From: Escherichia phage 2H10 | Sequence record: NC_049950.1 | Reading direction: 5' to 3' (one strand) | Length of the DNA: 46,288 nt | Shown here: piece by piece, positions 1-46,288 of the stretch | Position numbering within the stretch: the first letter of the stretch is position 1 | How the letters are laid out: every line of letters begins with the position of its first letter | Program-made: the position numbers and the translations under genes | The notes under the pieces: generated by a model | What the model was told of the DNA's origin: nothing | The model's database searches: none | The model's input: only the letters and a program-made list of their open reading frames with translations

Positions 1-351
1 GTATAGAACATCAAGTGTCTCTGGAAGCATTCAGGGCAATTGAGGCAGCGTTGGTGAAGCACGATAAGAATTCGAAGGATTATTCCCTGGTGGTTGACTG
101 ATCACCATAACTGCTAACCATTCAAACTATTTCACCTGTGACAGAGTCAATATCGCATTCTGTCACTGTCAGGCTAATACAGAACTACAATTCAACTACT
201 GCAATGCCTCGTAATTAGGTGAATTTACAATATCGTCCTGTTCGGATGCCAACTGCATTTCTGAGGATAAGGCGTTTATGACTCACATATTTGTCCCACA
301 CGCTCGCCAGTCCTGTGCGGGGTGGGAGGGGAGGTAAAGAAACCGGGATAT

Positions 352-546
352 TCATTCTTCATCACTTTTGATTGATGTATATGCTCTCTTTTCTGACGTT
401 AGTCTCCGACGGCAGGCTTCAATGACCCAGGCTGAGAAATTCCCGGACCCTTTTTGATCAAGAGCGATGTTAATTTGTTCAATCATTTGGTTAGGAAAGC
501 GGATGTTGCGGGTTGTTGTTCTGCGGGTTCTGTTCTTCGTTGACAT
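352..546 (-). CDS. small hypothetical protein, ribbon-helix-helix-like, in lambda right-end region
   Basis: 64-aa ORF in track; basic N-terminus followed by pattern RFPNQMIEQINIAL...GNFSAWVIEA reminiscent of Arc/CopG RHH DNA-binding fold; surrounding DNA reads like the lambda right end just upstream of cos. Confidence 0.45.
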   Translation of the reverse strand: MSTKNRTRRTTTRNIRFPNQMIEQINIALDQKGSGNFSAWVIEACRRRLTSEKRAYTSIKSDEE

Positions 547-745
547 GAGGTTGTCCCGTATTCAGCGTCGCTGATTTGTATTGTCTGAAGTTGTTTTTAC
601 GTTAAGTTGATGCAGATCAATTAATACGATACCTGCGTCATAATTGATTATTTGACGTGGTTTGATGGCGTAGATGCACGTTGTGACATGTAGATGATAA
701 TTATTATCATTTTGCGGGTCCTTTCCGGCGATCCGACAGGTTACG

Positions 746-757
746 GGGCGGCGACCT
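746..757 (+). other. cosN cohesive-end site (12-nt GGGCGGCGACCT) of lambda-type cos; cosB and Nu1-binding region follows up to the nu1 start
   Basis: Sequence ...gatccgacaggttacg|gggcggcgacct|cgcgggttttcgctatttatgaaaattttccgg matches the lambda right end joined to the lambda left end; terminase small subunit gene starts about 180 nt downstream. Confidence 0.85.
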
Positions 758-934
758 CGCGGGTTTTCGCTATTTATGAAAATTTTCCGGTTTAAGGTGT
801 TTCCGTTCTTCTTCGTCGTAACTTAATGTTTTTATTTAAAATACCCCCTGAAAAGAAAGGAAACGACAGGTGCTGAAAACGGGCTTTTTGGCCTTTGTCG
901 TTTCCTTTCTCTGTTTTTGTCCGTGGAATGAACA

Positions 935-1454
935 ATGGAAGTCAACAAAAAGCAGCTGGCTGACATTTTCGGTGCGAGTATCCGTACCATTCAGAACTGG
1001 CAGGAACAGGGAATGCCCGTTCTGCGAGGCGGTGGCAAGGGTAATGAGGTGCTTTATGACTCTGCCGCCGTTATAAAATGGTATGCCGAAAGGGATGCTG
1101 AAATTGAGAACGAAAAGCTGCGCCGGGAAGTTGAAGAACTGCGGCAGGCCAGCGAGACAGATCTCCAGCCAGGGACTATTGAGTACGAACGCCATCGACT
1201 TACGCGTGCGCAGGCCGACGCACAGGAACTGAAGAATGCCAGAGACTCAGCTGAAGTGGTGGAAACCGCATTCTGTACTTTCGTGCTGTCGCGGATCGCA
1301 GGTGAAATTGCCAGTATTCTCGACGGGATCCCCCTGTCGGTGCAGCGGCGTTTTCCGGAACTGGAAAACCGACATGTTGATTTCCTGAAACGGGATATCA
1401 TCAAAGCCATGAACAAAGCAGCCGCGCTGGATGAACTGATACCGGGGTTGCTGA

Positions 1455-1480
<26 letters not shown>
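935..1480 (+). CDS. nu1: terminase small subunit Nu1
   Basis: 181-aa product MEVNKKQLADIFGASIRTIQNWQEQGMPVLRGGG... recognised as near-identical to lambda Nu1; position immediately after cos. Confidence 0.97.
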
Positions 1481-5161
<3,681 letters not shown>

Positions 5162-5181
<20 letters not shown>

Positions 5182-6481
5182 TCTCCCGCATATTGCCAGC
5201 ATGGCTTTTAATGAGCCGCTGATGCTTGAACCCGCCTATGCGCGGGTTTTCTTTTGTGCGCTTGCAGGCCAGCTTGGGATCAGCCGCCTGACGGATGCAG
5301 TATCCGGCGACAGCCTGACTGCCGGAGAGGCACCCGCGGCGCTGGCGTTATCCGGTGATGATGACGGACCACGACAGGCCCGCAGTTATCAGGTCATGAA
5401 CGGCATCGCCGTGCTGCCGGTGTCCGGTACGCTGGTCAGCCGGACGCGGGCGCTGCAGCCGTATTCGGGAATGACCGGTTACAACGGCATTATCGCCCGT
5501 CTGCAACAGGCTGCCAGCGATCCGATGGTGGACGGCATTCTGCTGGATATGGACACACCGGGCGGGATGGTGGCGGGAGCATTTGACTGTGCTGACATCA
5601 TCGCCCGTGTGCGAGACATAAAACCGGTATGGGCGCTGGCCAACGACATGAACTGCAGTGCAGGTCAGCTGCTTGCCAGCGCCGCCTCCCGGCGTCTGGT
5701 CACGCAGACCGCCCGGACAGGCTCCATCGGCGTCATGATGGCTCACAGTAATTACGGTGCTGCGCTGGAGAAACAGGGCGTGGAAATCACGCTGATTTAC
5801 AGCGGCAGCCATAAGGTGGATGGCAACCCCTACAGCCATCTACCGGATGATGTCCGGGAAACACTGCAGTCCCGGATGGATGCAACCCGCCGGATGTTTG
5901 CACAGAAGGTGTCGGCATATACCGGCCTGTCCGTGCAGGCTGTGCTGGATACCGAGGCTGCAGTGTACAGCGGTCAGGAGGCCATTGATGCCGGACTGGC
6001 TGATGAACTTGTTAACAGTACCGATGCGATCACCGTCATGCGTGATGCACTGGATGCACGTAAATCCCGTCTCTCAGGAGGGCGAATGACCAAAGAGACT
6101 CAATCAACAACTGTTTCAGCCACTGCTTCGCAGGCTGACGTTACTGGCGTGGTGCAAGCGACGGAGGGCGAGAACGCCAGCGCTGCGCAGCCGGACGTGA
6201 ACGCGCAGATCACCGCAGCGGTTGCGGCAGAAAACAGTCGCATTATGGGGATCCTCAACTGTGAGGAGGCTCACGGACGCGAAGAACAGGCACGCGTGCT
6301 GGCCGAAACCCCCGGTATGACCGTGGAAACGGCCCGCCGTATTCTGGCTGCAGCACCACAGAGTGCACAGGCGCGCAGTGACACTGCGCTGGATCGTCTG
6401 ATGCAGGGGGCACCGGCACCGCTGGCTGCAGGTAACCCGGCATCTGATGCCGTTAACGATTTGCTGAACACACCAGTGTAA
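5162..6481 (+). CDS. C: head maturation protease / minor capsid protein C
   Basis: Track ORF 5027-6481 contains lambda gpC sequence starting at VTAELRNLPHIASMAF; GTG at 5162 overlaps B 3-prime end as in lambda; upstream in-frame extension judged non-coding. Confidence 0.92.
5876..6481 (+). CDS. nu3: scaffolding protein Nu3 (in-frame internal start within C)
   Basis: ATG at 5876 in the C frame gives MDATRRMFAQKVSAYTGLSVQAV..., the expected 201-codon C-terminal nested product known from lambda. Confidence 0.8.
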   Translation: MDATRRMFAQKVSAYTGLSVQAVLDTEAAVYSGQEAIDAGLADELVNSTDAITVMRDALDARKSRLSGGRMTKETQSTTVSATASQADVTGVVQATEGENASAAQPDVNAQITAAVAAENSRIMGILNCEEAHGREEQARVLAETPGMTVETARRILAAAPQSAQARSDTALDRLMQGAPAPLAAGNPASDAVNDLLNTPV

Positions 6482-6490
6482 GGGATGTTT

Positions 6491-6823
6491 ATGACGAGCA
6501 AAGAAACCTTTACCCATTACCAGCCGCTGGGCAACAGTGACCCGGCTCATACCGCAACCGCGCCCGGCGGATTGAGTGCGAAAGCGCCTGCAATGACCCC
6601 GCTGATGCTGAACACCTCCACCCGTAAGCTGGTTGCGTGGGATGGCACCACCGACGGTGCTGCCGTTGGCATTCTTGCGGTTGCTGCTGACCAGACCAGC
6701 ACCACACTGACGTTCTACAAGTCCGGCACGTTCCGTTATGAGGATGTGCTCTGGCCGGAGGCTGCCAGCGACGAGACGAAAAAACGGACCGCGTTTGCCG
6801 GAACGGCAATCAGCATCGTTTAA
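6491..6823 (+). CDS. D: capsid decoration protein D
   Basis: Product [27 protein letters not shown]... recognised as lambda gpD; true start is third codon of the track ORF. Confidence 0.96.
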
Positions 6824-6844
6824 CCTTACCCTTCATCACTAAAG

Positions 6845-6865
6845 GCCGCCTGTGCGGCTTTTTTT
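6845..6865 (+). terminator. GC hairpin plus T-run between D and E (attenuator/terminator-like)
   Basis: ggccgcc-tgt-gcggc followed by ttttttt directly seen between D stop and E start. Confidence 0.4.
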
Positions 6866-6878
6866 ACGGGATTTTTTT

Positions 6879-7904
6879 ATGTCGATGTACACAACCGCCC
6901 AGCTGCTGGCGGCAAATGAGAAGAAATTTAAGTTTGATCCGCTGTTTCTGCGTCTCTTTTTCCGTGAGAGCTATCCCTTCACCACGGAGAAAGTCTATCT
7001 CTCACAAATTCCGGGACTGGTAAACATGGCGCTGTACGTTTCGCCGATTGTTTCCGGTGAGGTTATCCGCTCCCGTGGCGGCTCCACCTCTGAATTTACA
7101 CCGGGATATGTCAAGCCGAAGCATGAGGTGAATCCGCAGATGACCCTGCGTCGCCTGCCGGATGAAGATCCGCAGAATCTGGCGGACCCGGCTTACCGCC
7201 GCCGTCGCATCATCATGCAGAACATGCGAGACGAAGAGCTGGCCATTGCTCAGGTCGAAGAGATGCAGGCAGTTTCTGCCGTGCTTAAGGGCAAATACAC
7301 CATGACCGGTGAAGCCTTCGATCCGGTTGAAGTGGATATGGGCCGCAGTGCGGCGAACAACATCACACAGTCCGGCGGCACGGAGTGGAGCAAGCGTGAC
7401 AAGTCCACGTATGACCCGACCGACGATATCGAAGCCTACGCGCTGAACGCCAGCGGTGTGGTGAATATCATCGTGTTCGATCCGAAAGGCTGGGCGCTGT
7501 TCCGTTCCTTCAAAGCCGTCAGGGAGAAGCTGGATACCCGTCGCGGCTCTCATTCCGAGCTGGAGACAGCGGTAAAAGACCTGGGCGAAGCGGTGTCCTA
7601 TAAGGGGATGTATGGCGATGTGGCGATCGTCGTGTATTCCGGACAGTACGTGGAAAACGACGTCAAAAAGAACTTCCTGCCGGACAACACGATGGTGCTG
7701 GGGAACACTCAGGCACGCGGTCTGCGCACCTATGGCTGCATTCAGGATGCGGACGCACAGCGCGAAGGCATTAACGCCTCTGCCCGCTACCCGAAAAACT
7801 GGGTGACCACCGGCGATCCGGCGCGTGAGTTCACCATGATTCAGTCAGCACCGCTGATGCTGCTGGCTGACCCTGATGCGTTCGTGTCCGTACAACTGGC
7901 GTAA
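6879..7904 (+). CDS. E: major capsid protein E
   Basis: Product MSMYTTAQLLAANEKKFKFDPLFLRLFFRESYPFTTEKVYLSQIPGLVNMALYV... recognised as lambda gpE; ATG at 6879 within track ORF 6852-7904. Confidence 0.97.
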   Translation: MSMYTTAQLLAANEKKFKFDPLFLRLFFRESYPFTTEKVYLSQIPGLVNMALYVSPIVSGEVIRSRGGSTSEFTPGYVKPKHEVNPQMTLRRLPDEDPQNLADPAYRRRRIIMQNMRDEELAIAQVEEMQAVSAVLKGKYTMTGEAFDPVEVDMGRSAANNITQSGGTEWSKRDKSTYDPTDDIEAYALNASGVVNIIVFDPKGWALFRSFKAVREKLDTRRGSHSELETAVKDLGEAVSYKGMYGDVAIVVYSGQYVENDVKKNFLPDNTMVLGNTQARGLRTYGCIQDADAQREGINASARYPKNWVTTGDPAREFTMIQSAPLMLLADPDAFVSVQLA

Positions 7905-7945
7905 TCGTGGCCCTTCGGGGCCATTTTCTCTCTGTGGAGGAGTCC

Positions 7946-8341
7946 ATGACGAAAGATGAACTGATTGCCCGTCTCCGGTCGCTGGGTGAGCAACTGAACC
8001 GTGATGTCAGCCTGACGGGGACGAAAGAAGAACTGGCGCTCCGTGTGGCAGAGCTGGAAGAAGAGCTTGATGACACGGATGACGCTGCCGGTCAGGATAC
8101 CCCTCTCAGACCGGAAAATGCGATGACCGGACATGAAAATGAGGTGGTATCAGCACAGACGGATACCGTGACTGATACGGCTGCTCTGGTCACGGTTGTG
8201 GCACTGGTGACGCTGCATACCGATGCACTTCACGCCACGCGGGATGAACCTGTGGCATTTGTGCTGCCGGGAACGGCGTTTCGTGTCTCTGCCGGTGTGG
8301 CAGCCGAAATGACAGAACGTGGCCTGGCCAGAATGCAATAA
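7946..8341 (+). CDS. FI: DNA packaging protein FI
   Basis: Product MTKDELIARLRSLGEQLNRDVSLTGTKEELALRVAELEEELDD... recognised as lambda FI; GGAGG 6 nt upstream of ATG 7946. Confidence 0.95.
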   Translation: MTKDELIARLRSLGEQLNRDVSLTGTKEELALRVAELEEELDDTDDAAGQDTPLRPENAMTGHENEVVSAQTDTVTDTAALVTVVALVTLHTDALHATRDEPVAFVLPGTAFRVSAGVAAEMTERGLARMQ

Positions 8342-8352
8342 CGGGAGGCGCT

Positions 8353-8706
8353 GTGGCTGATTTTGATAACCTGTTCGATGCTGCCATTGCCCGCGCCGAT
8401 GAAACGATACGCGGGTACATGGGAACGTCAGCCACCATGACATCCGGTGAGCAGTCCGGCGCAGTAATACGTGGTGTTTTTGATGACCCTGAAAATATCA
8501 GCTATGCCGGACAGGGCGTACGCGTTGAAGGCTCCAGCCCGTCCCTGTTTGTCCGGACTGATGATGTGCGGCAACTGCGGCGTGGAGACACGCTGACCAT
8601 CGGTGAGGAAAACTTCTGGATAGACCGGGTTTCGCCGGATGATGGTGGAAGCTGTCATCTCTGGCTTGGGCGGGGCGTACCGCCTGCCGTTAACCGTCGC
8701 CGCTGA
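8353..8706 (+). CDS. FII: head-tail connector protein FII
   Basis: 117-aa product MADFDNLFDAAIARADETIRGYMGTSAT... recognised as lambda FII; GTG start with GGGAGG upstream. Confidence 0.95.
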   Translation: MADFDNLFDAAIARADETIRGYMGTSATMTSGEQSGAVIRGVFDDPENISYAGQGVRVEGSSPSLFVRTDDVRQLRRGDTLTIGEENFWIDRVSPDDGGSCHLWLGRGVPPAVNRRR

Positions 8707-8717
8707 AAGGGGGATGT

Positions 8718-9296
8718 ATGGCCATAAAAGGTCTTGAGCAGGCCGTTGAAAACCTCAGCCGTATCAGCAAAACGGCGGTGCCTGGTGCCGCCGCAATGGC
8801 CATTAACCGCGTTGCTTCATCCGCGATATCGCAGTCGGCGTCACAGGTTGCCCGTGAGACAAAGGTACGCCGGAAACTGGTAAAGGAAAGGGCCTGGCTG
8901 AAAAGGGCCACGGTCAAAAATCCGCAGGCCAGAATCAAAGTTAACCGGGGGGATTTGCCCCTAATCAAGCTGGGTAATGCGCGGGTTGTCCTTTCGCGCC
9001 GCAGGCGTCGTAAAAAGGGGCAGCGTTCATCCCTGAAAGGTGGCGGCAGCGTGCTTGTGGTGGGAAACCGTCGTATTCCCGGCGCGTTTATTCAGCAACT
9101 GAAAAATGGCCGCTGGCATGTTATGCAGCGTGTGGCCGGGAAAAATCGTTACCCCATTGATGTGGTGAAAATTCCGATGGCGGTGCCGCTGACCACGGCG
9201 TTTAAACAGAATATTGAGCGGATACGGCGTGAGCGTCTTCCGAAAGAGCTGGGCTATGCGCTGCAGCATCAACTGAGGATGGTAATAAAGCGATGA
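8718..9296 (+). CDS. Z: tail completion protein Z
   Basis: 192-aa product MAIKGLEQAVENLSRISKTAVPGAAAMAINRVASS... recognised as lambda gpZ. Confidence 0.95.
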   Translation: MAIKGLEQAVENLSRISKTAVPGAAAMAINRVASSAISQSASQVARETKVRRKLVKERAWLKRATVKNPQARIKVNRGDLPLIKLGNARVVLSRRRRRKKGQRSSLKGGGSVLVVGNRRIPGAFIQQLKNGRWHVMQRVAGKNRYPIDVVKIPMAVPLTTAFKQNIERIRRERLPKELGYALQHQLRMVIKR

Positions 9297-9688
9297 AACA
9301 TACTGAACTCCGTGCAGCCGTACTGGATGCACTGGAGAAGCATGACACCGGGGCGACGTTTTTTGATGGTCGCCCCGCTGTTTTTGATGAGGCGGATTTT
9401 CCGGCAGTTGCCGTTTATCTCACCGGCGCTGAATACACGGGCGAAGAGCTGGACAGCGATACCTGGCAGGCGGAGCTGCATATCGAAGTTTTCCTGCCTG
9501 CTCAGGTGCCGGATTCAGAGCTGGATGCGTGGATGGAGTCCCGGATTTATCCGGTGATGAGCGATATCCCGGCACTATCAGATTTGATCACCAGTATGGT
9601 GGCCAGTGGCTATGACTACCGGCGCGACGATGATGCGGGCCTGTGGAGTTCAGCCGATCTGACGTATGTCATTACCTATGAAATGTGA
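9293..9688 (+). CDS. U: tail terminator protein U
   Basis: 131-aa product [48 protein letters not shown]... recognised as lambda gpU. Confidence 0.96.
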
Positions 9689-9695
9689 GGACGAT

Positions 9696-10436
9696 ATGCC
9701 TGTACCAAATCCAGCAATACCGGTGAAAGGTGCCGGAACCACCCTGTGGGTTTATAACGGGAGCGGCGACCCTTATGCGAACCCGCTTTCAGACGTTGAC
9801 TGGTCGCGTCTGGCTAAAGTTAAAGACCTGACGCCCGGCGAACTGACCGCTGAGTCCTATGACGACAGTTATCTCGATGATGAAGATGCGGACTGGACCG
9901 CGACCGGGCAGGGGCAGAAATCCGCCGGAGATACCAGCTTCACGCTGGCGTGGATGCCCGGAGAGCAGGGGCAGCAGGCGCTGCTGGCGTGGTTTAATGA
10001 AGGTGATACCCGTGCCTATAAAATCCGCTTCCCGAACGGCACGGTCGATGTGTTCCGTGGCTGGGTGAGCAGTATCGGTAAGGCGGTGACGGCGAAGGAA
10101 GTGATCACCCGTACGGTGAAGGTCACCAATGTGGGCCGTCCGTCAATGGCAGAAGATCGCAGTACGGTGACGGCGGCAACCGGTATGACTGTGACGCCTG
10201 CCAGCTCCTCGGTGGTGAAAGGGCAGAGCACCACGCTGACCGTGGCATTCCAGCCGGAGGGCGCAACTGACAAGAGCTTCCGTGCGGTGTCAGCGGATAA
10301 AACAAAAGCCACCGTGTCGGTCAGTGGTATGACCATCACCGTGAAAGGCGTTGCTGCAGGTAAGGTCAACATTCCGGTTGTATCCGGTAATGGTGAACTT
10401 GCTGCGGTTGCAGAAATCACTGTCACCGACAGTTAA
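9696..10436 (+). CDS. V: major tail tube protein V (with C-terminal Ig-like domain)
   Basis: Product [36 protein letters not shown]... recognised as lambda gpV; ATG 9696 preceded by GAGG. Confidence 0.96.
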
Positions 10437-10451
10437 TCCGGAGAGTCAGCG

Positions 10452-10874
10452 ATGTTCCTGAAAACCGAATCATTTGAACATAACGGCGTGACCGTCACGC
10501 TTTCTGAACTGTCAGCCCTGCAGCGTATTGAGCATCTCGCCCTGATGAAACGGCAGGCAGAACAGGCGGAGTCAGACAGCAACCGGAAGTTTACTGTGGA
10601 AGACGCCATCAGAACCGGCGCGTTTCTGGTGGCGATGTCCCTGTGGCATAACCATCCGCAGAAGACGCAGATGCCGTCCATGAATGAAGCCGTTAAACAG
10701 ATTGAGCAGGAAGTGCTTACCACCTGGCCCACGGAGGCAATTTCTCATGCTGAAAACGTGGTGTACCGGCTGTCTGGTATGTATGAGTTTGTGGTGAATA
10801 ATGCCCCTGAACAGACAGAGGACGCCGGGCCCGCAGAGCCTGTTTCTGCGGGAAAGTGTTCGACGGTGAGCTGA
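10452..10874 (+). CDS. G: tail assembly chaperone G
   Basis: 140-aa product MFLKTESFEHNGVTVTLSELSALQRIEHLALMKRQAEQ... recognised as lambda gpG. Confidence 0.96.
   Translation: MFLKTESFEHNGVTVTLSELSALQRIEHLALMKRQAEQAESDSNRKFTVEDAIRTGAFLVAMSLWHNHPQKTQMPSMNEAVKQIEQEVLTTWPTEAISHAENVVYRLSGMYEFVVNNAPEQTEDAGPAEPVSAGKCSTVS
10850..10856 (+). promoter_or_regulatory. programmed -1 ribosomal frameshift slippery heptamer GGGAAAG (G to G-T fusion)
   Basis: G GGA AAG in the G zero frame near the 3-prime end of G; the -1 frame continues into the T ORF ending at 11290, exactly the lambda G-T arrangement. Confidence 0.85.
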
Positions 10875-11290
10875 GTTTTGCCCTGAAACTGGCGCGTGAG
10901 ATGGGGCGACCCGACTGGCGTGCCATGCTTGCCGGGATGTCATCCACGGAGTATGCCGACTGGCACCGCTTTTACAGTACCCATTATTTTCATGATGTTC
11001 TGCTGGATATGCACTTTTCCGGGCTGACGTACACCGTGCTCAGCCTGTTTTTCAGCGATCCGGATATGCATCCGCTGGATTTCAGTCTGCTGAACCGGCG
11101 CGAGGCTGACGAAGAGCCTGAAGATGATGTGCTGATGCAGAAAGCGGCAGGGCTTGCCGGAGGCGTCCGCTTTGGCCCGGACGGGAATGAAGTTATCCCC
11201 GCTTCCCCGGATGTGGCGGACATGACGGAGGATGACGTAATGCTGATGACAGTATCAGAAGGGATCGCAGGAGGAGTCCGGTATGGCTGA
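10856..11290 (+). CDS. T: T-frame portion of tail assembly chaperone G-T (expressed only as the -1 frameshift fusion with G)
   Basis: Track ORF in -1 frame relative to G translating VFDGELSFALKLAREMGRPDWRAMLAGMSSTEYADWHRFY..., recognised as lambda gpT; no independent start expected. Confidence 0.88.
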   Translation: MFDGELSFALKLAREMGRPDWRAMLAGMSSTEYADWHRFYSTHYFHDVLLDMHFSGLTYTVLSLFFSDPDMHPLDFSLLNRREADEEPEDDVLMQKAAGLAGGVRFGPDGNEVIPASPDVADMTEDDVMLMTVSEGIAGGVRYG

Positions 11291-13832
11291 ACCGGTAGGC
11301 GATCTGGTCGTTGATTTGAGTCTGGATGCGGCCAGATTTGACGAGCAGATGGCCAGAGTCAGGCGTCATTTTTCCGGTACGGAAAGTGATGCGAAAAAAA
11401 CAGCGGCAGTCGTTGAACAGTCGCTGAGCCGACAGGCGCTGGCTGCACAGAAAGCGGGGATTTCCGTCGGGCAGTATAAAGCCGCCATGCGTATGCTGCC
11501 TGCACAGTTCACCGACGTGGCCACGCAGCTTGCAGGCGGGCAAAGTCCGTGGCTGATCCTGCTGCAACAGGGGGGGCAGGTGAAGGACTCCTTCGGCGGG
11601 ATGATCCCCATGTTCAGGGGGCTTGCCGGTGCGATCAACCTGCCGATGGTGGGGGCCACCTCGCTGGCGGTGGCGACCGGTGCGCTGGCGTATGCCTGGT
11701 ATCAGGGCAACTCAACCCTGTCCGATTTCAACAAAACGCTGGTCCTTTCCGGCAATCAGGCGGGACTGACGGCAGATCGTATGCTGGTCCTGTCCAGAGC
11801 CGGGCAGGCGGCAGGGCTGACGTTTAACCAGACCAGCGAGTCACTCAGCGCACTGGTTAAGGCGGGAGTAAGCGGTGAGGCTCAGATTGCATCCATCAGC
11901 CAGAGTGTGGCGCGTTTCTCCTCTGCATCCGGCGTGGAGGTGGACAAGGTCGCTGAAGCCTTCGGGAAGCTGACCACAGACCCGACGTCAGGGCTGACAG
12001 CGATGGCACGCCAGTTCCATAACGTGACGGCGGAGCAGATTGCGTATGTTGCTCAGTTGCAGCGTTCCGGCGATGAAGCCGGGGCATTGCAGGCGGCGAA
12101 CGAGGCCGCGACGAAAGGGTTTGATGACCAGACCCGCCGCCTGAAAGAGAACATGGGTACGCTGGAGACCTGGGCAGACAGGACAGCACGGGCATTCAAA
12201 TCCATGTGGGATGCGGTGCTGGATATTGGTCGTCCTGATACCGCTCAGGAGATGCTGATTAAGGCAGAGGCTGCGTTTAAGAAAGCGGACGACATCTGGA
12301 ATCTGCGCAAGGATGATTATTTTGTTAACGATGAAGCGCGGGCGCGTTACTGGGATGATCGTGAAAAGGCCCGTCTTGCGCTTGAAGCCGCCCGAAAGAA
12401 GGCTGAACAGCAGAGTCAACAGGACAAAAATGCGCAGCAGCAGAGCGATACCGAAGCATCACGGCTGAAATATACCGAAGAGGCGCAGAAGGCTTACGAA
12501 CGGCTGCAGACACCGCTGGAGAAATATACCGCCCGTCAGGAAGAACTGAACAAGGCACTGAAAGACGGGAAAATCCTGCAGGCAGATTACAACACGCTGA
12601 TGGCGGCGGCGAAAAAGGATTATGAAGCGACGCTGAAAAAGCCGAAACAGTCCGGCGTGAAGGTGTCTGCGGGCGATCGTCAGGAAGACAGTGCTCATGC
12701 TGCCCTGCTGACGCTTCAGGCAGAACTCCGGACGCTGGAGAAGCATGCCGGAGCGAATGAGAAAATCAGCCAGCAGCGCCGGGATTTGTGGAAGGCGGAA
12801 AATCAGTTCGCGGTACTGGAGGAGGCGGCACAACGTCGCCAGCTATCCGCACAGGAGAAATCCCTGCTGGCGCATAAAGATGAGACGCTGGAGTACAAAC
12901 GCCAGCTGGCTGTACTTGGCGATAAGGTCACGTATCAGGAGCACCTGAACGCGCTGGCGCAGCAGGCGGATAAGTTCGCACAGCAACAACGGGCAAAACG
13001 GGCAGCCATTGAGGCGAAAAACCGGGGGCTTACTGACCGGCAGGCAGCGCGGGACGCCACGGAACAGCGTCTGAAGGAGCAGTATGGCGATAATCCGCTG
13101 GCGCTGAATAACGTCATGTCAGAGCAGAAAAAGACCTGGGCAGCTGAAGACCTGCTTCGCGGGAGCTGGATGGCTGGCCTCAAGTCCGGCTGGAGTGAGT
13201 GGGAAGAGAGCGCCACGGACAGTATGTCGCAGGTAAAAAGTGCAGCCACGCAGACCTTTGATGGTATTGCACAGAATATGGCGGCGATGCTGACCGGCAG
13301 TGAACAGAACTGGCGCAGCTTCACCCGTTCCGTGCTGTCCATGATGACAGAAATTCTGCTTAAGCAGGCAATGGTGGGGATTGTCGGGAGTATCGGCAGC
13401 GCCATTGGCGGCGGCGCATCAGCGTCAGGCGGTACAGCCATTCAGGCAGCTGCGGCGAAATTCCATTTTGCGGCCGGAGGGTTTACGGGAACCGGCGGCA
13501 AATATGAGCCAGCGGGGATTGTTCACCGTGGTGAATTTGTCTTCACGAAGGAGGCAACCAGCCGGATTGGCGTAGGAAATCTTTACCGGCTGATGCGCGG
13601 CTATGCCACCGGCGGTTATGTCGGTACACCGGGCAGCATGGCGGACAGCCGGTCGCAGGCGTCCGGGACGTTTGAGCAGAATAACCATGTGGTGATTAAC
13701 AACGACGGCACGAACGGTCAGATAGGGCCACAGGCACTGAAGGCGGTTTATGACGTAGCCCGTAAGGCGGCAATGGATGTTGTGACCGGGCAGATGCGCG
13801 ATGGTGGTCTGTTCTCCGGAGGTGGACGATGA
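11283..13832 (+). CDS. H: tail tape measure protein H
   Basis: 849-aa product MAEPVGDLVVDLSLDAARFDEQMARVRRHF... recognised as lambda gpH, a few residues shorter than lambda. Confidence 0.96.
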   Translation: MAEPVGDLVVDLSLDAARFDEQMARVRRHFSGTESDAKKTAAVVEQSLSRQALAAQKAGISVGQYKAAMRMLPAQFTDVATQLAGGQSPWLILLQQGGQVKDSFGGMIPMFRGLAGAINLPMVGATSLAVATGALAYAWYQGNSTLSDFNKTLVLSGNQAGLTADRMLVLSRAGQAAGLTFNQTSESLSALVKAGVSGEAQIASISQSVARFSSASGVEVDKVAEAFGKLTTDPTSGLTAMARQFHNVTAEQIAYVAQLQRSGDEAGALQAANEAATKGFDDQTRRLKENMGTLETWADRTARAFKSMWDAVLDIGRPDTAQEMLIKAEAAFKKADDIWNLRKDDYFVNDEARARYWDDREKARLALEAARKKAEQQSQQDKNAQQQSDTEASRLKYTEEAQKAYERLQTPLEKYTARQEELNKALKDGKILQADYNTLMAAAKKDYEATLKKPKQSGVKVSAGDRQEDSAHAALLTLQAELRTLEKHAGANEKISQQRRDLWKAENQFAVLEEAAQRRQLSAQEKSLLAHKDETLEYKRQLAVLGDKVTYQEHLNALAQQADKFAQQQRAKRAAIEAKNRGLTDRQAARDATEQRLKEQYGDNPLALNNVMSEQKKTWAAEDLLRGSWMAGLKSGWSEWEESATDSMSQVKSAATQTFDGIAQNMAAMLTGSEQNWRSFTRSVLSMMTEILLKQAMVGIVGSIGSAIGGGASASGGTAIQAAAAKFHFAAGGFTGTGGKYEPAGIVHRGEFVFTKEATSRIGVGNLYRLMRGYATGGYVGTPGSMADSRSQASGTFEQNNHVVINNDGTNGQIGPQALKAVYDVARKAAMDVVTGQMRDGGLFSGGGR

Positions 13833-14158
13833 AAACCTTCCGCTGGAAAGTGAAACCCGGTATGGATGTGGCTTCGGCCCCTTCCGTAAGAAAGGTGCGC
13901 TTTGGTGATGGCTATTCCCAGCGAGCGCCTGCCGGGCTGAATGCCGACCTGAAAACGTACAGCGTGACGCTTTCTGTTCCCCGTTGGGAGGCCACGGCGC
14001 TTGAGTCGTTTCTGGCTGAGCACGGGGGCTGGAAATCCTTTCTGTGGACGCCGCCTTATGAGTGGCGGCAGATAAAGGTGACCTGCGCAAAATGGTCGTC
14101 GCGGGTCAGTATGCTGCGTGTTGAGTTCAGCGCAGAGTTTGAACAGGTGGTGAACTGA
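13829..14158 (+). CDS. M: tail tip protein M
   Basis: 109-aa product MKTFRWKVKPGMDVASAPSVRKVRFGDGYSQRAPAG... recognised as lambda gpM. Confidence 0.96.
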   Translation: MKTFRWKVKPGMDVASAPSVRKVRFGDGYSQRAPAGLNADLKTYSVTLSVPRWEATALESFLAEHGGWKSFLWTPPYEWRQIKVTCAKWSSRVSMLRVEFSAEFEQVVN

Positions 14159-14856
14159 TGCAGGATATCCGGCAGGAAACACTGAATGAATGCACCCGTG
14201 CGGAGCAGTCGGCCAGCGTGGTGCTCTGGGAAATCGACCTGACAGAGGTCGGTGGAGAACGTTATTTTTTCTGTAATGAGCAGAACGAAAAAGGTGAGCC
14301 GGTCACCTGGCAGGGGCGACAGTATCAGCCGTATCCCATTCAGGGGAGTGGTTTTGAACTGAATGGCAAAGGCACCAGTACGCGCCCCACGCTGACGGTT
14401 TCTAACCTGTACGGTATGGTCACCGGGATGGCGGAAGATCTGCAGAGTCTGGTCGGCGGAACGGTGGTCCGGCGTAAGGTTTACGCCCGTTTTCTGGATG
14501 CGGTGAACTTCGTCAACGGAAACAGTGACGCCGATCCGGAGCAGGAGGTGATCAGCCGCTGGCGCATTGAGCAGTGCAGCGAACTGAGCGCGGTCAGTGC
14601 CTCCTTTGTACTGTCCACGCCGACGGAAACGGACGGCGCTGTTTTTCCGGGACGTATCATGCTGGCCAACACCTGCACCTGGACCTATCGCGGCGGTGAG
14701 TGCGGTTATCACGGTCCGGCGGTCGCGGATGAATATGACCAGCCAACGTCCGATATCACGAAGGATAAATGCAGCAAATGCCTGAGCGGTTGTAAGTTCC
14801 GCAATAACGTCGGCAACTTTGGCGGCTTCCTTTCCATTAACAAACTTTCGCAGTAA
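14158..14856 (+). CDS. L: tail tip protein L
   Basis: 232-aa product MQDIRQETLNECTRAEQSASVVLWEIDLTEVGGERYFF... recognised as lambda gpL. Confidence 0.96.
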   Translation: MQDIRQETLNECTRAEQSASVVLWEIDLTEVGGERYFFCNEQNEKGEPVTWQGRQYQPYPIQGSGFELNGKGTSTRPTLTVSNLYGMVTGMAEDLQSLVGGTVVRRKVYARFLDAVNFVNGNSDADPEQEVISRWRIEQCSELSAVSASFVLSTPTETDGAVFPGRIMLANTCTWTYRGGECGYHGPAVADEYDQPTSDITKDKCSKCLSGCKFRNNVGNFGGFLSINKLSQ

Positions 14857-14861
14857 ATCCC

Positions 14862-15605
14862 ATGACAAAGACAGAATCAGCGATTCTGGCGCACGCCCGG
14901 CGATGTGCGCCAGCGGAGTCGTGCGGCTTCGTGGTGAGAACGCCGGAGGGGGAAAGATATTTTCCCGGCGTGAATATTTCCGGTGAGCCGGAGGCGTATT
15001 TCCGTATGTCGCCGGAAGACTGGCTGCAGGCAGAAATGCAGGGTGAGATTGTGGCGCTGGTCCACAGCCACCCCGGTGGTCTGCCCTGGCTGAGTGAGGC
15101 CGACAGGCGGCTGCAGGTGCAGAGTGATTTGCCGTGGTGGCTGGTCTGCCGGGGGACGATTCATAAGTTCCGCTGTGTGCCGCATCTCACCGGGCGGCGC
15201 TTTGAGCACGGGGTGACGGACTGTTACACGCTGTTCCGGGATGCTTATCATCTGGCGGGGATTGAGATGCCGGATTTTCATCGCGGGGATGACTGGTGGC
15301 GTCACGGTCAGAATCTCTATCTGGATAATCTGGAGGCCACAGGGCTGTATCAGGTGCCGTTGTCATCAGCACAACCGGGCGATGTGCTGCTGTGCTGTTT
15401 TGGTTCATCGGTGCCGAATCATGCCGCCATTTACTGTGGTGATGGCGAGCTGCTGCACCATATTCCTGAACAACTGAGCAAACGAGAGAGGTATACCGAC
15501 AAATGGCAGCGACGCACACACTCCCTCTGGCGTCACCGGGCATGGCGCGCATCTGCCTTTACGGGGATTTGCAACGATTTGGCCGCCGCATCGACCTTCG
15601 TGTGA
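14862..15605 (+). CDS. K: tail tip assembly protein K (JAMM/MPN plus NlpC/P60-like); classical annotated start would be ATG 15006
   Basis: 247-aa ORF; C-terminal 199 aa correspond to classical lambda K; the N-terminal extension contains an HSHPGG...SEAD JAMM-type metal motif, so the long form is preferred. Confidence 0.85.
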   Translation: MTKTESAILAHARRCAPAESCGFVVRTPEGERYFPGVNISGEPEAYFRMSPEDWLQAEMQGEIVALVHSHPGGLPWLSEADRRLQVQSDLPWWLVCRGTIHKFRCVPHLTGRRFEHGVTDCYTLFRDAYHLAGIEMPDFHRGDDWWRHGQNLYLDNLEATGLYQVPLSSAQPGDVLLCCFGSSVPNHAAIYCGDGELLHHIPEQLSKRERYTDKWQRRTHSLWRHRAWRASAFTGICNDLAAASTFV

Positions 15606-16174
15606 AAACGGGGGCTGAAGCCATCCGCGCACTGGCCACACAGCTCCCGGTGTTTCGTCAGAAACTGAGCGACGGCTGGTATCAGGTACGGATTACCGGG
15701 CGGGACGTCAGCACGTCCGGGTTAACGGCGCAGTTACATGAGACTCTGCCTGATGGCGCTGTGATTCATATTGTTCCCAGAGTCGCCGGGGCCAAGTCAG
15801 GTGGCGTATTCCAGATTGTCCTGGGGGCTGCCGCCATTGCCGGATCATTCTTTACCGCCGGAGCCACCCTTGCAGCATGGGGGGCAGCCATTGGGGCCGG
15901 TGGTATGACCGGCATCCTGTTTTCTCTCGGTGCCAGTATGGTGCTCGGTGGTGTGGCGCAGATGCTGGCACCGAAAGCCAGAACTCCCCGTACACAGACA
16001 ACGGATAACGGCAAACAGAACACCTATTTCTCCTCACTGGATAACATGGTTGCCCAGGGCAATGTTCTGCCGGTTCTGTACGGTGAAATGCGCGTGGGGT
16101 CACGCGTGGTTTCTCAGGAGATCAGCACGGCAGACGAAGGGGACGGTGGTCAGGTTGTGGTGATTGGTCGCTGA
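15503..16174 (+). CDS. I: tail tip assembly protein I
   Basis: 223-aa product MAATHTLPLASPGMARICLYGDLQRFGRRIDLRVKTG... recognised as lambda gpI; overlaps K 3-prime end as in lambda. Confidence 0.95.
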   Translation: MAATHTLPLASPGMARICLYGDLQRFGRRIDLRVKTGAEAIRALATQLPVFRQKLSDGWYQVRITGRDVSTSGLTAQLHETLPDGAVIHIVPRVAGAKSGGVFQIVLGAAAIAGSFFTAGATLAAWGAAIGAGGMTGILFSLGASMVLGGVAQMLAPKARTPRTQTTDNGKQNTYFSSLDNMVAQGNVLPVLYGEMRVGSRVVSQEISTADEGDGGQVVVIGR

Positions 16175-16231
16175 TGCAAAATGTTTTATGTGAAACCGCC
16201 TCCGGGCGGTTTTATCGTTTATGGAGCATGA

Positions 16232-19633
<3,402 letters not shown>

Positions 19634-19650
19634 ATTTTATAACCCATAAC

Positions 19651-19677
19651 GGGCGTCAGAAATGACGCCTTTTTTAT
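19651..19677 (+). terminator. rho-independent terminator downstream of J
   Basis: gggcgtca-gaaa-tgacgcc hairpin followed by ttttttatt, directly seen. Confidence 0.7.
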
Positions 19678-19699
19678 TGCAGAAAAGCGAGAGGTAATT

Positions 19700-20299
19700 A
19701 TGCGTAAACTTTATGCCGCCATTTTGTCCGCAGCCATTTGTCTGGCCGTATCCGGTGCGCCTGCATGGGCGTCTGAACATCAGTCCACGCTGAGCGCGGG
19801 GTATCTTCATGTCTCGACGAACGTTCCCGGCAGTGATGATCTGAACGGGATTAACGTGAAATACCGTTATGAGTTTACGGACACACTGGGGATGGTGACG
19901 TCGTTCAGCGATGCAGGAGACAAGAATCGCCAGCTGACCCATTACAGCGATACCCGCTGGCATGAAGATTCCGTTCGTAACCGCTGGTTCAGCGTAATGG
20001 CGGGGCCGTCTGTGCGCGTGAATGAATGGTTCAGCGCGTATGCGATGGCGGGTGTGGCTTACAGCCGTGTGTCGACTTTCTCCGGGGATTATCTCCGCGT
20101 AACTGACAACAAGGGGAAAACGCACGACGTGCTGACCGGAAGTGATGACGGTCGCCACAGCAACACGTCTCCGGCGTGGGGAGCTGGCGTGCAGTTTAAC
20201 CCGACCGAATCCGTGGCCATTGATATTGCTTATGAAGGCTCCGGCAGTGGCGACTGGCGCACTGACGGTTTCATCGTGGGTGTCGGTTATAAGTTCTGA
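19700..20299 (+). CDS. lom: outer membrane protein Lom (Ail/OmpX family)
   Basis: 199-aa product MRKLYAAILSAAICLAVSGAPAWASEHQSTLSAGYLH...GFIVGVGYKF recognised as lambda Lom, signal peptide plus C-terminal beta-barrel Phe. Confidence 0.95.
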   Translation: MRKLYAAILSAAICLAVSGAPAWASEHQSTLSAGYLHVSTNVPGSDDLNGINVKYRYEFTDTLGMVTSFSDAGDKNRQLTHYSDTRWHEDSVRNRWFSVMAGPSVRVNEWFSAYAMAGVAYSRVSTFSGDYLRVTDNKGKTHDVLTGSDDGRHSNTSPAWGAGVQFNPTESVAIDIAYEGSGSGDWRTDGFIVGVGYKF

Positions 20300-20325
20300 T
20301 TAGCCAGGTAACACAGTGTTATGAC

Positions 20326-20353
20326 AGCCCGCCGGTTCAGGCGGGCTTTTTTG
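20326..20353 (+). terminator. rho-independent terminator downstream of lom
   Basis: agcccgcc-ggttcag-gcgggct hairpin followed by tttttt. Confidence 0.7.
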
Positions 20354-20363
20354 TGGGGTGAAT

Positions 20364-23300
20364 ATGGCAGTAAAGATTTCAGGTGTACTGAAAGACGGCA
20401 CAGGAAAACCGGTACAGAACTGCATAATCCAGCTGAAAGCAAAACGTAACAGCACCACGGTGGTGGTGAACACGCTGGCCTCAGAAAATCCGGATGAAGC
20501 CGGGCGTTACAGTATGGACGTTGAGTACGGTCAGTACAGCGTTATTCTGTTGGTGGAAGGGTTCCCGCCGTCACATGCCGGGACCATCACCGTGTATGAA
20601 GATTCCCGACCCGGTACGCTGAATGATTTTCTCGGTGCCATGACGGAGGATGATGCCCGTCCGGAGGCATTGCGACGTTTTGAACTGATGGTGGAAGAGG
20701 TGGCGCGTAACGCGTCCGCAGTGGCACAGAACACGGCAGCCGCGAAGAAGTCAGCCAGTGATGCCAGCACATCTGCCAGTGAGGCGGCAACCCATGCGAC
20801 TGATGCTGCAGATTCAGCACGTGCAGCCAGCACGTCAGCCGGACAGGCCGCGACGTCGGCTCAGGAGGCTTTTTCCAGCGCAGGAACGGCATCAGCAAAA
20901 GCCTCTGAGGCATCAAAAAGTGCTGCCGCTGCAGAGTCCTCAAAAAGCGCGGCGGCTACCAGTGCCGGTGCGGCGAAAACGTCAGAAACGAATGCGGCAG
21001 CGTCACAACAATCAGCAGCCACTTCTGCATCCACCGCGGCCACGAAAGCGTCAGAAGCAGCCACTTCAGCACGGGATGCGTCGGCTTCAAAAGAGGCGGC
21101 AAAATCATCAGAAACGAACGCAGCCTCGAGCGCCAGCAGCGCAACTTCCTCGGCAACGGCGGCAGCAAATTCTGCGAAGGAGGCAAAAACGTCCGAGACG
21201 AACGCTAAGTCTTCTGAAACGGCAGCGGAACAGAGTGCCTCCGCAGCAGCAGACTCAAAAACAGCGGCTGCATCATCTGCCAGCGCCGCGTCAACAAGTG
21301 CCGGGCAGGCCTCAGCCAGTGCCACCGCTGCCGGAAAGTCGGCAGAAAGTGCCGCATCATCCGCTTCAACAGCCACAACGAAGGCTGGCGAAGCCACTGA
21401 ACAGGCCAGCGCAGCAGCGAGTTCTGCTTCCGCAGCGAAGACATCCGAAACGAACGCGAAAGCGTCGGAAACCAGCGCAGAATCCTCAAAAACGGCTGCC
21501 GCATCGTCCGCCAGTTCGGCGGCGTCATCGGCATCATCTGCGTCTGCTTCAAAAGATGAGGCGACCAGACAGGCGTCAGCAGCAAAGGGCAGCGCCACGA
21601 CGGCATCCACGAAGGCGACAGAGGCAGCTGGCAGTGCGACGGCGGCAGCTCAGAGCAAAAGTACGGCGGAATCCGCGGCAACGCGCGCCGAGACAGCGGC
21701 AAAACGGGCAGAGGATATTGCATCCGCCGTGGCGCTTGAGGATGCGAGCACGACGAAAAAGGGGATAGTACAGCTCAGCAGTGCGACCAACAGTACGTCT
21801 GAAACGCTGGCGGCAACGCCAAAGGCAGTAAAATCAGCCTATGACAATGCAGAGAAACGTCTGCAGAAAGACCAGAACGGCGCTGATATACCCGATAAGG
21901 GACGCTTCCTGAACAACATTAACGCGGTCAGTAAAACAGACTTTGCTGATAAGCGTGGTATGCGTTATGTGCGGGTTAACGCTCCTGCAGGTGCAACATC
22001 TGGAAAATATTACCCTGTTGTTGTTATGCGTTCTGCTGGCTCAGTAAGCGAACTGGCATCAAGGGTCATTATCACCACGGCAACGCGAACCGCAGGCGAT
22101 CCGATGAATAACTGCGAGTTTAACGGATTTGTTATGCCTGGTGGCTGGACTGACAGGGGGCGTTATGCTTATGGAATGTTCTGGCAATATCAAAACAATG
22201 AACGAGCCATCCACTCAATAATGATGAGTAATAAGGGCGATGATTTGCGCTCTGTGTTCTATGTTGATGGCGCTGCTTTCCCTGTTTTTGCGTTTATCGA
22301 AGATGGCCTGTCAATATCCGCACCTGGTGCTGATCTCGTTGTTAATGATACGACCTATAAGTTTGGGGCAACAAATCCAGCGACTGAATGTATCGCGGCG
22401 GACGTTATCCTTGATTTTAAGAGTGGGCGTGGTTTTTATGAGTCTCATTCGTTAATCGTTAACGATAACTTGTCGTGCAAAAAACTTTTTGCCACAGACG
22501 AAATTGTAGCGCGTGGTGGTAATCAGATTCGAATGATAGGTGGGGAGTATGGTGCATTATGGCGTAATGATGGCGCTAAAACTTACCTGCTGCTTACCAA
22601 TCAAGGTGATGTTTATGGTGGCTGGAATACATTAAGACCGTTTGCTATTGATAACGCAACCGGCGAGCTGGTTATTGGAACCAAACTGTCCGCAAGTCTG
22701 AACGGTAATGCATTAACAGCAACAAAGCTGCAAACGCCAAGACTGGTTTCTGGTGTTGAGTTTGATGGTTCCAAAGATATTACTTTAACCGCCGCGCATG
22801 TGGCTGCTTTTGCCAGAAGAGCAACGGATACGTATGCCGATGCGGATGGGGGCGTTCCATGGAATGCCGAATCAGGCGCTTACAATGTCACCCGCTCTGG
22901 CGACAGCTATATTCTGGTTAACTTCTATACCGGAGTCGGAAGTTGCCGGACCCTGCAGATGAAGGCGCATTACAGAAATGGAGGTCTGTTCTACCGTTCC
23001 TCAAGAGATGGCTATGGTTTTGAGGAAGACTGGGCAGAAGTTTATACCTCGAAAAATCTTCCACCAGAAAGCTACCCAGTCGGCGCACCAATCCCGTGGC
23101 CATCAGATACCGTTCCGTCTGGTTATGCCCTGATGCAGGGGCAGACTTTTGACAAATCTGCATACCCGAAACTTGCAGCCGCTTATCCGTCAGGCGTGAT
23201 CCCTGATATGCGTAGCTGGACGATTAAGGGCAAACCTGCCAGTGGTCGGGCCGTATTGTCTCAGGAACAGGACGGCATTAAATCGCACACCCACAGCGCC

Positions 23301-23717
23301 AGCGCATCCAGTACGGATTTGGGGACGAAAACCACATCGTCGTTTGATTACGGCACTAAATCCACGAATAACACCGGGGCGCATACGCACAGTGTGAGCG
23401 GTACAGCCGCAAGTGCCGGAAACCATACTCATAGTGTCACAGGCGCATCAGCAGTCAGCCAGTGGTCACAAAATGGGTCAGTACATAAGGTAGTGTCTGC
23501 GGCCAGTGTGAATACAAGTGCTGCAGGAGCGCACACTCATAGTGTCAGCGGCACAGCTGCATCTGCAGGTGCTCACGCACATACTGTCGGTATTGGTGCT
23601 CATACGCACTCTGTTGCGATTGGCTCACATGGACACACCATCACCGTTAACGCTGCTGGTAACGCGGAAAACACCGTCAAAAACATCGCATTTAACTATA
23701 TTGTGAGGCTTGCATAA
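20364..23717 (+). CDS. stf: side tail fibre protein Stf (mosaic; lambda-like N and C termini, divergent central region)
   Basis: Product [36 protein letters not shown]... starts like lambda Stf and ends ...[31 protein letters not shown] like lambda Stf, but is about 1117 aa with an expanded Ala/Ser repeat block and a different central segment; ATG 20364 preferred over track GTG 20358. Confidence 0.92.
20700..21720 (+). repeat. in-frame Ala/Ser-rich low-complexity tandem repeats within stf (recurring KTSETNA / SAAASSAS units)
   Basis: Repeated peptide units visible in the stf translation; this GC-rich repetitive DNA also generates long spurious ORFs on other frames and the opposite strand. 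Confidence 0.6.
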
Positions 23718-24292
23718 TGGCATTCAGAATGAGTGAACAACCACGGACCATAAAAATTTATAATCTGCTGGCCGGAACTAATGAATTTATTGGTGAAGGT
23801 GACGCATATATTCCGCCTCATACAGGTCTGCCAGCAAACAGTACCTATATTGCACCGCCAGATATTCCGGCTGGCTTCGTGGCTGTTTTCAACAGTGATG
23901 AGGCATCGTGGCATCTCGTTGAAGACCATCGGGGTAAAACGGTTTATGATGTAGCGTCAGGGGACGCGTTATTTATTTCTGAACTCGGTCCGTTACCGGA
24001 AAATGTTACCTGGTTATCGCCGGAAGGGGAGTTTCAGAAGTGGAACGGCACAGCCTGGGTGAAAGATGCAGAAGCAGAAAAACTGTTCCGGATCCGGGAG
24101 GCGGAAGAAACAAAAAACAGCCTGATGCAGGTAGCCAGTGAGCATATTGCGCCGCTTCAGGATGCTGCAGATCTGGAAATTGCAACGGAGGAAGAAATCT
24201 CGTTGCTGGAAGCATGGAAAAAGTATCGGGTATTGCTGAACCGTGTTGATACGTCAACTGCACAGGATATTGAATGGCCAGCACTGCCGTAG
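23717..24292 (+). CDS. tfa: tail fibre assembly chaperone Tfa
   Basis: 191-aa product [42 protein letters not shown]... recognised as lambda Tfa; start overlaps stf stop. Confidence 0.95.
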
Positions 24293-24389
24293 GGTAAAAC
24301 ATATAAATTCTATAATTAGATGTATCTTTCCATTTACGGCAAGGAAGGGGGCTTGGAAGACGTAAAGCATCTCACACCAAGATTATTTT

Positions 24390-24980
24390 TTATATGTCAG
24401 GTGTCTGAAGTTTTGCTTTGGCTCTTAAAATGGTTTGCCGCGAGGTTTTGAATTCCCGGGCAATGGCACTTATACTTACACCTGACTTAATCCGTTCGAA
24501 TACCACCTGTTTCTGTTCTTCATTTAACACAGGTGGTCGACCAAAACGTTTCCCTGCGCCCCGGGCTCTTACTATCCCGGAATGAGTGCGTTCAAGTAAA
24601 AGGTCTCGTTCAAATTCAGCGACTGCTGAAATTACTTGCATCATCATTTTTCCTGTTGGACTGGTCAGGTCAATGCCCCCCAATGCTAAGCAATGCACTC
24701 TGATACCTGTTTCGGTCAGTTGTTCCACTGTTTTCCTGATATCCATTGCATTACAACCAAGGCGATCCAGTTTTGTCACAATCAATTGATCACCACATTT
24801 CAGGCGAGCAAGCAACCGGTTAAAACCAGGACGCTCACTGGTTGCTGCTGAGCCGCTAATGTGTTCTTCGATTATTTGCTGAGGTTTGATTTTAAAACCT
24901 GCACTTTCGATTTCCCGGCGTTGATTTTCGGTGGTCTGATCCAGCGTTGATATCCGACAGTAAGCAAAAATTCGAGACAT
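24390..24980 (-). CDS. pin: serine recombinase, DNA invertase/resolvase family (PinQ/PinR-like of E. coli cryptic prophages)
   Basis: 196-aa product [29 protein letters not shown]... with catalytic Ser in the RIST motif, C-terminal HTH; sits directly after stf-tfa as in Rac/Qin-type prophages. Confidence 0.85.
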
Positions 24981-25359
24981 AGTGAGACTCTATACGAAAT
25001 TGGTGTACATATCATAATGCATATCCAAAAATTATTTCGCTTATTATTGTACATATTTGTATGTATACGTTCGAAAATAAACGAATTCGGATGCAGTCCC
25101 GTAATTTTGGTGTAACCAAAAATCGATTTTTTGAAAAATGGCTTTAACTCGGTTTGTTTTTCGAACTCCGGGCGGACTCGAGGAAGACGAATAATAGTGT
25201 TGTATGTTATTTCAACCAGATTTTAAGTTGTTTGGTCGTGGAAAAGTGGAGCAAAATGTTGTTAAAGTGGAAAAATGGTAAAAAAAGTAGGTTGTTGCGG
25301 AATAACGTAGTTGTTGATATTTTTTTAATGCATTGAAAAATTATTTTTCAGGGGGGGTA

Positions 25360-25593
25360 TTACACTTTACCATTTAAATTTTGGTTGTCTTTAAGAACTG
25401 ATATCGCTGTTTGTAATAATTCTTTGTTATCCAGCCATGACTTTTTCTTTATGTTTCCTTCAATGTAATCAAGCAATGTTCTGGTATTGATAGGTCTTCC
25501 CTGTTTTGCTACTTCCACGACAGCATCTCCCAGGATAATTCTGACTTCAGGAAGCTGCGCAGGGAACCACTTTAGGGTGTCTTTTGATTTCAT
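25360..25593 (-). CDS. YdfK/YnaE-like small cold-shock-induced protein
   Basis: Track ORF 25360-25626; internal ATG 25593 has an AAGGA Shine-Dalgarno 8 nt upstream and gives MKSKDTLKWFPAQLPEVRIILGDAVVEVAKQG..., recognised from E. coli Rac/Qin prophage paralogs. Confidence 0.7.
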   Translation of the reverse strand: MKSKDTLKWFPAQLPEVRIILGDAVVEVAKQGRPINTRTLLDYIEGNIKKKSWLDNKELLQTAISVLKDNQNLNGKV

Positions 25594-26201
25594 GAAGATA
25601 TTCCTTAAAATATTATTGGTTTTCATTGCAATATTGTATGTCTGATTCAGGATATGTTGACTTATACATCTGTTTTGTCCGGGTTATTGGATATGCCAAT
25701 CCCTAATTTTATTAGAGCATGACCAAAAATGCTGAATATGATAAGTAGTGAAGTGATTATCAGTATGCTGTTCATATAGCCTCGAATTAGTATGGTGTTA
25801 TATATAATATAGTTGACAATTTTTATCCTGGGTGTTCTTAAAGTTCGTAGATGAACCCTGTAGTTTCAGGTATACAGGAATGCTTACAGATAGCGGCAAA
25901 AGTCAGGAGGTTAATGGCGCAAACTGAAGGGGGAGCTGCGAACTAACTTAGGTAGAGACTCTACACGGATTCGGTTTAAAAGTATACATAGATAACAATT
26001 TTTATCTGAAGAAGAAAAATATTAAGGTGATATGGTCATATATACTTTAATGCGGAAGAATGAATGTTATGAGAGTGCTGTATCTGAATGGTTGAAAAAC
26101 CGCAGACACGTCGTATGCAAGAACGTGCTGCGGTTAGCTGGTGAACTTCCGATAGTGCGAGTATTGAATGATTTCCAGCCGTTACCGATTTTACGTGTTA
26201 A

Positions 26202-26450
26202 TTAGTGAACAAACCACTCGTCAGCAGACTCCCAGGTATCTTTCAGAGTTTCCTGAACAAAAGTTTTAGCTGAATCTTTATCGGCGGTGCGCGTAACAGA
26301 AAGGCCATCGTTGCTGGTGGCTTTTACGATCACCTCTACATCGTCATAACGCTTACTGATGCGTCGAGTTAATTCTTCCTTTAATGCATCCACAGCACCG
26401 TTTGGCATTTTAGTCATTTTCTCTTTGGCTATGCAGATCTCAATACGCAT
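26202..26450 (-). CDS. dinI: DinI-family protein (SOS-induced RecA modulator homolog)
   Basis: 82-aa product [12 protein letters not shown]...[15 protein letters not shown]...[11 protein letters not shown] closely resembles DinI/MsgA family; two LexA boxes in its promoter. Confidence 0.85.
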
Positions 26451-26465
26451 AAAAATCCCTCTACA

Positions 26466-26515
26466 CTGTGTTTGTATACAGTGTTATTTTTAACTGTATG
26501 AATAAACAGTGTCAA
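26466..26515 (-). promoter_or_regulatory. SOS-regulated promoter of the dinI-like gene with two LexA boxes
   Basis: Minus-strand TTGACA (26510-26515), 17-nt spacer, TAAAAA -10; CTGT-N8-ACAG boxes at 26494-26509 (inside the spacer) and 26466-26481 (between -10 and the ribosome-binding site). Confidence 0.75.
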
Positions 26516-26961
26516 TAGAACAAAGATTGCTGCATGTACAAATGTTCTTTGGCTACAAATACACCTACTGATCATGTTCTGCTATGCTCTGATACCTCCA
26601 AAATGTACAATCAGCGGCATGAATTTTTCTTTGTACATATGATTGTACATAATCAAAGAGACAACAATTATGACAAGCCTTTTGGCCGCAGAGGTAGCGA
26701 AAAGAAGAACCTTTGCAATTATTTCTCACCCCAATAATTAATCCCAAATTAAAGCTCTTTTACTCTTTCAAAATCCTTTCAGTTAATTGAGGTCTAGTTA
26801 TATAACTCATTTAAATACATATGGTTATGTGGCTTCTTTAATTGAAAATTCTTTCATGTAACTTTAAATCGATCAGGTTGCTTTCATCAAAAATCTGTAC
26901 ATATGCTTGTACATAATGTACAAAGCAGCAGAGGTGTTTTGCGATTTGTACAAGGTGAGTA

Positions 26962-28185
26962 ATGGCGCTGTCTGATGCGTGGTTGCGTTCAGTCGTTGGA
27001 AAGGAACGTGATAAGGTTTTGGTTAAATCCGATCGTGATGGTCTGTCTGTCAGAGTATCACCGAAAGGTCGCGTAGTGTTTCAATATCGTTATCAATGGG
27101 CAGGGAAAGGTGAGCGTCTTGATATCGGAACTTACCCGGCAACTGGATTAAAAGAGGCCAGAGAAGAAGTTATCCGTCTCCGTGGTGAACTCGAGTCAAA
27201 CCGTAATCCACGATTGGTCAAGCAGGCTGAAAAACGAAAAGCTACTGAAGCCATGACGGTAGAGTCTGTGATCCGTGCCTGGTATGAAGCATATTGTGTA
27301 AAAAATAAAAAGGGTTCTGAACAGATACTCCGCTCGTTTGAGCTGCACCTGTTCTCTAAAATCGGGAATATCCCTCACGATGCAGCTACATTGCATGATT
27401 GGTTAGAAGTCCTGGAGCCTCTTAGCACTAAGACTCCAGCAATAGCAGACCGATTGCTAATTAACGCAAAGCAGGCCCATGTCTGGGCGTATAAGAGAAA
27501 GCTTATTGAAACTCGCCCGCTGTCGGATATCACGGGTAAAGATATGGATATCCGTAAAGGTCAGAAGAAACGGTTTCTGACACACGATGAAATTAAAATT
27601 CTTTATGCTGCGATCGATGGCTCTAGAATGGTTCCCAAATACCGGGCCTTCATTAAACTATTACTGCATTTTGGTTGCCGTAGTTCGGAGCTAATTACTG
27701 CTAGGGTGGGTGATTTTGATTTCATAAATAAGGTATGGACTGTACCACCTGAACGACATAAGACAGGGGACATAACAGGCGAACCGCTAAAGCGGCCCAT
27801 TATTGAACCGGTTGAAGAGCTTATAAAATACGTTATCTCTATGAACAACGGTTCCGATATGCTTTTTACTAAGGAAGGAAGCAGGGAGCCAGTCGGTAGG
27901 ACATCATTACAGTCGCTGCCTTACAATTTAATGCAGTACGCGTGGCGGCGTTTAGGATATCAATTCCCTCATTGGTCTCTTCATGACTTGAGACGGACAG
28001 CACGAACAAATTTTTCTGATCTTACTGCGCCTCATATCGCAGAAATTATGCTTGGTCATAAGCTGCCAGGGGTATGGCAAGTTTATGATAAGAGCGATTA
28101 TCTAGAAGAACAGCGTAAAGCTTACCTGGCATGGTGGAAGAGGGTTGAATCGATTGTTAATTGTACTATCTCTGATTCAAACTGA
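26962..28185 (+). CDS. int: tyrosine integrase, P4-like family
   Basis: 407-aa product MALSDAWLRSVVGKERDKVLVKSDRDGLSVRVSPKGRVVFQYRYQWAGKGERLDIG... (P4-type arm-binding N-terminus) with C-terminal HxxR...Y catalytic region (HDLRRTARTNF...Y); AAGGTGAG ribosome-binding site. Confidence 0.9.
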   Translation: MALSDAWLRSVVGKERDKVLVKSDRDGLSVRVSPKGRVVFQYRYQWAGKGERLDIGTYPATGLKEAREEVIRLRGELESNRNPRLVKQAEKRKATEAMTVESVIRAWYEAYCVKNKKGSEQILRSFELHLFSKIGNIPHDAATLHDWLEVLEPLSTKTPAIADRLLINAKQAHVWAYKRKLIETRPLSDITGKDMDIRKGQKKRFLTHDEIKILYAAIDGSRMVPKYRAFIKLLLHFGCRSSELITARVGDFDFINKVWTVPPERHKTGDITGEPLKRPIIEPVEELIKYVISMNNGSDMLFTKEGSREPVGRTSLQSLPYNLMQYAWRRLGYQFPHWSLHDLRRTARTNFSDLTAPHIAEIMLGHKLPGVWQVYDKSDYLEEQRKAYLAWWKRVESIVNCTISDSN

Positions 28186-28470
28186 CGGTTTGTATCACCT
28201 GAACATAACCAAATCTCCTAGCACACTTTGAGCGAGATGTGAGCGTTAAGTTTACGCCATTGTGTTGACATAAGAGGGCACGGGTATAGATATCATCACT
28301 ATCCCTATGCCCCTAAATCGCTCCTGCTATTTGATAAATGCAGATGTTTACCACCAAATGTTTTTGATACTATAGGTTGATTCATGATTTACCTAGAAAC
28401 TTAGTTGTAACGAAAACTTCTTAACGGACACTATCTGGATAAAGTTAGTTTTTTATTTAAGAGGGTTAAC

Positions 28471-29190
28471 ATGTCAAAGTTAAAAAATGAACCATTAGTA
28501 AGGGTATCAGAAGAAGACGGAATAGAAATAAGGAAGATCCAATATCCAGATAATACGATAGAAAGAGTTTATAAGCAGAAAGGTGTAATATTACCACGAA
28601 TACCTTTAAAAGGCCGCTTTGTAGAACAATATGTGGCCTTACAGTTGCTGGATAAAGATCTTCGGAATGTTATTGGTTGGGAGAATATAATAAAAAACAT
28701 TTGTAATAACATTAATAGAGAACAACACTTTATTTATCCTGATTTAGAAAAGAATCTAATATTAAAGTCTTTATTTATATCAAAAGTTGTTACTTACGGT
28801 AAGTGTTTTACAGAGGCGAAAGGGCGTCGATTCACATTGCAGAGAAAGCATGTGCCAGAAAAATACAGAGATTTACATGATTCTATTATGAATGTTAGAC
28901 ATAACTTTGCTGCCCATAAAGGTGAATTTGAATATGATCAATGTGGCTTGGTTTTAATATTGCCGGGGACCAAGAAAAAAAGGTGCTATCATATTTTTTC
29001 AGAACTCAATCAAATAAATTATGGTAATAATGAGGAAGATGATGAACGTTTTTTTATGTTATATGATTCACTGCGTAAAGTCATTAAAGAAAAACGAGAT
29101 AAATTAATTGATAAAATATACGCTGAAAAGATTCATACTCAAACAATGGAGTATTGGTTGAGCCGAACAGGAAAAGAAACAGAGATTTAA
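28471..29190 (+). CDS. hypothetical protein, AT-rich orphan cargo gene downstream of int
   Basis: 239-aa ORF with GAGGG ribosome-binding site 5 nt upstream; GC content by eye roughly 30-35 percent versus roughly 50 percent in the phage core; no family recognised from sequence. Confidence 0.7.
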   Translation: MSKLKNEPLVRVSEEDGIEIRKIQYPDNTIERVYKQKGVILPRIPLKGRFVEQYVALQLLDKDLRNVIGWENIIKNICNNINREQHFIYPDLEKNLILKSLFISKVVTYGKCFTEAKGRRFTLQRKHVPEKYRDLHDSIMNVRHNFAAHKGEFEYDQCGLVLILPGTKKKRCYHIFSELNQINYGNNEEDDERFFMLYDSLRKVIKEKRDKLIDKIYAEKIHTQTMEYWLSRTGKETEI

Positions 29191-29472
29191 TTTGTTCAGT
29201 ATATAAAAGCTAATTTTTAAGGAGTAATTTTCAGATGATTAAAGCTGATTACATTGCGATAGGTACTCTACGACTAACTTTTCAACAAGAGTAAGGGGGT
29301 AATCAATTTTATTTGTATCAATGGTATGACATTTCTTGGCGATAATGTTTTGATCTTATCGATTCATGTCATATGGTCATTGGTAACGTCCGCTCTTGTT
29401 AAAGAGTGGACGCTCAGATTTGGTTTGGCATCTAATCATAGATGTGTCAGCTCACATCTAAGCTAATACATA

Positions 29473-29667
29473 TTAATCAATCACTCCCGCAAATCTGTAA
29501 ATCTTGTGTGATGCCCATTTATTTGGGCAGGATTTAATATCAGGATCTGGAAAGTCAGGCCTGTATTTCTGGCCAGTTCTCCTGTTTACGCTGTTCCAGC
29601 GAAGAACTGTCGATACTGAAACACCACAGAAATCGGCGACTTGTTTAGTTGTCATTAAGTTGTTCAT
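29473..29667 (-). CDS. xis: excisionase / AlpA-family HTH DNA-binding protein
   Basis: 64-aa product MNNLMTTKQVADFCGVSVSTVLRWNSVNRRTGQKYRPDFPDP... typical of phage Xis/AlpA winged-helix family; last gene of the leftward early operon. Confidence 0.75.
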   Translation of the reverse strand: MNNLMTTKQVADFCGVSVSTVLRWNSVNRRTGQKYRPDFPDPDIKSCPNKWASHKIYRFAGVID

Positions 29668-30287
29668 TACTTCACCTCCTGCGGCGGCTCCGGTAGCGGC
29701 ATCCAGTGGGTTACTTTCGATGCCGGTTCTTCCCCATTGTCAGTAACTGCCCACCATTTGTTTCTCGAACAATCGTAATACCCTTCGAAGGTATCGTACT
29801 CAGTCCAGCCGTAAGACTTACCCCAACACCAAACATACTGTTTATCGTTCGGCATTCGCTCACTACAGCTTATCCAACCATCCGGAGTTACCGGAGAGTT
29901 GCCCGACAGCTCGTTCAACTTGTAAGTCTGGCTTACAGGTTCGGCACCATTAAGCATGGCGGCGCGGCAGGCGTTCCAGCCTTCATCAAAGCCGACTATG
30001 CCATTATTTAAAGACGGACGAGCATCTGGCACCACCGGCACTGGCTTGGCTATATATAGCGGCTGAACATACCAGCCCTTTGATAACCAACTGTCAGCAA
30101 TGTTTTTACTCCTCGTTATTGCCGGAATACCTAAGCCATTTTCTGAATGCAGCCATGCCACCGGCTCCTCTTCTAGCGATGCCAGAGCAATTTCATAAGC
30201 ACGGCGCTCAATATCGTCTCGAACCTCTAGGCTGCTGATTCGTTCTTTGATTTCTTTAATCAGTTCTTTATTGGTAAATGTGGTCAT
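29667..30287 (-). CDS. DUF551-domain phage protein
   Basis: 206-aa ORF ending ...KVTHWMPLPEPPQEVK, the signature C-terminus of the DUF551 family common in lambdoid early-left operons; TAATG coupling with upstream gene. Confidence 0.7.
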   Translation of the reverse strand: MTTFTNKELIKEIKERISSLEVRDDIERRAYEIALASLEEEPVAWLHSENGLGIPAITRSKNIADSWLSKGWYVQPLYIAKPVPVVPDARPSLNNGIVGFDEGWNACRAAMLNGAEPVSQTYKLNELSGNSPVTPDGWISCSERMPNDKQYVWCWGKSYGWTEYDTFEGYYDCSRNKWWAVTDNGEEPASKVTHWMPLPEPPQEVK

Positions 30288-30649
30288 TATGCTCCAGCCT
30301 CCGGCGCTTTTGGCATTACTGCCCAGTGAGTGATATTGAAGTTTTCAAGGTCCCCGACCTGAAATGTCCACTGCCATTCTCCGGTTTCTTTTTGTCCCCA
30401 GGTGTACCAGAGAGAACGCCAGCCAATCAGCCAGCCTTCTCCGTTAGCATCAAATAACAGAACACTTTCATTTGCTGGTGGCAGTTCAGCTGACACTGGT
30501 ATTATTTTGTTTTCCAGTGCCGCACATTTAGCTTCAAGCACGTCGAATTTACGTACCAGGTACTCAGCATTTGTTTCGTTCACTTTCAGATCTCGCGGTA
30601 CACATTTACCGCGAAGAAACCCTTCCATTTCGAAAACATTCATGCGCAT
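30287..30649 (-). CDS. DUF551-like phage protein (YfdS-like)
   Basis: 120-aa ORF ending ...ITHWAVMPKAPEAGA, similar C-terminal motif; translationally coupled to neighbours. Confidence 0.65.
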   Translation of the reverse strand: MRMNVFEMEGFLRGKCVPRDLKVNETNAEYLVRKFDVLEAKCAALENKIIPVSAELPPANESVLLFDANGEGWLIGWRSLWYTWGQKETGEWQWTFQVGDLENFNITHWAVMPKAPEAGA

Positions 30650-31176
30650 TTGCGTAACTCCGATAACTCGTTAAAACGTTCCATAAACATCCCGTAGGCA
30701 TGACCCGGTGCTAGTGGAATCACGTTGAACATCTCTGTTGCCGGGATGCCTTCCAGTACAGGCCAGAAAGAGCCATCATCAAGCCCGAGATCGCGGCGTT
30801 CGGTTGCCAGCATGATGAGATCGGCATATTTCACGGGCGTACTCATAACTGGGGGTAACCCGTATTTCTCACGGATTACGGCGTCTATTTTTTCTTCCAT
30901 CCGTTTATAGTCAGGAAGAAGTCGTTTCAGTGGTGCGGGGATGTCTTGGCAATATGCTTCTGTTGCATCATGCATTAACGCTTCAAAAGCAAATTCCTGC
31001 GGTACCAGCTGGCTGCAAAGCACCGCATGTTGGGCGACGCTGTAGAAGTGTGCAAGATGCCCTGCAAAGCGACAGATATTTGAAAGGGAAACCGCGATAT
31101 CGTTAATAACGATGTCGTCTTTATTTATCTTGTCATAATAAAAATGCTTCCCGGAAAAAGTTTTAATAAATGACAT
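30640..31176 (-). CDS. HD-domain phosphohydrolase, YfdR-like 5-prime-deoxynucleotidase
   Basis: Track ORF 30640-31239; internal ATG 31176 has GGAG 7 nt upstream giving a 178-aa product with H...HD metal motif (AQHAVL...LMHDATEAY), matching the YfdR/YfbR family. Confidence 0.75.
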   Translation of the reverse strand: MSFIKTFSGKHFYYDKINKDDIVINDIAVSLSNICRFAGHLAHFYSVAQHAVLCSQLVPQEFAFEALMHDATEAYCQDIPAPLKRLLPDYKRMEEKIDAVIREKYGLPPVMSTPVKYADLIMLATERRDLGLDDGSFWPVLEGIPATEMFNVIPLAPGHAYGMFMERFNELSELRKCA

Positions 31177-31304
31177 TTTGTTCTCCACGTTATGTGCGCT
31201 GCACCGCACTGAATTTTGGTAAAAAGAAGCCCTTACCATCCGGCGATTATTGAGTTAATTACGTTTCCATAAATGCCCCCGCAGGGGCATTTGCAGTAAT
31301 GAAA

Positions 31305-32129
31305 TCAGGCGGTGAAAGTACCAATAAAGGTTTCTACTTTGCTGTCTTTGAATTTCTCAACAAGCAGATCACGAAATTCGTTAGCCATTTTTTCCTGGAC
31401 TGCTTCCAACTGAATAATGCGCAGAACCAGTACAGGACGATCGCCAGTGATAATGCTGAGGCGTAATTTAAACGGACGTTCTTTCAGACCTTCAAACGGA
31501 ACGCATTTAAATTCAAATGCCACTGGCATAATATCTTTGGTTTTCGCTTCGACAGACTCCATCAGGGAGCGTTTTCCGCTGAAGTCATTATCTTCAAAAT
31601 CAGCGGTCTGGTTTGCTTCAATCGTGATTTTACGGACAGCCGCAGCCGCTTTTGTTGCCTGAATAGCGTCACCATTAGCATCAAAGCCTACAAGGTAGTC
31701 GGCCCAGTCTTCAATCCATTCTGCCAGTGACTTCTGGGAGTTACGCTCGCCGTTAACAGACAACAGAGCAGAGAACGGTGCTGTCTTTTTCAGTTTGAGA
31801 GTGGCGGTGTTATCTGCGTGACCTGGTTCATCAATAGTACCCAGGTTAAGCACACTGACGGCACGCATATTATCAGCATCGATAAAGCAGCGGGTGCCTT
31901 CATCTGCAAGATCTTTAGAATAACGGGTAAAGTCATCGATGCTGGCAGTGGAAAGCGCACCACGGAAACGGAAGCGATTTAAATTAAATTTTTCCAGATC
32001 ATGAATGCGGAAGTTCTCAGGCAATGCCACAGCATCGGCACCAATCTTACTGATAATTTCATTAACACCCTGAGCAGAAATAAGGGCATGGATTTGATTA
32101 ATTGCGGTTGCGTCTAAGTTCTGAGACAT
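31305..32129 (-). CDS. YfdQ-like phage protein (DUF2303 family)
   Basis: 274-aa [25 protein letters not shown]...; length and gene order (YfdP-YfdQ-YfdR) match the CPS-53/KpLE1 cluster of E. coli; function unknown. Confidence 0.65.
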
Positions 32130-32194
32130 AATAAGTCCTCACTATATAAAGATATTCAGTGATGAGATAAATAATCGGTTTATTAAAAACGATA

Positions 32195-32557
32195 TTAACG
32201 ACCAGCTGCGCGGAGTTTTCCGTCAGGTTCACCGGCAAGAGTCAGTAATTGTCCCTGGTCTTCCTGCAGAATAGTCAGGCGACCACCGCGATTGACATAC
32301 ATCGGCGTTTCGGTGGTGTCTTCTTCGGAAATTTTCCCGCGGTTAGTTGGGCGAACATATGAGAGTTTGTGTTTGATTTTCACACGGTTCTCATCAAACG
32401 GTTCGATTTCCAGATTGAGTGAGACCTTCCCTTTGGTTTTCGTGTTCATCACACCGGAAGCGACTTCACTTAGAACTGCGCCGATTTTGGTTTCAAATAC
32501 GCCGCCGTCCAGCTCCCCGATAAATGCCTGCACATCAGTACTGCGTTCACTAGCCAT
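32195..32557 (-). CDS. YfdP-like phage protein
   Basis: Track ORF 32195-32788; internal ATG 32557 with AGGAG 7 nt upstream gives a 120-aa product MASERSTDVQAFIGELDGGVFETKIG...; the upstream in-frame extension looks non-coding. Confidence 0.65.
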   Translation of the reverse strand: MASERSTDVQAFIGELDGGVFETKIGAVLSEVASGVMNTKTKGKVSLNLEIEPFDENRVKIKHKLSYVRPTNRGKISEEDTTETPMYVNRGGRLTILQEDQGQLLTLAGEPDGKLRAAGR

Positions 32558-32693
32558 TTTGCTGCTCCTCATCATATCGACCCTGCAAGGTCGGTTAGTT
32601 TCTCCACAAAACAGAGAAGAACACCTGCGGTGGCAGCCGCCCGGATGGATTGGGTTATGAGCCCGTCGTCCGATGATGCTCTTCTCTGTTTTG

Positions 32694-32740
32694 TAAAAAG
32701 AGCGGTACCAGCCGGAAGCAAGTGTACAAACTGGTACCGC
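32694..32740 (-). terminator. intrinsic terminator-like hairpin inside the early-left leader
   Basis: Minus-strand gcggtaccag ... ctggtaccgc 10-bp GC-rich stem followed by ctcttttt; the loop contains a TTGTACA motif. Confidence 0.45.
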
Positions 32741-33158
32741 CAAAGCAGTGGCTGTTGTGGTGGGGTTGTCACTCAGGCGTATGGTCAACCTGACAATCCG
32801 GTGTCCTCAACGGGGAAAGAGTAACCCAGCCATACTTACCGCCGCGCCATTTCGCGGATGACCACAACGCTGAGAGCACTTAGCCAGTTACGGCACCACA
32901 CTTTGTCGCGGCTCCATAAATGCCCTCATCGTTGCACCCTGGTCTCTTCCCAGGCGTCAAACCGGATCGCCACGCTGGTTAGGCGTCTTATCAGCATCAT
33001 CATTGACTTGCACATTCCGGCTACCTGGTTTGTTTGCCCTAGCAAGGAGTGGATTGTCCCCTTTAACGTCCCCAGACCGCTAACGACGCATGTGCCATAC
33101 GCCGTGTTACAACCAAATTTTGTTTGAATCTTGCCTGCCTCATGTTTCTTTTGGATAC

Positions 33159-33186
33159 ATTATGTATCTCATGGGTACATTGTCAA
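33159..33186 (-). promoter_or_regulatory. strong sigma-70 promoter reading leftward (pL-like)
   Basis: Minus-strand TTGACA (33181-33186), 16-nt spacer, CATAAT (33159-33164); overlapped by a perfect palindrome GATACATtATGTATC (33154-33168) that could be an operator. Confidence 0.55.
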
Positions 33187-33189
33187 GTA

Positions 33190-33213
33190 TAAAAAAACCT
33201 GCCGAAGCAGGTT
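33190..33213 (-). terminator. rho-independent terminator immediately after the cI stop
   Basis: Minus-strand acctgc-ttcg-gcaggt hairpin followed by ttttttt, directly seen 13 nt after the cI stop codon. Confidence 0.65.
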
Positions 33214-33225
33214 CATAAATATTGA

Positions 33226-33900
33226 TTAGGCCTTTATTGTGTATCTTCTTGGTTTTCCCGAGAAAATCACTGTACCAATTATAGAGCAATTACCGTTAAT
33301 CTTAATGTAAGGCTCAGGCCAGTTTGGGTTTAATGCTTTGAGATAACGCTGTGTTCCATCTTCTATCAATCGCTTGAAGGTGGTTTCGCCTGTATCGTGC
33401 ATCAATGCAATAACGTCGTCACCGTGGCAGGCAGGGACTTCGGGATCAACAAAAATCATGTCTCCAGGGCGGTACTCATCAATCATTGAATCACCAATCA
33501 CCCGCAAGATATAAGTCATTTCGCCACAGGGTACAGGGCAGGGATACGTTTCTGCTGTGCTCAAATCAACCTCAGAATAGCCAACTTCTTTCCATGCTCC
33601 GGCCTGTACCCATGATATGACAGGGACTAACGTTATTTGTTTGTTAGTGATTGAAACATCAGGTTTTTTTGTGATGTTCGTTGTCTGGTGTTCTTGATCA
33701 AGCCATCCGACAGGCAGGTCGAAACATTTTTCGATGTGCCGTGCCATGCTGTCACCGATATTTTTAGTAGCGCCATCCCCCATAAACCTGCTGGTTTGGG
33801 TTGGCTCGCGATCAATCATGGTGGCAAAGGATGAATTTCCGCCAACACCATCTCTCAGTTTTCTGGCGTTAGACCGCCGGATGTCATGGATTGTTTTCAT
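33226..33900 (-). CDS. cI: CI-type prophage repressor with C-terminal S24 (LexA-like) autopeptidase domain
   Basis: 224-aa product; C-terminus ...LVPVISWVQAGAWKEV...RVIGDSMIDEYRPGDMIFVD...TTFKRL...INGNCSIIGTVIF shows the Ala-Gly cleavage site, GDSM catalytic Ser and Lys of S24 peptidases; divergent from cro. Confidence 0.88.
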   Translation of the reverse strand: MKTIHDIRRSNARKLRDGVGGNSSFATMIDREPTQTSRFMGDGATKNIGDSMARHIEKCFDLPVGWLDQEHQTTNITKKPDVSITNKQITLVPVISWVQAGAWKEVGYSEVDLSTAETYPCPVPCGEMTYILRVIGDSMIDEYRPGDMIFVDPEVPACHGDDVIALMHDTGETTFKRLIEDGTQRYLKALNPNWPEPYIKINGNCSIIGTVIFSGKPRRYTIKA

Positions 33901-33916
33901 AACGAAATTAAAACCT

Positions 33917-33935
33917 TTGTACCGATAAGGTACAA
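33917..33935. promoter_or_regulatory. candidate operator palindrome in the cI-cro intergenic region
   Basis: TTGTACC-gataa-GGTACAA perfect 7-bp inverted repeat 17 nt upstream of the cI start; a related half-site GGTACAT occurs at 33977 and near the pL-like promoter. Confidence 0.5.
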
Positions 33936-33990
33936 GTATCTTGAAGGTTCATTTCAATCATGTAATATGTATACTGGAGGTACATATTGT

Positions 33991-34191
33991 ATGAAAGCGT
34001 ATTGGGACTCTTTAACCAAAGAACAGCAGGGCGAGTTGGCCGGAAAAGTTGGCTCAACACCTGGCTACTTACGGCTGGTTTTCAATGGTTATAAAAAAGC
34101 CAGTTTTGTGCTGGCGAAAAAACTTGAGCAATGCACGTCAGGTGCAATTACGAAATCTGACTTAAGACCGGATATCTATCCGAAAGATTAA
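33991..34191 (+). CDS. cro: Cro-like repressor
   Basis: 66-aa product MKAYWDSLTKEQQGELAGKVGSTPGYLRLVFNGYKKASFVLAKKLEQCTSGAITKSDLRPDIY (HTH); GGAGG upstream; divergent from cI. Confidence 0.8.
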   Translation: MKAYWDSLTKEQQGELAGKVGSTPGYLRLVFNGYKKASFVLAKKLEQCTSGAITKSDLRPDIYPKD

Positions 34192-34222
34192 CAGAACACC
34201 TTCAATTTTTAACCACAGAACG

Positions 34223-34786
34223 ATGAGGCTAACCGTGGGTAAGTATCACTGGAAAGTAGAAAAACAGCCTGAGTGGTACGTGAAAGCTGTCAGAAAAACT
34301 ATCGCAGCGTTGCCGGGTGGTTACGCTGAAGCAGCTGACTGGCTGGATGTAACAGAGAACGCATTATTTAACCGCCTTCGTGCCGATGGCGATCAGATTT
34401 TCCCGCTGGGATGGGCAATGGTTTTACAGCGCGCGGCTGACACTCACTACATTGCGGATGCTGTCGCACAGTCTGCTGGTGGGGTGTTCGTATCGCTTCC
34501 TGAAATTGAGGAAGTAGAGAACGCCGATATAAACCAGCGCCTGCTGGAAGTCATCGAACAGATCGGGAATTACTCAAAGCAGATTCGTTCGGCAATCGAA
34601 GATGGGGTCGTGGAGCCACACGAGCAGACAGCAATTAATGATGAGTTGTATCTGTCAATTTCGAAGCTCCAAGAGCATGCAGCACTGGTCTACAAAATCT
34701 TTTGCGCTCCAGAAAAGAGTGACGCCCGCGAGTGTGCAGCTCCGGGCGTCGTGGCGTTTTGTGTCTGTGGAGAAACTAACGCATGA
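34223..34786 (+). CDS. putative CII-like regulatory protein (CP76-type)
   Basis: 187-aa ORF immediately after cro in the position of cII; weak family-level resemblance only. Confidence 0.45.
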   Translation: MRLTVGKYHWKVEKQPEWYVKAVRKTIAALPGGYAEAADWLDVTENALFNRLRADGDQIFPLGWAMVLQRAADTHYIADAVAQSAGGVFVSLPEIEEVENADINQRLLEVIEQIGNYSKQIRSAIEDGVVEPHEQTAINDELYLSISKLQEHAALVYKIFCAPEKSDARECAAPGVVAFCVCGETNA

Positions 34787-35619
34787 ACAGTTTAACGGCA
34801 AATAACCGTTTGTCGCAACAGCTGGTGGTCAGTGTCGCTGAACACCTGTTGTTACGGCATGAATGCAGATTACCAAATCACCTGGCTGTAAGTAACCACA
34901 GAGAACTTTACCTGACTGTGGGGGGCGAGTTGTGCGGGAACTTAACCGCTGGTTTCGTGACGGAAGAGGGCTTTATGTCCATGTTATTCGTTGGGAACCA
35001 GAAACACAGCGCGTTATCTATCTTCGCAAAGACTACCCGCATGAGTGCTTTAGTCCTTTGTGGAAATTCAGGCGTGATTTTGTTGAGTGTGAAGGACCAC
35101 CAGCACATTGATTCTGCCATTCCGGGACGTTACACTGTTCAGGCACCTTATAAAGCGGGTGACGGGATTGGCGTCCTGGAAATGTTATCGGCGATATATG
35201 ACGCGCCAGCGTCTTTTTTATCGTCTGTGTCTGTGCACACCCAAATTATGGTGGGCTGGACGGGGGCACCGAAAGGTGCGCCGGTTTCCGATAACGCCGG
35301 TTACGCCAACCCCGTTCAGTTCACCACCAGCGAAATTGGCGTTTCCGGTGGTGAAGGTAATTCACTGTTATCGGAGGCTGCCATCATGGCTACTGTCCCA
35401 GCCCTCACTCGTCTGAATGATGAAGACTTACATAAACTCAGTTATGTAACAACTGCACTACGTGCTCTGCGCAAGGTAACTCTTTCGGATCCGCAGGCGC
35501 ATCAGGTTTTGGTAGAAACCCTTCTTAACTTGCAGGCTGAACGTATTCGTCTGGCGGATAAGGCTAATTTTCATATTCACCGTCTCCTGAATATCAGCGG
35601 AGGGCATCGTCATGCTTAA
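34783..35619 (+). CDS. hypothetical protein
   Basis: 278-aa ORF whose ATG overlaps the upstream stop (ATGA), suggesting translational coupling; no recognisable motif. Confidence 0.5.
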   Translation: MNSLTANNRLSQQLVVSVAEHLLLRHECRLPNHLAVSNHRELYLTVGGELCGNLTAGFVTEEGFMSMLFVGNQKHSALSIFAKTTRMSALVLCGNSGVILLSVKDHQHIDSAIPGRYTVQAPYKAGDGIGVLEMLSAIYDAPASFLSSVSVHTQIMVGWTGAPKGAPVSDNAGYANPVQFTTSEIGVSGGEGNSLLSEAAIMATVPALTRLNDEDLHKLSYVTTALRALRKVTLSDPQAHQVLVETLLNLQAERIRLADKANFHIHRLLNISGGHRHA

Positions 35620-35848
35620 TCCGTTGATCCTCAATATTTGCCGTTTGCTTCAGCGTAAAAAAACATCAATTCCTACAGTTGGGCAGTGGTACACCACGCC
35701 TGCAGGGCATGTTCTACGTGTTAGCCTGGTTGACCGTGAATGTCAGAAGGTGATTTGTGAACCGCTGGGCCGTAATTACCGCATCAGTATGCCGCTTATA
35801 GCCTTTTGCTCCGGAAAAAACATGAAGCATCTCGGAGGTGCAGCATGA
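35612..35848 (+). CDS. hypothetical small protein
   Basis: 78-aa ORF, start overlaps upstream stop and its stop overlaps the next start (ATGA). Confidence 0.45.
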   Translation: MLNPLILNICRLLQRKKTSIPTVGQWYTTPAGHVLRVSLVDRECQKVICEPLGRNYRISMPLIAFCSGKNMKHLGGAA

Positions 35849-36663
35849 GTATGGAGCTGATGGTTAAAGCGATGAAAATTCGAGTGGGTAATCCATTGCG
35901 AAAACTGGTTCTGATCAAGCTGGCTGATAATGCCAGCGATCAGGGTGAGTGCTGGCCCAGCTACCAGCATATTGCTGACCAGTGCGAGATTAGCAAACGT
36001 TCTGTGATGAATCATATTGCGGCCCTTTGTGATTCCGGGCTGGTAAAAAAAGTCACCCGGAAAGGTGAAAAAGGTAACTCAAGTAATATCTATCTCCTTC
36101 ATCTTGATGGTGCAGGAGATTCACTAGGGGGTAGTGCAAATAATTCACTATCTGGTGCAGCAAATTCACCAGGTAGTGCAGGAGTTGCACCAGGGGGTGG
36201 TGCAGGAGATTCACCCAGAACCAGTCACTCTTTTGAACCAGTCAAAGAACCAGTCAATGAACCAATAGCTGTTGGTGCATCTGCTGATGAGTCTGTGCGA
36301 GTTCGTTCAAACCGACCGGAATACTCTCCGGAGTTTGAGCAGGCATGGCTGGCATACCCCAAACGTGCTGGTGGCAATTCAAAATCTGCAGCCTTCAAAG
36401 CCTGGAAAGCCCGTTTGAATGAGGGGGTAAAACCCGAAACCATGCTGGAAGGTGTGAAACGCTACGCGGGCTGGGTATCTGCGATGGGTAACAGCGGCAC
36501 ACAATTTGTGAAACAGGCTGTCACGTTCTTTGGTCCGGATCGTCATTTCGAAGAATCCTGGGAAGTTCCTGCGGTATCTGCAGCCAGACGCGAGGACCCG
36601 TACTTCAAAGCCAGTTACGACAACGTGGACTACAGCCAGATCCCGGCAGGATTCAGGGGGTAA
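35845..36663 (+). CDS. phage replication protein with N-terminal winged-helix domain (O-like replisome organiser)
   Basis: Motif LRKLVLIKLADNASDQGECWPSYQHIADQCEISKRSVMNHIAALCDSGLV typical of HTH_36-type replication initiators; GGAGG 6 nt before ATG 35845; low-complexity Gly/Ser linker. Confidence 0.65.
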   Translation: MSMELMVKAMKIRVGNPLRKLVLIKLADNASDQGECWPSYQHIADQCEISKRSVMNHIAALCDSGLVKKVTRKGEKGNSSNIYLLHLDGAGDSLGGSANNSLSGAANSPGSAGVAPGGGAGDSPRTSHSFEPVKEPVNEPIAVGASADESVRVRSNRPEYSPEFEQAWLAYPKRAGGNSKSAAFKAWKARLNEGVKPETMLEGVKRYAGWVSAMGNSGTQFVKQAVTFFGPDRHFEESWEVPAVSAARREDPYFKASYDNVDYSQIPAGFRG

Positions 36664-36665
36664 TC

Positions 36666-37154
36666 ATGAGTCTTTTGAATGAAGTTCAGAAATTCATTGA
36701 AGCCCATCCGGGGTGTACTTCCGGAGACATTGCAGATGCTTTTGCAGGTTACTCACGGCAGCGCGTTCTGCAGTCAGCAAGCAAGTTACGTCAGAGTGGG
36801 CGTGTGGCTCACCGTTGTGAAGGAGATACACGCAGACATTTCCCGCGCCTGACTGAGAGAGCGCAGGAGCCGGAACCACAACCAGTTCGTGAAACCAGAC
36901 CTGTGCGCAATTTCTATGTCGGCACTAACGATCCCCGGGTAATTTTGTGCCTGACCCGCCAGGCTGAAGAACTGGAGTCCAGGGGCTTATACCGTCGTGC
37001 TGCAACTGTGTGGATGGCGGCATTCCGTGAAAGCCACTCCCAGTCAGAACGAAACAATTTTCTGGCGCGCCGTGAGCGGTGCTTACGGAAAAGCAGCAAG
37101 CGCGCTGTATCGGGTGATGAGTGGTATCTGTCAGGGAATTACGTGTGGGCTTAA
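36666..37154 (+). CDS. PerC-family transcriptional regulator-like protein
   Basis: 162-aa ORF containing EELESRGLYRRAATVWM, resembling the conserved PerC/Pch motif. Confidence 0.5.
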   Translation: MSLLNEVQKFIEAHPGCTSGDIADAFAGYSRQRVLQSASKLRQSGRVAHRCEGDTRRHFPRLTERAQEPEPQPVRETRPVRNFYVGTNDPRVILCLTRQAEELESRGLYRRAATVWMAAFRESHSQSERNNFLARRERCLRKSSKRAVSGDEWYLSGNYVWA

Positions 37155-37480
37155 TGACGACGTTAACTCAATGCCAGCAGCAGGTGCTGGATATGCTGAT
37201 TTCTTATCAGAAAGAACGTGGTTTCCCGCCAACCAATCAGGAGGTGGCAGCCATGCTGGGATACCGTTCGGTGAATGCAGCGGTGGAGCATCTTCGCGCA
37301 CTGGAGAAAAAAGGCGTCATCACGATAAAGCGTGGCGTGGCCCGGGGTATCACGCTTCATACCACAGTGAAGGACGACGACAGCGAGGCAGCCGGGATTA
37401 TCCGCGCACTGCTTGCCGGTGAGGAAAACGCCAGACTGCGTGCAGCCCACTGGTTACATGAGAGGGGCCTGAAAGTATGA
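37154..37480 (+). CDS. LexA DNA-binding-domain-only protein (no peptidase domain)
   Basis: 108-aa product MTTLTQCQQQVLDMLISYQKERGFPPTNQEVAAMLGYRSVNAAVEHLRALEKKGVITIKRGVARGITLH aligns by eye with the LexA N-terminal winged helix; TAATG overlap with upstream gene. Confidence 0.75.
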   Translation: MTTLTQCQQQVLDMLISYQKERGFPPTNQEVAAMLGYRSVNAAVEHLRALEKKGVITIKRGVARGITLHTTVKDDDSEAAGIIRALLAGEENARLRAAHWLHERGLKV

Positions 37481-37866
37481 AGCTGATCCTGCCTTTCCCG
37501 CCCAGCGTGAACACGTACTGGCGACACCCCAACAAAGGGGCGTTTGCTGGTAAGAGCCTGATAAGCGCGGCGGGGCGCAAATTCCAGAGCGCGGCGTGTG
37601 CAGCAATATTTGAGCAGTTACGTCGTCTGCCAAAACCAACGTCGGCACCTGCTTCAGTGGAGATCGTGTTGTTTCCTCCGGATAACCGGATCCGCGATCT
37701 GGACAACTATAACAAGGCGCTGTTTGACGCCCTGACCCACGCGGGTGTGTGGGAAGACGACAGTCAGGTGAAAAGAATGCTGGTGGAGTGGGGACCGGTT
37801 ATCCCGGAAGGGAAGGTCGAGATCACTATCAGTAAGTACGAGAAAACGGCGGGTGCAGCCGCCTGA
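37477..37866 (+). CDS. rusA: Holliday junction resolvase RusA
   Basis: 129-aa product MKLILPFPPSVNTYWRH...RDLDNYNKALFDALTHAGVWEDDSQV carries the RusA signature. Confidence 0.9.
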   Translation: MKLILPFPPSVNTYWRHPNKGAFAGKSLISAAGRKFQSAACAAIFEQLRRLPKPTSAPASVEIVLFPPDNRIRDLDNYNKALFDALTHAGVWEDDSQVKRMLVEWGPVIPEGKVEITISKYEKTAGAAA

Positions 37867-37885
37867 TTAAGAGGAGAAACGAAGT

Positions 37886-38683
37886 ATGAATAATCTGATG
37901 GTTATTGATGGTATTGAAGTTCGTCGTGATGCTTATGGGCGTTACAGCCTGAACGATCTGCACAGGGCTGCTGGTTCTCTGGATAAGCATAAGCCCGCAT
38001 TCTGGCTCCGCAATGAGCAAACTGAGCGTTTAATAAGCGAGTTGCAGATTTGCAACTCGGTCAATATAGAGCCAGTTAACGTTATTCGTGGCGGAAATAA
38101 CCAGGGGACGTATGTCTGCAAAGAACTGGTGTATGCCTATGCAATGTGGATCAGCCCGTCATTCCATCTGAAGGTGATCCGTACTTTCGACATGGTAACC
38201 AGCGCACCGGAAAAATTATCCGGACAGGCTGCTGACAAGATGCAGGCTGGTGTGATTCTGCTGGACTTTATGCGCCGGGAATTAAACCTGTCTAACTCTT
38301 CAGTGCTTGGTGCCTGCCAGAAACTCCAGGAGGCTGTTGGCTTACCGAATCTGGCACCGCGCTATGCCATTGATGCTCCTGCTGATGCACACGATGGCTC
38401 AAGTCGCCCCACGCTGTCTCTGAGTGCACTGCTGAGGCAGTATGGTATCCGCCTGACGGCTAATCAGGCATATCACCAGATGGTGAAGCTGGGGATCGTT
38501 GAACAACGCGAACGATACAGCCGTACCGCGATTAACAACATCAAAAAATTCTGGTCGCTGACGGCGAAAGGCTGCATGTTCGGCAAGAACATCACCAGTC
38601 CTGCAAATCCGCGCGAGACGCAGCCGCATTTCTTCGAATCCCGATTCCCTGAGCTGTTAAAGCTGCTCGATACCGTTCATTGA
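37886..38683 (+). CDS. KilA-N domain protein, putative antirepressor
   Basis: N-terminus MNNLMVIDGIEVRRDAYGRYSLNDLHRAAGSLDKHKPAFWLRNEQTERLISEL matches the KilA-N domain. Confidence 0.65.
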   Translation: MNNLMVIDGIEVRRDAYGRYSLNDLHRAAGSLDKHKPAFWLRNEQTERLISELQICNSVNIEPVNVIRGGNNQGTYVCKELVYAYAMWISPSFHLKVIRTFDMVTSAPEKLSGQAADKMQAGVILLDFMRRELNLSNSSVLGACQKLQEAVGLPNLAPRYAIDAPADAHDGSSRPTLSLSALLRQYGIRLTANQAYHQMVKLGIVEQRERYSRTAINNIKKFWSLTAKGCMFGKNITSPANPRETQPHFFESRFPELLKLLDTVH

Positions 38684-38684
38684 G

Positions 38685-39680
38685 GTGACCGTGAGAGCAC
38701 TACTGACCCCTGAAATTGCCCCGCGTATGGGGATTGTATTGTTCAGGCCAGGTTCAGAGCTGATGCCCCTGTTTATGCAGGGGCGTGTCCTGCTGGAGCC
38801 TGAGCCGGAACGTTATTCATCTTTCGCCAGTGGTGCCGTTCCGGCGGCATCACAACCGCTGGCGGATGATCCTGCCGTTCGGGCCGTGTTCCGCAATGAG
38901 GCAGTGATCCGTCGTGCTGGTGGCGTGGAATGTCTTGAAAGCTGGTTACTTCGTGAAAAGGGCTGTCAGTGGCCTCATTCCGACTGGCACAGCGAGAACA
39001 TGACCACAATGCGGCACGCTCCGGGAGCAATTCGTCTGTGCTGGCACTGCGATAACCAGCTGCGTGACCAGTTCACGGAACGGCTGGAATCAATGGCAAC
39101 GGATAACTGTGCCCGCTGGGTGTTGTCTGTCGTGCGTCGGGATCTCGGTTTTGATGACAGTCACGTTGTGACAATGCCGGAACTGTGCTGGTGGCTGGTT
39201 CGTAATGATTTGGCGGATGCCTTACCGGAAAGTGCAGCCCGTAAGGCACTGAGATTACCGAAGCCTGTTGTGCCATCTGTCACCCGGGAAAGTGACCTTG
39301 TGCCTTCGGTTCCTGCCACCAGCATCATCCAGGATAAAGCGAAAAAGGTGCTGGCGCTGAAAGTGGATCCGGAGTCGCCGGAGTCTTTTATGTTACGCCC
39401 CAAACGTCGCCGCTGGGTTAATGAAAAGTACACGCGCTGGGTTAAGACGCAGCCGTGCGCATGTTGTGGAAAGCCAGCTGATGATCCCCACCACCTGATA
39501 GGCCACGGTCAGGGTGGAATGGGTACAAAAGCGCATGATCTCTTTGTGTTGCCTTTGTGCAGAAAGCATCACGACGAGCTGCATGCGGATACCGTGACAT
39601 TTGAAGAGAAGTATGGCTCCCAACTGGAGCTGATATTTCGTTTTATCGATCGTGCGCTGGCAATTGGCGTACTGGCGTAA
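38685..39680 (+). CDS. DUF968-family protein (YdfU-like, HNH-like Cys/His C-terminus)
   Basis: 331-aa ORF with C-terminal CACCGKPADDPHHLIGHGQGGMGTKAHDLFVLPLCRKHHDELH; sits immediately upstream of Q as ydfU does in Qin. Confidence 0.65.
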   Translation: MTVRALLTPEIAPRMGIVLFRPGSELMPLFMQGRVLLEPEPERYSSFASGAVPAASQPLADDPAVRAVFRNEAVIRRAGGVECLESWLLREKGCQWPHSDWHSENMTTMRHAPGAIRLCWHCDNQLRDQFTERLESMATDNCARWVLSVVRRDLGFDDSHVVTMPELCWWLVRNDLADALPESAARKALRLPKPVVPSVTRESDLVPSVPATSIIQDKAKKVLALKVDPESPESFMLRPKRRRWVNEKYTRWVKTQPCACCGKPADDPHHLIGHGQGGMGTKAHDLFVLPLCRKHHDELHADTVTFEEKYGSQLELIFRFIDRALAIGVLA

Positions 39681-39693
39681 GTGGAGAACGAGC

Positions 39694-40446
39694 ATGAACC
39701 TTGAAGCCTTACCAAAATATTACTCCCCAAAATCTCCAAAATTGAGTGATGCCGCACCGGCGACAGGCTCAGGTGGTTTAACGATTACGGATGTGATGGC
39801 TGCGCAGGGGATGGTGCAGTCGAAAGCACCGCTTGGGTTTGCCTTATTCCTGGCAAAAGCTGGCGTTCAGGATCCTCAGTTTGCGATTGAAGGTCTGCTC
39901 AATTACGCGATGGCACTGGATAACCCGACATTGAACAAATTGAGTGAAGAAATCCGGTTACAGATCATCCCTTACCTTGTGAGTTTTGCCTTTGCTGATT
40001 ATTCCAGGTCTGCGGCAAGTAAGGCTCGCTGTGAGCCTTGTGCTGGTACTGGATTTCATAATGTATTGCGCGAAGTGGTGAAATACTCCAGAAGCGGGGA
40101 GTCTGTTATCAAGGAAGAGTGGGTGAAGGAACTATGTCAGCATTGTCATGGTAAGGGAGAAGTCAGCACAGCGTGCAGAGGGTGTAAGGGTAAAGGTATT
40201 GTCCTGGATGAAAAAAGGACCCGGCTTCATGGCGCGCCTGTTTATAAGATTTGTGGGCGTTGCAATGGAAACCGGTTTAGTCGTTTACCAACGACACTGG
40301 CGCGGTGTCATGTCCAGAAGCTGGTACCAGACCTGACTGATTATCAGTGGTACAAAGGATATGCAGATGTCATTGATAAACTGGTTACAAAGTGCTGGCA
40401 GGAAGAAGCATATGCTGAGGTGCAATTAAGAAAAGTGACGAGATAA
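39694..40446 (+). CDS. Q: late-gene antiterminator Q (phage 21/82-type)
   Basis: Product from ATG 39694 MNLEALPKYYSPKSPKLSDAAPATGSGGLTITDVMAAQGMVQSKAPLGF... with CxxC...CxxC zinc motifs; followed by pR-prime/tR-prime. Confidence 0.8.
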   Translation: MNLEALPKYYSPKSPKLSDAAPATGSGGLTITDVMAAQGMVQSKAPLGFALFLAKAGVQDPQFAIEGLLNYAMALDNPTLNKLSEEIRLQIIPYLVSFAFADYSRSAASKARCEPCAGTGFHNVLREVVKYSRSGESVIKEEWVKELCQHCHGKGEVSTACRGCKGKGIVLDEKRTRLHGAPVYKICGRCNGNRFSRLPTTLARCHVQKLVPDLTDYQWYKGYADVIDKLVTKCWQEEAYAEVQLRKVTR

Positions 40447-40477
40447 ATGATTTTCGCCGAAGATGGCGACGTAATGC

Positions 40478-40506
40478 TTGCATTTTTCAAAAAATATGGA
40501 TAAAAT
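40478..40506 (+). promoter_or_regulatory. late promoter pR-prime (Q-utilisation region)
   Basis: TTGCAT, 17-nt spacer, TAAAAT about 30 nt after the Q stop, followed about 45 nt later by an intrinsic terminator. Confidence 0.7.
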
Positions 40507-40551
40507 TTTTTCAACGATGGGCTTTATATACCCGACGTTAAGAAAAAGTAG

Positions 40552-40580
40552 AAAACCCGCTGATGAGCGGGTTTTTGTGC
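40552..40580 (+). terminator. tR-prime intrinsic terminator
   Basis: aaacccgc-tgatga-gcgggttt hairpin with T-rich tail directly seen. Confidence 0.75.
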
Positions 40581-40861
40581 TTTAAATAGGGTAATAGAGA
40601 TGTTGAATCTCATTCCGGGATTCATGTTTGTTTACTTATTATTTATCGGGTGACTTTGCCTGATGTTTAAAATGTTTTCTTCCAGTACTATGTCCCTAGA
40701 TACAATGAGTCTGCATATTACATTATTAGCAGAGCTATTACGGTCAAAGTACAGCATAAGCTTTTAAAGCCAATCAACCAGTCATCAAGACAGACGGGGT
40801 TATTCATGAAAACTCTCCATGTTTGATTCGATGGGGCCTGAAATTAAAGCTTTAATATAGC

Positions 40862-41074
40862 TCATGAAAGGTAAACATTGGCAGCTGAAGGGCCACGCAG
40901 ACCATTTATCCGGCAAAATTCCACGCGTAATCCGGTGGTAATTTCTTCTGCATCGCGGAGATTGAGCGCTGAAACATGAAGCTGGACATCGATACGACCA
41001 TCGGATGGGGTGATAAGACCCTTGCCGCTTTTGCCGTCAAAGGTTTTGACAATTCCTGTCATTTTACGGGACAA
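40862..41074 (-). CDS. cspF: cold-shock-domain protein, CspF/CspH-like
   Basis: 70-aa product [70 protein letters not shown]. Confidence 0.8.
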
Positions 41075-41374
41075 AAAAATTCCTTAATACTGATAACTGG
41101 GCGCACTATACACACGTTCCTGAAGAAAGCTATAGTTTTTTGATGGGGTTGAAGATGGCTGGATGTCTAAAATAAACATTGCTTCATATGTTCAACTATG
41201 CGTTAATGATTGCGTCGGTTTGAAGAACAGACGATATACGAAGTAGTTTACTAAAGCAGTTCTCATTTCAGGTGTTATTCACTTATTCCTTCTTTGAGTC
41301 TCTCCAATTAAGTACGAAGTCGTTTCTGTTATACAAGCCATTTATGCCGAAAGGCTCAAGTTAAGGAATGTAGA

Positions 41375-41590
41375 ATGTCAAATAAAATGACTGGTTTAGT
41401 AAAATGGTTTAACGCTGATAAAGGTTTTGGCTTTATTTCTCCTGTTGATGGTAGTAAAGATGTGTTTGTGCATTTTTCTGCGATTCAGAATGATAATTTT
41501 CGAACCTTATTTGAAGGTCAAAAGGTTACCTTCTCTGTAGAGAGTGGTGCTAAAGGTCCTGCAGCAGCAAATGTCATAATTACTGATTAA
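41375..41590 (+). CDS. cspB: cold-shock protein CspB-like
   Basis: 71-aa product [67 protein letters not shown] with RNP1/RNP2 motifs. Confidence 0.88.
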
Positions 41591-41871
41591 AATTCATAGT
41601 TTGTCTGTATACGATAACGAAGAAGGCTGATGCCTGAGTGGAGATACAGACAGAGTGGTGAATATTGGATCTCTTTAATAAATAGTAAGGAGGTCCAATA
41701 CATGAAACAATGGCCAGCATATTTGGCAATAACTTAATCAGGAAAAGTATGCTAACCATTGTGGTGAAGTGCAGGTTTGCTGCATGAATAGTTTTACAGC
41801 AGAAGCTAACTGCTGGCATAGCAAAACAAAGTGCGTAAGTGGATGACTCCCACAAAAAGCACCACAATATT

Positions 41872-41896
41872 AAACCCGCTCAGGCGGGTTTTTTAT
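41872..41896 (+). terminator. rho-independent terminator downstream of cspB
   Basis: acccgc-tcag-gcgggt hairpin followed by ttttttatt. Confidence 0.65.
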
Positions 41897-41953
41897 TATC
41901 TGCTTTAAATATGTTATTAAAATATAAAAAATACTTGTTGCGAATAAAATCAA

Positions 41954-42124
41954 TCACGCTACAGCTTTAAGATTTGTCTGGAATACTTTGTTGCAATGAG
42001 GGCAGATCAAAAGGGCACCTTTTTGTACTCTTGAAAAACTGTGTTCTGACTCTTGGGTGCAGTTTGGGCAGGAACATTTAACGAGATAATTACGGCGTGA
42101 TTTTGAGTCTTTACGTTCTGACAT
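41954..42124 (-). CDS. small zinc-ribbon protein (hypothetical)
   Basis: Track ORF 41954-42175; internal ATG 42124 with AGGA upstream gives a 56-aa product with two CxxC pairs (CSCPNC ... CPHC). Confidence 0.4.
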   Translation of the reverse strand: MSERKDSKSRRNYLVKCSCPNCTQESEHSFSRVQKGALLICPHCNKVFQTNLKAVA

Positions 42125-42342
42125 AGGCTTTTCCTGTATAAATGGCCGTATACAGTACACTAAATATGAAAACATATCTCGTATTATTATTTAATACATG
42201 ATTTTCTTTTAAAATAATTACCCACATTTTTAATGTGTCTGTTTTTTAGCGCCGTTGAGAACAATGTTTGCTATAAAAACTAACCCATAGACTCCGATCT
42301 TTTCAAACATATTGCACCATCTGTGTACATCGGGGCGAGGAT

Positions 42343-42558
42343 ATGAAATCAATGGATAAGTTAACAACAGGTATCGCCTATGGCACATCGGCTGGTAATG
42401 CTGGTTTCTGGGCATTGCAGTTACTCGATAAAGTAACTCCGTCACAGTGGGCTGCAATCGGTGTGCTGGGTAGTCTGGTTTTTGGCCTGCTGACGTATCT
42501 GACAAACCTTTATTTCAAGATTAAAGAAGACAGGCGTAAGGTTGCGAGAAGAGAGTAA
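42343..42558 (+). CDS. S: class II holin (phage 21 S-type pinholin) with dual-start motif
   Basis: 71-aa product [66 protein letters not shown]; Met1-Lys-Ser-Met4 dual start. Confidence 0.88.
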
Positions 42559-42562
42559 TCCA

Positions 42563-43114
42563 ATGACACAAGACTATGAACTGGTTGTGAAAGGAGTCCG
42601 CAATTTTGAGAATAAAGTGGCGGTAACTGTAGCCTTACGGGACAAAAAACGCTTTGACGGTGAAATTTTTGACCTGGACATCTCGCTGGACCGTGTTGAA
42701 GGTGCCGCGCTTGAGTTTTATGAGGCAGCAGCGAGAAGGAGCATCAGACAGGTCTTCCTGGATGTTGCTGCCGGGTTATGTGAAGGGGATGAGCTGTCGC
42801 CGGAAAAGCGCCCCGTAATTTTAGAGGCGCAGAATGTGTGGATAACCTACAAAGGAAAGCTACCGGGAAGAATTACTGGTTCTCTGAAGACGCCACCGAC
42901 GGCATTGCGGTCAGAAAAAGATGATATTGAATCGCCCATTGAAAAACTGGAGGGCAGCGTCGCTGATCTGAATAAAAAATTGTCGGTGCTGATTCCTTCT
43001 GAAGATGAAAAAAAACGCCGCGATGAGCAGTTTGCGGCGTTTTACGATTATTGCATTGAAGTTACTCGCAGGAATTTTGTGAAGATTTTTGAGGAGGGTA
43101 AATCTCTTCAGTAA
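42563..43114 (+). CDS. hypothetical protein inserted between holin and endolysin
   Basis: Track ORF 42542-43114; ATG 42563 preferred (GAGAG 8 nt upstream); 183 aa, charged, no motif recognised. Confidence 0.5.
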   Translation: MTQDYELVVKGVRNFENKVAVTVALRDKKRFDGEIFDLDISLDRVEGAALEFYEAAARRSIRQVFLDVAAGLCEGDELSPEKRPVILEAQNVWITYKGKLPGRITGSLKTPPTALRSEKDDIESPIEKLEGSVADLNKKLSVLIPSEDEKKRRDEQFAAFYDYCIEVTRRNFVKIFEEGKSLQ

Positions 43115-43322
43115 GCTTAATGGCGGACGCTGCAATTAATTCAGGAAGGTCCGCAAGGTCATCTGTCAGTGGATATGATGAAAAATCGGCGGCAGTTCTG
43201 TTAAGAAGCGCTTTAACTAATTCCTTTTCCTTCTCCGGCAACAAGTTGATTAGAGCTACGACTGCTTGCCTGAGTGCGATTAAATCAGCAAAAGTTTGTT
43301 TTGGTAGATTTGTGTAATCCAT
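43062..43322 (-). CDS. hypothetical small acidic protein, convergent with and overlapping the 3-prime end of the preceding gene
   Basis: Track ORF 43062-43328; ATG 43322 with AGAGG upstream; 86 aa MDYTNLPKQTFADLIALRQAVVALINLLPEKEKELVKALL... Confidence 0.4.
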   Translation of the reverse strand: MDYTNLPKQTFADLIALRQAVVALINLLPEKEKELVKALLNRTAADFSSYPLTDDLADLPELIAASAIKLTEEIYPPQKSSQNSCE

Positions 43323-43435
43323 AGTCACCTCTGTGTTTATCAGATTGACATCCTCCTCCCGCCAGTGCCCATCACTGGTGAGGTAAGATTTAACATATCC
43401 GGGGATTTGAAGCCGATAAATCCTGATAAATATCC

Positions 43436-44463
<1,028 letters not shown>

Positions 44464-44826
44464 ATTAATATTAAATCGGATTATTTTTAGCGCTGAATGT
44501 GAAATTTAAATAAAAAGGACTCTTCCATGAGTCAAAATTCTTGAAATCTTAAGGGTAAGATAAAAGGTCATTAGACAGAATGACACGTTTTATTAATAAA
44601 TAAAGCTATTGTTTCATTCGTGTGTTTTTCTTTACAAAAGTAATCCTTGCTATGGTTGGTTAATCATGCGTTAATGGTGTTCTGGTTTGTTACAAAATTA
44701 TCTGAAGCAGTCATTGTTATAATTTTATTATTTGTACCTCTTGAGATTTCCTTGTTGGTTTTTCTCTCTGATATTTTTTTTCGGACCATTCTGCCCAAGG
44801 GCTAACTTCTTCAAAAGGTAATAATG

Positions 44827-45039
44827 ATGTCTAACAAAATGACTGGTTTAGTGAAATGGTTTAACCCTGAAAAAGGTTTTGGTTTCATCACGCCGAAAGA
44901 TGGTAGCAAAGATGTGTTTGTCCATTTCTCAGCTATTCAGAGCAACGATTTCAAAACGTTAACTGAGAATCAGGAAGTCGAATTTGGTATTGAGAACGGA
45001 CCTAAAGGCCCCGCGGCTGTTCATGTAGTGGCACTTTGA
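44827..45039 (+). CDS. cspI: cold-shock protein CspI-like
   Basis: 70-aa product [70 protein letters not shown]. Confidence 0.88.
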
Positions 45040-45244
45040 GGTAGAAAATATTACAAACCATATTCACTTTAGATGCCCGTGTTGCCATGGTTCTCAGTAT
45101 AGAACATCATCTTTTGATGTTTCTGACAGGAATCCTTTCGGGGCAAAATGTATCTTTTGTAAATCAATGATGATTACATTTGATAATATTTCACAATACT
45201 TAAATGTTAGCCGTCTGTCGTTAGATTTAAGAAAGTGAAAATGA

Positions 45245-45267
45245 AGGCTCCTTCGGGAGCTTTTTTG
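45245..45267 (+). terminator. rho-independent terminator downstream of cspI
   Basis: ggctcc-ttcg-ggagc hairpin followed by tttttt. Confidence 0.6.
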
Positions 45268-45310
45268 CTTAGTGTCTAGTCGATGGATACTCACATATTA
45301 CGGTAACATT

Positions 45311-45541
45311 ATGAAAAAAATAATAGTTTTTTTTAACTCTGAACCAGCAATGGTAGTGCCAGTGATGACCGGAGTTAACACCATCATGCGTGAATATCCA
45401 AATGGCGAAACAACACACCTCACTGTAATGGCTGCAGGGTTTCCATCTCTGACCGGAGATCATAAAGTCATTTATGTAGCAGCGGATCGACATGTAACTT
45501 CAGAAGAAATTCTGGAAGCAGCAATGAGACTCTTGAATTGA
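45311..45541 (+). CDS. hypothetical small protein
   Basis: Track ORF 45272-45541 (GTG); ATG 45311 gives 76 aa MKKIIVFFNSEPAMVVPVMTGVNTIMREYPNGETTHL...; no good ribosome-binding site, so uncertain. Confidence 0.4.
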   Translation: MKKIIVFFNSEPAMVVPVMTGVNTIMREYPNGETTHLTVMAAGFPSLTGDHKVIYVAADRHVTSEEILEAAMRLLN

Positions 45542-45713
45542 TTTGATTCTAATGCATTGATAATAAATGATAATCATCTTTATCTGTTTGTGTGAAATTT
45601 AGACCGTCGTATGTTGATTATTGCGATGTTTCATCTTATCTTTTATACGTTTGCTCCATATAATTGACACTACTGTGTACCAGGAAAGTCATAACAGACT
45701 AAAAGAGGAAATG

Positions 45714-45887
45714 ATGAACATTGAAGAGTTAAAAACAAAAACAGAAGCAGATATTTCTGAATATATAACAAAAAAAATCATTGAGCTTAAGAAAAAGACC
45801 GGGAAAGAAGTTACCAGTATCCAGTTTACTGCACGGGAAAAAATGACTGGTCTTGAAAGCTACGATATCAAGATTGATTTAATCTAG
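45714..45887 (+). CDS. gnsB: GnsA/GnsB-family small protein
   Basis: 57-aa product MNIEELKTKTEADISEYITKKIIELKKKTGKEVTSIQFTAREKMTGLESYDIKIDLI; AGAGGA upstream. Confidence 0.8.
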   Translation: MNIEELKTKTEADISEYITKKIIELKKKTGKEVTSIQFTAREKMTGLESYDIKIDLI

Positions 45888-46182
45888 TATGTTTATAGTA
45901 TTAGCATCAATTTCTCATCAGATGCTATTCAACAATACAAATTACCCATAAACCTCGTTTTTACGGGGTTTTGTTATATTTAAACATTACCGAATAGATA
46001 TAAATCTCGATTGTCGATGGTATTGGTTGTGTGACAATACCTAGTCTTTCCGGTATGCCTGAAGAGAATACAAACGACAGATTATGTAAGGGAAACGCGC
46101 TGAAACTTTCACTCTTTCATGCTGAGTGATTTGACGTTATATTTTTAGCCGCAAGTGAAGAGCAAACGCATGGAGCGACAAA

Positions 46183-46288
46183 ATGCATAAAGATCAATAC
46201 ACTGATGCCCCCTCCCAGGAGCAGGTTCGTGTAAAAACTATGCTTAATAGCACCATTTCGATGGGTTACCCGGATGTTGTAATTGCAT
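46183..46288 (+). CDS. 5-prime part of an ORF running off the window end (hypothetical)
   Basis: ATG 46183 preceded by GGAG; open frame [35 protein letters not shown]... to the last base. Confidence 0.4.

What the first reader, a model, noticed from the sequence alone, without database searches (positions are those of the whole stretch)
26530..26960. Cluster of TTGTACATA-type repeats flanking the integrase start: candidate arm-type sites and attP region, sharing a half-site with the cI-cro operator
TTGTACA-containing repeats occur at about 26536, 26606, 26633, 26643, 26896, 26907-26927 (palindrome TTGTACAtaaTGTACAA) and 26944, with two more at about 25003 and 25043. Direct repeats of this kind next to a tyrosine integrase gene are typical arm-binding sites. 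The cI-cro palindrome TTGTACC-N5-GGTACAA (33917-33935) and the loop of the leader terminator carry the same half-site, which raises the alternative that a repressor rather than the integrase binds them.
Basis: seen in the sequence. Interest (0 to 1): 0.45.

Follow-up and report, generated by a model that had tools for sequence, protein, structure and literature searches.

The report
Integrase arm sites in prfC attP
The TGTACA repeats are real, sit on both sides of the spot where this phage recombines into the host prfC gene, and are most likely the accessory "arm" sites bound by its integrase; this is an ordinary kind of element, but the same site code is shared with relatives as distant as SXT/R391 resistance elements.

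Summary
TGTACA occurs 8 times in 26535-26952, against 0.28 expected; the highest count in 5000 shuffles was 3.

The attP crossover core is ATTATTTCTCACCC at 26718-26731. It lies between two groups of four repeats, inside a phage-borne copy of the 5' end of prfC.

The integrase (26962-28185) has an N-terminal arm-DNA-binding domain (Pfam PF13356).

In 13 other elements whose integrases are 38-86% identical, the flanking DNA has diverged but the hexamers persist. These span Enterobacterales, Pseudomonas, Vibrio, Shewanella, Acinetobacter, Moraxella and the SXT/R391 element R997. Twelve of the 13 keep TGTACA-type copies, and 11 of those 12 keep a pair about 12 nt apart. Distances to the core are fixed: 68-69 nt on one arm, and 162-167 or exactly 132 nt on the other.

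A sister lineage that targets lepA keeps the same layout with every copy changed to TGTCCA/TGGACA. Its integrase N-domain differs at fixed positions.

The repressor alternative fails. Phages with the same CI but another integrase lack the cluster. Phages with this integrase but another repressor keep it. No att copy fits the 19-bp operator.

Binding itself is untested. Best reading: integrase arm-type sites, probably also damping int expression. This is a new member of a known kind.

The parts
26535..26540 (.). P-arm TGTACA copy 1 (distal; context gcaTGTACAaat)
   Evidence: Identical in Stx1 phage attR and in PhiR63_1. Conservation outside the E. coli lineage could not be tested.
26604..26609 (.). 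P-arm TGTACA copy 2 (context aaaTGTACAatc)
   Evidence: Present in all E. coli-lineage attR sequences read.
26632..26649 (+). P-arm proximal pair TGTACAtatgatTGTACA (starts 12 nt apart); it ends 20 nt before the phage-borne prfC' ATG and 68 nt before the core
   Evidence: The same pair sits at the same distance from the core (69 nt) in the diverged attR-like ends L181 and L182. In the SXT/R391 element R997 it sits at 75 nt.
26670..26731 (+). Phage-borne replacement 5' end of prfC ([21 protein letters not shown]); after integration it is fused to host prfC at attR
   Evidence: Translation; the native sequence is [22 protein letters not shown]. attR is annotated as prfC in E. coli RM9872.
26718..26731 (+). 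attP common core ATTATTTCTCACCC (crossover region), identical to attB in prfC
   Evidence: The 14-bp duplication is annotated in LC727889 and LC727893. attL and attR were read directly. Junctions are present in 1122 of 5426 complete E. coli genomes.
26765..26781 (+). CTTTCA direct pair (26765-70 and 26776-81, starts 11 nt apart); a second conserved motif and a candidate excisionase (RDF) or bending-protein site. This assignment is inference only.
   Evidence: AAnTCCTTTCA is conserved in the alignment of diverged P' arms. Copies counted.
26851..26856 (+). Third CTTTCA copy in the P' arm
26896..26913 (+). P'-arm pair TGTACAtatgctTGTACA (starts 12 nt apart), beginning 164 nt after the core
   Evidence: Invariant columns in alignment A1, whose mean column identity is 69%. 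A pair 12 nt apart is found 24-77 nt before the int ATG in 11 of the 12 TGTACA-type relatives (41-86% identity). One member is CGTACA in Pseudomonas and Shewanella, and the Cytophagales fragment has GGTACA copies. Expectation is 0.03-0.04 TGTACA per 120 nt.
26917..26922 (.). P'-arm third copy, inverted relative to the pair; it forms the palindrome TTGTACAtaaTGTACAA at 26907-26923
   Evidence: The inverted orientation is inferred from the lepA-type relatives, where the equivalent copy reads TGGACA against TGTCCA in the pair.
26947..26952 (.). int-proximal copy (TTGTACAA), directly 5' of the int Shine-Dalgarno AGGTGA and ending 9 nt before the ATG
   Evidence: A TGTACA (TGTAC in Pseudomonas) starting 15-27 nt before the int ATG is present in 9 of the 12 TGTACA-type relatives. 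It is absent in Pantoea alfalfae and Morganella; Moraxella's nearest copy, at 24 nt, is the second member of its pair.
26962..28185 (+). Tyrosine integrase, 407 aa, heterobivalent type (arm-binding, core-binding and catalytic domains)
   Evidence: Pfam PF13356 Arm-DNA-bind_3 (residues 3-90, E=1.9e-16), PF22022 and PF00589. The N-domain matches the PDB entries 3JTZ and 3JU0. The cdtI integrase clusters with Int of SXT (PMC8138268).
29473..29667 (-). Candidate excisionase (RDF), 64 aa, helix-turn-helix
   Evidence: phrog_1553 'excisionase', E=6e-36; weak HTH_17 match. It is found in 31 phage records, the same number as carry the integrase at 95% identity or more, and the listed names overlap. 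Full set identity was not cross-checked.

Best explanation
The eight TGTACA copies are most likely the arm-type binding sites of the phage's heterobivalent tyrosine integrase, within a roughly 420-bp attP. The catalytic and core-binding domains act at the core ATTATTTCTCACCC (26718-26731). That core lies inside a phage-borne copy of the 5' end of prfC. The N-terminal arm-binding domain of the same integrase molecules would hold the TGTACA sites on the P arm (26535-26649) and the P' arm (26896-26952). This would fold attP into the complex needed for integration into, and excision from, host prfC. The P' sites lie in the last 66 nt before the int start, in a module where int cannot be read from the leftward early operon. 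The same sites therefore probably let the integrase repress its own gene, as shown for IntS of prophage KplE1. What is shown: the enrichment, the position of the core, the domain content of the integrase, the co-inheritance and fixed geometry of the sites across the integrase family, and the coordinated change of the motif in a sister lineage. What is inferred: that the integrase N-domain is the binding protein, and that binding lowers int transcription.
For: (1) Enrichment: 8 copies against 0.28 expected. (2) The copies flank a mapped core, four on each side. (3) The integrase carries PF13356 Arm-DNA-bind_3. (4) Phylogenetic footprint: in attL of prophages with integrases 61-86% identical (Trabulsiella, Pantoea, Serratia, Symbiopectobacterium), the arm has diverged to 69% mean column identity, but the TGTACA columns are invariant. 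(5) The same layout (a pair 12 nt apart, usually a copy near the int start, and in some a third copy or half-copy next to the pair) occurs with integrases of 41-57% identity. These are in Pantoea, Pseudomonas, Vibrio, Shewanella and Morganella, Acinetobacter phage ABMM1 and Moraxella phage Mcat16. Expectation is 0.03-0.04 copies per 120 nt. (6) In the SXT/R391 element R997 (Int 38% identical), int is not next to attP. Its attP still has a TGTACA pair 18 nt before its own prfC' ATG, and two more pairs on the other arm. This separates the sites from the int promoter and ties them to recombination. (7) Spacing is conserved although the sequence between is not. The P-arm pair lies 68-69 nt from the core in three lineages. 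The P' pair lies 162-167 nt from the core in six enterobacterial lineages, and exactly 132 nt in Pseudomonas, Vibrio and Shewanella. The difference of about 31 nt is close to three helical turns. (8) Natural specificity switch: the lepA-targeting relatives SPN3UB and pFL6-60 (44-46% identity) keep the geometry (-74, -62, -46, -22, plus a pair on the other arm). Their copies read TGTCCA/TGGACA; in SPN3UB the -62 copy is the 5/6 variant CGTCCA. Their N-domains differ at positions that are otherwise invariant or nearly so: K14R, R/K37A, Q41F, R52K, D54T. (9) Autoregulation has precedent: in KplE1, attL overlaps the intS promoter, and IntS and TorI repress it (PMC2951348).
Against: No binding or recombination data exist for these sites, and no tool here tests binding. 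TGTACA is a perfect palindrome, which is unusual for arm sites read by a monomeric domain. However, the TGTCCA variant shows that the sites have an orientation. The elements' excisionases are also distant homologues of each other at about 30% identity. An excisionase that co-evolved with the sites could therefore give the same comparative pattern. No sigma-70-like promoter was found on the + strand before int, so the autoregulation step has no mapped promoter. No consensus IHF site was found in attP. The two distal P-arm copies (26535, 26604) could be checked only within the E. coli lineage.
Confidence: 0.75

Rival explanations
1. The TGTACA copies are binding sites of the excisionase (RDF, 29473-29667) rather than of the integrase. 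They would bend the arms for excision and shut off int.
For: The RDF co-occurs with this integrase: 31 phage records carry each. RDFs of the related elements are distant homologues and could co-evolve with a motif. In KplE1 the RDF TorI binds repeated sites in attL next to the int promoter and represses it.
Against: RDF sites characterised so far (lambda Xis, TorI) lie on one arm. Here the motif sits on both arms in every family member examined. A second conserved repeat, CTTTCA with an 11-nt pair at 26765-26781 plus 26851, lies only on the int-proximal arm. That repeat is the better RDF candidate.
Confidence: 0.1
2. The phage repressor CI binds the repeats because they share a half-site with the cI-cro operator.
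For: The operator TTGTACCgataaGGTACAA (33917-33935) shares TTGTAC with the att copies.
Against: The operators (33141-60, 33161-80, 33917-35, 33966-85) fit aTGTAyC-N5-GGTACAt. No att copy matches this 19-bp dyad within 3 mismatches. The att palindrome is TTGTACA-N3-TGTACAA, a different spacing. SfV has the same CI (99%) but another integrase; it has only 3 TGTACA in 37 kb, none at its attP. Stx1 phage LC727893 has a repressor only 32% identical, and PhiR63_1 has a CI with no detectable similarity in the DNA-binding domain. Both keep all eight copies.
Confidence: 0.02
3. A host DNA-binding protein, such as a global regulator or nucleoid protein, recognises TGTACA.
For: The motif is a short palindrome of the kind dimeric regulators read. 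No consensus IHF site was found, so some host bending factor is still unaccounted for.
Against: The motif is conserved in elements of very different hosts, from Moraxella, Acinetobacter, Pseudomonas, Vibrio and Shewanella to E. coli. Yet it switches to TGTCCA in Salmonella and Edwardsiella elements, whose hosts are close to E. coli. The motif tracks the element's integrase lineage, not the host.
Confidence: 0.05
4. The copies are only promoter or operator elements for int and for the rebuilt prfC gene, with no role in recombination.
For: One pair lies 20 nt before the prfC' ATG, and four copies lie within 66 nt of the int ATG. CATAAT within TGTACATAAT is a plausible -10 element (direct reading of the sequence).
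Against: In R997, int is not adjacent to attP, yet pairs sit on both arms. Distances to the core are conserved, at 68-69 nt and at 132 or 162-167 nt. The promoter scan found nothing on the + strand.
Confidence: 0.07

Closest known systems
Arm-type sites of heterobivalent tyrosine integrases (lambda Int P1, P2, P'1-P'3)
   Same: Short repeats, unlike the core sequence, lie on both arms of attP within about 220 bp of the crossover. The integrase has an N-terminal arm-binding domain of the same Pfam clan.
   Different: There are eight copies of a palindromic hexamer, arranged as 12-nt pairs plus an inverted copy. attP lies upstream of int, so the sites overlap the int control region. No IHF consensus was found. 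Binding is untested.
KplE1 (CPS-53) IntS/TorI module (Panis et al. 2010, PMC2951348)
   Same: int reads away from the attachment site. The arm next to int overlaps the int regulatory region. In KplE1 the integrase and RDF bind repeats there and repress int. The window's int-proximal arm likewise carries two kinds of repeat, TGTACA and CTTTCA.
   Different: The motifs differ (KplE1 P' sites share TAAA; TorI sites are GTTCG-like). The target differs: a tRNA gene in KplE1, the 5' end of prfC here. The int promoter is not mapped here.
SXT/R391 ICE integration module (Int of SXT, prfC 5' end; Hochhut & Waldor 1999, cited in PMC5812530 and PMC8138268)
   Same: The integrase belongs to the same cluster. 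The attB is the same, with core ATTATTTCCCACCC in R997. The element supplies a new prfC 5' end. A TGTACA pair lies 18-20 nt before that ATG, and further pairs lie on the other arm.
   Different: Int is only 38% identical. In SXT/R391, int is not next to attP and is driven by the SetCD-activated Ps003 promoter (PMC4344509). Its pairs on the other arm are spaced 13 nt apart and lie at about +143 and +380 nt.
Phage cdtI, and Stx1/Stx2c phages integrated at prfC
   Same: The integrase is 97-98% identical with the same attP. All eight copies were read in Stx1 phage LC727893 and in PhiR63_1; cdtI matches this region at 96% but its copies were not read individually. The 14-bp duplication is already annotated.
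   Different: The records and papers I could search annotate the integration site but not the repeats.

Membership tests
attP of a site-specific tyrosine integrase | A core sequence identical to the bacterial attB, duplicated at both prophage ends | tested here: met
   ATTATTTCTCACCC (26718-26731) is found at attL and attR. The duplication is annotated in LC727889 and LC727893.
attP of a site-specific tyrosine integrase | An adjacent integrase gene with a catalytic tyrosine-recombinase domain | tested here: met
   PF00589, E=6e-17, residues 205-379.
Arm-type sites of a heterobivalent integrase | The integrase has an N-terminal arm-DNA-binding domain | tested here: met
   PF13356, residues 3-90, E=1.9e-16. 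PDB 3JTZ and 3JU0 are homologues of the N-domain.
Arm-type sites of a heterobivalent integrase | Repeats that differ from the core sequence, on both arms, more frequent than chance | tested here: met
   Four plus four copies against 0.28 expected.
Arm-type sites of a heterobivalent integrase | Sites are conserved and co-vary with the integrase lineage, with constrained spacing to the core | tested here: met
   including the TGTACA to TGTCCA switch in the lepA-type lineage.
Arm-type sites of a heterobivalent integrase | Direct binding by the integrase N-domain, and a requirement for recombination | not testable with these tools
   This needs gel shift or footprinting and recombination assays.
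CI operator (SfV-type immunity) | Match to the 19-bp dyad aTGTAyC-N5-GGTACAt | tested here: not met
   No hit in 26400-27000 within 3 mismatches.
CI operator (SfV-type immunity) | Co-occurrence with the CI type | tested here: not met
   SfV has this CI but no cluster. LC727893 and PhiR63_1 have other repressors but keep the cluster.
RDF (excisionase) binding sites | Phased direct repeats confined to one arm | tested here: not met
   TGTACA lies on both arms and in both orientations. The CTTTCA repeats fit this criterion better.
Negatively autoregulated int (KplE1 type) | The int promoter overlaps integrase-binding sites in the int-proximal arm | tested here: inconclusive
   The sites lie 15-66 nt before the ATG, but the scan found no + strand promoter.

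The most novel reading that the evidence does not exclude
TGTACA may be a shared 'arm code' for the whole prfC-targeting integrase cluster, from cdtI and Stx lambdoid phages to SXT/R391 resistance ICEs. The two kinds of element also share attB. The integrase of one could therefore assemble on the attP, attL or attR of the other, allowing cross-excision, cross-integration or exclusion between Stx/Cdt phages and SXT/R391 elements. In addition, the pair 18-20 nt before the element-supplied prfC start could put release factor 3 expression under integrase control.
Probability: 0.2. Interest if true: 0.55.

Novelty: new member of a known kind. Interest (0 to 1): 0.35.

Why it matters
About one in five complete E. 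coli genomes carries a prophage junction of this type at prfC. These include Stx1, Stx2c and Cdt-I converting phages. Knowing the likely arm sites gives a concrete, testable map of their attP: core, two arms, candidate RDF sites and a replacement prfC start. It also offers a natural specificity pair, TGTACA against TGTCCA with a short list of N-domain residue changes, for studying how DUF4102-type arm domains read DNA. Finally, it links phage modules to those of the SXT/R391 resistance elements. The kind of element is textbook, so a specialist would not be surprised.

Tried and rejected
1. A strict and a relaxed IHF consensus search in 26450-26970 gave no hits.

2. The sigma-70 scan of 26400-27000 found no + strand promoter for int or prfC'. 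It found only the dinI-side promoter on the minus strand.

3. I tried to obtain attR (P-arm) sequences of the diverged prophages. Integrase searches in IMG/VR returned almost only E. coli-type copies or 30-38% paralogues. A degenerate prfC-junction pattern gave three loci. L181 and L182 carry the pair. L180 has no TGTACA and may be a native prfC upstream region.

4. The copies at 25004/25048 lie in an invertase-upstream segment shared at 90% with mEp460 and Turner, which have other integrases. There the hexamers read TGTTCA and TGTGCA. I treat these copies as linked inheritance or chance, not as part of attP.

5. Absence of homologues could not exclude the RDF as binder, because the RDFs are distantly related to one another.

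6. Burrus & Waldor 2003 on SXT attP (PMC181012) is not held. Three full-text searches found no description of these repeats.

7. The TGTACA in the loop of the hairpin at 32704-32740 is a single copy and was not pursued.

Full report
**1. The observation**

The region was read directly. TGTACA starts at 26535, 26604, 26632, 26644, 26896, 26908, 26917 and 26947. Further copies are at 25004 and 25048, and only four more occur in the rest of the 46,288-nt window. The interval 26451-26961 is AT-rich (33% G+C against 50% for the window). Even so, 5000 dinucleotide-preserving shuffles of that interval give a mean of 0.28 copies and never more than 3. TGTACA is the commonest hexamer there. The palindrome TTGTACAtaaTGTACAA spans 26907-26923.

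**2. What surrounds it**

- 26962-28185 (+) encodes a 407-aa tyrosine integrase with Arm-DNA-bind_3 (PF13356), Phage_int_M and Phage_integrase domains.
- 26202-26450 (-) encodes a DinI-like protein.
- The window is a lambdoid phage closest to cdtI, Ayreon, PhiR63_1 and Stx1/Stx2c phages.
- Megablast of 26450-26960 against complete E. coli genomes splits the query. Bases 26450-26731 are joined to prfC (attR), and the rest is joined to the region upstream of prfC (attL). This is seen in 1122 of 5426 genomes.
- Reading attL and attR, together with the 14-bp 'duplication due to insertion' annotated in LC727889 and LC727893, places the common core at ATTATTTCTCACCC, 26718-26731.
- The phage carries its own ATG at 26670 and 21 codons ([21 protein letters not shown]). 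These replace the native [22 protein letters not shown] after integration.
- The repeats therefore flank the attP core. Four lie 68-177 nt to its left and four lie 164-215 nt to its right.

**3. Comparative evidence**

*Diverged prophages in prfC.* Relatives of the integrase were fetched from genomes, IMG/VR, phage and plasmid records and assemblies. In prophages inserted in prfC of Trabulsiella, Pantoea, Serratia and Symbiopectobacterium (Int 61-86% identical), the int-proximal arm has diverged to 69% mean column identity. The TGTACA columns are nevertheless invariant.

*Integrases of 41-57% identity.* The pattern continues in Pantoea alfalfae, Pseudomonas, Vibrio diabolicus, Shewanella and a circular Morganella phage, in Acinetobacter phage ABMM1 and in Moraxella phage Mcat16. 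Each has a (T/C)GTACA pair with starts 12 nt apart, 24-77 nt before the int ATG. Most also have a copy 15-27 nt before the ATG. Expectation is 0.03-0.04 copies per 120 nt. ABMM1, whose complete attP is available, also has a 12-nt pair on the other arm.

*Diverged attR-like ends.* Two such ends, L181 and L182, carry the pair 18 nt before their own prfC' ATG.

*SXT/R391 element R997 (Int 38% identical).* It has TGTACAaatccgTGTACA 18 nt before its prfC' ATG, followed by the core ATTATTTCCCACCC. Two more pairs lie on the other arm. In R997, int is not adjacent to attP.

*Spacing is conserved where sequence is not.*

| Arm | Distance to core | Lineages |
|---|---|---|
| P-arm pair | 68-69 nt | three lineages |
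| P-arm pair | 75 nt | R997 |
| P' pair | 162-167 nt | six enterobacterial lineages |
| P' pair | exactly 132 nt | Pseudomonas, Vibrio, Shewanella |

The two P' classes differ by about three helical turns.

**4. A natural specificity switch**

Salmonella phage SPN3UB and the Edwardsiella element pFL6-60 (Int 44-46% identical) carry a lepA-like 5' end (MKNIRNFSIIAHID) in place of the prfC one. They have the same site layout: a direct pair at -74/-62, inverted copies at -46 and -22, and a pair on the other arm. Their copies read TGTCCA/TGGACA; in SPN3UB the -62 copy is the 5/6 variant CGTCCA.

Their integrase N-domains differ from all 14 TGTACA-type sequences at positions that are otherwise invariant or nearly so. 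These include K14R, S29W, P34K, R/K37A, Q41F, R52K and D54T. This is what one expects if an element-encoded protein, most simply the arm-binding domain, reads the hexamer. It rests on two lineages only.

**5. The repressor alternative**

CI here is the SfV/SfIV type (99% identical). Its operators are 33141-60 and 33161-80 at PL, and 33917-35 and 33966-85 at PR. They fit aTGTAyC-N5-GGTACAt.

- No att copy matches this dyad within three mismatches.
- SfV has the same CI with a different integrase. It has three TGTACA in 37 kb and none at its attP.
- Stx1 phage LC727893 has a repressor only 32% identical. PhiR63_1 has a CI with no detectable similarity in the DNA-binding part. Both have this integrase and all eight copies.

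The shared TGTAC is therefore a coincidence.

**6. Other candidates**

*Excisionase.* The 64-aa product of 29473-29667 (-) is an excisionase-family protein (phrog_1553, E=6e-36). It occurs in 31 phage records, the same number as carry the close integrase. RDFs of the relatives are about 30% identical to each other, so an RDF could in principle co-evolve with the motif. The motif's presence on both arms argues against this. A second conserved repeat lies only on the int-proximal arm: CTTTCA at 26765, 26776 and 26851, with AAnTCCTTTCA conserved in the alignment. It is a better RDF candidate.

*Host factor.* This is unlikely because the motif follows the integrase lineage rather than the host.

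**7. Mechanism proposed**

I propose that the integrase N-domains bind the TGTACA sites while the C-terminal domains act at the core, assembling attP for recombination with prfC. int is transcribed away from attP and opposite to the PL operon, so it needs its own promoter in the P' arm. Occupancy of the sites 15-66 nt before the ATG probably represses int, as shown for IntS of KplE1 (PMC2951348).

No promoter was found by the scan, so this step is inference. The pair just before the prfC' start may also influence expression of the rebuilt prfC. This is untested.

**8. Relation to what is known**

Integration of cdtI and SXT at prfC, and the clustering of their integrases, are published (PMC8138268; PMC5812530). 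The 14-bp duplication is annotated in GenBank. I found no description of the TGTACA repeats as arm sites in the library I could search, and a key SXT paper is not held.

This is a new member of a known kind. The family-wide conservation reaching SXT/R391, and the TGTCCA variant, are the parts that add something.

**9. The copies at 25004 and 25048**

They lie upstream of a Pin-like invertase gene (24390-24980, -), in a segment shared at 90% with phages that carry other integrases. In those phages the two hexamers read TGTTCA and TGTGCA. Phages with the prfC integrase have TGTACA at both positions. With only two lineages and tight linkage, this cannot be told apart from chance.

Noticed in passing
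window 26466-26481 and 26494-26509: Two LexA-box-like sequences (CTGTgtttgtatACAG and CTGTatgaataaACAG) overlap a strong minus-strand promoter (TTGACA, 18 nt, AAAAAT; 26515 to 26486) upstream of the DinI-like gene 26202-26450. This suggests an SOS-controlled dinI homologue at the right prophage end, next to the P arm.
   Followed up: partly
window 26670-26731: The phage carries its own start codon and 21 codons of prfC. Lysogens therefore make RF3 with a phage-encoded N-terminus and phage-supplied upstream DNA. The same design is seen in the SXT/R391 element R997 (L201/L198).
   Followed up: yes
L187 1250-1300 (SPN3UB); L199 1050-1100 (pFL6-60): Sister integrases (44-46% identical) have an attP carrying a lepA-like 5' end (MKNIRNFSIIAHID). 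This subfamily seems to target the 5' ends of two different translational GTPase genes at the equivalent G1-motif codons. Its arm motif is changed to TGTCCA.
   Followed up: partly
window 24390-25125: A Pin/Hin-like serine invertase gene lies at 24390-24980 (-). A hix-like imperfect palindrome TTTTGGTgtaACCAAAA lies at 25105-25121. Two TGTACATAT copies at 25004 and 25048 read TGTTCA and TGTGCA in phages with other integrases.
   Followed up: partly
window 33141-33186 and 33917-33985: The CI operator set has two adjacent 20-nt units overlapping a near-consensus leftward promoter (TTGACA, 16 nt, CATAAT; 33186 to 33159). At least two more units lie between cI and cro. The consensus is aTGTAyC-N5-GGTACAt. 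The immunity region is the SfV/SfIV type.
   Followed up: partly
window 28471-29190: A 239-aa ORF of unknown function (phrog_8440; no Pfam or NCBIfam hit) lies between int and the excisionase. In cdtI and Ayreon this slot holds a different, much larger ORF. It looks like a variable cargo position.
   Followed up: no
L194 1000-1130, L195 995-1125: The P' arms of the Pseudomonas and Vibrio islands share a different repeat (GACAAGCTGAG-like) between the core and the TGTACA pair. In the E. coli phages this position is occupied by the CTTTCA repeats. These may be lineage-specific RDF sites.
   Followed up: no
window 32704-32740: A hairpin CGGTACCAG...CTGGTACCG has a single TGTACA in its loop. It is an isolated copy with no sign of a link to attP.
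   Followed up: no
L180 4300-4440: An IMG/VR contig ends in a prfC start ([20 protein letters not shown]) that resembles the R997-supplied N-terminus, but it has no TGTACA in the 500 nt upstream. It is unclear whether this is a native prfC or another element's junction.
   Followed up: no

Follow-up and report, generated by a model that had tools for sequence, protein, structure and literature searches.

The gene at positions 28471..29190 (+ strand) of Escherichia phage 2H10 is predicted to encode a solo HEPN-like nuclease of the protein family PHROG 8440. The stretch of DNA analysed, referred to below as the window, is the whole sequence record NC_049950.1 (46,288 nt). The open reading frame (ORF) starts with ATG, includes its stop codon in these coordinates, and specifies a protein of 239 amino acids. 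PHROG 8440 likely belongs to the HEPN superfamily and is best regarded as a new family, still without a name, among the well-known HEPN abortive-infection nucleases of prophages and integrons. With about even confidence, we predict that the ORF product is a prophage-expressed solo RNase of the HEPN superfamily that causes abortive infection or growth arrest. This reading is based on a conserved Rx5H motif, the position of the motif in the predicted fold, a recurrent AbiU2 signal, the solo context of the gene, the presence of BovA in the same slot of a sibling phage and the literature on HEPN cassettes. If true, it would allow a sizeable family of "hypothetical" proteins to be named and its mechanism to be understood; this family occurs in ~1.3% of complete E. 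coli genomes, among them those of APEC, STEC and human isolates, as well as in many Vibrionaceae, and is missed by current defence-finding tools.

The gene and its cargo slot

The stop-free run of the ORF (259 codons) exceeded those of all 500 shuffles of the slot in which it lies (mean 76, maximum 159), and dN/dS values of 0.12 and 0.11 were obtained against the orthologues in Cronobacter and in an IMG/VR contig (81% and 77% nucleotide identity, respectively). Therefore, the ORF is a real gene under purifying selection. A Shine-Dalgarno sequence, AAGAGGG (28459..28465, +), is located 5–6 nt ahead of the ATG, and its GAGG core is also present in the Cronobacter and IMG/VR orthologues. An initial sequence-only reading had described a 239-aa ORF with a good ribosome-binding site, placed after the integrase and convergent with xis and the early-left genes, and both the coordinates and the AAGAGGG sequence agree with that description. 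The GC content of the ORF was 31.2%; int (44.6%), the early-left region (46.7%) and the window as a whole (50.3%) were all higher. The ORF is the 720-nt stretch of lowest GC in the whole window; segments of this length with equally low GC make up 0.7% of the total, and every one of them overlaps the ORF. The earlier by-eye estimate of 30–35% for the ORF was thus accurate, but the value of about 50% given for its surroundings was too high for the immediate neighbours (42–47%).

The window represents the genome of a lambda-like siphovirus, written in virion orientation; over the structural half, it shares 97% identity with Escherichia phages Turner, Kati and PhiR34_1. Lysogen sequences cease to match the window at ~26731, next to prfC, and the opposite side of the prophage abuts yjjG. 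These borders place attP near 26.73 kb, which makes int and the ORF the first two genes inside attL. The tyrosine integrase gene (26962..28185, +; 407 aa) is co-oriented with the ORF and ends 285 nt upstream of it. The excisionase-like gene that forms the right border of the slot (29473..29667, −; 64 aa), annotated in the lysogen BEN2908 and in phage cdtI, is convergent with the ORF, as are the early-left genes. PhiR63_1 resembles the window in int and xis and differs in the cargo between them; homology is lost at 28216 and resumes at 29437, which sets the limits of the variable cargo slot, between the conserved ends of int and xis, at 28217..29436. The int–xis slot showed no promoter on the + strand and no terminator, so no promoter is claimed for the ORF.

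Sibling phages with 95%-identical int and xis flanks carry different genes in this slot. Its occupant in PhiR63_1 is a 377-aa AT-rich hypothetical protein (locus L002, 1627-2760), and in at least 25 Stx1a/Stx2c-converting phages it is a 517-aa ORF on the opposite strand (Stx2c phage LC727876.1; locus L046, 1758-3311, −); Pfam and PADLOC scans gave no match for either protein. The records of the Stx-converting phages with the 517-aa ORF carry no gene annotation. In phage cdtI, the gene in the slot encodes the 710-aa protein BovA, known from the Borvo defence system and matched over its full length (PADLOC E = 2.3e-241). This gene is orf33 of NC_009514.1 (28569-30701; locus L047, 4914-7046), shows a weak CHAT domain and is listed in the record only as 'hypothetical protein'. 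Borvo is, like the ORF, a single-gene cargo of the identical int–xis slot; BovA is nevertheless an unrelated CHAT-domain protein, and the two have location alone in common. A minor defence hotspot has been described between the integrase and att of P2 (PMC13586616), and the P2-like homologues of the ORF are located at this position. BovA and the P2 hotspot support the earlier suggestion that the slot serves for defence, and a defence function of the ORF itself is what we infer. If this is true, the int–xis gap of this lambdoid group would be a swap site for single-gene defences, with Borvo and the ORF as its examples; at least two more uncharacterised genes occupy the same gap in Stx-converting and ECOR phages.

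The integrase type is present in ~700 of the 5426 complete E. coli genomes, of which only 71 carry the ORF as cargo. Moreover, a lambdoid prophage of Cronobacter carries an 85%-identical copy as its last gene, at the end opposite to that seen here and beyond the genes for the tail spike and UmuDC; the homology of this copy to the window is limited to 28314-29198. The mobile unit therefore consists of the ORF with 157 nt upstream and 8 nt downstream (28314-29198), an AT-rich, compact module that carries one gene and moves horizontally. Recent horizontal acquisition, first proposed from base composition, was thereby upheld by the rarity of the cargo relative to its integrase, by the differing slot genes of sibling phages and by the copy in another Cronobacter slot. 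The 157-nt 5′ region (28314..28470, +), which moved with the gene into that slot, is presumed to be its own promoter or leader; no sigma-70 consensus was found within it. The unannotated 238-nt tail of the slot (29199..29436) and the ORF have an identical distribution among E. coli genomes (71 carriers); the tail did not accompany the ORF into Cronobacter. Within this tail, an AAGGAG sequence precedes a short ORF that starts with an ATG at 29236.

In Cronobacter sakazakii, the module is directly followed by a 23-aa fragment with a weak match to DUF4113, the C-terminal part of UmuC (loci L019 and L020, 5984-6055; locus L021, 5983-6054). The intact umuC upstream and the DUF4113 fragment downstream suggest that the module was inserted at the umuC 3′ end with a short duplication. 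A second AT-rich accessory cluster (24981-26961, 35.9% GC) was observed in the window at the other prophage end, beside attP. The genes at 24390-26961 are a pin-like recombinase (24390-24980, −), the cold-shock gene ydfK (25360-25626, −), a ynaM/ynfT-family gene and a DinI-like gene (26202-26450, −), and cdtABC is located at the place equivalent to this cluster in phage cdtI.

The PHROG 8440 family and its conserved residues

The ORF protein matched PHROG 8440 over the full length (E = 1.6e-144), and the 115 diverse relatives that were tested all mapped to the same family. A word-indexed search returned 25 relatives, and an exhaustive search of 1.84 billion representatives with a profile returned 924 at E ≤ 1e-3, 397 at E ≤ 1e-10 and 64 at E ≤ 1e-30, indicating a family of at least 924 clusters when clustering at 50% identity. 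Nearly all relatives are single-domain proteins of about 220–260 aa. The named hosts among Gammaproteobacteria are Escherichia, Cronobacter, Leclercia, Enterobacter, Citrobacter, Yersinia, Pantoea, Vibrio, Photobacterium, Psychromonas and Pseudomonas, and one host, Achromobacter, lies outside this list. The initial view of the gene as an orphan without a recognisable motif or family therefore had to be abandoned, given the PHROG 8440 match, the 924 cluster representatives, the 71 carrier genomes and the invariant HEPN-type Rx5H motif of this large family.

Family members are called 'hypothetical protein' or are nameless in their sources, including the ten that were looked up, and a profile search of annotated databases returned only unnamed PHROG 8440 members. 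No model for the family was found in Pfam, NCBIfam or PADLOC, and scans of the ORF protein itself against all three were empty. With PADLOC-DB v2.0.0, the ORF protein matched 0 families and the 115 members gave scattered single matches only. Sequence searches of the PDB produced only chance-level matches, whether the query was the protein itself, either of two profiles or the core of the consensus. Furthermore, no mention of WP_000040219 or phrog_8440 was found in the literature searched, and neither WP_000040219 nor PHROG 8440 peptides are present in the DefensePredictor tables.

Residue conservation was measured over 115 sequences with 19–54% identity to the ORF protein. Y109, R119, H136 and R143 are invariant (115/115), and H149 and D63 (each 114/115) and K111 (112/115) are nearly so; G151, A148 and G118 are conserved in at least 90% of the sequences. 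The residue after R143 is H in 62, N in 50 and D in 3 sequences, so that position 144 is occupied by H, N or D in all 115. The core motif can be written R143-[H/N/D]-x-x-x-A-H149-[S/A/K/G]-G. In the ORF protein, the predicted catalytic Rx5H motif is R-H-N-F-A-A-H (codons 143–149; 28897..28917, +), at the C-terminal end of helix α3.

A confident AlphaFold2 model of the ORF protein was obtained, with a mean pLDDT of 86.5 and a pTM of 0.75. It begins with a small N-terminal β-sheet (codons 9–46; 28495..28608, +; pLDDT about 92–94 over most of it), with strands at residues 9–15, 18–24 and 30–36 and short ones up to residue 46, which is a candidate sensor or regulatory module. The helical core delineated from the model and from conservation (codons 49–221; 28615..29133, +) comprises α1 (49–79, with D63), α2 (92–111, with Y109 and K111), a loop (112–129, with G118 and R119), α3 (130–148, with H136 and R143), a β-hairpin insert (157–180) and α4 (188–221). 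The core is modelled as an up-down four-helix bundle in which helix 3 ends within the R143...H149 motif and H149-K-G opens the following loop. The predicted architecture of PHROG 8440 is thus a β-sheet, an HEPN core and a hairpin after the motif, with no partner gene.

Relation to the HEPN superfamily and to known systems

A survey of HEPN proteins defines the superfamily by its four-helix core, its Rx4-6H motif, the residue that follows the Arg (typically N, D or H), the placing of the motif where helix 3 runs out into the loop before helix 4, and frequent inserts between helices 2 and 3 (PMC3710099). The counterpart of each of these five features was found in the ORF protein. The modelled core is all-α with up-down topology; the motif is R143-x5-H149 (R in 115/115 and H in 114/115 sequences); the residue after the Arg is always polar (H 62, N 50, D 3); the motif lies at the end of helix 130–148, where it enters the helix 3–4 loop; and the helix 2–3 loop, 112–129, carries a conserved K-C-F-T-x-A-x-G-R. 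Many HEPN families, though not all, also have an acidic residue in helix 2, often as Ex3[KR] (PMC3710099). Helix 92–111 has no conserved acid, and the invariant D63 lies instead in the E-K-D-L-R of helix 49–79.

Profile comparisons pointed, if weakly, to the same superfamily. Across Pfam scans of the 115 members, HEPN_AbiU2 (PF18734) was the only family matched by more than two members (5/115; best E = 0.0022, sub-threshold); as a null, NCBIfam was scanned with the same threshold, and each of the 26 families that appeared was hit by a single member. The AbiU2 signal was the only one to emerge from the scans of 22 and of 115 relatives. When members were scanned as concatenated chains, HEPN_AbiU2 appeared in 6 of 7 chains, at about positions 105–153 of the 193 in the profile (centred on 114–143), and its matches always fell on the helix H-D-x5-R-[HN]-x3-A-H-S-G. 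In addition, the consensus sequence gave a weak HEPN_Swt1 match (E = 0.44) in the same region. The ORF protein by itself had no match to PF18734 even at E ≤ 10. Membership in AbiU2 was rejected, since no single member reached the gathering score of 26.8 bits and only ~30–40 of the 193 positions align; the family is accordingly not filed as AbiU2.

A search against defence-system HMMs and a Foldseek search of the predicted structure had been proposed as checks on the initial reading. No defence HMM matched the ORF protein, and Foldseek returned nothing significant from the PDB or BFVD. The top structural matches were generic four-helix bundles, such as chemoreceptor ligand-binding domains, and the fold matches do not discriminate. 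These matches are also what one would expect if the Arg/His motif were coincidental or non-catalytic and the protein were a helical-bundle accessory factor acting in regulation, in binding or sensing, in anti-defence, or as a moron that promotes host fitness. The lack of any nuclease family above threshold is compatible with such a role, and prophage-end slots are known here to hold morons unrelated to defence (ydfK, dinI and cdtABC, at the other end of this phage type). However, D63, Y109, K111, R119, H136, R143 and H149 are each kept in at least 97% of the 115 sequences, which suggests an active site rather than a binding scaffold, and the motif agrees with HEPN in its sequence, in its adjoining residue and in its position in the fold. 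We therefore regard a non-catalytic accessory role as unlikely.

Lactococcal AbiU, the source of AbiU2 (PF18734), is the closest point of reference, being the sole Pfam family that PHROG 8440 repeatedly touches, on the catalytic helix H-D-x5-R-[HN]-x3-A-H-x-G. Both are small HEPN proteins tied to phage defence (PMC3710099), a tie that for PHROG 8440 is predicted. PHROG 8440 differs in its added N-terminal β-sheet and post-motif β-hairpin, and in having no Sel1-repeat, restriction-modification or AbiU1-type neighbour. Identity to HEPN-MNT toxins (PDB 7ae2 and 7ae6) and to YutE/DUF86 (1ylm) is 7–10%. Unlike these proteins, the ORF has no adjacent MNT antitoxin gene, shows Rx5H spacing, and specifies a product that is ~90 residues larger and contains β elements. 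Identity to the integron-cassette HEPN protein 3jrt (Vpc_cass2) is 10%.

Two cassettes from the recent literature resemble the ORF in description. Esos of V. cholerae is a small solo HEPN-like integron cassette that protects against phage (10.1101/2024.07.02.601686, preprint), and HNPBCG_15845 of V. mimicus is described as an AbiU2-type HEPN dimer cassette that is active against T4 and T7 and was not clonable alone (10.64898/2026.03.17.712381, preprint). The signature peptides of PHROG 8440 are absent from the text and supplementary text of both papers, and the comparison with both cassettes is by description only.

Proposed mechanism and genomic contexts of the homologues

According to the mechanism that we propose, the protein would be made in the lysogen, as its co-orientation with int suggests. 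P2 int belongs to the lysogenic C–int operon, and the P2-like relatives of the ORF, which start inside int or within 78 nt of its stop codon, would be read with the C–int transcript. Two subunits would pair as in other HEPN enzymes, with R143 and H149 forming a metal-independent RNase site that D63, Y109, K111, R119 and H136 may line. The enzyme would be kept silent, perhaps under the control of the N-terminal β-sheet or the hairpin insert, until phage infection is sensed, a step in which the β-sheet may serve as the sensor. Once active, it would cut cellular or phage RNA, growth and phage production would stop, and the infection would be aborted. A solo HEPN enzyme that lacks an antitoxin raises the question of what silences the toxin and what triggers it. 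A more far-reaching proposal, which we put forward tentatively as possible but somewhat doubtful, is that PHROG 8440 founds a widespread antitoxin-free defence system in which an HEPN-type RNase is fused to its own β-sheet sensor. Such a protein would combine partner-free sensing with self-control, in a 0.9-kb cassette that moves among att-proximal sites of lambdoid and P2-like prophages, filamentous phages and chromosomal integrons.

The homologues occupy several kinds of mobile element. In Enterobacter, Yersinia and Citrobacter, homologues with 39–42% identity are the last gene of P2/186-like prophages, directly after int, whose stop codon they overlap by 17–20 nt or trail by 34 nt. Among 24 further loci surveyed (23 from IMG/VR and one Yersinia genome), an integrase gene is located immediately upstream on the same strand in 18; 13 of these are lambdoid, with ~289 nt between the two genes, and in the five P2-like loci the spacing ranges from −7 to +78 nt. 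One of the remaining six contigs starts at the gene, and the other five have it within ~3.1 kb of a contig end. A tRNA attachment site beside one homologue (locus L036) was considered and was unsupported by ARAGORN. In the Vibrio filamentous phage PQ189351.1 (10.9 kb), a 28%-identical homologue retains RHNFAAHSG. The homologue of Photobacterium is a true integron cassette between two ~110-nt attC-type repeats, and this repeat occurs 16–19 times in the 14.7-kb locus. In V. alginolyticus, the homologue lies beside TacAT, CBASS (SMODS/SAVED) and PAAR genes, and in Pseudomonas it forms an isolated islet. No neighbour is shared across these contexts, and the gene is always solo, in keeping with its initial description as a single-gene function.

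Element edges and cassette arrays such as these are also typical positions of addiction modules. The protein could accordingly be an HEPN-like toxin that is mainly selfish and acts in post-segregational killing, stabilises the prophage or integron cassette, or serves in competition among mobile elements, with defence secondary and with an unrecognised antitoxin in the form of a small RNA, a host factor or self-inhibition. The motif and fold evidence speaks equally for this and for abortive infection, a TacAT toxin–antitoxin pair adjoins the Vibrio homologue, and the comparable cassette HNPBCG_15845 cannot be cloned alone. However, the ORF has no adjacent partner ORF, tandem repeat or known RNA, no neighbour is kept across contexts, and solo toxins without a linked antidote are difficult to maintain. 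A mainly selfish toxin was thus considered quite improbable. No conserved small ORF that might act as an antitoxin was found in the window, and a type III antitoxin was rejected, the window having no tandem repeats or Rfam RNA near the ORF.

We also judged it very unlikely that the protein is a nuclease or phosphotransferase with a chemistry or target unlike that of classical HEPN RNases, such as DNA cutting or catalysis by the invariant Tyr/Lys/His set: the depositor's GenBank note 'endonuclease' on the Vibrio filamentous-phage homologue and the invariant Y109, K111, R119 and H136 outside the minimal HEPN site could be read in this way, but the note gives no stated basis, no DNase family was matched, and the sole recurrent similarity is to an HEPN family.

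Some further features of individual loci were observed. All three V. alginolyticus loci carry a small AAA_33 (kinase-like P-loop) gene on the same strand, 89–140 nt downstream of the homologue (loci L013 and L015, 7875-8381; locus L014, 7824-8381); this gene is absent from all other contexts and is therefore probably not a partner. In PQ189351.1, a 368-aa hypothetical protein (locus L001, 6738-7844) for which Pfam gave no match follows next after the homologue; the two genes constitute the accessory region of an inovirus-like element, which also contains an IS629-type transposase fragment. In the array of Photobacterium sp. J15 (locus L012, 1-14702), other cassettes suggestive of defence, with attC-type repeats between them, encode DUF2971, DUF2726 with a Zn-ribbon, FRG, SAD/SRA-HNH and methyltransferase proteins.

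Follow-up and report, generated by a model that had tools for sequence, protein, structure and literature searches.

What does an early-left operon transcribe first in a lambdoid phage that appears to have no N gene? The question is raised by a DNA stretch of 46,288 nucleotides from Escherichia phage 2H10 (NC_049950.1), which was analysed whole and is called the window here. Between a leftward promoter and the first early-left gene, a sequence-only reading had proposed a structured, non-coding leader and suggested for it either RNA-mediated antitermination or attenuation of the operon, or an independent small RNA ending at an internal terminator. We analysed this leader together with its homologues. 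It is a mosaic of independently conserved and separately mobile RNA modules, not a single element. The leader features described below are on the minus strand, as is cI.

The leader between pL and yfdP

The cI gene (33226-33900) is followed by an intrinsic terminator (33195-33214) with an 8-bp stem, a 4-nt loop and a T run, located upstream of the early-left promoter. The record of phage Ayreon has a terminator annotated at the same place. The near-consensus promoter claimed just after this terminator is present: a pL-like sigma-70 promoter (TTGACA-16-CATAAT, 33159-33186) has 11 of 12 consensus matches, and Ayreon annotates a promoter for it. Transcription from pL is predicted to start at ~33152, and the first early-left gene, yfdP, has its ATG at 32557, giving a leader of ~595 nt. 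The distance from the predicted start to the end of the internal terminator is ~455 nt, so the earlier estimate of about 450 nt holds as a length, although what fills that length is a chain of modules. The 5' leader ahead of the first module (33106-33152) ends in 12 nt, UUUGGUUGUAAC (33117-33106), that are common to phage P1. At the other end, the stretch preceding yfdP (32558-32605) contains a conserved GGAGAAACUAAC, a small hairpin (CGACCUUGCAGGGUCG, 32593-32578) and a Shine-Dalgarno sequence (GAGGAG, 32570-32565), followed by the ATG. The small hairpin has a UUGCA loop and a covarying stem, with three pairs changed on both sides, and precedes the ribosome-binding site.

The leader fold was more stable than 100 of 100 shuffles (z = -3.5), in line with the earlier description of it as structured. 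The opposite strand also folds well (z = -3.0), and the strand cannot be told from folding energy alone. Covarying helices are present in every module of the leader.

Coding potential was assessed across homologues. An open frame is kept in at most 6 of 38 diverse homologues on either strand, and no reading frame is conserved in the leader. The spacing between conserved anchors covers all residues modulo 3, indels are not multiples of three, and a 26-aa ATG ORF at 33143 has lost its start codon in Ayreon, whose leader is 97.7% identical. Short CDSs are annotated in the leader by both GenBank and RefSeq records, and one might suppose that it encodes one or more small proteins, such as the 39-aa ORF annotated in Ayreon or a ymfH-like ORF over module C (described below). 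This is scarcely credible given the absence of frame conservation, the indels that do not come in threes, the covariation at paired columns, and the frameshift that RefSeq's own annotation assigns to the module C ORF in two genomes. These short annotations (ymfH, Ayreon gp37, "frameshifted hypothetical protein") probably represent RNA rather than genes, and the earlier view that the leader has no credible coding frame is upheld.

The same is true of the claim that an N-like ORF is missing. Pfam searches of 10 early-left and early-right ORFs identified no N-like protein, and the sole antiterminator found was a Q protein (PF03589, 39652-40446). When yfdP was compared with PHROGs, the only matches were to families of unknown function, none of them N-like. 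PHROGs and Pfam searches likewise found no antiterminator among the first downstream genes in other cI-pL contexts; those genes encode proteins of unknown function and one ParB-like protein. An N-like gene is also missing from every sampled cI-pL phage with the core RNA described below. A sequence at the terminator tail, GCUCUUUUUACAA, resembles boxA in look, but is GCCCUUUUUACAA in relatives.

Structure and distribution of the core RNA

The first element transcribed after the 5' leader is a core together with helix P6 (33105-32861). This RNA of 245 nt has multiple helices, a pseudoknot and a near-invariant single-stranded block of ~20 nt. The core itself (P1-P5, 32931-33105) is described by a covariance model, R1, which matches the window in one copy only (142 bits, E = 2e-38). 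Read from its 5' end, it consists of hairpin P1 (33104-33084); helix P2, which carries a variable insert; the near-invariant block, GGUAGCCGGAAUGUGCAAGUC (33025-33005); a variable hairpin P3; hairpin P4 with loop CUAACCA (32986-32972); the pseudoknot partner GGUUUGA (32963-32957); and hairpin P5 with loop GAAGAGA (32956-32935). Helix P6 (CAAC / GAGGGCAUU ... AAGUGCUCUC / GUUG, 32861-32934) has a variable insert and ends in a conserved GUU/GUGG.

Pairing is well conserved. For P1, P2, P4, P5 and the pseudoknot, 93.9% of alignment cells are paired compared to 24%-47% when partners are slid, and 14 pairs have changes on both sides. The covariation score of the core is 0.238 versus 0.115 in shuffles, with none of 500 shuffles reaching 0.238. 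For P6, 85% of cells are paired (23%-49% when slid) and seven pairs have both-sided changes. One pseudoknot pair has changed from C-G to A-U at least twice, in the clade of the window and in Kosakonia (L135 versus L161). The block GGGUAGCCGGAAUGUGCAAGCC is still near-invariant among homologues gathered by way of two other anchors (22 of 23 with one, 77 of 91 exact with the other). Using the full alignment, RNAalifold replaced P1 with a long-range GCACAU/AUGUGC pairing. We rejected that pairing and kept the local hairpin, because all columns of the former are invariant while P1 has a clean G-C/A-U switch (19 versus 19 sequences). The GCAC/GUGC block may instead form a tertiary contact; no compensating change is found in its rare variants.

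From these patterns, the core is a real and constrained RNA, and it is a candidate for a new RNA family. The Rfam scan proposed by the sequence-only reading was run on the whole window (Rfam 15) and gave no match in 32560-33160 at gathering scores; with permissive filters, the region gave chance-level matches only (E > 0.2, far below gathering scores). A full-text literature search with core sequence strings found nothing, and literature searches covering yfdP, small RNAs and antitermination, as well as the ban operon of P1 and processive antitermination of prophages, turned up nothing on the core RNA. The prophage Pas small RNAs (bioRxiv 10.64898/2026.05.13.724894) were considered and are unrelated, being of an 84-nt class in late regions.

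A search of public genomes placed the core in about a third of complete E. coli genomes (1832 of 5426). It was also found in epsilon15-like phages and in P1-like plasmids, where its neighbours are tRNA-Ile on one side and ban on the other. No RefSeq (NCBI PGAP) feature lies under the core match in the E. coli records among the matches listed. The copy in P1 is located ~15 nt past tRNA-Ile within the C1-controlled ban operon. It has no P6, so a 3' end defined by P6 is not universal, and a hairpin scan found no terminator after the core in P1 copies. In epsilon15-like phages, the core is part of a stand-alone unit comprising a TTGACA promoter, the core RNA, tRNA-Arg(UCU) and two strong tandem terminators, on the strand opposite the terminase and portal genes. 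In that unit, tRNA-Arg(UCU) begins exactly at the GUGG in which P6 ends. Across contexts, a tRNA on the same strand abuts the core in 43 of 125 loci, and a terminator-like hairpin occurs within ~900 nt past the conserved motif in 37 of 42 sequence clusters, mostly 100-250 nt beyond the 3' end of the RNA.

No protein gene is common to the lambdoid, P1 and epsilon15-like contexts, and for this reason the partner of the core is probably a host component. Conversely, the core is not always found upstream of the two modules that precede yfdP in the window, terminator T and module C: it is absent from three E. coli prophages and from Qin, and the core-less E. coli prophages with T and module C still carry yfdPQR. 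The core behaves as a self-contained RNA gene.

Module B, terminator T and module C

Past P6, the leader continues with three further modules. Module B (32754-32868) is predicted to fold into a four-way junction, closed by GUUGUGGU / ACCACAAC and cloverleaf-like in topology. Its pairs are present in 95.7% of cells compared to 35%-60% when slid, and its place is taken by tRNA-Arg in other variants; ARAGORN identified no tRNA or tmRNA gene in the window. Module B has homologues in three other places: in K-12 Qin, where the homologue immediately precedes DicF, in the dicB operon of E. coli strain 111, and in P1, where it comes just after Pban.

Terminator T (32695-32740) is a hairpin (GCGGUACCAG ... 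CUGGUACCGC) followed by UCUUUUU, at the DicF position of the Qin locus. It is the internal terminator-like hairpin noted earlier, and its arms (32702-32711 and 32731-32740) are perfectly complementary over 10 bp and enclose a 19-nt loop, with UCUUUUU (32701-32695) next on the transcript. A consensus terminator scan missed T solely because the loop is longer than 8 nt; a separate hairpin scan gave a free energy of -20.3 kcal/mol. The stem covaries among relatives.

Module C (32606-32694) is an inverted repeat that folds into a long hairpin, almost perfectly paired and branched at its tip. Its 25-nt arms (32606-32630 and 32670-32694) are 84% complementary, and its perfect part pairs 32606-32620 with 32680-32694. 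A perfect 15-bp stem had been described here, and that stem stands; the outer coordinate of 32585 and the enclosed length of about 80 nt given with it are slightly off: the repeat spans 32606-32694, and 59 nt are enclosed. The helix has 25 pairs, is 97% paired, and includes four pairs changed on both sides. It is kept ahead of different first genes, and its base can extend into the U run of T. By its shape, module C is a candidate RNase III substrate in transcripts that read through T.

Readings of the leader and known systems

The favoured explanation, with a probability of about 0.5, is that pL drives a multi-part non-coding RNA precursor, most of which ends at a leaky T, and from which the core is released, probably to act in trans. 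Once cI repression is lifted, pL would transcribe the core (P1-P5 and pseudoknot) with P6 first, followed by the tRNA-shaped module B and the hairpin T at the DicF position. Most transcripts would stop at T, producing a primary RNA of ~455 nt, and a fraction would read through, as documented for the homologous DicF terminator of Qin. The read-through RNA would form the module C hairpin, likely an RNase III site, and continue into yfdP, yfdQ, yfdR and beyond. The core with P6 would most likely be freed as a discrete, stable RNA, with its 3' end cut at GUU/GUGG, the exact point where, in variants with tRNA-Arg, RNase P would generate the 5' end of that tRNA. We infer this cleavage from the coincidence with the first base of tRNA-Arg and the predicted shape of module B. 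The freed core would probably work in trans soon after induction or infection, with a conserved component of the host as its target. Of the roles proposed earlier, an RNA ending at the internal terminator fits best, given T at the DicF position and the closed promoter-to-terminator unit of epsilon15-like phages. A bolder and more tentative version is that the core represents a new class of large, pseudoknotted phage RNA, with the complexity of a ribozyme or RNP, that acts on a conserved host machine, has its ends set by tRNA-processing enzymes, and occurs in temperate Enterobacterales phages of lambdoid, P1-like and epsilon15-like type. Candidate roles include reprogramming of RNA polymerase independently of put, engagement of tRNA-processing or translation factors, and service as a decoy for defence systems that target tRNA.

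The lack of an N-like gene in the sampled cI-pL phages with the core, together with xis and int past T in Stx2a_WGPS2, counts against the favoured reading and would suit a cis-acting antiterminator. The core would then be put-like in function, unrelated to put, and a replacement for the missing N: nascent core would bind its own RNA polymerase and carry it past T and later terminators. Lambdoid phages without an N-like gene have the core after pL and ahead of a terminator of -20 kcal/mol, which suits this proposal. So does Stx2a_WGPS2, the one relative examined as far as its other end, in which yfdPQR, xis and int are all downstream of T. The P1 core is likewise in a repressor-controlled operon, upstream of ban, and the long, near-invariant unpaired stretches suit a conserved protein surface. 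Casjens and colleagues suggested, without a test, put-like antitermination in a related N-less yfdPQR phage (PMC12315714). Yet the core differs from put in sequence, size and copy number, and its 3' edge, which falls sharply where a tRNA begins, suggests that the RNA is released. The proposal is further weakened by the epsilon15-like unit, which has two tandem strong terminators and faces terminase genes, an arrangement hard to reconcile with antitermination, and by relatives that have T and module C without the core, namely Qin, which makes full-length dicBF mRNA (PMC5069750), and the E. coli prophages that retain yfdPQR. Taken together, a cis-acting antiterminator is unlikely.

That the leader is a passive structured spacer, whose folding blocks Rho loading over ~600 nt and gives RNases entry sites while its modules have no function of their own, we consider quite improbable. 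The whole leader is indeed long, untranslated and strongly folded, and its hairpins recombine freely, but structure alone does not need ~20 near-invariant unpaired bases or a pseudoknot conserved across Enterobacterales, and stand-alone units that precede no long operon would be left unexplained. Control of termination at T by a ligand, either a metabolite or a tRNA, would make the core a riboswitch or attenuator. In size and complexity it is comparable to large aptamers, a terminator is located downstream, and it has links to tRNA. Nevertheless, T is more than 110 nt past P6 with an interchangeable module B or a genuine tRNA between them, so the attenuation of the early-left operon suggested earlier finds little place here. 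The 3' part of the core does not overlap T as an expression platform would, alternative pairing between core and T was not seen, the P1 core is followed by no terminator, and there is no Rfam riboswitch match. We regard this possibility as very remote.

The favoured reading bears on a complex RNA that is unannotated in roughly a third of complete E. coli genomes and has no known function. Other carriers include P1 and its plasmid relatives, Stx2-converting and cdt-converting phages, and O157 typing phages. In lambdoid phages, the core RNA is the first product of pL once repression is lifted, and it could therefore matter for induction, excision and host takeover in phages that carry toxins. 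The question of how N-less yfdPQR lambdoid phages pass early-left terminators becomes testable: if the core does so, it is a second, unrelated kind of RNA antiterminator, and if T is simply leaky instead, the core is a new trans-acting phage RNA.

Among known systems, put of phage HK022 had been offered as an analogy. It works in cis, by way of the beta-prime zinc-binding domain of the polymerase that is transcribing it, to suppress terminators. Each put element is about 70 nt with two stem-loops, and both early operons have one (PMC9378689). Similarities to the window extend to a structured RNA soon after pL in an N-less lambdoid phage with terminators downstream. The window RNA differs in being 245 nt long with at least six helices and a pseudoknot, in being single-copy with none in the pR operon, and in occurring outside early operons as a stand-alone unit. 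Alignment with HK022 putL and putR using MAFFT produced scattered identities only, and the window RNA is not alignable to put. The put motif (CGAACGGC ... GUCGGG ... CGGCG-GGUYMAGGAUGA ... CAAUG) had no window match with up to three mismatches, and a search of the HK022 immunity region with model R1 gave no match at E <= 10. The analogy thus fails in sequence, structure, size and copy number.

Two other phage RNAs are comparable in part. The "species 1" and "species 2" RNAs of T4 (rnaC and rnaD) are stable RNAs co-transcribed with the tRNA cluster of a virulent phage and released from the same precursor as the tRNAs. Like them, the core is a structured phage RNA in the 100-250 nt class, adjacent to tRNA at some loci and with no known function; unlike them, it is spread among temperate enterobacterial phages, usually with no adjacent tRNA. 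The N leader of lambda includes an RNase III hairpin, a long, near-perfect duplex ahead of the ribosome-binding site of the first gene. Module C (32606-32694) resembles it in layout within the pL transcript, and unlike lambda the window has no N gene.

The closest comparison is with the dicBF operon of K-12 Qin. DicF lies within a long untranslated region and its 5' end is made by RNase E processing; RNase E and RNase III both cleave the dicBF precursor, its terminator is leaky, and full-length dicBF mRNA is produced (PMC5069750). The window leader is likewise in an early-left-type operon opposite a cI/cro-like switch, and P6, module B and T are homologous to the untranslated region that carries DicF. 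The order in Qin is a P6-like hairpin, module B and DicF, and the order in the window is the same with T in place of DicF. The place of the core is taken in Qin by ydfA, ydfB and ydfC, and a covariance model search of Qin found no core. T shares with DicF UUUGGCGGUAYCAGUUU, a CCGCYCUUUUUA tail, a position just after module B in an early-left untranslated region, and a Rho-independent terminator end. It is without the 5' seed of DicF, UUUCUGGUGACG, having CAACAGCCACUGC there. The Rfam DicF model (RF00039) detects K-12 DicF at 76.7 bits but gave no match when applied to the window at its gathering threshold or to 32300-33400 at E <= 10, and no homologue of T is labelled dicF in the RefSeq records among the matches listed. 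We rejected T as a DicF on the failure of this model, the likeness being local and positional. For the 3' half of the leader, we adopted Qin dicBF as the model, that is, a precursor that would be processed and a terminator that would be leaky. The DicF locus is apparently one case of a wider system of modular RNA cassettes, including P6, module B, the terminator hairpin and tRNAs, that phages shuffle between early operons.

Anatomy of the leader

The window is a complete lambdoid prophage of the cdtI/Ayreon/mEp460 type, and phage cdtI is 97.9% identical to it over 32540-33200. Regulatory genes include cI (33226-33900, minus strand), cro (33992-34191, plus strand), a CII-family gene (34223-34786), and a Q-type late antiterminator (39652-40446). 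The early-left genes are yfdP (ATG at 32557), yfdQ (DUF2303), and yfdR. The cI terminator (33214-33195) is followed by a pL-like promoter (TTGACA-16-CATAAT, 33186-33159), an internal 10-bp perfect hairpin (32702-32711 with 32731-32740) that runs into UCUUUUU, and a long inverted repeat with a perfect 15-bp part (32606-32620 with 32680-32694). A sequence-only reading had proposed a non-coding leader bearing these four landmarks, and all were located. The 15-bp stem encloses 59 nt rather than about 80, and its outer coordinate is 32606 rather than 32585. The proposed length of 450 nt holds as the distance to the internal terminator; the untranslated span from the predicted start to yfdP is ~595 nt. 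That the leader would lack a credible coding frame and an N-like ORF agrees with our results: no reading frame is conserved across 38 diverse homologues, spacing varies in all modulo 3 classes, and no N-like protein was found among ten early-left and early-right ORFs searched against Pfam, or in yfdP against PHROGs. Folding, a check suggested with the original proposal, gave a transcript strand that folds better than 100 of 100 shuffles (z = -3.5). Anatomy and homology together suggest that pL drives a multi-part RNA locus extending up to yfdP.

A megablast search of 5,426 complete E. coli genomes with a 661-nt query resolved the leader into independently occurring pieces, one of which is also found on ~95-kb plasmids and adjoins tRNA-Arg in another prophage. 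The leader is a mosaic, and tracing the pieces yielded five modules. Five viral contigs (L190, L194, L203, L206, and L234) carry a P6-type 3' strand, AGUGCGCUUCCAGGUGUGA, directly upstream of the core, which suggests tandem chains of such RNA modules.

Other RNA features were identified in the window. Two Rfam matches, an isrK-like RNA (35143-35219, plus strand) and a C4 antisense RNA (35244-35331, plus strand), lie in the pR operon just past the CII-family gene, inside an ORF (34783-35619) that may be spurious. This ORF, of 278 aa, carries the annotation 'immunity region' in Ayreon, and the segment resembles an immI (c4) module of the P1/P7 type, here within a lambdoid prophage. The cspA thermoregulator family is matched twice (41214-41653 and 44669-45085, plus strand; 156 and 112 bits), which indicates two cold-shock-protein genes with long 5' leaders in the late region. 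[quoted passage not shown]

Distribution and proposed structure of the core RNA

The core (33105-32931, minus strand) and the following helix P6 (32934-32861) together span 245 nt (33105-32861). An exact 16-mer from the core, GGTAGCCGGAATGTGC, has matches in at least 120 IMG/VR viral contigs, and the unique core sequences form 42 clusters at 93% identity. Alignments show conserved blocks alternating with hairpins that vary in sequence and length. The proposed structure consists of a hairpin P1 (ACGGCRUAU-GGCAC-AUGYGYCG), a helix P2 closing a variable domain, a single-stranded block (GGGUAGCCGGAAUGUGCAAGCC), a variable hairpin P3, a 4-bp hairpin P4 with the loop YUCACCA, a pseudoknot between UCACC of that loop and a downstream GGUGUGA, a hairpin P5 with the loop GAAGAGA, and P6, a long closing helix with a large variable insert. 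GCAC/GUGC is a candidate tertiary contact.

In the MAFFT alignment, 93.9% of core cells are paired versus 24-47% when partner columns are shifted (the slid control), and 14 of 32 pairs have substitutions on both sides. In hairpin P1, one pair is split evenly between G-C and A-U, with 19 sequences each. P6 is 85% paired versus 23-49% in the slid control. The core covariation score is 0.238 versus 0.115 for shuffled alignments, with 0 of 500 shuffles reaching 0.238, but the counts come from related sequences, which makes the shuffle control too generous; the slid control is more telling.

Because the first homologue set was picked by the 16-mer, retrieval was repeated with two other anchors as an ascertainment control. 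The P1/J1-2 anchor, with one genome per species, yielded 23 matches confirmed by covariance model, of which 22 are Enterobacterales (Kosakonia, Citrobacter, Klebsiella, Enterobacter, Kluyvera, Phytobacter, Pseudescherichia, Superficieibacter, and Erwinia dacicola). The single-stranded block is exact in 22 of the 23, and in 77 of 91 further viral contigs retrieved with the P4/pseudoknot anchor. The one match outside Enterobacterales (L181, 1158-1317; 160 bits) is on a 1.7-kb contig assigned to a Bacillota metagenome-assembled genome. This is most likely a binning error involving enterobacterial phage DNA and not a sign of a broader host range. A blastn search placed the core in 1832 of the 5426 complete E. 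coli genomes; 551 of the match sites are on plasmids. R1, a covariance model built from the core RNA, identified one copy in the window (142 bits). An Rfam scan, also suggested in the sequence-only reading, gave no Rfam 15 family matching the core; among the matches listed, no annotated feature lies beneath the core, and their RefSeq records carry no annotation for it. There was no trace of the core in the searchable literature, and literature outside that scope could contain a description.

Downstream modules and the DicF locus

Module B (32868-32754, minus strand) and the terminator hairpin T (32740-32695) occupy 32868-32695. Module B is predicted to fold as a four-way junction of cloverleaf-like shape, with GUUGUGGY/RCCACAAC as the closing helix. 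In the alignment, 95.7% of its cells are paired versus 35-60% in the slid control, with both-sided changes in six pairs, which is limited evidence given sequences that are 85% identical. Its slot is that of tRNA-Arg(UCU) in epsilon15-like phages. In the K-12 prophage Qin (L188, 2957-3090), a P6-like hairpin and then module B lie directly upstream of DicF, which places hairpin T of the window at the DicF position. Module B also occurs in the dicB operon of E. coli strain 111 and, in P1 (L005, 1240-1333), right after the Pban promoter, where it overlaps the record's 'dicF-like region'. T shares UUUGGCGGUAYCAGUUU and the tail with DicF, but the DicF 5' seed is missing from it and the Rfam DicF model does not match it. 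A T-related hairpin, UUGGCGGUGAUGG...CUAUCACCGCCCUUUUUACAG, follows tRNA-Arg in TL-2011b. P6, module B, and T, the 3' half of the leader, group with the dicF-carrying untranslated region of operons of the dicB type, and module B may guide processing of the DicF precursor. As far as we found, structured modules upstream in such regions have no earlier description. Between the core and ban in P1 (L005, ~3715-3730), UUUUCUGGUGAUGAC resembles the DicF 5' seed UUUCUGGUGACG; the likeness spans only 10 nt and could be a chance match.

Module C, a long hairpin (32694-32606), and the ribosome-binding region extend over 32694-32558 (minus strand). Homologues of ~80% identity precede differing first genes, including yfdP, xisE of e14, and others. 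Across an alignment of 10 sequences, helix positions are 89.6% paired versus ~45% in the slid control, and 17 pairs changed on both sides. The 25-bp stem of C can be extended into the U run of T via a conserved GGAGA, so only read-through transcripts can form hairpin C. By analogy with comparable phage leaders, a duplex of this length just before the Shine-Dalgarno would be an RNase III target. Coding sequences are called over T and module C as ymfH in e14 (L127, 2363-2674) and as 'frameshifted hypothetical protein' in two E. coli prophages (L185, 2361-2671; L186, 2362-2681). Since the helices beneath them covary, these are probably RNA and not genes, and the same applies to a 39-aa coding sequence of Ayreon inside the core.

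Genomic contexts and proposed function of the core

The core was found in three unrelated settings. In N-less lambdoid phages, including the window, the order is cI, cI terminator, pL, and core, and in ~14 of 42 clusters a same-strand cI-sized gene (218-320 aa) ends 110-170 nt upstream of the core. Stx2a phage WGPS2 has a window-like order followed by yfdPQR, xis, and int. In P1, P7, D6, and P1-like plasmids, the core starts ~15 nt past tRNA-Ile(CAU), upstream of ban within the C1-controlled ban operon, and has P1-P5 without P6. In epsilon15-like phages (phiV10 and TL-2011b) and related prophages, a unit on the opposite strand between terminase and portal contains a TTGACA promoter, core plus P6, and tRNA-Arg(UCU), followed by two strong terminators ahead of a variable cargo gene. 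A same-strand tRNA abuts the RNA in 43 of 125 loci, and tRNA-Arg starts exactly at the conserved GUU|GUGG. Our own scan identified a terminator-like hairpin downstream in 37 of 42 clusters, mostly 100-250 nt past the RNA. A T-arm-like hairpin is present within the P6 variable insert or just past P6 in four clusters; the tRNA T-arm signature (5-bp stem, loop TTCRAWT) lies inside the insert in L009, L097, and L101 and just after P6 in L074. In L101 the insert resembles a complete, degenerate tRNA set into the helix. One E. coli prophage (L185, 1640-1690) is a natural core-deletion variant, with only a hairpin P1 remnant after a pL-like promoter, an ORF-bearing insert replacing P2-P5, and T, module C, and yfdPQR intact.

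Every functional statement on the leader is inferred from sequence. Four features favour a core that is itself the gene product and probably acts in trans: it occurs in stand-alone units closed by tandem terminators, it is associated with other genes for RNAs, its settings share no protein neighbour, and its 3' boundary is sharp. A possible target, judging from the pseudoknot and the invariant unpaired block, is a conserved host macromolecule. The proposed product, core plus P6, would be freed as a discrete RNA with a 5' end near the transcription start (in P1, after the upstream tRNA) and a 3' end at the U(-1)/G(+1) junction of GUU|GUGG. In the tRNA-Arg variants this is where RNase P would cut, and it might also cut before module B, which has a predicted tRNA-like shape. 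Next in the transcript would be module B and hairpin T; a fraction of transcripts would continue past T, undergo processing within hairpin C, and serve for translation of yfdP and the genes beyond.

The main rival, still a live one, is that the core is a cis-acting antiterminator. What keeps it live is that an N-like gene is missing in every sampled cI-pL phage with the core, and that T precedes xis and int in the single relative checked that far. Set against it are the epsilon15-type unit, which is closed by two terminators, and relatives without the core, which keep T, module C, and yfdPQR. In addition, the homologous DicF terminator is documented as leaky. DicF in Qin lies within a long untranslated region, with a 5' end made by RNase E and a 3' end made by Rho-independent termination or RNase III cutting of full-length dicBF mRNA (PMC5069750). 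These two routes indicate that the Qin terminator is leaky without a dedicated antiterminator; the core is absent from Qin. A riboswitch or attenuator, the latter an option in the sequence-only reading, is unlikely given the long distance from core to terminator and the interchangeable modules between them.

A trans-acting product is our preferred account of the core. RNA-mediated antitermination had also been suggested by comparison with HK022 put; the core has no resemblance at all to put, which also counts against antitermination in cis, and R1 has no match in the HK022 immunity region. Compared with put and with N/nutL, the core belongs to neither family but occupies the same genomic slot.

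What the first reader, a model, noticed from the sequence alone, without database searches (positions are those of the whole stretch)
37154..37480. Phage-encoded LexA DNA-binding domain without the autopeptidase domain
The 108-aa product aligns by eye with the LexA N-terminal winged helix but stops before the S24 cleavage and catalytic region. Such a protein would be a non-cleavable potential occupant of SOS boxes. The same phage carries a LexA-box-controlled dinI-like gene and an S24-peptidase CI repressor, so the element appears to both sense and possibly rewire the host SOS response.
Basis: partly seen in the sequence, partly recalled or inferred. Interest (0 to 1): 0.5.

Follow-up and report, generated by a model that had tools for sequence, protein, structure and literature searches.

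The report
Truncated LexA-like phage DNA-binding protein
This common prophage gene encodes the DNA-binding half of the bacterial DNA-damage repressor LexA joined to a short helical tail, with no self-cleaving domain; it could act as a damage-insensitive stand-in for LexA, but it is already annotated in databases and I found no experimental test of it.

Summary
ORF 37154..37480 (+) encodes 108 aa with a complete LexA winged-helix domain: Pfam PF01726 E=3e-19, 51% identical to E. coli LexA residues 1-68, AF2 model 0.9 Å from 3JSO. It has no S24 peptidase domain.

It is not a bare domain. Residues 74-103 form a helical hairpin that is conserved and under purifying selection, down to relatives of about 40% identity.

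The gene is not new. It is SfV orf42 / mEp460 gp46 / PHROG 362, sits in 2233 of 5426 complete E. coli genomes, and is usually over-annotated as 'LexA repressor'. I found no functional study.

Four of LexA's five base-contact residues are kept (S39, N41, A42, E45). E44 is replaced throughout the family.

The gene is always translationally coupled to rusA in the delayed-early operon. In Klebsiella/Enterobacter relatives the homologue lies in an operon led by a near-consensus SOS box: SOS box, dinI or recA, orf77, lexA-like, orf67, DUF968, Q (34/34 loci).

Best reading (about 0.4): an uncleavable, tail-dimerised LexA mimic that occupies SOS-type boxes during lytic growth. A gp6-like regulator with altered specificity and a RusA-module accessory remain open.

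Interest is moderate.

The parts
37154..37480 (+). lexA-like gene, 108 aa (LexA DNA-binding domain plus helical tail, no S24 domain); end includes the stop codon
37154..37357 (+). residues 1-68: LexA-type winged helix-turn-helix
   Evidence: Pfam 1-65/65; 51% identity to E. coli LexA 1-68; 0.9 Å rmsd to 3jso_B
37271..37309 (+). residues 40-52: recognition helix (S39-V-N41-A42-A-V44-E45-H-L); LexA has S-P-N-A-A-E-E-H-L
37358..37372 (+). residues 69-73: flexible acidic linker (pLDDT below 50 at 71-74)
37373..37462 (+). residues 74-103: conserved helix-turn-helix hairpin (helices 74-87 and 93-103); presumed dimerisation or partner-binding module
36666..37154 (+). upstream PerC-family gene; its stop overlaps the lexA-like ATG (in relatives a dam gene lies between them)
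37477..37866 (+). rusA (Holliday-junction resolvase); its ATG overlaps the lexA-like stop; invariant downstream partner in this clade
26202..26450 (-). dinI-like gene, candidate phage target of SOS-box binders
26464..26511 (.). two tandem SOS boxes (CACTGTGTTTGTATACAGTG and AACTGTATGAATAAACAGTG) in the dinI-like promoter
33226..33900 (-). CI repressor with an S24 peptidase domain (the phage's RecA*-sensing switch)

Best explanation
The gene encodes a LexA-derived, sequence-specific DNA-binding protein that RecA* cannot inactivate, because it has no S24 domain. The cell is also unlikely to clear it the way it clears the natural LexA N-terminal fragment, because its C-terminus is different.

It is made as a delayed-early product of the pR operon, translationally coupled to the PerC-like gene and to rusA. 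It therefore appears only after infection or induction.

Two copies are proposed to be held together by the C-terminal helical hairpin, and perhaps by the NTD-NTD contacts LexA uses on DNA. The pair would then occupy CTGT-type (SOS-like) boxes. After SOS induction those boxes have been vacated by cleaved host LexA. The phage protein would re-repress SOS-controlled promoters: the phage's own dinI-like gene, host SOS genes, and LexA-controlled functions of rival elements.

Shown here: domain identity, absence of the protease domain, the constrained tail, operon position, and the SOS-linked context of homologues. Inferred: dimerisation, the DNA target, and the direction of regulation.
For: - Complete LexA wHTH with 51% identity and 0.9 Å rmsd to DNA-bound LexA.
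- Of the base-contacting residues S39, N41, A42, E44 and E45 (PMC3091678), S39, N41, A42 and E45 are kept.
- Every invariant residue of the family is also the LexA residue: L4, Q8, P26, E30, S39, L50, K53, R64, G65, I66.
- The free LexA NTD retains SOS-box binding and repression and must be degraded by ClpXP (PMC10584840).
- The NTDs form an interface on the operator (PMC3159453).
- The tail is a conserved hairpin under purifying selection.
- In Klebsiella/Enterobacter relatives (39-50% identity) the homologue lies in an operon headed by a terminator and a promoter overlapped by a near-consensus SOS box, next to dinI or a full recA (34/34 loci).
- ACTGT-N8-ACAGT is the only conserved palindrome in those loci (10/11 against a null maximum of 4).
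- The window phage carries two SOS boxes at dinI.
Against: - E44 is never kept in the family; it is V, A, T, F, Y or L.
- E45 is L or T in several sister-clade members, although their upstream SOS boxes remain canonical. Those boxes are therefore most simply host-LexA sites.
- P0088 and P0201 also differ at residues 42 and 45.
- There is no SOS box within 4 kb of the gene in the window's clade.
- Dimerisation through the tail is inferred only from a monomer model.
- GIL01 gp6 shows that truncated LexA homologues can switch site and act as activators.
- No experimental paper was found.
Confidence: 0.4

Rival explanations
1. A phage-specific transcription factor whose LexA-derived domain has drifted to a different operator. 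Like GIL01 gp6, it would switch a phage promoter on or off (for example late or moron genes) rather than sit on SOS boxes.
For: gp6 is a DBD-only LexA homologue that binds GaCACAnnTGTGaC and activates the late promoter P3 (PMC6182141). The recognition helix differs from LexA at position 44 in every member and at 42/45 in some. The protein diverges faster (39-50% identity) than the adjacent RusA (66-85%), as expected for specificity diversification. PHROG 362 is filed under transcription regulation.
Against: No conserved palindrome other than the SOS box was found within about 4 kb in either clade; the remaining candidates were coding-sequence homology or terminators. In the window, CTGT-Nk-ACAG is enriched only at k=8. 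S39, N41, A42 and E45 are retained in the window protein. gp6 gives no BLASTP alignment with it, so gp6 is an analogue and not a relative.
Confidence: 0.25
2. An accessory of the RusA/DUF968 DNA-processing module: a DNA-binding or partner-binding subunit that targets, tempers or times Holliday-junction resolution, with the tail contacting RusA or a neighbouring protein.
For: rusA lies immediately downstream with a 4-nt overlap in 164/166 IMG/VR loci by phmmer, and by Pfam in the other two, and in all lineages at 40-50% identity. The adjacency holds across two very different RusA subfamilies. DUF968 (HNH-like) and Q always follow. The tail is at least as conserved as the recognition helix.
Against: Many sister-clade loci have lexA-like, orf67 and DUF968 with no rusA at all (L170, L179-L200). 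In L173 an opposite-strand ORF separates the two genes. From my own knowledge, untested here: rusA occurs in many phages without this gene (DLP12, phage 82). No interaction could be modelled with the tools available.
Confidence: 0.15
3. A protein-level SOS modulator. The tail, which aligns weakly with LexA's hinge and cleavage-site region, would dock on RecA*, LexA or the phage CI S24 domain as a pseudo-substrate or partner, with DNA binding secondary.
For: HMM alignments extend to LexA residues 86-91 and include 'AGE'. Neighbours in the sister clade are RecA-filament modulators (dinI, recA). There is a precedent for a small phage protein binding LexA: gp7 (PMC6182141).
Against: The AG dipeptide is not conserved. 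The tail is predicted helical, whereas, from my own recollection of the LexA crystal structures, the LexA cleavage region is a strand-loop. BLASTP finds no tail similarity to LexA.
Confidence: 0.08
4. A decaying, functionless remnant of a captured lexA gene.
For: It is truncated relative to LexA, and annotation pipelines treat it as LexA.
Against: dN/dS is 0.05-0.2 in both the domain and the tail. The architecture is conserved down to 40% identity in many lineages. The gene is present in 41% of complete E. coli genomes. Its translational coupling is preserved.
Confidence: 0.02

Closest known systems
E. coli LexA (SOS repressor, MEROPS S24)
   Same: The N-terminal winged helix is 51% identical and 0.9 Å rmsd. 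Recognition-helix residues S39, N41, A42, E45, H46 and L47 and the wing R64-G65-I66 are conserved.
   Different: There is no S24 catalytic/dimerisation domain, no conserved A-G cleavage site, and E44 is V. A 35-aa helical hairpin replaces the C-terminal domain. It scores below the NCBIfam lexA cutoff.
LexA N-terminal cleavage fragment (residues 1-84)
   Same: A LexA DNA-binding domain without the dimerisation/protease domain. The natural fragment still binds SOS boxes and represses (PMC10584840).
   Different: The natural fragment exposes a ClpX degron and is cleared. The phage protein ends in ...ERGLKV after a structured tail, so it may be stable and dimeric (inference).
Bacillus phage GIL01 gp6 (truncated LexA homologue, activator of late promoter P3)
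   Same: A phage-encoded LexA DNA-binding domain with no peptidase, in a phage whose circuitry uses host LexA and SOS boxes. The sister-clade operons here are also SOS-box controlled.
   Different: gp6 is 66 aa with no helical tail. It derives from a Gram-positive LexA and gives no BLASTP alignment with the window protein. It binds a non-LexA palindrome and activates. Nothing of this kind has been shown for the window protein.
PHROG 362 / SfV orf42 / mEp460 gp46 / 'LexA family transcriptional regulator' of Stx2, SfII, SfIV and cdtI phages
   Same: The same gene at 93-100% protein identity, in the same position upstream of rusA.
   Different: In most of these phages a dam methyltransferase gene precedes it. 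Here the PerC-like gene abuts it directly.

Membership tests
LexA (SOS repressor, TIGR00498 equivalog) | N-terminal LexA-type winged helix-turn-helix | tested here: met
   PF01726 1-65/65, E=3.4e-19; 3jso_B rmsd 0.9 Å
LexA (SOS repressor, TIGR00498 equivalog) | C-terminal S24 peptidase/dimerisation domain with the Ser119/Lys156 dyad | tested here: not met
   The protein ends at residue 108; no PF00717 hit; TIGR00498 scores 67.6 bits against a cutoff of 110.95 and matches only model positions 1-91
LexA (SOS repressor, TIGR00498 equivalog) | Conserved Ala-Gly self-cleavage site | tested here: not met
   A88-G89 is present in the window protein but replaced by AN, VG, TR or DD in relatives; the region is predicted helical
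LexA (SOS repressor, TIGR00498 equivalog) | Binds CTGT-N8-ACAG SOS boxes | not testable with these tools
   Only indirect evidence: 4 of 5 contact residues are kept, E44 is V
PHROG 362 / PF01726-only phage proteins | Full-length match to the family profile (wHTH plus tail, about 106 aa) | tested here: met
   phrog_362 E=3.5e-58, 1-108 against 1-106/106; alignments A1 and A2
PHROG 362 / PF01726-only phage proteins | Position in the delayed-early (nin) region directly upstream of rusA | tested here: met
GIL01 gp6-type truncated LexA activator | Sequence homology to gp6 | tested here: not met
   BLASTP finds no alignment at E<=100
GIL01 gp6-type truncated LexA activator | LexA DBD without a peptidase domain, encoded by a temperate phage | tested here: met
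GIL01 gp6-type truncated LexA activator | Binds a non-LexA palindrome at -43.5 and activates a late promoter | tested here: inconclusive
   No conserved non-SOS palindrome was found near the gene in either clade; activity cannot be tested in silico

The most novel reading that the evidence does not exclude
The family is the uncleavable-repressor arm of a phage-borne SOS-reset cassette. In Klebsiella/Enterobacter prophages a host-LexA-repressed promoter drives dinI or recA, orf77, lexA-like, orf67, DUF968 and Q. DNA damage would then fire a CI-independent route to late genes, and the damage-insensitive LexA mimic (together with DinI) would close the SOS window again. In E. coli, Shigella and Stx phages, including this one, the cassette is split, with dinI and its SOS boxes near attP and the lexA-like gene in the nin region. 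Because 41% of complete E. coli genomes carry the gene, it would reshape SOS dynamics, Stx-phage induction and competition between prophages.
Probability: 0.25. Interest if true: 0.7.

Novelty: new variant of a known kind. Interest (0 to 1): 0.4.

Why it matters
If the protein does occupy SOS boxes, nearly half of E. coli strains, including Shiga-toxin phage lysogens, carry a LexA paralogue that RecA* cannot remove. That would affect how long the SOS response lasts after prophage induction. It would also affect mutagenesis and filamentation, toxin-phage output, and whether co-resident LexA-controlled elements fire. On the practical side, genome pipelines currently label this 108-aa protein 'LexA repressor' or even 'RecA-mediated autopeptidase', which is wrong and can mislead SOS-regulon analyses. 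The experiments needed are simple: EMSA, a lexA(Def) reporter and a deletion phage.

Tried and rejected
- **Vestigial cleavage site.** I tested whether the tail is a remnant of the LexA cleavage site. The AG dipeptide is not conserved and the region is helical. Rejected.
- **Alternative operators.** I looked for other candidate operators. CTGT-Nk-ACAG and ACAG-Nk-CTGT for k=0-20 are enriched only at k=8. All 5-mer palindromes with 0-12 spacers across 11 and 8 non-redundant loci gave only the SOS box in clade B; everything else was RusA coding homology or terminators.
- **Extra boxes in the window.** The perfect CTGT-N8-ACAG boxes at 13335 (tape-measure gene) and 34886 (Ash-family ORF) score below 9 on the SOS weight matrix and lie in coding sequence. 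They are probably chance.
- **Homology to gp6.** None.
- **Literature.** Six searches found no functional work on SfV orf42, PHROG 362 or the enterobacterial family. The DRT4 'phage DNA-binding protein' paper is unrelated. Zhang et al. 2010 is not held.
- **PADLOC.** Only weak generic wHTH hits.
- **Scans that gave little.** The search for related loci with the broad alignment failed. The P0201 viral scan found nothing. The single genome-contig scan returned mostly host lexA genes, and only three true relatives, in Klebsiella and Enterobacter.
- **Local signals.** No promoter or terminator was found just upstream of the gene on the + strand.
- **Caveat on the SOS matrix.** The weight matrix was built from 21 E. 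coli boxes recalled from memory. The box sequences themselves are printed.

Full report
**What is there.** The window is a complete lambdoid phage genome: terminase and structural genes, then integrase, early genes and lysis genes. It is about 97% identical in this region to mEp460, SfV and Stx2a/Stx2c phages. ORF 37154..37480 (+) encodes 108 aa. Its ATG shares a base with the TAA of the upstream PerC-family ORF (36666..37154). Its TGA overlaps the ATG of rusA (37477..37866). No promoter or terminator consensus lies just upstream on the + strand. The gene is therefore an internal cistron of the delayed-early pR transcript, which runs from the replication gene through PerC-like, lexA-like, rusA, KilA-N and DUF968 to Q.

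**Checking the observation.** Pfam LexA_DNA_bind matches end to end (1-65/65, E=3.4e-19), and there is no Peptidase_S24 hit. BLASTP against E. coli LexA gives 35/68 identities over residues 1-68 (E=2e-21) and nothing beyond. phmmer against PDB finds only LexA structures. An AF2 model (pLDDT 81.8) superposes on DNA-bound LexA (3jso_B) at 0.9 Å over 68 residues. The NCBIfam lexA equivalog model scores 67.6 bits against a cutoff of 110.95, so this is not a LexA orthologue. The two side claims also hold. CI (33226..33900, -) has an S24 peptidase domain. The 82-aa DinI-family gene (26202..26450, -) has two perfect CTGT-N8-ACAG boxes 16 and 44 bp upstream of its ATG. Such boxes are enriched in the window, 4 against 0.47 expected.

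- The protein is not a bare domain. After a low-confidence acidic linker (residues 69-73), residues 74-87 and 93-103 are predicted as a helical hairpin.
- The same hairpin is predicted for a 46%-identical relative from another clade.
- A search of 1.84 billion representative proteins found relatives at 40-55% identity that align over both the domain and the tail. Their alignment shows a conserved pattern, EA..IRALLAG...AR.RA..WL...G.
- dN/dS is as low in the tail as in the domain: 0.19 against 0.20 in one lineage, and 0.06 against 0.02 in the window lineage.
- HMM alignments extend into LexA's hinge and place A88-G89 opposite LexA's A84-G85 scissile bond. That dipeptide is not conserved in the family (AN, VG, TR, DD) and the segment is helical. 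I do not read it as a cleavage site.
- A two-helix hairpin is not a stable fold on its own. It most likely pairs with a second copy or with a partner protein. This is inference only; a dimer could not be modelled.

**DNA-reading residues.**
- The LexA residues reported to contact bases are S39, N41, A42, E44 and E45 (PMC3091678).
- The window protein has S39, N41, A42, V44 and E45.
- Across the tail-bearing family S39 is invariant and N41 nearly so. All ten invariant positions carry the E. coli LexA residue, including the wing R64-G65-I66.
- Position 44 is never glutamate.
- In the sister clade E45 is often L or T.
- Two members differ at residues 42 and 45.
- So the window protein is the kind of member most likely to read CTGT, but specificity is probably not uniform across the family.

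**How common and how well known it is.**
- The 327-bp gene is present at 90% identity or more in 2233 of 5426 complete E. coli genomes, with up to four copies. PGAP calls it 'LexA repressor'.
- In phage records it is SfV orf42, mEp460 gp46, and the 'LexA-like' or 'repressor, lexA family' gene of SfII, SfIV, cdtI, Stx2a, Stx2c and Stx2k phages.
- It is PHROG 362, 'transcriptional repressor'.
- Six full-text searches found no functional study.

**Genomic context.**
- In 166 of 166 IMG/VR loci from two lineages, and in every independent lineage at 40-50% identity that I looked up, rusA follows immediately, usually with a 4-nt overlap. DUF968 and Q lie further downstream.
- The upstream neighbour varies: PerC, Dam, a C5-methylase or a replication protein.
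- The LexA-like protein diverges faster (39-50% identity) than RusA type 1 (66-85%). The adjacency also holds for a second, very different RusA subfamily.

**A second context that ties the family to the SOS system.**
- In prophages of Klebsiella and Enterobacter and related viral contigs, the homologue lies in a separate operon. A rho-independent terminator and a sigma-70-like promoter precede it, and the promoter's -10/+1 region is overlapped by a near-consensus SOS box such as TACTGTTTATATATACAGTG.
- The gene order is: SOS box; then dinI-like, a full-length RecA homologue or nothing; then a 77-aa ORF (phrog_1813); lexA-like; a 67-aa ORF (phrog_1212); rusA type 2 or nothing; DUF968; Q.
- All 34 loci with enough upstream sequence have the box. 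Many of these are close relatives, so they represent roughly eight to ten distinct lineages.
- ACTGT-N8-ACAGT is the only palindrome conserved across 11 non-redundant loci (10/11; shuffled maximum 4).
- In the window's clade no SOS box lies within 4 kb of the gene. These phages do carry SOS boxes on morons elsewhere: dinI here and in mEp390, and a methyltransferase gene in SfV and mEp460.

**Mechanism.**
- The LexA N-terminal fragment released by cleavage still binds SOS boxes and represses, which is why ClpXP must remove it (PMC10584840).
- On the operator the two LexA N-terminal domains form an extensive interface that stabilises the dimer (PMC3159453).
- The phage protein lacks both the RecA*-responsive domain and the C-terminus that cleavage exposes.

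My best reading (confidence about 0.4) is an uncleavable LexA mimic, dimerised by its tail, that occupies SOS-type boxes once host LexA has been destroyed. It would shut down the phage dinI-like gene and host or rival SOS-controlled promoters during lytic growth. In the sister clade it would feed back on its own SOS-box operon.

Against this reading:
- The family-wide loss of E44.
- E45 variability beside unchanged SOS boxes.
- The absence of any binding data.
- The precedent of GIL01 gp6, a DBD-only LexA homologue that binds a different palindrome and activates a late promoter (PMC6182141). gp6 has no detectable sequence similarity to this protein, so it is an analogue and not a relative.

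**Rivals.**
- A gp6-like regulator with a private operator (0.25). No candidate operator was found.
- An accessory of the RusA/DUF968 module (0.15). The synteny supports it, but many sister-clade loci lack rusA.
- A protein-level SOS modulator acting through the tail (0.08).
- A dead remnant (0.02). The selection analysis contradicts this.

**Verdict.** The gene itself is common and already annotated, though over-annotated. What this analysis adds is the conserved hairpin tail, the E44 signature, the strict coupling to rusA, and the SOS-box-driven dinI/recA/lexA-like/Q operon in relatives. I rate it a new variant of a known kind (phage-encoded truncated LexA homologues), of moderate interest.

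Noticed in passing
window 26662-26730 (next to integrase 26962..28185): A short ORF begins MTSLLAAEVAKRRTFAIISHP. From memory this resembles the N-terminus of host PrfC, which suggests the phage integrates into prfC and supplies a replacement 5' end.
   Followed up: no
window 37150-37156, compared with L001 4555-5208 (mEp460): Most relatives carry a dam (N6-adenine methyltransferase) gene of about 650 bp between the PerC-like and lexA-like genes. It is absent here, so the two genes abut.
   Followed up: partly
L006 4500-7413; L009 4500-7195; L170; L171; L174-L200; L207-L209; L213-L215: Klebsiella/Enterobacter prophages have an SOS-box-controlled operon: dinI or a full RecA homologue, phrog_1813 (77 aa), lexA-like, phrog_1212 (67 aa), rusA or nothing, DUF968, Q. 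This implies host-LexA-controlled expression of the late antiterminator. The two small ORFs have no known function.
   Followed up: partly
L006 4580-4712; L009 4581-4723: An untranslated leader of about 130-145 nt lies between the SOS-box promoter and the first ORF of that operon. It was not examined for RNA structure.
   Followed up: no
L001 750-769 (mEp460); L001 9801-9820; L210 34170-34189 (SfV): A near-consensus SOS box lies inside the mEp460 cI (XRE/S24) coding region. Another lies at the annotated start of the DNA methyltransferase gene downstream of Q in both mEp460 and SfV.
   Followed up: no
proteins P0128, P0138, P0152, P0159, P0161 (locus L293 for P0159): These proteins of about 160-220 aa have two tandem LexA_DNA_bind domains and no S24 domain. 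[quoted passage not shown]
   Followed up: partly
window 13335-13350 and 34886-34901: Two further perfect CTGT-N8-ACAG matches lie inside coding sequence (tape-measure gene and Ash-family ORF). Their spacers are GC-rich and their SOS matrix scores are low, so they are probably chance.
   Followed up: partly
RefSeq E. coli genomes (e.g. NZ_CP012376.1 2427144-2427470); phage cdtI AB285204.1 39112-39435: The 108-aa protein is annotated 'LexA repressor', 'SOS-response repressor and protease LexA' or 'RecA-mediated autopeptidases', although it has no peptidase domain.
   Followed up: yes
L211 20396-21308 (mEp390): A relative phage carries dinI and a UmuD-like (HumD) gene divergently around an SOS box, in addition to its lexA-like gene. 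This is another cluster of SOS-related morons.
   Followed up: no

What the first reader, a model, noticed from the sequence alone, without database searches (positions are those of the whole stretch)
42563..43322. Convergent, 3-prime-overlapping gene pair inserted between holin and endolysin
In phage-21-type lysis cassettes S, R and Rz are contiguous. Here about 880 bp are inserted between the pinholin and the SAR endolysin, encoding a 183-aa protein on the plus strand and an 86-aa acidic protein on the minus strand whose 3-prime ends overlap by about 50 nt. Convergent overlapping genes inside a late operon imply antisense interference, and the position implies expression timed with lysis. 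No function is recognisable.
Basis: partly seen in the sequence, partly recalled or inferred. Interest (0 to 1): 0.5.

Follow-up and report, generated by a model that had tools for sequence, protein, structure and literature searches.

The report
Antisense cargo gene inside prophage lysis cassette
Between the holin and endolysin genes of a Qin-like E. coli prophage lie the common, poorly understood gene ydfR and a small backward-facing gene that looks like a self-contained unit in a reusable slot; both genes are real and already catalogued, but nobody knows what they do.

Summary
A 183-aa ORF (42563-43114, +) and an 86-aa acidic ORF (43322-43062, -) lie in the 877 bp between a phage-21-type holin and an endolysin, and their 3' ends overlap by 53 nt.

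The plus ORF is recognisable: residues 1-112 are YdfR/DUF1327. That gene sits between S and R in K-12 Qin and many other E. coli lambdoid prophages, and K-12 YdfR was recently reported to bind RNase E.

Only 42899-43408 (510 bp) is a variable cassette, present in about 5% of complete E. coli genomes.

The minus gene is real. Homologues at 38-57% identity keep its length, start and ribosome-binding site. It looks like an autonomous antisense unit, with a conserved promoter-like -35/-10, a leader hairpin, and a GC hairpin plus T8 terminator lying inside the ydfR tail.

Another phage keeps the same leader and terminator around a different antisense cargo, and a third keeps the leader. The overlap is therefore most simply ydfR reading on into the cargo.

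In Salmonella Gifsy-like prophages the homologous unit sits after Rz, with the same hairpin and a 59-nt overlap.

Function is unknown. This is a moron-like cargo slot: interest is moderate to low, and expression is untested.

The parts
42343..42558 (+). S21-type class II holin (essQ-like pinholin), with the dual start MKSM
   Evidence: PF04971, E 7e-34. Annotated essQ in an identical genome. Translation.
42563..43114 (+). 183-aa YdfR-family ORF: a DUF1327 core followed by a helical tail
   Evidence: PF07041 on aa 1-112, 144.9 bits. Full-length match to phrog_2091. AF2 model: three strands and a helix in the N-domain, a disordered linker at 74-125, and C-terminal helices 126-143 and 147-181 at low confidence.
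42563..42898 (+). ydfR core shared with short (114-116 aa) ydfR genes. PGAP annotates only this part, as 'YdfR family, missing C-terminus'.
   Evidence: 95.5% identical to PhiR40_1 ydfR up to this point. PGAP annotation. 85% identical to K-12 YdfR aa 1-74.
42899..43408 (.). 510-bp variable cassette. It replaces 51 bp of short-ydfR phages and holds the ydfR tail, the antisense gene, its leader and the -10-like element.
   Evidence: blastn of PhiR40_1 against the window: homology resumes at 43409.
43008..43042 (-). GC-rich palindromic hairpin (AAACGCCGC / GCGGCGTTT) followed by T8 on the minus strand. It is the likely intrinsic terminator of the antisense gene. On the plus strand it encodes KKRRDEQFAAF of the ydfR tail.
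   Evidence: Fold energy -10 to -15 kcal/mol. Eight of ten pairs are kept in all 8 sequences from 3 lineages, with one G-C to A-U compensatory change; 88.8% of cells pair, against 35-65% when the partner is slid. The hairpin is also kept next to a different cargo in L007. Coordinates.
43062..43322 (-). 86-aa acidic (pI 4.57) protein, modelled as three helices (moderate confidence). RefSeq WP_001306174.1 'hypothetical protein'; phrog_2572.
   Evidence: Homologues at 38-57% identity. The mirror frame is not conserved.
43062..43114 (.). 53-nt overlap of the two 3' ends (59 nt in the distant lineages)
43326..43331 (-). Ribosome-binding site GAGGTG, 3 nt upstream of ATG 43322
43340..43351 (-). Mini-ORF ATG TCA ATC TGA in the leader, preceded by GGAGGAGG. 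Significance unknown.
   Evidence: Also present in L003.
43362..43378 (-). Hairpin in the 5' leader (CCAGTG atggg CACTGG)
   Evidence: The same leader hairpin lies upstream of other cargos in L004 and L007.
43392..43419 (-). Promoter-like element: TTATCG (43419-43414), a 16-nt spacer, then TATGTT (43397-43392). Only 7 of 12 positions match the sigma-70 consensus.
   Evidence: Salmonella units have the same geometry (TTATCT, 16 nt, TATTGT). Among E. coli copies 4 substitutions fall in the spacer and none in the hexamers. The generic promoter scan did not report it.
43413..43431 (-). Direct repeats ATTTATCAGG / ATTTATCGG abutting the R start codon. They occur once in the window.
   Evidence: 1 match, 0.01 expected. 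Invariant in all lineages. Also present in phages without cargo, so they could instead serve R translation.
43436..43969 (+). Endolysin (rrrQ-like), with an N-terminal Ala-rich SAR-like segment and no obvious ribosome-binding site
   Evidence: PF00959. Annotation. Sequence.
43966..44463 (+). Rz-like spanin (DUF2514), with the embedded Rz1 lipoprotein gene at 44159-44413
   Evidence: PF10721. Rz1 translation with the LTSC lipobox. rzoQ in K-12.

Best explanation
This is a Qin / phage-21-type lysis cassette: pinholin, ydfR, SAR endolysin, Rz/Rz1. Its ydfR gene has been extended by, and interlocked with, an antisense 'moron-like' cargo unit.

The unit, read on the minus strand, has these parts:
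- a weak but conserved promoter-like -35/-10 next to the R start codon;
- a leader of about 60 nt with a hairpin;
- a ribosome-binding site;
- an 86-aa acidic protein modelled as three helices;
- a GC hairpin plus T8 terminator.

The promoter/leader and the terminator form a fixed expression slot in which different cargo ORFs are exchanged between phages. The ydfR frame runs through the terminator hairpin and then into the antisense of whatever cargo is present. In this window that gives a 183-aa protein and a 53-nt overlap.

Inferred mechanism:
1. Host RNA polymerase transcribes the small gene when the Q-dependent late operon is silent (prophage state or early infection), and stops at the hairpin.
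2. After induction, terminator-resistant late transcription crosses the unit head-on to reach R and Rz. This shuts the small gene off by transcriptional interference and sense-antisense RNA pairing.
3. Ribosomes translating the ydfR tail keep the hairpin melted on the late mRNA.

The small protein most likely acts by binding another protein, as a lysogen-expressed accessory factor. Its target is unknown.

What is shown: the gene anatomy, the homologies, conservation of the hairpin, and the slot structure. What is inferred: promoter activity, termination, timing of expression, and protein function.
For: - Identity of the flanking genes and of the YdfR core.
- Indel boundaries at 42899-43408 relative to the short-ydfR phage PhiR40_1.
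- K-12 lacks the unit. Its 103-aa YdfR is a truncation of a 243-aa form that does carry it.
- The small gene is a real protein family.
- The terminator hairpin is conserved across three lineages with a compensatory change, even though it lies in poorly conserved coding sequence.
- Promoter-like hexamers are invariant at a fixed spacing while the spacer varies, in both E. coli and Salmonella.
- The same leader precedes a different 104-aa cargo in Stx2 phage 86. The same leader plus the same hairpin/T8 flank a different cargo of about 0.75 kb in a Stx1a phage. Homology with the window breaks only about 8 nt past the small ORF's stop and just after the leader hairpin.
- The homologous unit is transplanted to a different late-operon site in Salmonella Gifsy-like prophages (after Rz, before the terminase genes).
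- The cassette is carried by isolated, propagating phages (PhiR63_1, PhiR5_1, PhiR12_x), so it is compatible with normal lysis.
- G+C is slightly lower than in the flanks (0.39-0.46 against 0.48-0.55).
Against: - No transcription or translation data were available.
- The promoter-like element matches only 7 of 12 consensus positions, and the generic scan missed it.
- The ATTTATC repeats and the -35 lie in a flank that is also conserved in phages without any cargo. They could therefore serve R translation, since R lacks a ribosome-binding site, rather than antisense transcription.
- The T-tract after the hairpin is strong only in the E. coli type and is poor in the L100 type.
- Support for the hairpin rests on essentially one compensatory event. 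The shuffle controls are not significant (55 of 500 shuffles reach the covariation score).
- In all three lineages a late-strand ORF reads through the hairpin in the same frame and stops at the equivalent place. This may mean the C-terminal peptide itself is selected.
- No fold or family gives a function.
Confidence: 0.55

Rival explanations
1. A co-adapted two-protein pair. The late-expressed protein carries a conserved C-terminal helix of about 40 aa (E-K-K-R-R-D-E ... R-N-F-x-K ... K-S-x-Q). The constitutively expressed acidic protein binds and neutralises it. This would be an effector/antagonist arrangement like the pore-forming colicin operons, where the immunity gene sits on the opposite strand with its own promoter between the toxin gene and the lysis gene. 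The effector part might act through the YdfR N-domain's reported contact with RNase E.
For: - In every lineage the small gene is convergent with, and overlaps by 53 or 59 nt, a late-strand ORF ending in the same ~40-aa segment. The N-terminal parts of these ORFs are unrelated: YdfR forms of 183/211 aa, forms of 243/144 aa, and a free-standing 73-aa gene that overlaps the end of the Rz gene by 8 nt.
- The pairwise tail similarity has E 2e-4.
- The small protein is consistently acidic.
- Colicin operon layout: PMC9517006.
- YdfR-RNase E binding: PMC13232886.
Against: - The shared ~40 aa coincide exactly with the small gene's terminator, 3' UTR and last codons. Nucleotide-level constraint explains the similarity without any protein function.
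- In L007 the same ydfR tail reads on into a different cargo for about 100 codons, and in phage 86 the tail is unrelated.
- The tail is not consistently basic: pI is 5.0 in E. coli and about 9 in Salmonella.
- There are no PADLOC, toxin or immunity family hits.
- Physical overlap makes co-inheritance trivial.
Confidence: 0.2
2. An RNA-level safety catch on lysis. The main product is the antisense transcript, or the act of antisense transcription starting right at the R start codon. This would block or destabilise read-through into R and Rz from un-antiterminated transcription in lysogens and tune lysis timing. The encoded protein would be secondary.
For: - The promoter-like element fires away from the R start, head-on against late transcription.
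- The leader and promoter region is kept while the cargo is exchanged.
- The palindromic hairpin could also stop non-antiterminated plus-strand transcripts upstream of R.
- From established knowledge, the known precedents are lambda paQ and oop, P22 sar, and type I toxin-antitoxin loci with convergent 3' overlaps.
Against: - The protein is conserved in length, start and hydrophobic pattern down to 38% identity, so it is itself under selection.
- Short-ydfR phages and K-12 do without the unit.
- In Salmonella the unit lies after Rz, not before an endolysin gene.
- No known RNA family matches, and the whole-transcript fold is unremarkable (z = -1.1).
Confidence: 0.12
3. The minus-strand ORF is an unexpressed relic or an annotation artefact, and its conservation reflects only recent spread of the prophage segment.
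For: - Most copies are at least 90% identical and restricted to Escherichia and Shigella.
- pN/pS is only moderately below 1, and it is no lower than in the mirror frame.
- No family or fold is assigned.
Against: - Full-length homologues at 38-57% identity occur in other Enterobacteriaceae prophages, with a conserved start and ribosome-binding site, while the mirror frame is broken.
- Flanking promoter-like and terminator elements are conserved.
- Of 85 copies found in the loci fetched here, 15 have a broken or shifted partner ORF or small ORF.
Confidence: 0.08

Closest known systems
Qin cryptic prophage lysis cassette of E. coli K-12 (essQ-ydfR-rrrQ-rzpQ/rzoQ, flanked by cspB, cspF and cspI)
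   Same: Same gene order and orthologous genes: cspF, cspB, ynfU, an S21-type holin, ydfR (85% identical over aa 1-74), endolysin, a DUF2514 Rz with embedded Rz1, then cspI.
   Different: K-12 ydfR is 103 aa and its stop overlaps the rrrQ start. The tail, the antisense gene and its leader are all missing. K-12 YdfR is a truncation of a 243-aa form that does carry an antisense partner.
Lambda 'morons' such as bor, an antisense gene next to Rz that has its own promoter and is expressed in lysogens (Hendrix/Juhala concept; from established knowledge)
   Same: A small gene embedded in the late region next to the lysis genes, in antisense orientation, with its own promoter-like and terminator elements. 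It is present or absent among otherwise homologous phages, and the cargo is exchangeable.
   Different: The terminator and the 3' end lie inside the coding sequence of the neighbouring late gene. The product is a cytoplasmic acidic helical protein, not a lipoprotein. Expression in lysogens is not shown.
Pore-forming colicin operons, where the immunity gene lies on the opposite strand with its own promoter, between the colicin gene and the lysis gene (PMC9517006)
   Same: An inducible sense gene, then a convergent small gene with its own promoter, then a downstream lysis gene that needs read-through across the antisense gene.
   Different: No sequence or fold relationship. Colicin immunity proteins of that class are membrane proteins, whereas this product is soluble and acidic. 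No toxicity of the sense partner is known.
Type I toxin-antitoxin loci with convergent, 3'-overlapping transcripts and a shared terminator (par of pAD1, txpA/RatA, bsrG/SR4; from established knowledge)
   Same: Convergent units whose 3' ends overlap around a palindromic terminator hairpin.
   Different: Both partners here encode soluble proteins of 70-180 aa. There is no hydrophobic toxin peptide, and no evidence of RNA-RNA regulation.
PHROG families 2091 and 2572, and RefSeq WP_001306174.1
   Same: Both ORFs match these families over their full length. RefSeq already annotates the minus ORF.
   Different: The catalogues give no function and do not record the slot architecture or the hairpin.

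Membership tests
YdfR family / Pfam DUF1327 (PF07041) | Match to PF07041 above the gathering score | tested here: met
   144.9 bits against a cutoff of 25, on aa 1-112.
YdfR family / Pfam DUF1327 (PF07041) | Position immediately after an S21-type holin and before the endolysin, as in Qin | tested here: met
YdfR family / Pfam DUF1327 (PF07041) | Binding to the N-terminal half of RNase E and co-purification of RNA (reported for K-12 YdfR, aa 1-72) | not testable with these tools
   PMC13232886. The window protein is 85% identical over aa 1-74.
Phage-21-type lysis cassette | Class II holin of the S21 family with a dual start | tested here: met
   PF04971, E 7e-34. The protein begins MKSM.
Phage-21-type lysis cassette | Lysozyme-family endolysin with an N-terminal signal-anchor-release-like segment, followed by Rz with an embedded Rz1 lipoprotein | tested here: met
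   PF00959 and PF10721. The N-terminus reads [18 protein letters not shown]. Rz1 has an LTSC lipobox. SAR behaviour itself is inferred.
Phage-21-type lysis cassette | S and R adjacent to each other | tested here: not met
   877 bp separate them.
Moron (autonomous transcription unit inside a phage late operon) | Own promoter | tested here: inconclusive
   A conserved TTATC(G/T), 16 nt, TAT(G/T)(T/G)T geometry across lineages, with a variable spacer. It matches only 7 of 12 consensus positions, and the generic scan did not call it.
Moron (autonomous transcription unit inside a phage late operon) | Own terminator | tested here: met
   A hairpin of -10 to -15 kcal/mol plus T8, about 20 nt after the stop codon. 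It is kept in 3 lineages and next to another cargo. In silico only.
Moron (autonomous transcription unit inside a phage late operon) | Present or absent, or exchanged, between otherwise homologous phages | tested here: met
   PhiR40_1 and K-12 lack it. Phage 86 and Stx1a phages carry other cargos.
Moron (autonomous transcription unit inside a phage late operon) | Expressed from the repressed prophage | not testable with these tools
   No expression data were found.
Type I toxin-antitoxin (convergent 3' overlap) | Small hydrophobic membrane toxin peptide | tested here: not met
   Both products are hydrophilic (GRAVY -0.1 and -0.44) with no transmembrane segment.
Known anti-phage defence systems (PADLOC-DB) | Match to any PADLOC model | tested here: not met
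   No hit at E <= 0.1 for either protein or for the alternative cargos.
DUF1823 (PF08853), the label used for the minus ORF in some phage records | Match above the gathering score | tested here: not met
   13-15 bits against a cutoff of 25. No hit at all in the distant homologues.
Anti-CRISPR AcrIIC4 | Significant sequence or fold similarity | tested here: not met

The most novel reading that the evidence does not exclude
The ydfR-R junction of S21-type lysis cassettes is a dedicated antisense expression slot whose cargos are expressed in lysogens. The 86-aa acidic helical protein is one such cargo and would be a new small inhibitor, for example of a phage-defence protein, a counter-defence protein or an RNase E-linked target. 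Firing of the slot's promoter against the late operon would double as a safety catch on endolysin expression.
Probability: 0.15. Interest if true: 0.6.

Novelty: new member of a known kind. Interest (0 to 1): 0.33.

Why it matters
- **Annotation.** It clarifies a region that genome annotation handles badly. PGAP calls the plus ORF a pseudogene and leaves about 1 kb blank in related prophages.
- **K-12 YdfR.** The K-12 YdfR protein now being studied as an RNase E partner is a truncated remnant of longer forms.
- **A candidate cargo site.** It points to a recurrent, exchangeable antisense cargo site inside the lysis cassette of E. coli, Shigella and Salmonella lambdoid prophages, including Stx phages. 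If the cargos are expressed in lysogens they are candidates for host-benefit or phage-competition functions.
- **An unusual terminator.** A terminator that lies inside a translated gene on the other strand is a neat case of two-strand coding constraint.
- **Limits.** None of this overturns current understanding of lysis or of morons.

Tried and rejected
- **Codon-substitution tests** on close copies and on the Salmonella pair. These were uninformative for choosing the strand, because the mirror frame shares wobble positions. Distant homologues resolved it instead.
- **Function by homology.** Pfam, NCBIfam, PHROGs and PADLOC gave only 'unknown function'.
- **Function by sequence against PDB.** Only sub-threshold AcrIIC4 and designed proteins.
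- **The 'DUF1823' and ABATE labels** were rejected as sub-threshold.
- **A 975-aa TPR-CHAT protein** hit by the full HMMER scan (E 1.6e-10, 8 repeats) was judged a repeat or compositional resemblance, at most a hint of a TPR-like helical hairpin.
- **CII-type activator sites.** The idea that the ATTTATC repeats are such sites, making this a paQ-like promoter, was dropped. TTATC-N5-TTATC and TTGC-N6-TTGC occur at chance frequency in the window.
- **Rfam** gave nothing above noise.
- **Fold of the whole antisense transcript** was not unusual.
- **Literature searches** for ydfR, DUF1327 and the RefSeq accession found no functional study beyond the RNase E screen.
- **tblastn of the Salmonella 73-aa protein** against the phage records found nothing.
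- **Collinearity.** The window is collinear with the 100%-match genome only over 37154-46288.
Full report
**1. What is there**

The window's right end is the late region of a Qin-like lambdoid prophage of E. coli. The gene order is:
- cspF (-), cspB (+), ynfU (-);
- an S21-type holin at 42343-42558 (PF04971, E 7e-34, dual start MKSM);
- a 183-aa ORF at 42563-43114 (+);
- an 86-aa ORF at 43322-43062 (-);
- a lysozyme-family endolysin at 43436-43969;
- a DUF2514 Rz at 43966-44463, with an embedded Rz1 lipoprotein gene at 44159-44413;
- cspI.

The two ORFs converge and share 43062-43114, which is 53 nt. The holin-endolysin gap is 877 bp. The minus-strand protein is acidic, with pI 4.57.

**2. The plus ORF is a known gene family**

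Residues 1-112 are YdfR/DUF1327, at 144.9 bits against a cutoff of 25. In K-12 Qin, ydfR sits in exactly this place, in the order essQ-ydfR-rrrQ. At least part of 42300-43500 (holin, ydfR, cassette and the start of R) matches in 5149 of 5426 complete E. coli genomes.

The family has a constant core and variable tails. Length classes are 103, 114-116 (the commonest), 176, 183, 211, 243, 268 and 296 aa. PGAP annotates only 42563-42898 here, as 'YdfR family, missing C-terminus'.

The only functional report I found is a 2026 screen. In it, K-12 YdfR residues 1-72 bound the N-terminal half of RNase E in a two-hybrid assay and in co-purification. The protein also brought down RNA, and overexpression changed few transcripts (PMC13232886). 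The window protein is 85% identical to K-12 YdfR over residues 1-74. K-12 YdfR itself aligns to residues 1-99 of a 243-aa form, so it is a truncated remnant.

**3. Only 510 bp is a variable cassette**

The short-ydfR phage PhiR40_1 aligns to the window over 42563-42898 (95.5%) and again from 43409 (95%). Window 42899-43408 replaces 51 bp of that phage. The cassette holds the ydfR tail (aa 113-183), the minus gene, its leader and a -10-like element. About 294 of 5426 genomes (5%) carry the minus-gene region. So do isolated phages: PhiR63_1 at 99% identity, plus PhiR5_1 and the PhiR12 series.

**4. The minus ORF is a real gene**

It matches phrog_2572 over its full length (E 1e-53), and RefSeq annotates it as WP_001306174.1.

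Among close copies, substitutions favour third codon positions. However, a mirror ORF on the plus strand (43120-43317) shares those wobble positions, so pN/pS cannot separate the two frames (0.44 against 0.28).

Distant relatives decide it. An exhaustive HMMER scan of 1.84 billion representatives and a profile search found 89-93-aa homologues at 38-57% identity, in Salmonella prophages and in gut metagenome contigs. They keep the start, the ribosome-binding site, the length and the hydrophobic pattern. In them the mirror frame has an internal stop or no start codon.

The family is narrow. Only one of 185,579 species-representative genomes has it, and that genome is E. coli.

AlphaFold2, run on the single sequence at pLDDT 72, gives three helices (8-27, 30-48, 56-74) and a disordered C-terminal tail. 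No sequence or fold search gave a function.

**5. Anatomy of the antisense unit (minus strand)**

- Direct repeats ATTTATCAGG/ATTTATCGG at 43431-43413, abutting the R start codon.
- TTATCG at 43419-43414, a 16-nt spacer, then TATGTT at 43397-43392.
- A leader hairpin, CCAGTG...CACTGG, at 43378-43362.
- A three-codon mini-ORF at 43351-43340.
- A GAGGTG ribosome-binding site at 43331-43326, ATG at 43322 and the stop codon at 43064-43062.
- About 20 nt further on, the hairpin AAACGCCGC/GCGGCGTTT followed by T8, spanning 43042-43008.

Two observations support the promoter-like element. First, the Salmonella units keep the same geometry (TTATCT, 16 nt, TATTGT) while the spacer sequence differs. Second, among E. 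coli copies four substitutions fall in the spacer and none in the hexamers or repeats.

It is nevertheless weak by consensus, at 7 of 12 positions, and the generic scan did not report it. The repeats also persist in phages without cargo. They could therefore serve translation of R, which has no obvious ribosome-binding site.

**6. The hairpin**

On the plus strand the hairpin encodes KKRRDEQFAAF of the ydfR tail. It is the best-conserved block in an alignment of eight sequences from three lineages. Eight of ten pairs hold in every sequence. One pair changes from G-C to A-U on both sides; at the protein level RR...AA becomes RHH...GVA. Overall 88.8% of cells pair, against 35-65% when the partner is slid. 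This rests on essentially one compensatory event, and the shuffle control is not significant, so it is suggestive rather than proven. The T-tract is strong in the E. coli type and weaker in the other lineages.

**7. A fixed slot with exchangeable cargo**

Stx2 phage 86 has the same leader, including the repeats, the -10 and the hairpin. There it sits in front of a different 104-aa antisense gene (phrog_1853), next to a YdfR with an unrelated tail.

A Stx1a phage (L007) and strain FORC_043 (L104) have the same leader and the same hairpin plus T8. Between them lies a different antisense segment of about 0.75 kb. Homology with the window ends about 8 nt past the small ORF's stop on one side, and just after the leader hairpin on the other. 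In those loci the ydfR frame reads on for about 100 codons into the antisense of the cargo.

So in the window the last 19 codons of the 183-aa ORF, and hence the 53-nt overlap, are most simply ydfR reading into whatever cargo occupies the slot.

**8. The unit elsewhere**

In Salmonella Gifsy-like prophages the order is Q, two holins, a GH19 endolysin, Rz, a 73-aa ORF overlapping the end of the Rz gene by 8 nt, the convergent 93-aa homologue (59-nt overlap), and then the terminase genes. Other contigs pair the homologue with a 243-aa YdfR, or with a 144-aa protein downstream of Q.

Across the three lineages the late-strand partners share only their last ~40 residues. That segment is exactly the small gene's hairpin, 3' UTR and final codons. 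Of 85 copies found in the loci fetched here, 70 have the convergent partner with a 53- or 59-nt overlap; the remaining 15 have a broken or shifted partner ORF or small ORF.

**9. Interpretation**

The best-supported reading (confidence about 0.55) is an antisense, moron-like cargo unit in a conserved expression slot, interlocked with ydfR. Timing and silencing by head-on late transcription are inferred from orientation and from established knowledge of Q-dependent late operons.

The main rival (about 0.2) is a co-adapted effector/antagonist pair. It is suggested by the constant reading of a late ORF through the hairpin in one frame, and by the resemblance in layout to pore-forming colicin operons (PMC9517006). 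The cargo exchange and the fact that the shared peptide coincides with nucleotide-level elements argue against it.

An RNA-level safety catch on R (about 0.12) and a non-expressed relic (about 0.08) remain possible.

**10. Verdict**

Both genes are already catalogued but uncharacterised. The slot architecture and the terminator embedded in coding sequence do not seem to have been described, but they fit the known concept of morons in lambdoid late regions. I rate this a new member of a known kind, with interest about 0.33.

Noticed in passing
L007 2100-2960 and L104 325-1380 (Stx1a phage Stx1_14040; E. coli FORC_043): The same antisense slot holds a different cargo of about 0.75 kb. It contains a 233-aa minus-strand ORF and a 52-aa ORF beginning (M)IVDY, with no Pfam, PHROG or PADLOC hit. 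PGAP leaves about 1 kb unannotated there. The 263-aa 'ydfR' ORF annotated in the phage record is probably read-in.
   Followed up: partly
L004 4028-4475 (Stx2-converting phage 86): A 104-aa antisense gene (phrog_1853) sits behind the same leader as the window's 86-aa gene. It lies next to a 268-aa YdfR with an unrelated tail and does not overlap it.
   Followed up: partly
L005 6055-6366 (K-12 ydfR) compared with L100 443-1174: K-12 YdfR (103 aa) equals residues 1-99 of a 243-aa YdfR form (83% identity) plus four codons read from the AT-rich motif in front of rrrQ. The protein used in the RNase E interaction study is therefore a deletion remnant that lacks the C-terminal 144 aa and the antisense partner.
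   Followed up: yes
window 43340-43351 (-): A three-codon mini-ORF (ATG TCA ATC TGA), preceded by GGAGGAGG, lies in the leader of the 86-aa gene. It is also present in PhiR5_1. Its meaning is unknown.
   Followed up: no
window 43409-43438: The endolysin start codon has no recognisable ribosome-binding site. It is preceded by the AT-rich direct repeat GATAAATCCTGATAAATATCC, which is conserved even in phages without antisense cargo. This may be an AU-rich translation enhancer for R, an alternative reading of the '-35/repeat' element.
   Followed up: partly
window 43120-43317 (+): A 65-aa mirror ORF lies antisense to the 86-aa gene and shares its wobble positions. It gives an even lower pN/pS (0.28) than the real gene. 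This is a reminder that substitution ratios alone can mislead for antisense frames.
   Followed up: yes
window 40862-45039: Three cold-shock paralogues bracket the lysis cassette: cspF-like at 40862-41074 (-), cspB-like at 41375-41590 (+) and cspI-like at 44824-45039 (+). The zinc-ribbon gene ynfU also lies here, within 41954-42175 (-). This matches K-12 Qin.
   Followed up: no
P0139 (975-aa TPR-CHAT protein from the representative library): This protein matches the 86-aa protein in 8 repeated stretches (E 1.6e-10, 36% identity; the DLADL..AI...A.NLT.E motif). It is probably a repeat or compositional resemblance, but it hints that the small protein may form a TPR-like helical hairpin.
   Followed up: no
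L095 9393-10316: In the Salmonella Gifsy-like prophage, a 307-aa gene with no Pfam hit lies on the opposite strand between the Q antiterminator and the holins. This is another antisense cargo in the late region.
   Followed up: no
window 1-37153: Only 37154-46288 is collinear (98.5%) with the genome that matches the finding region at 100%. The early and integrase parts of the prophage match at 88-96% in patches. The prophage is therefore mosaic relative to that strain.
   Followed up: partly
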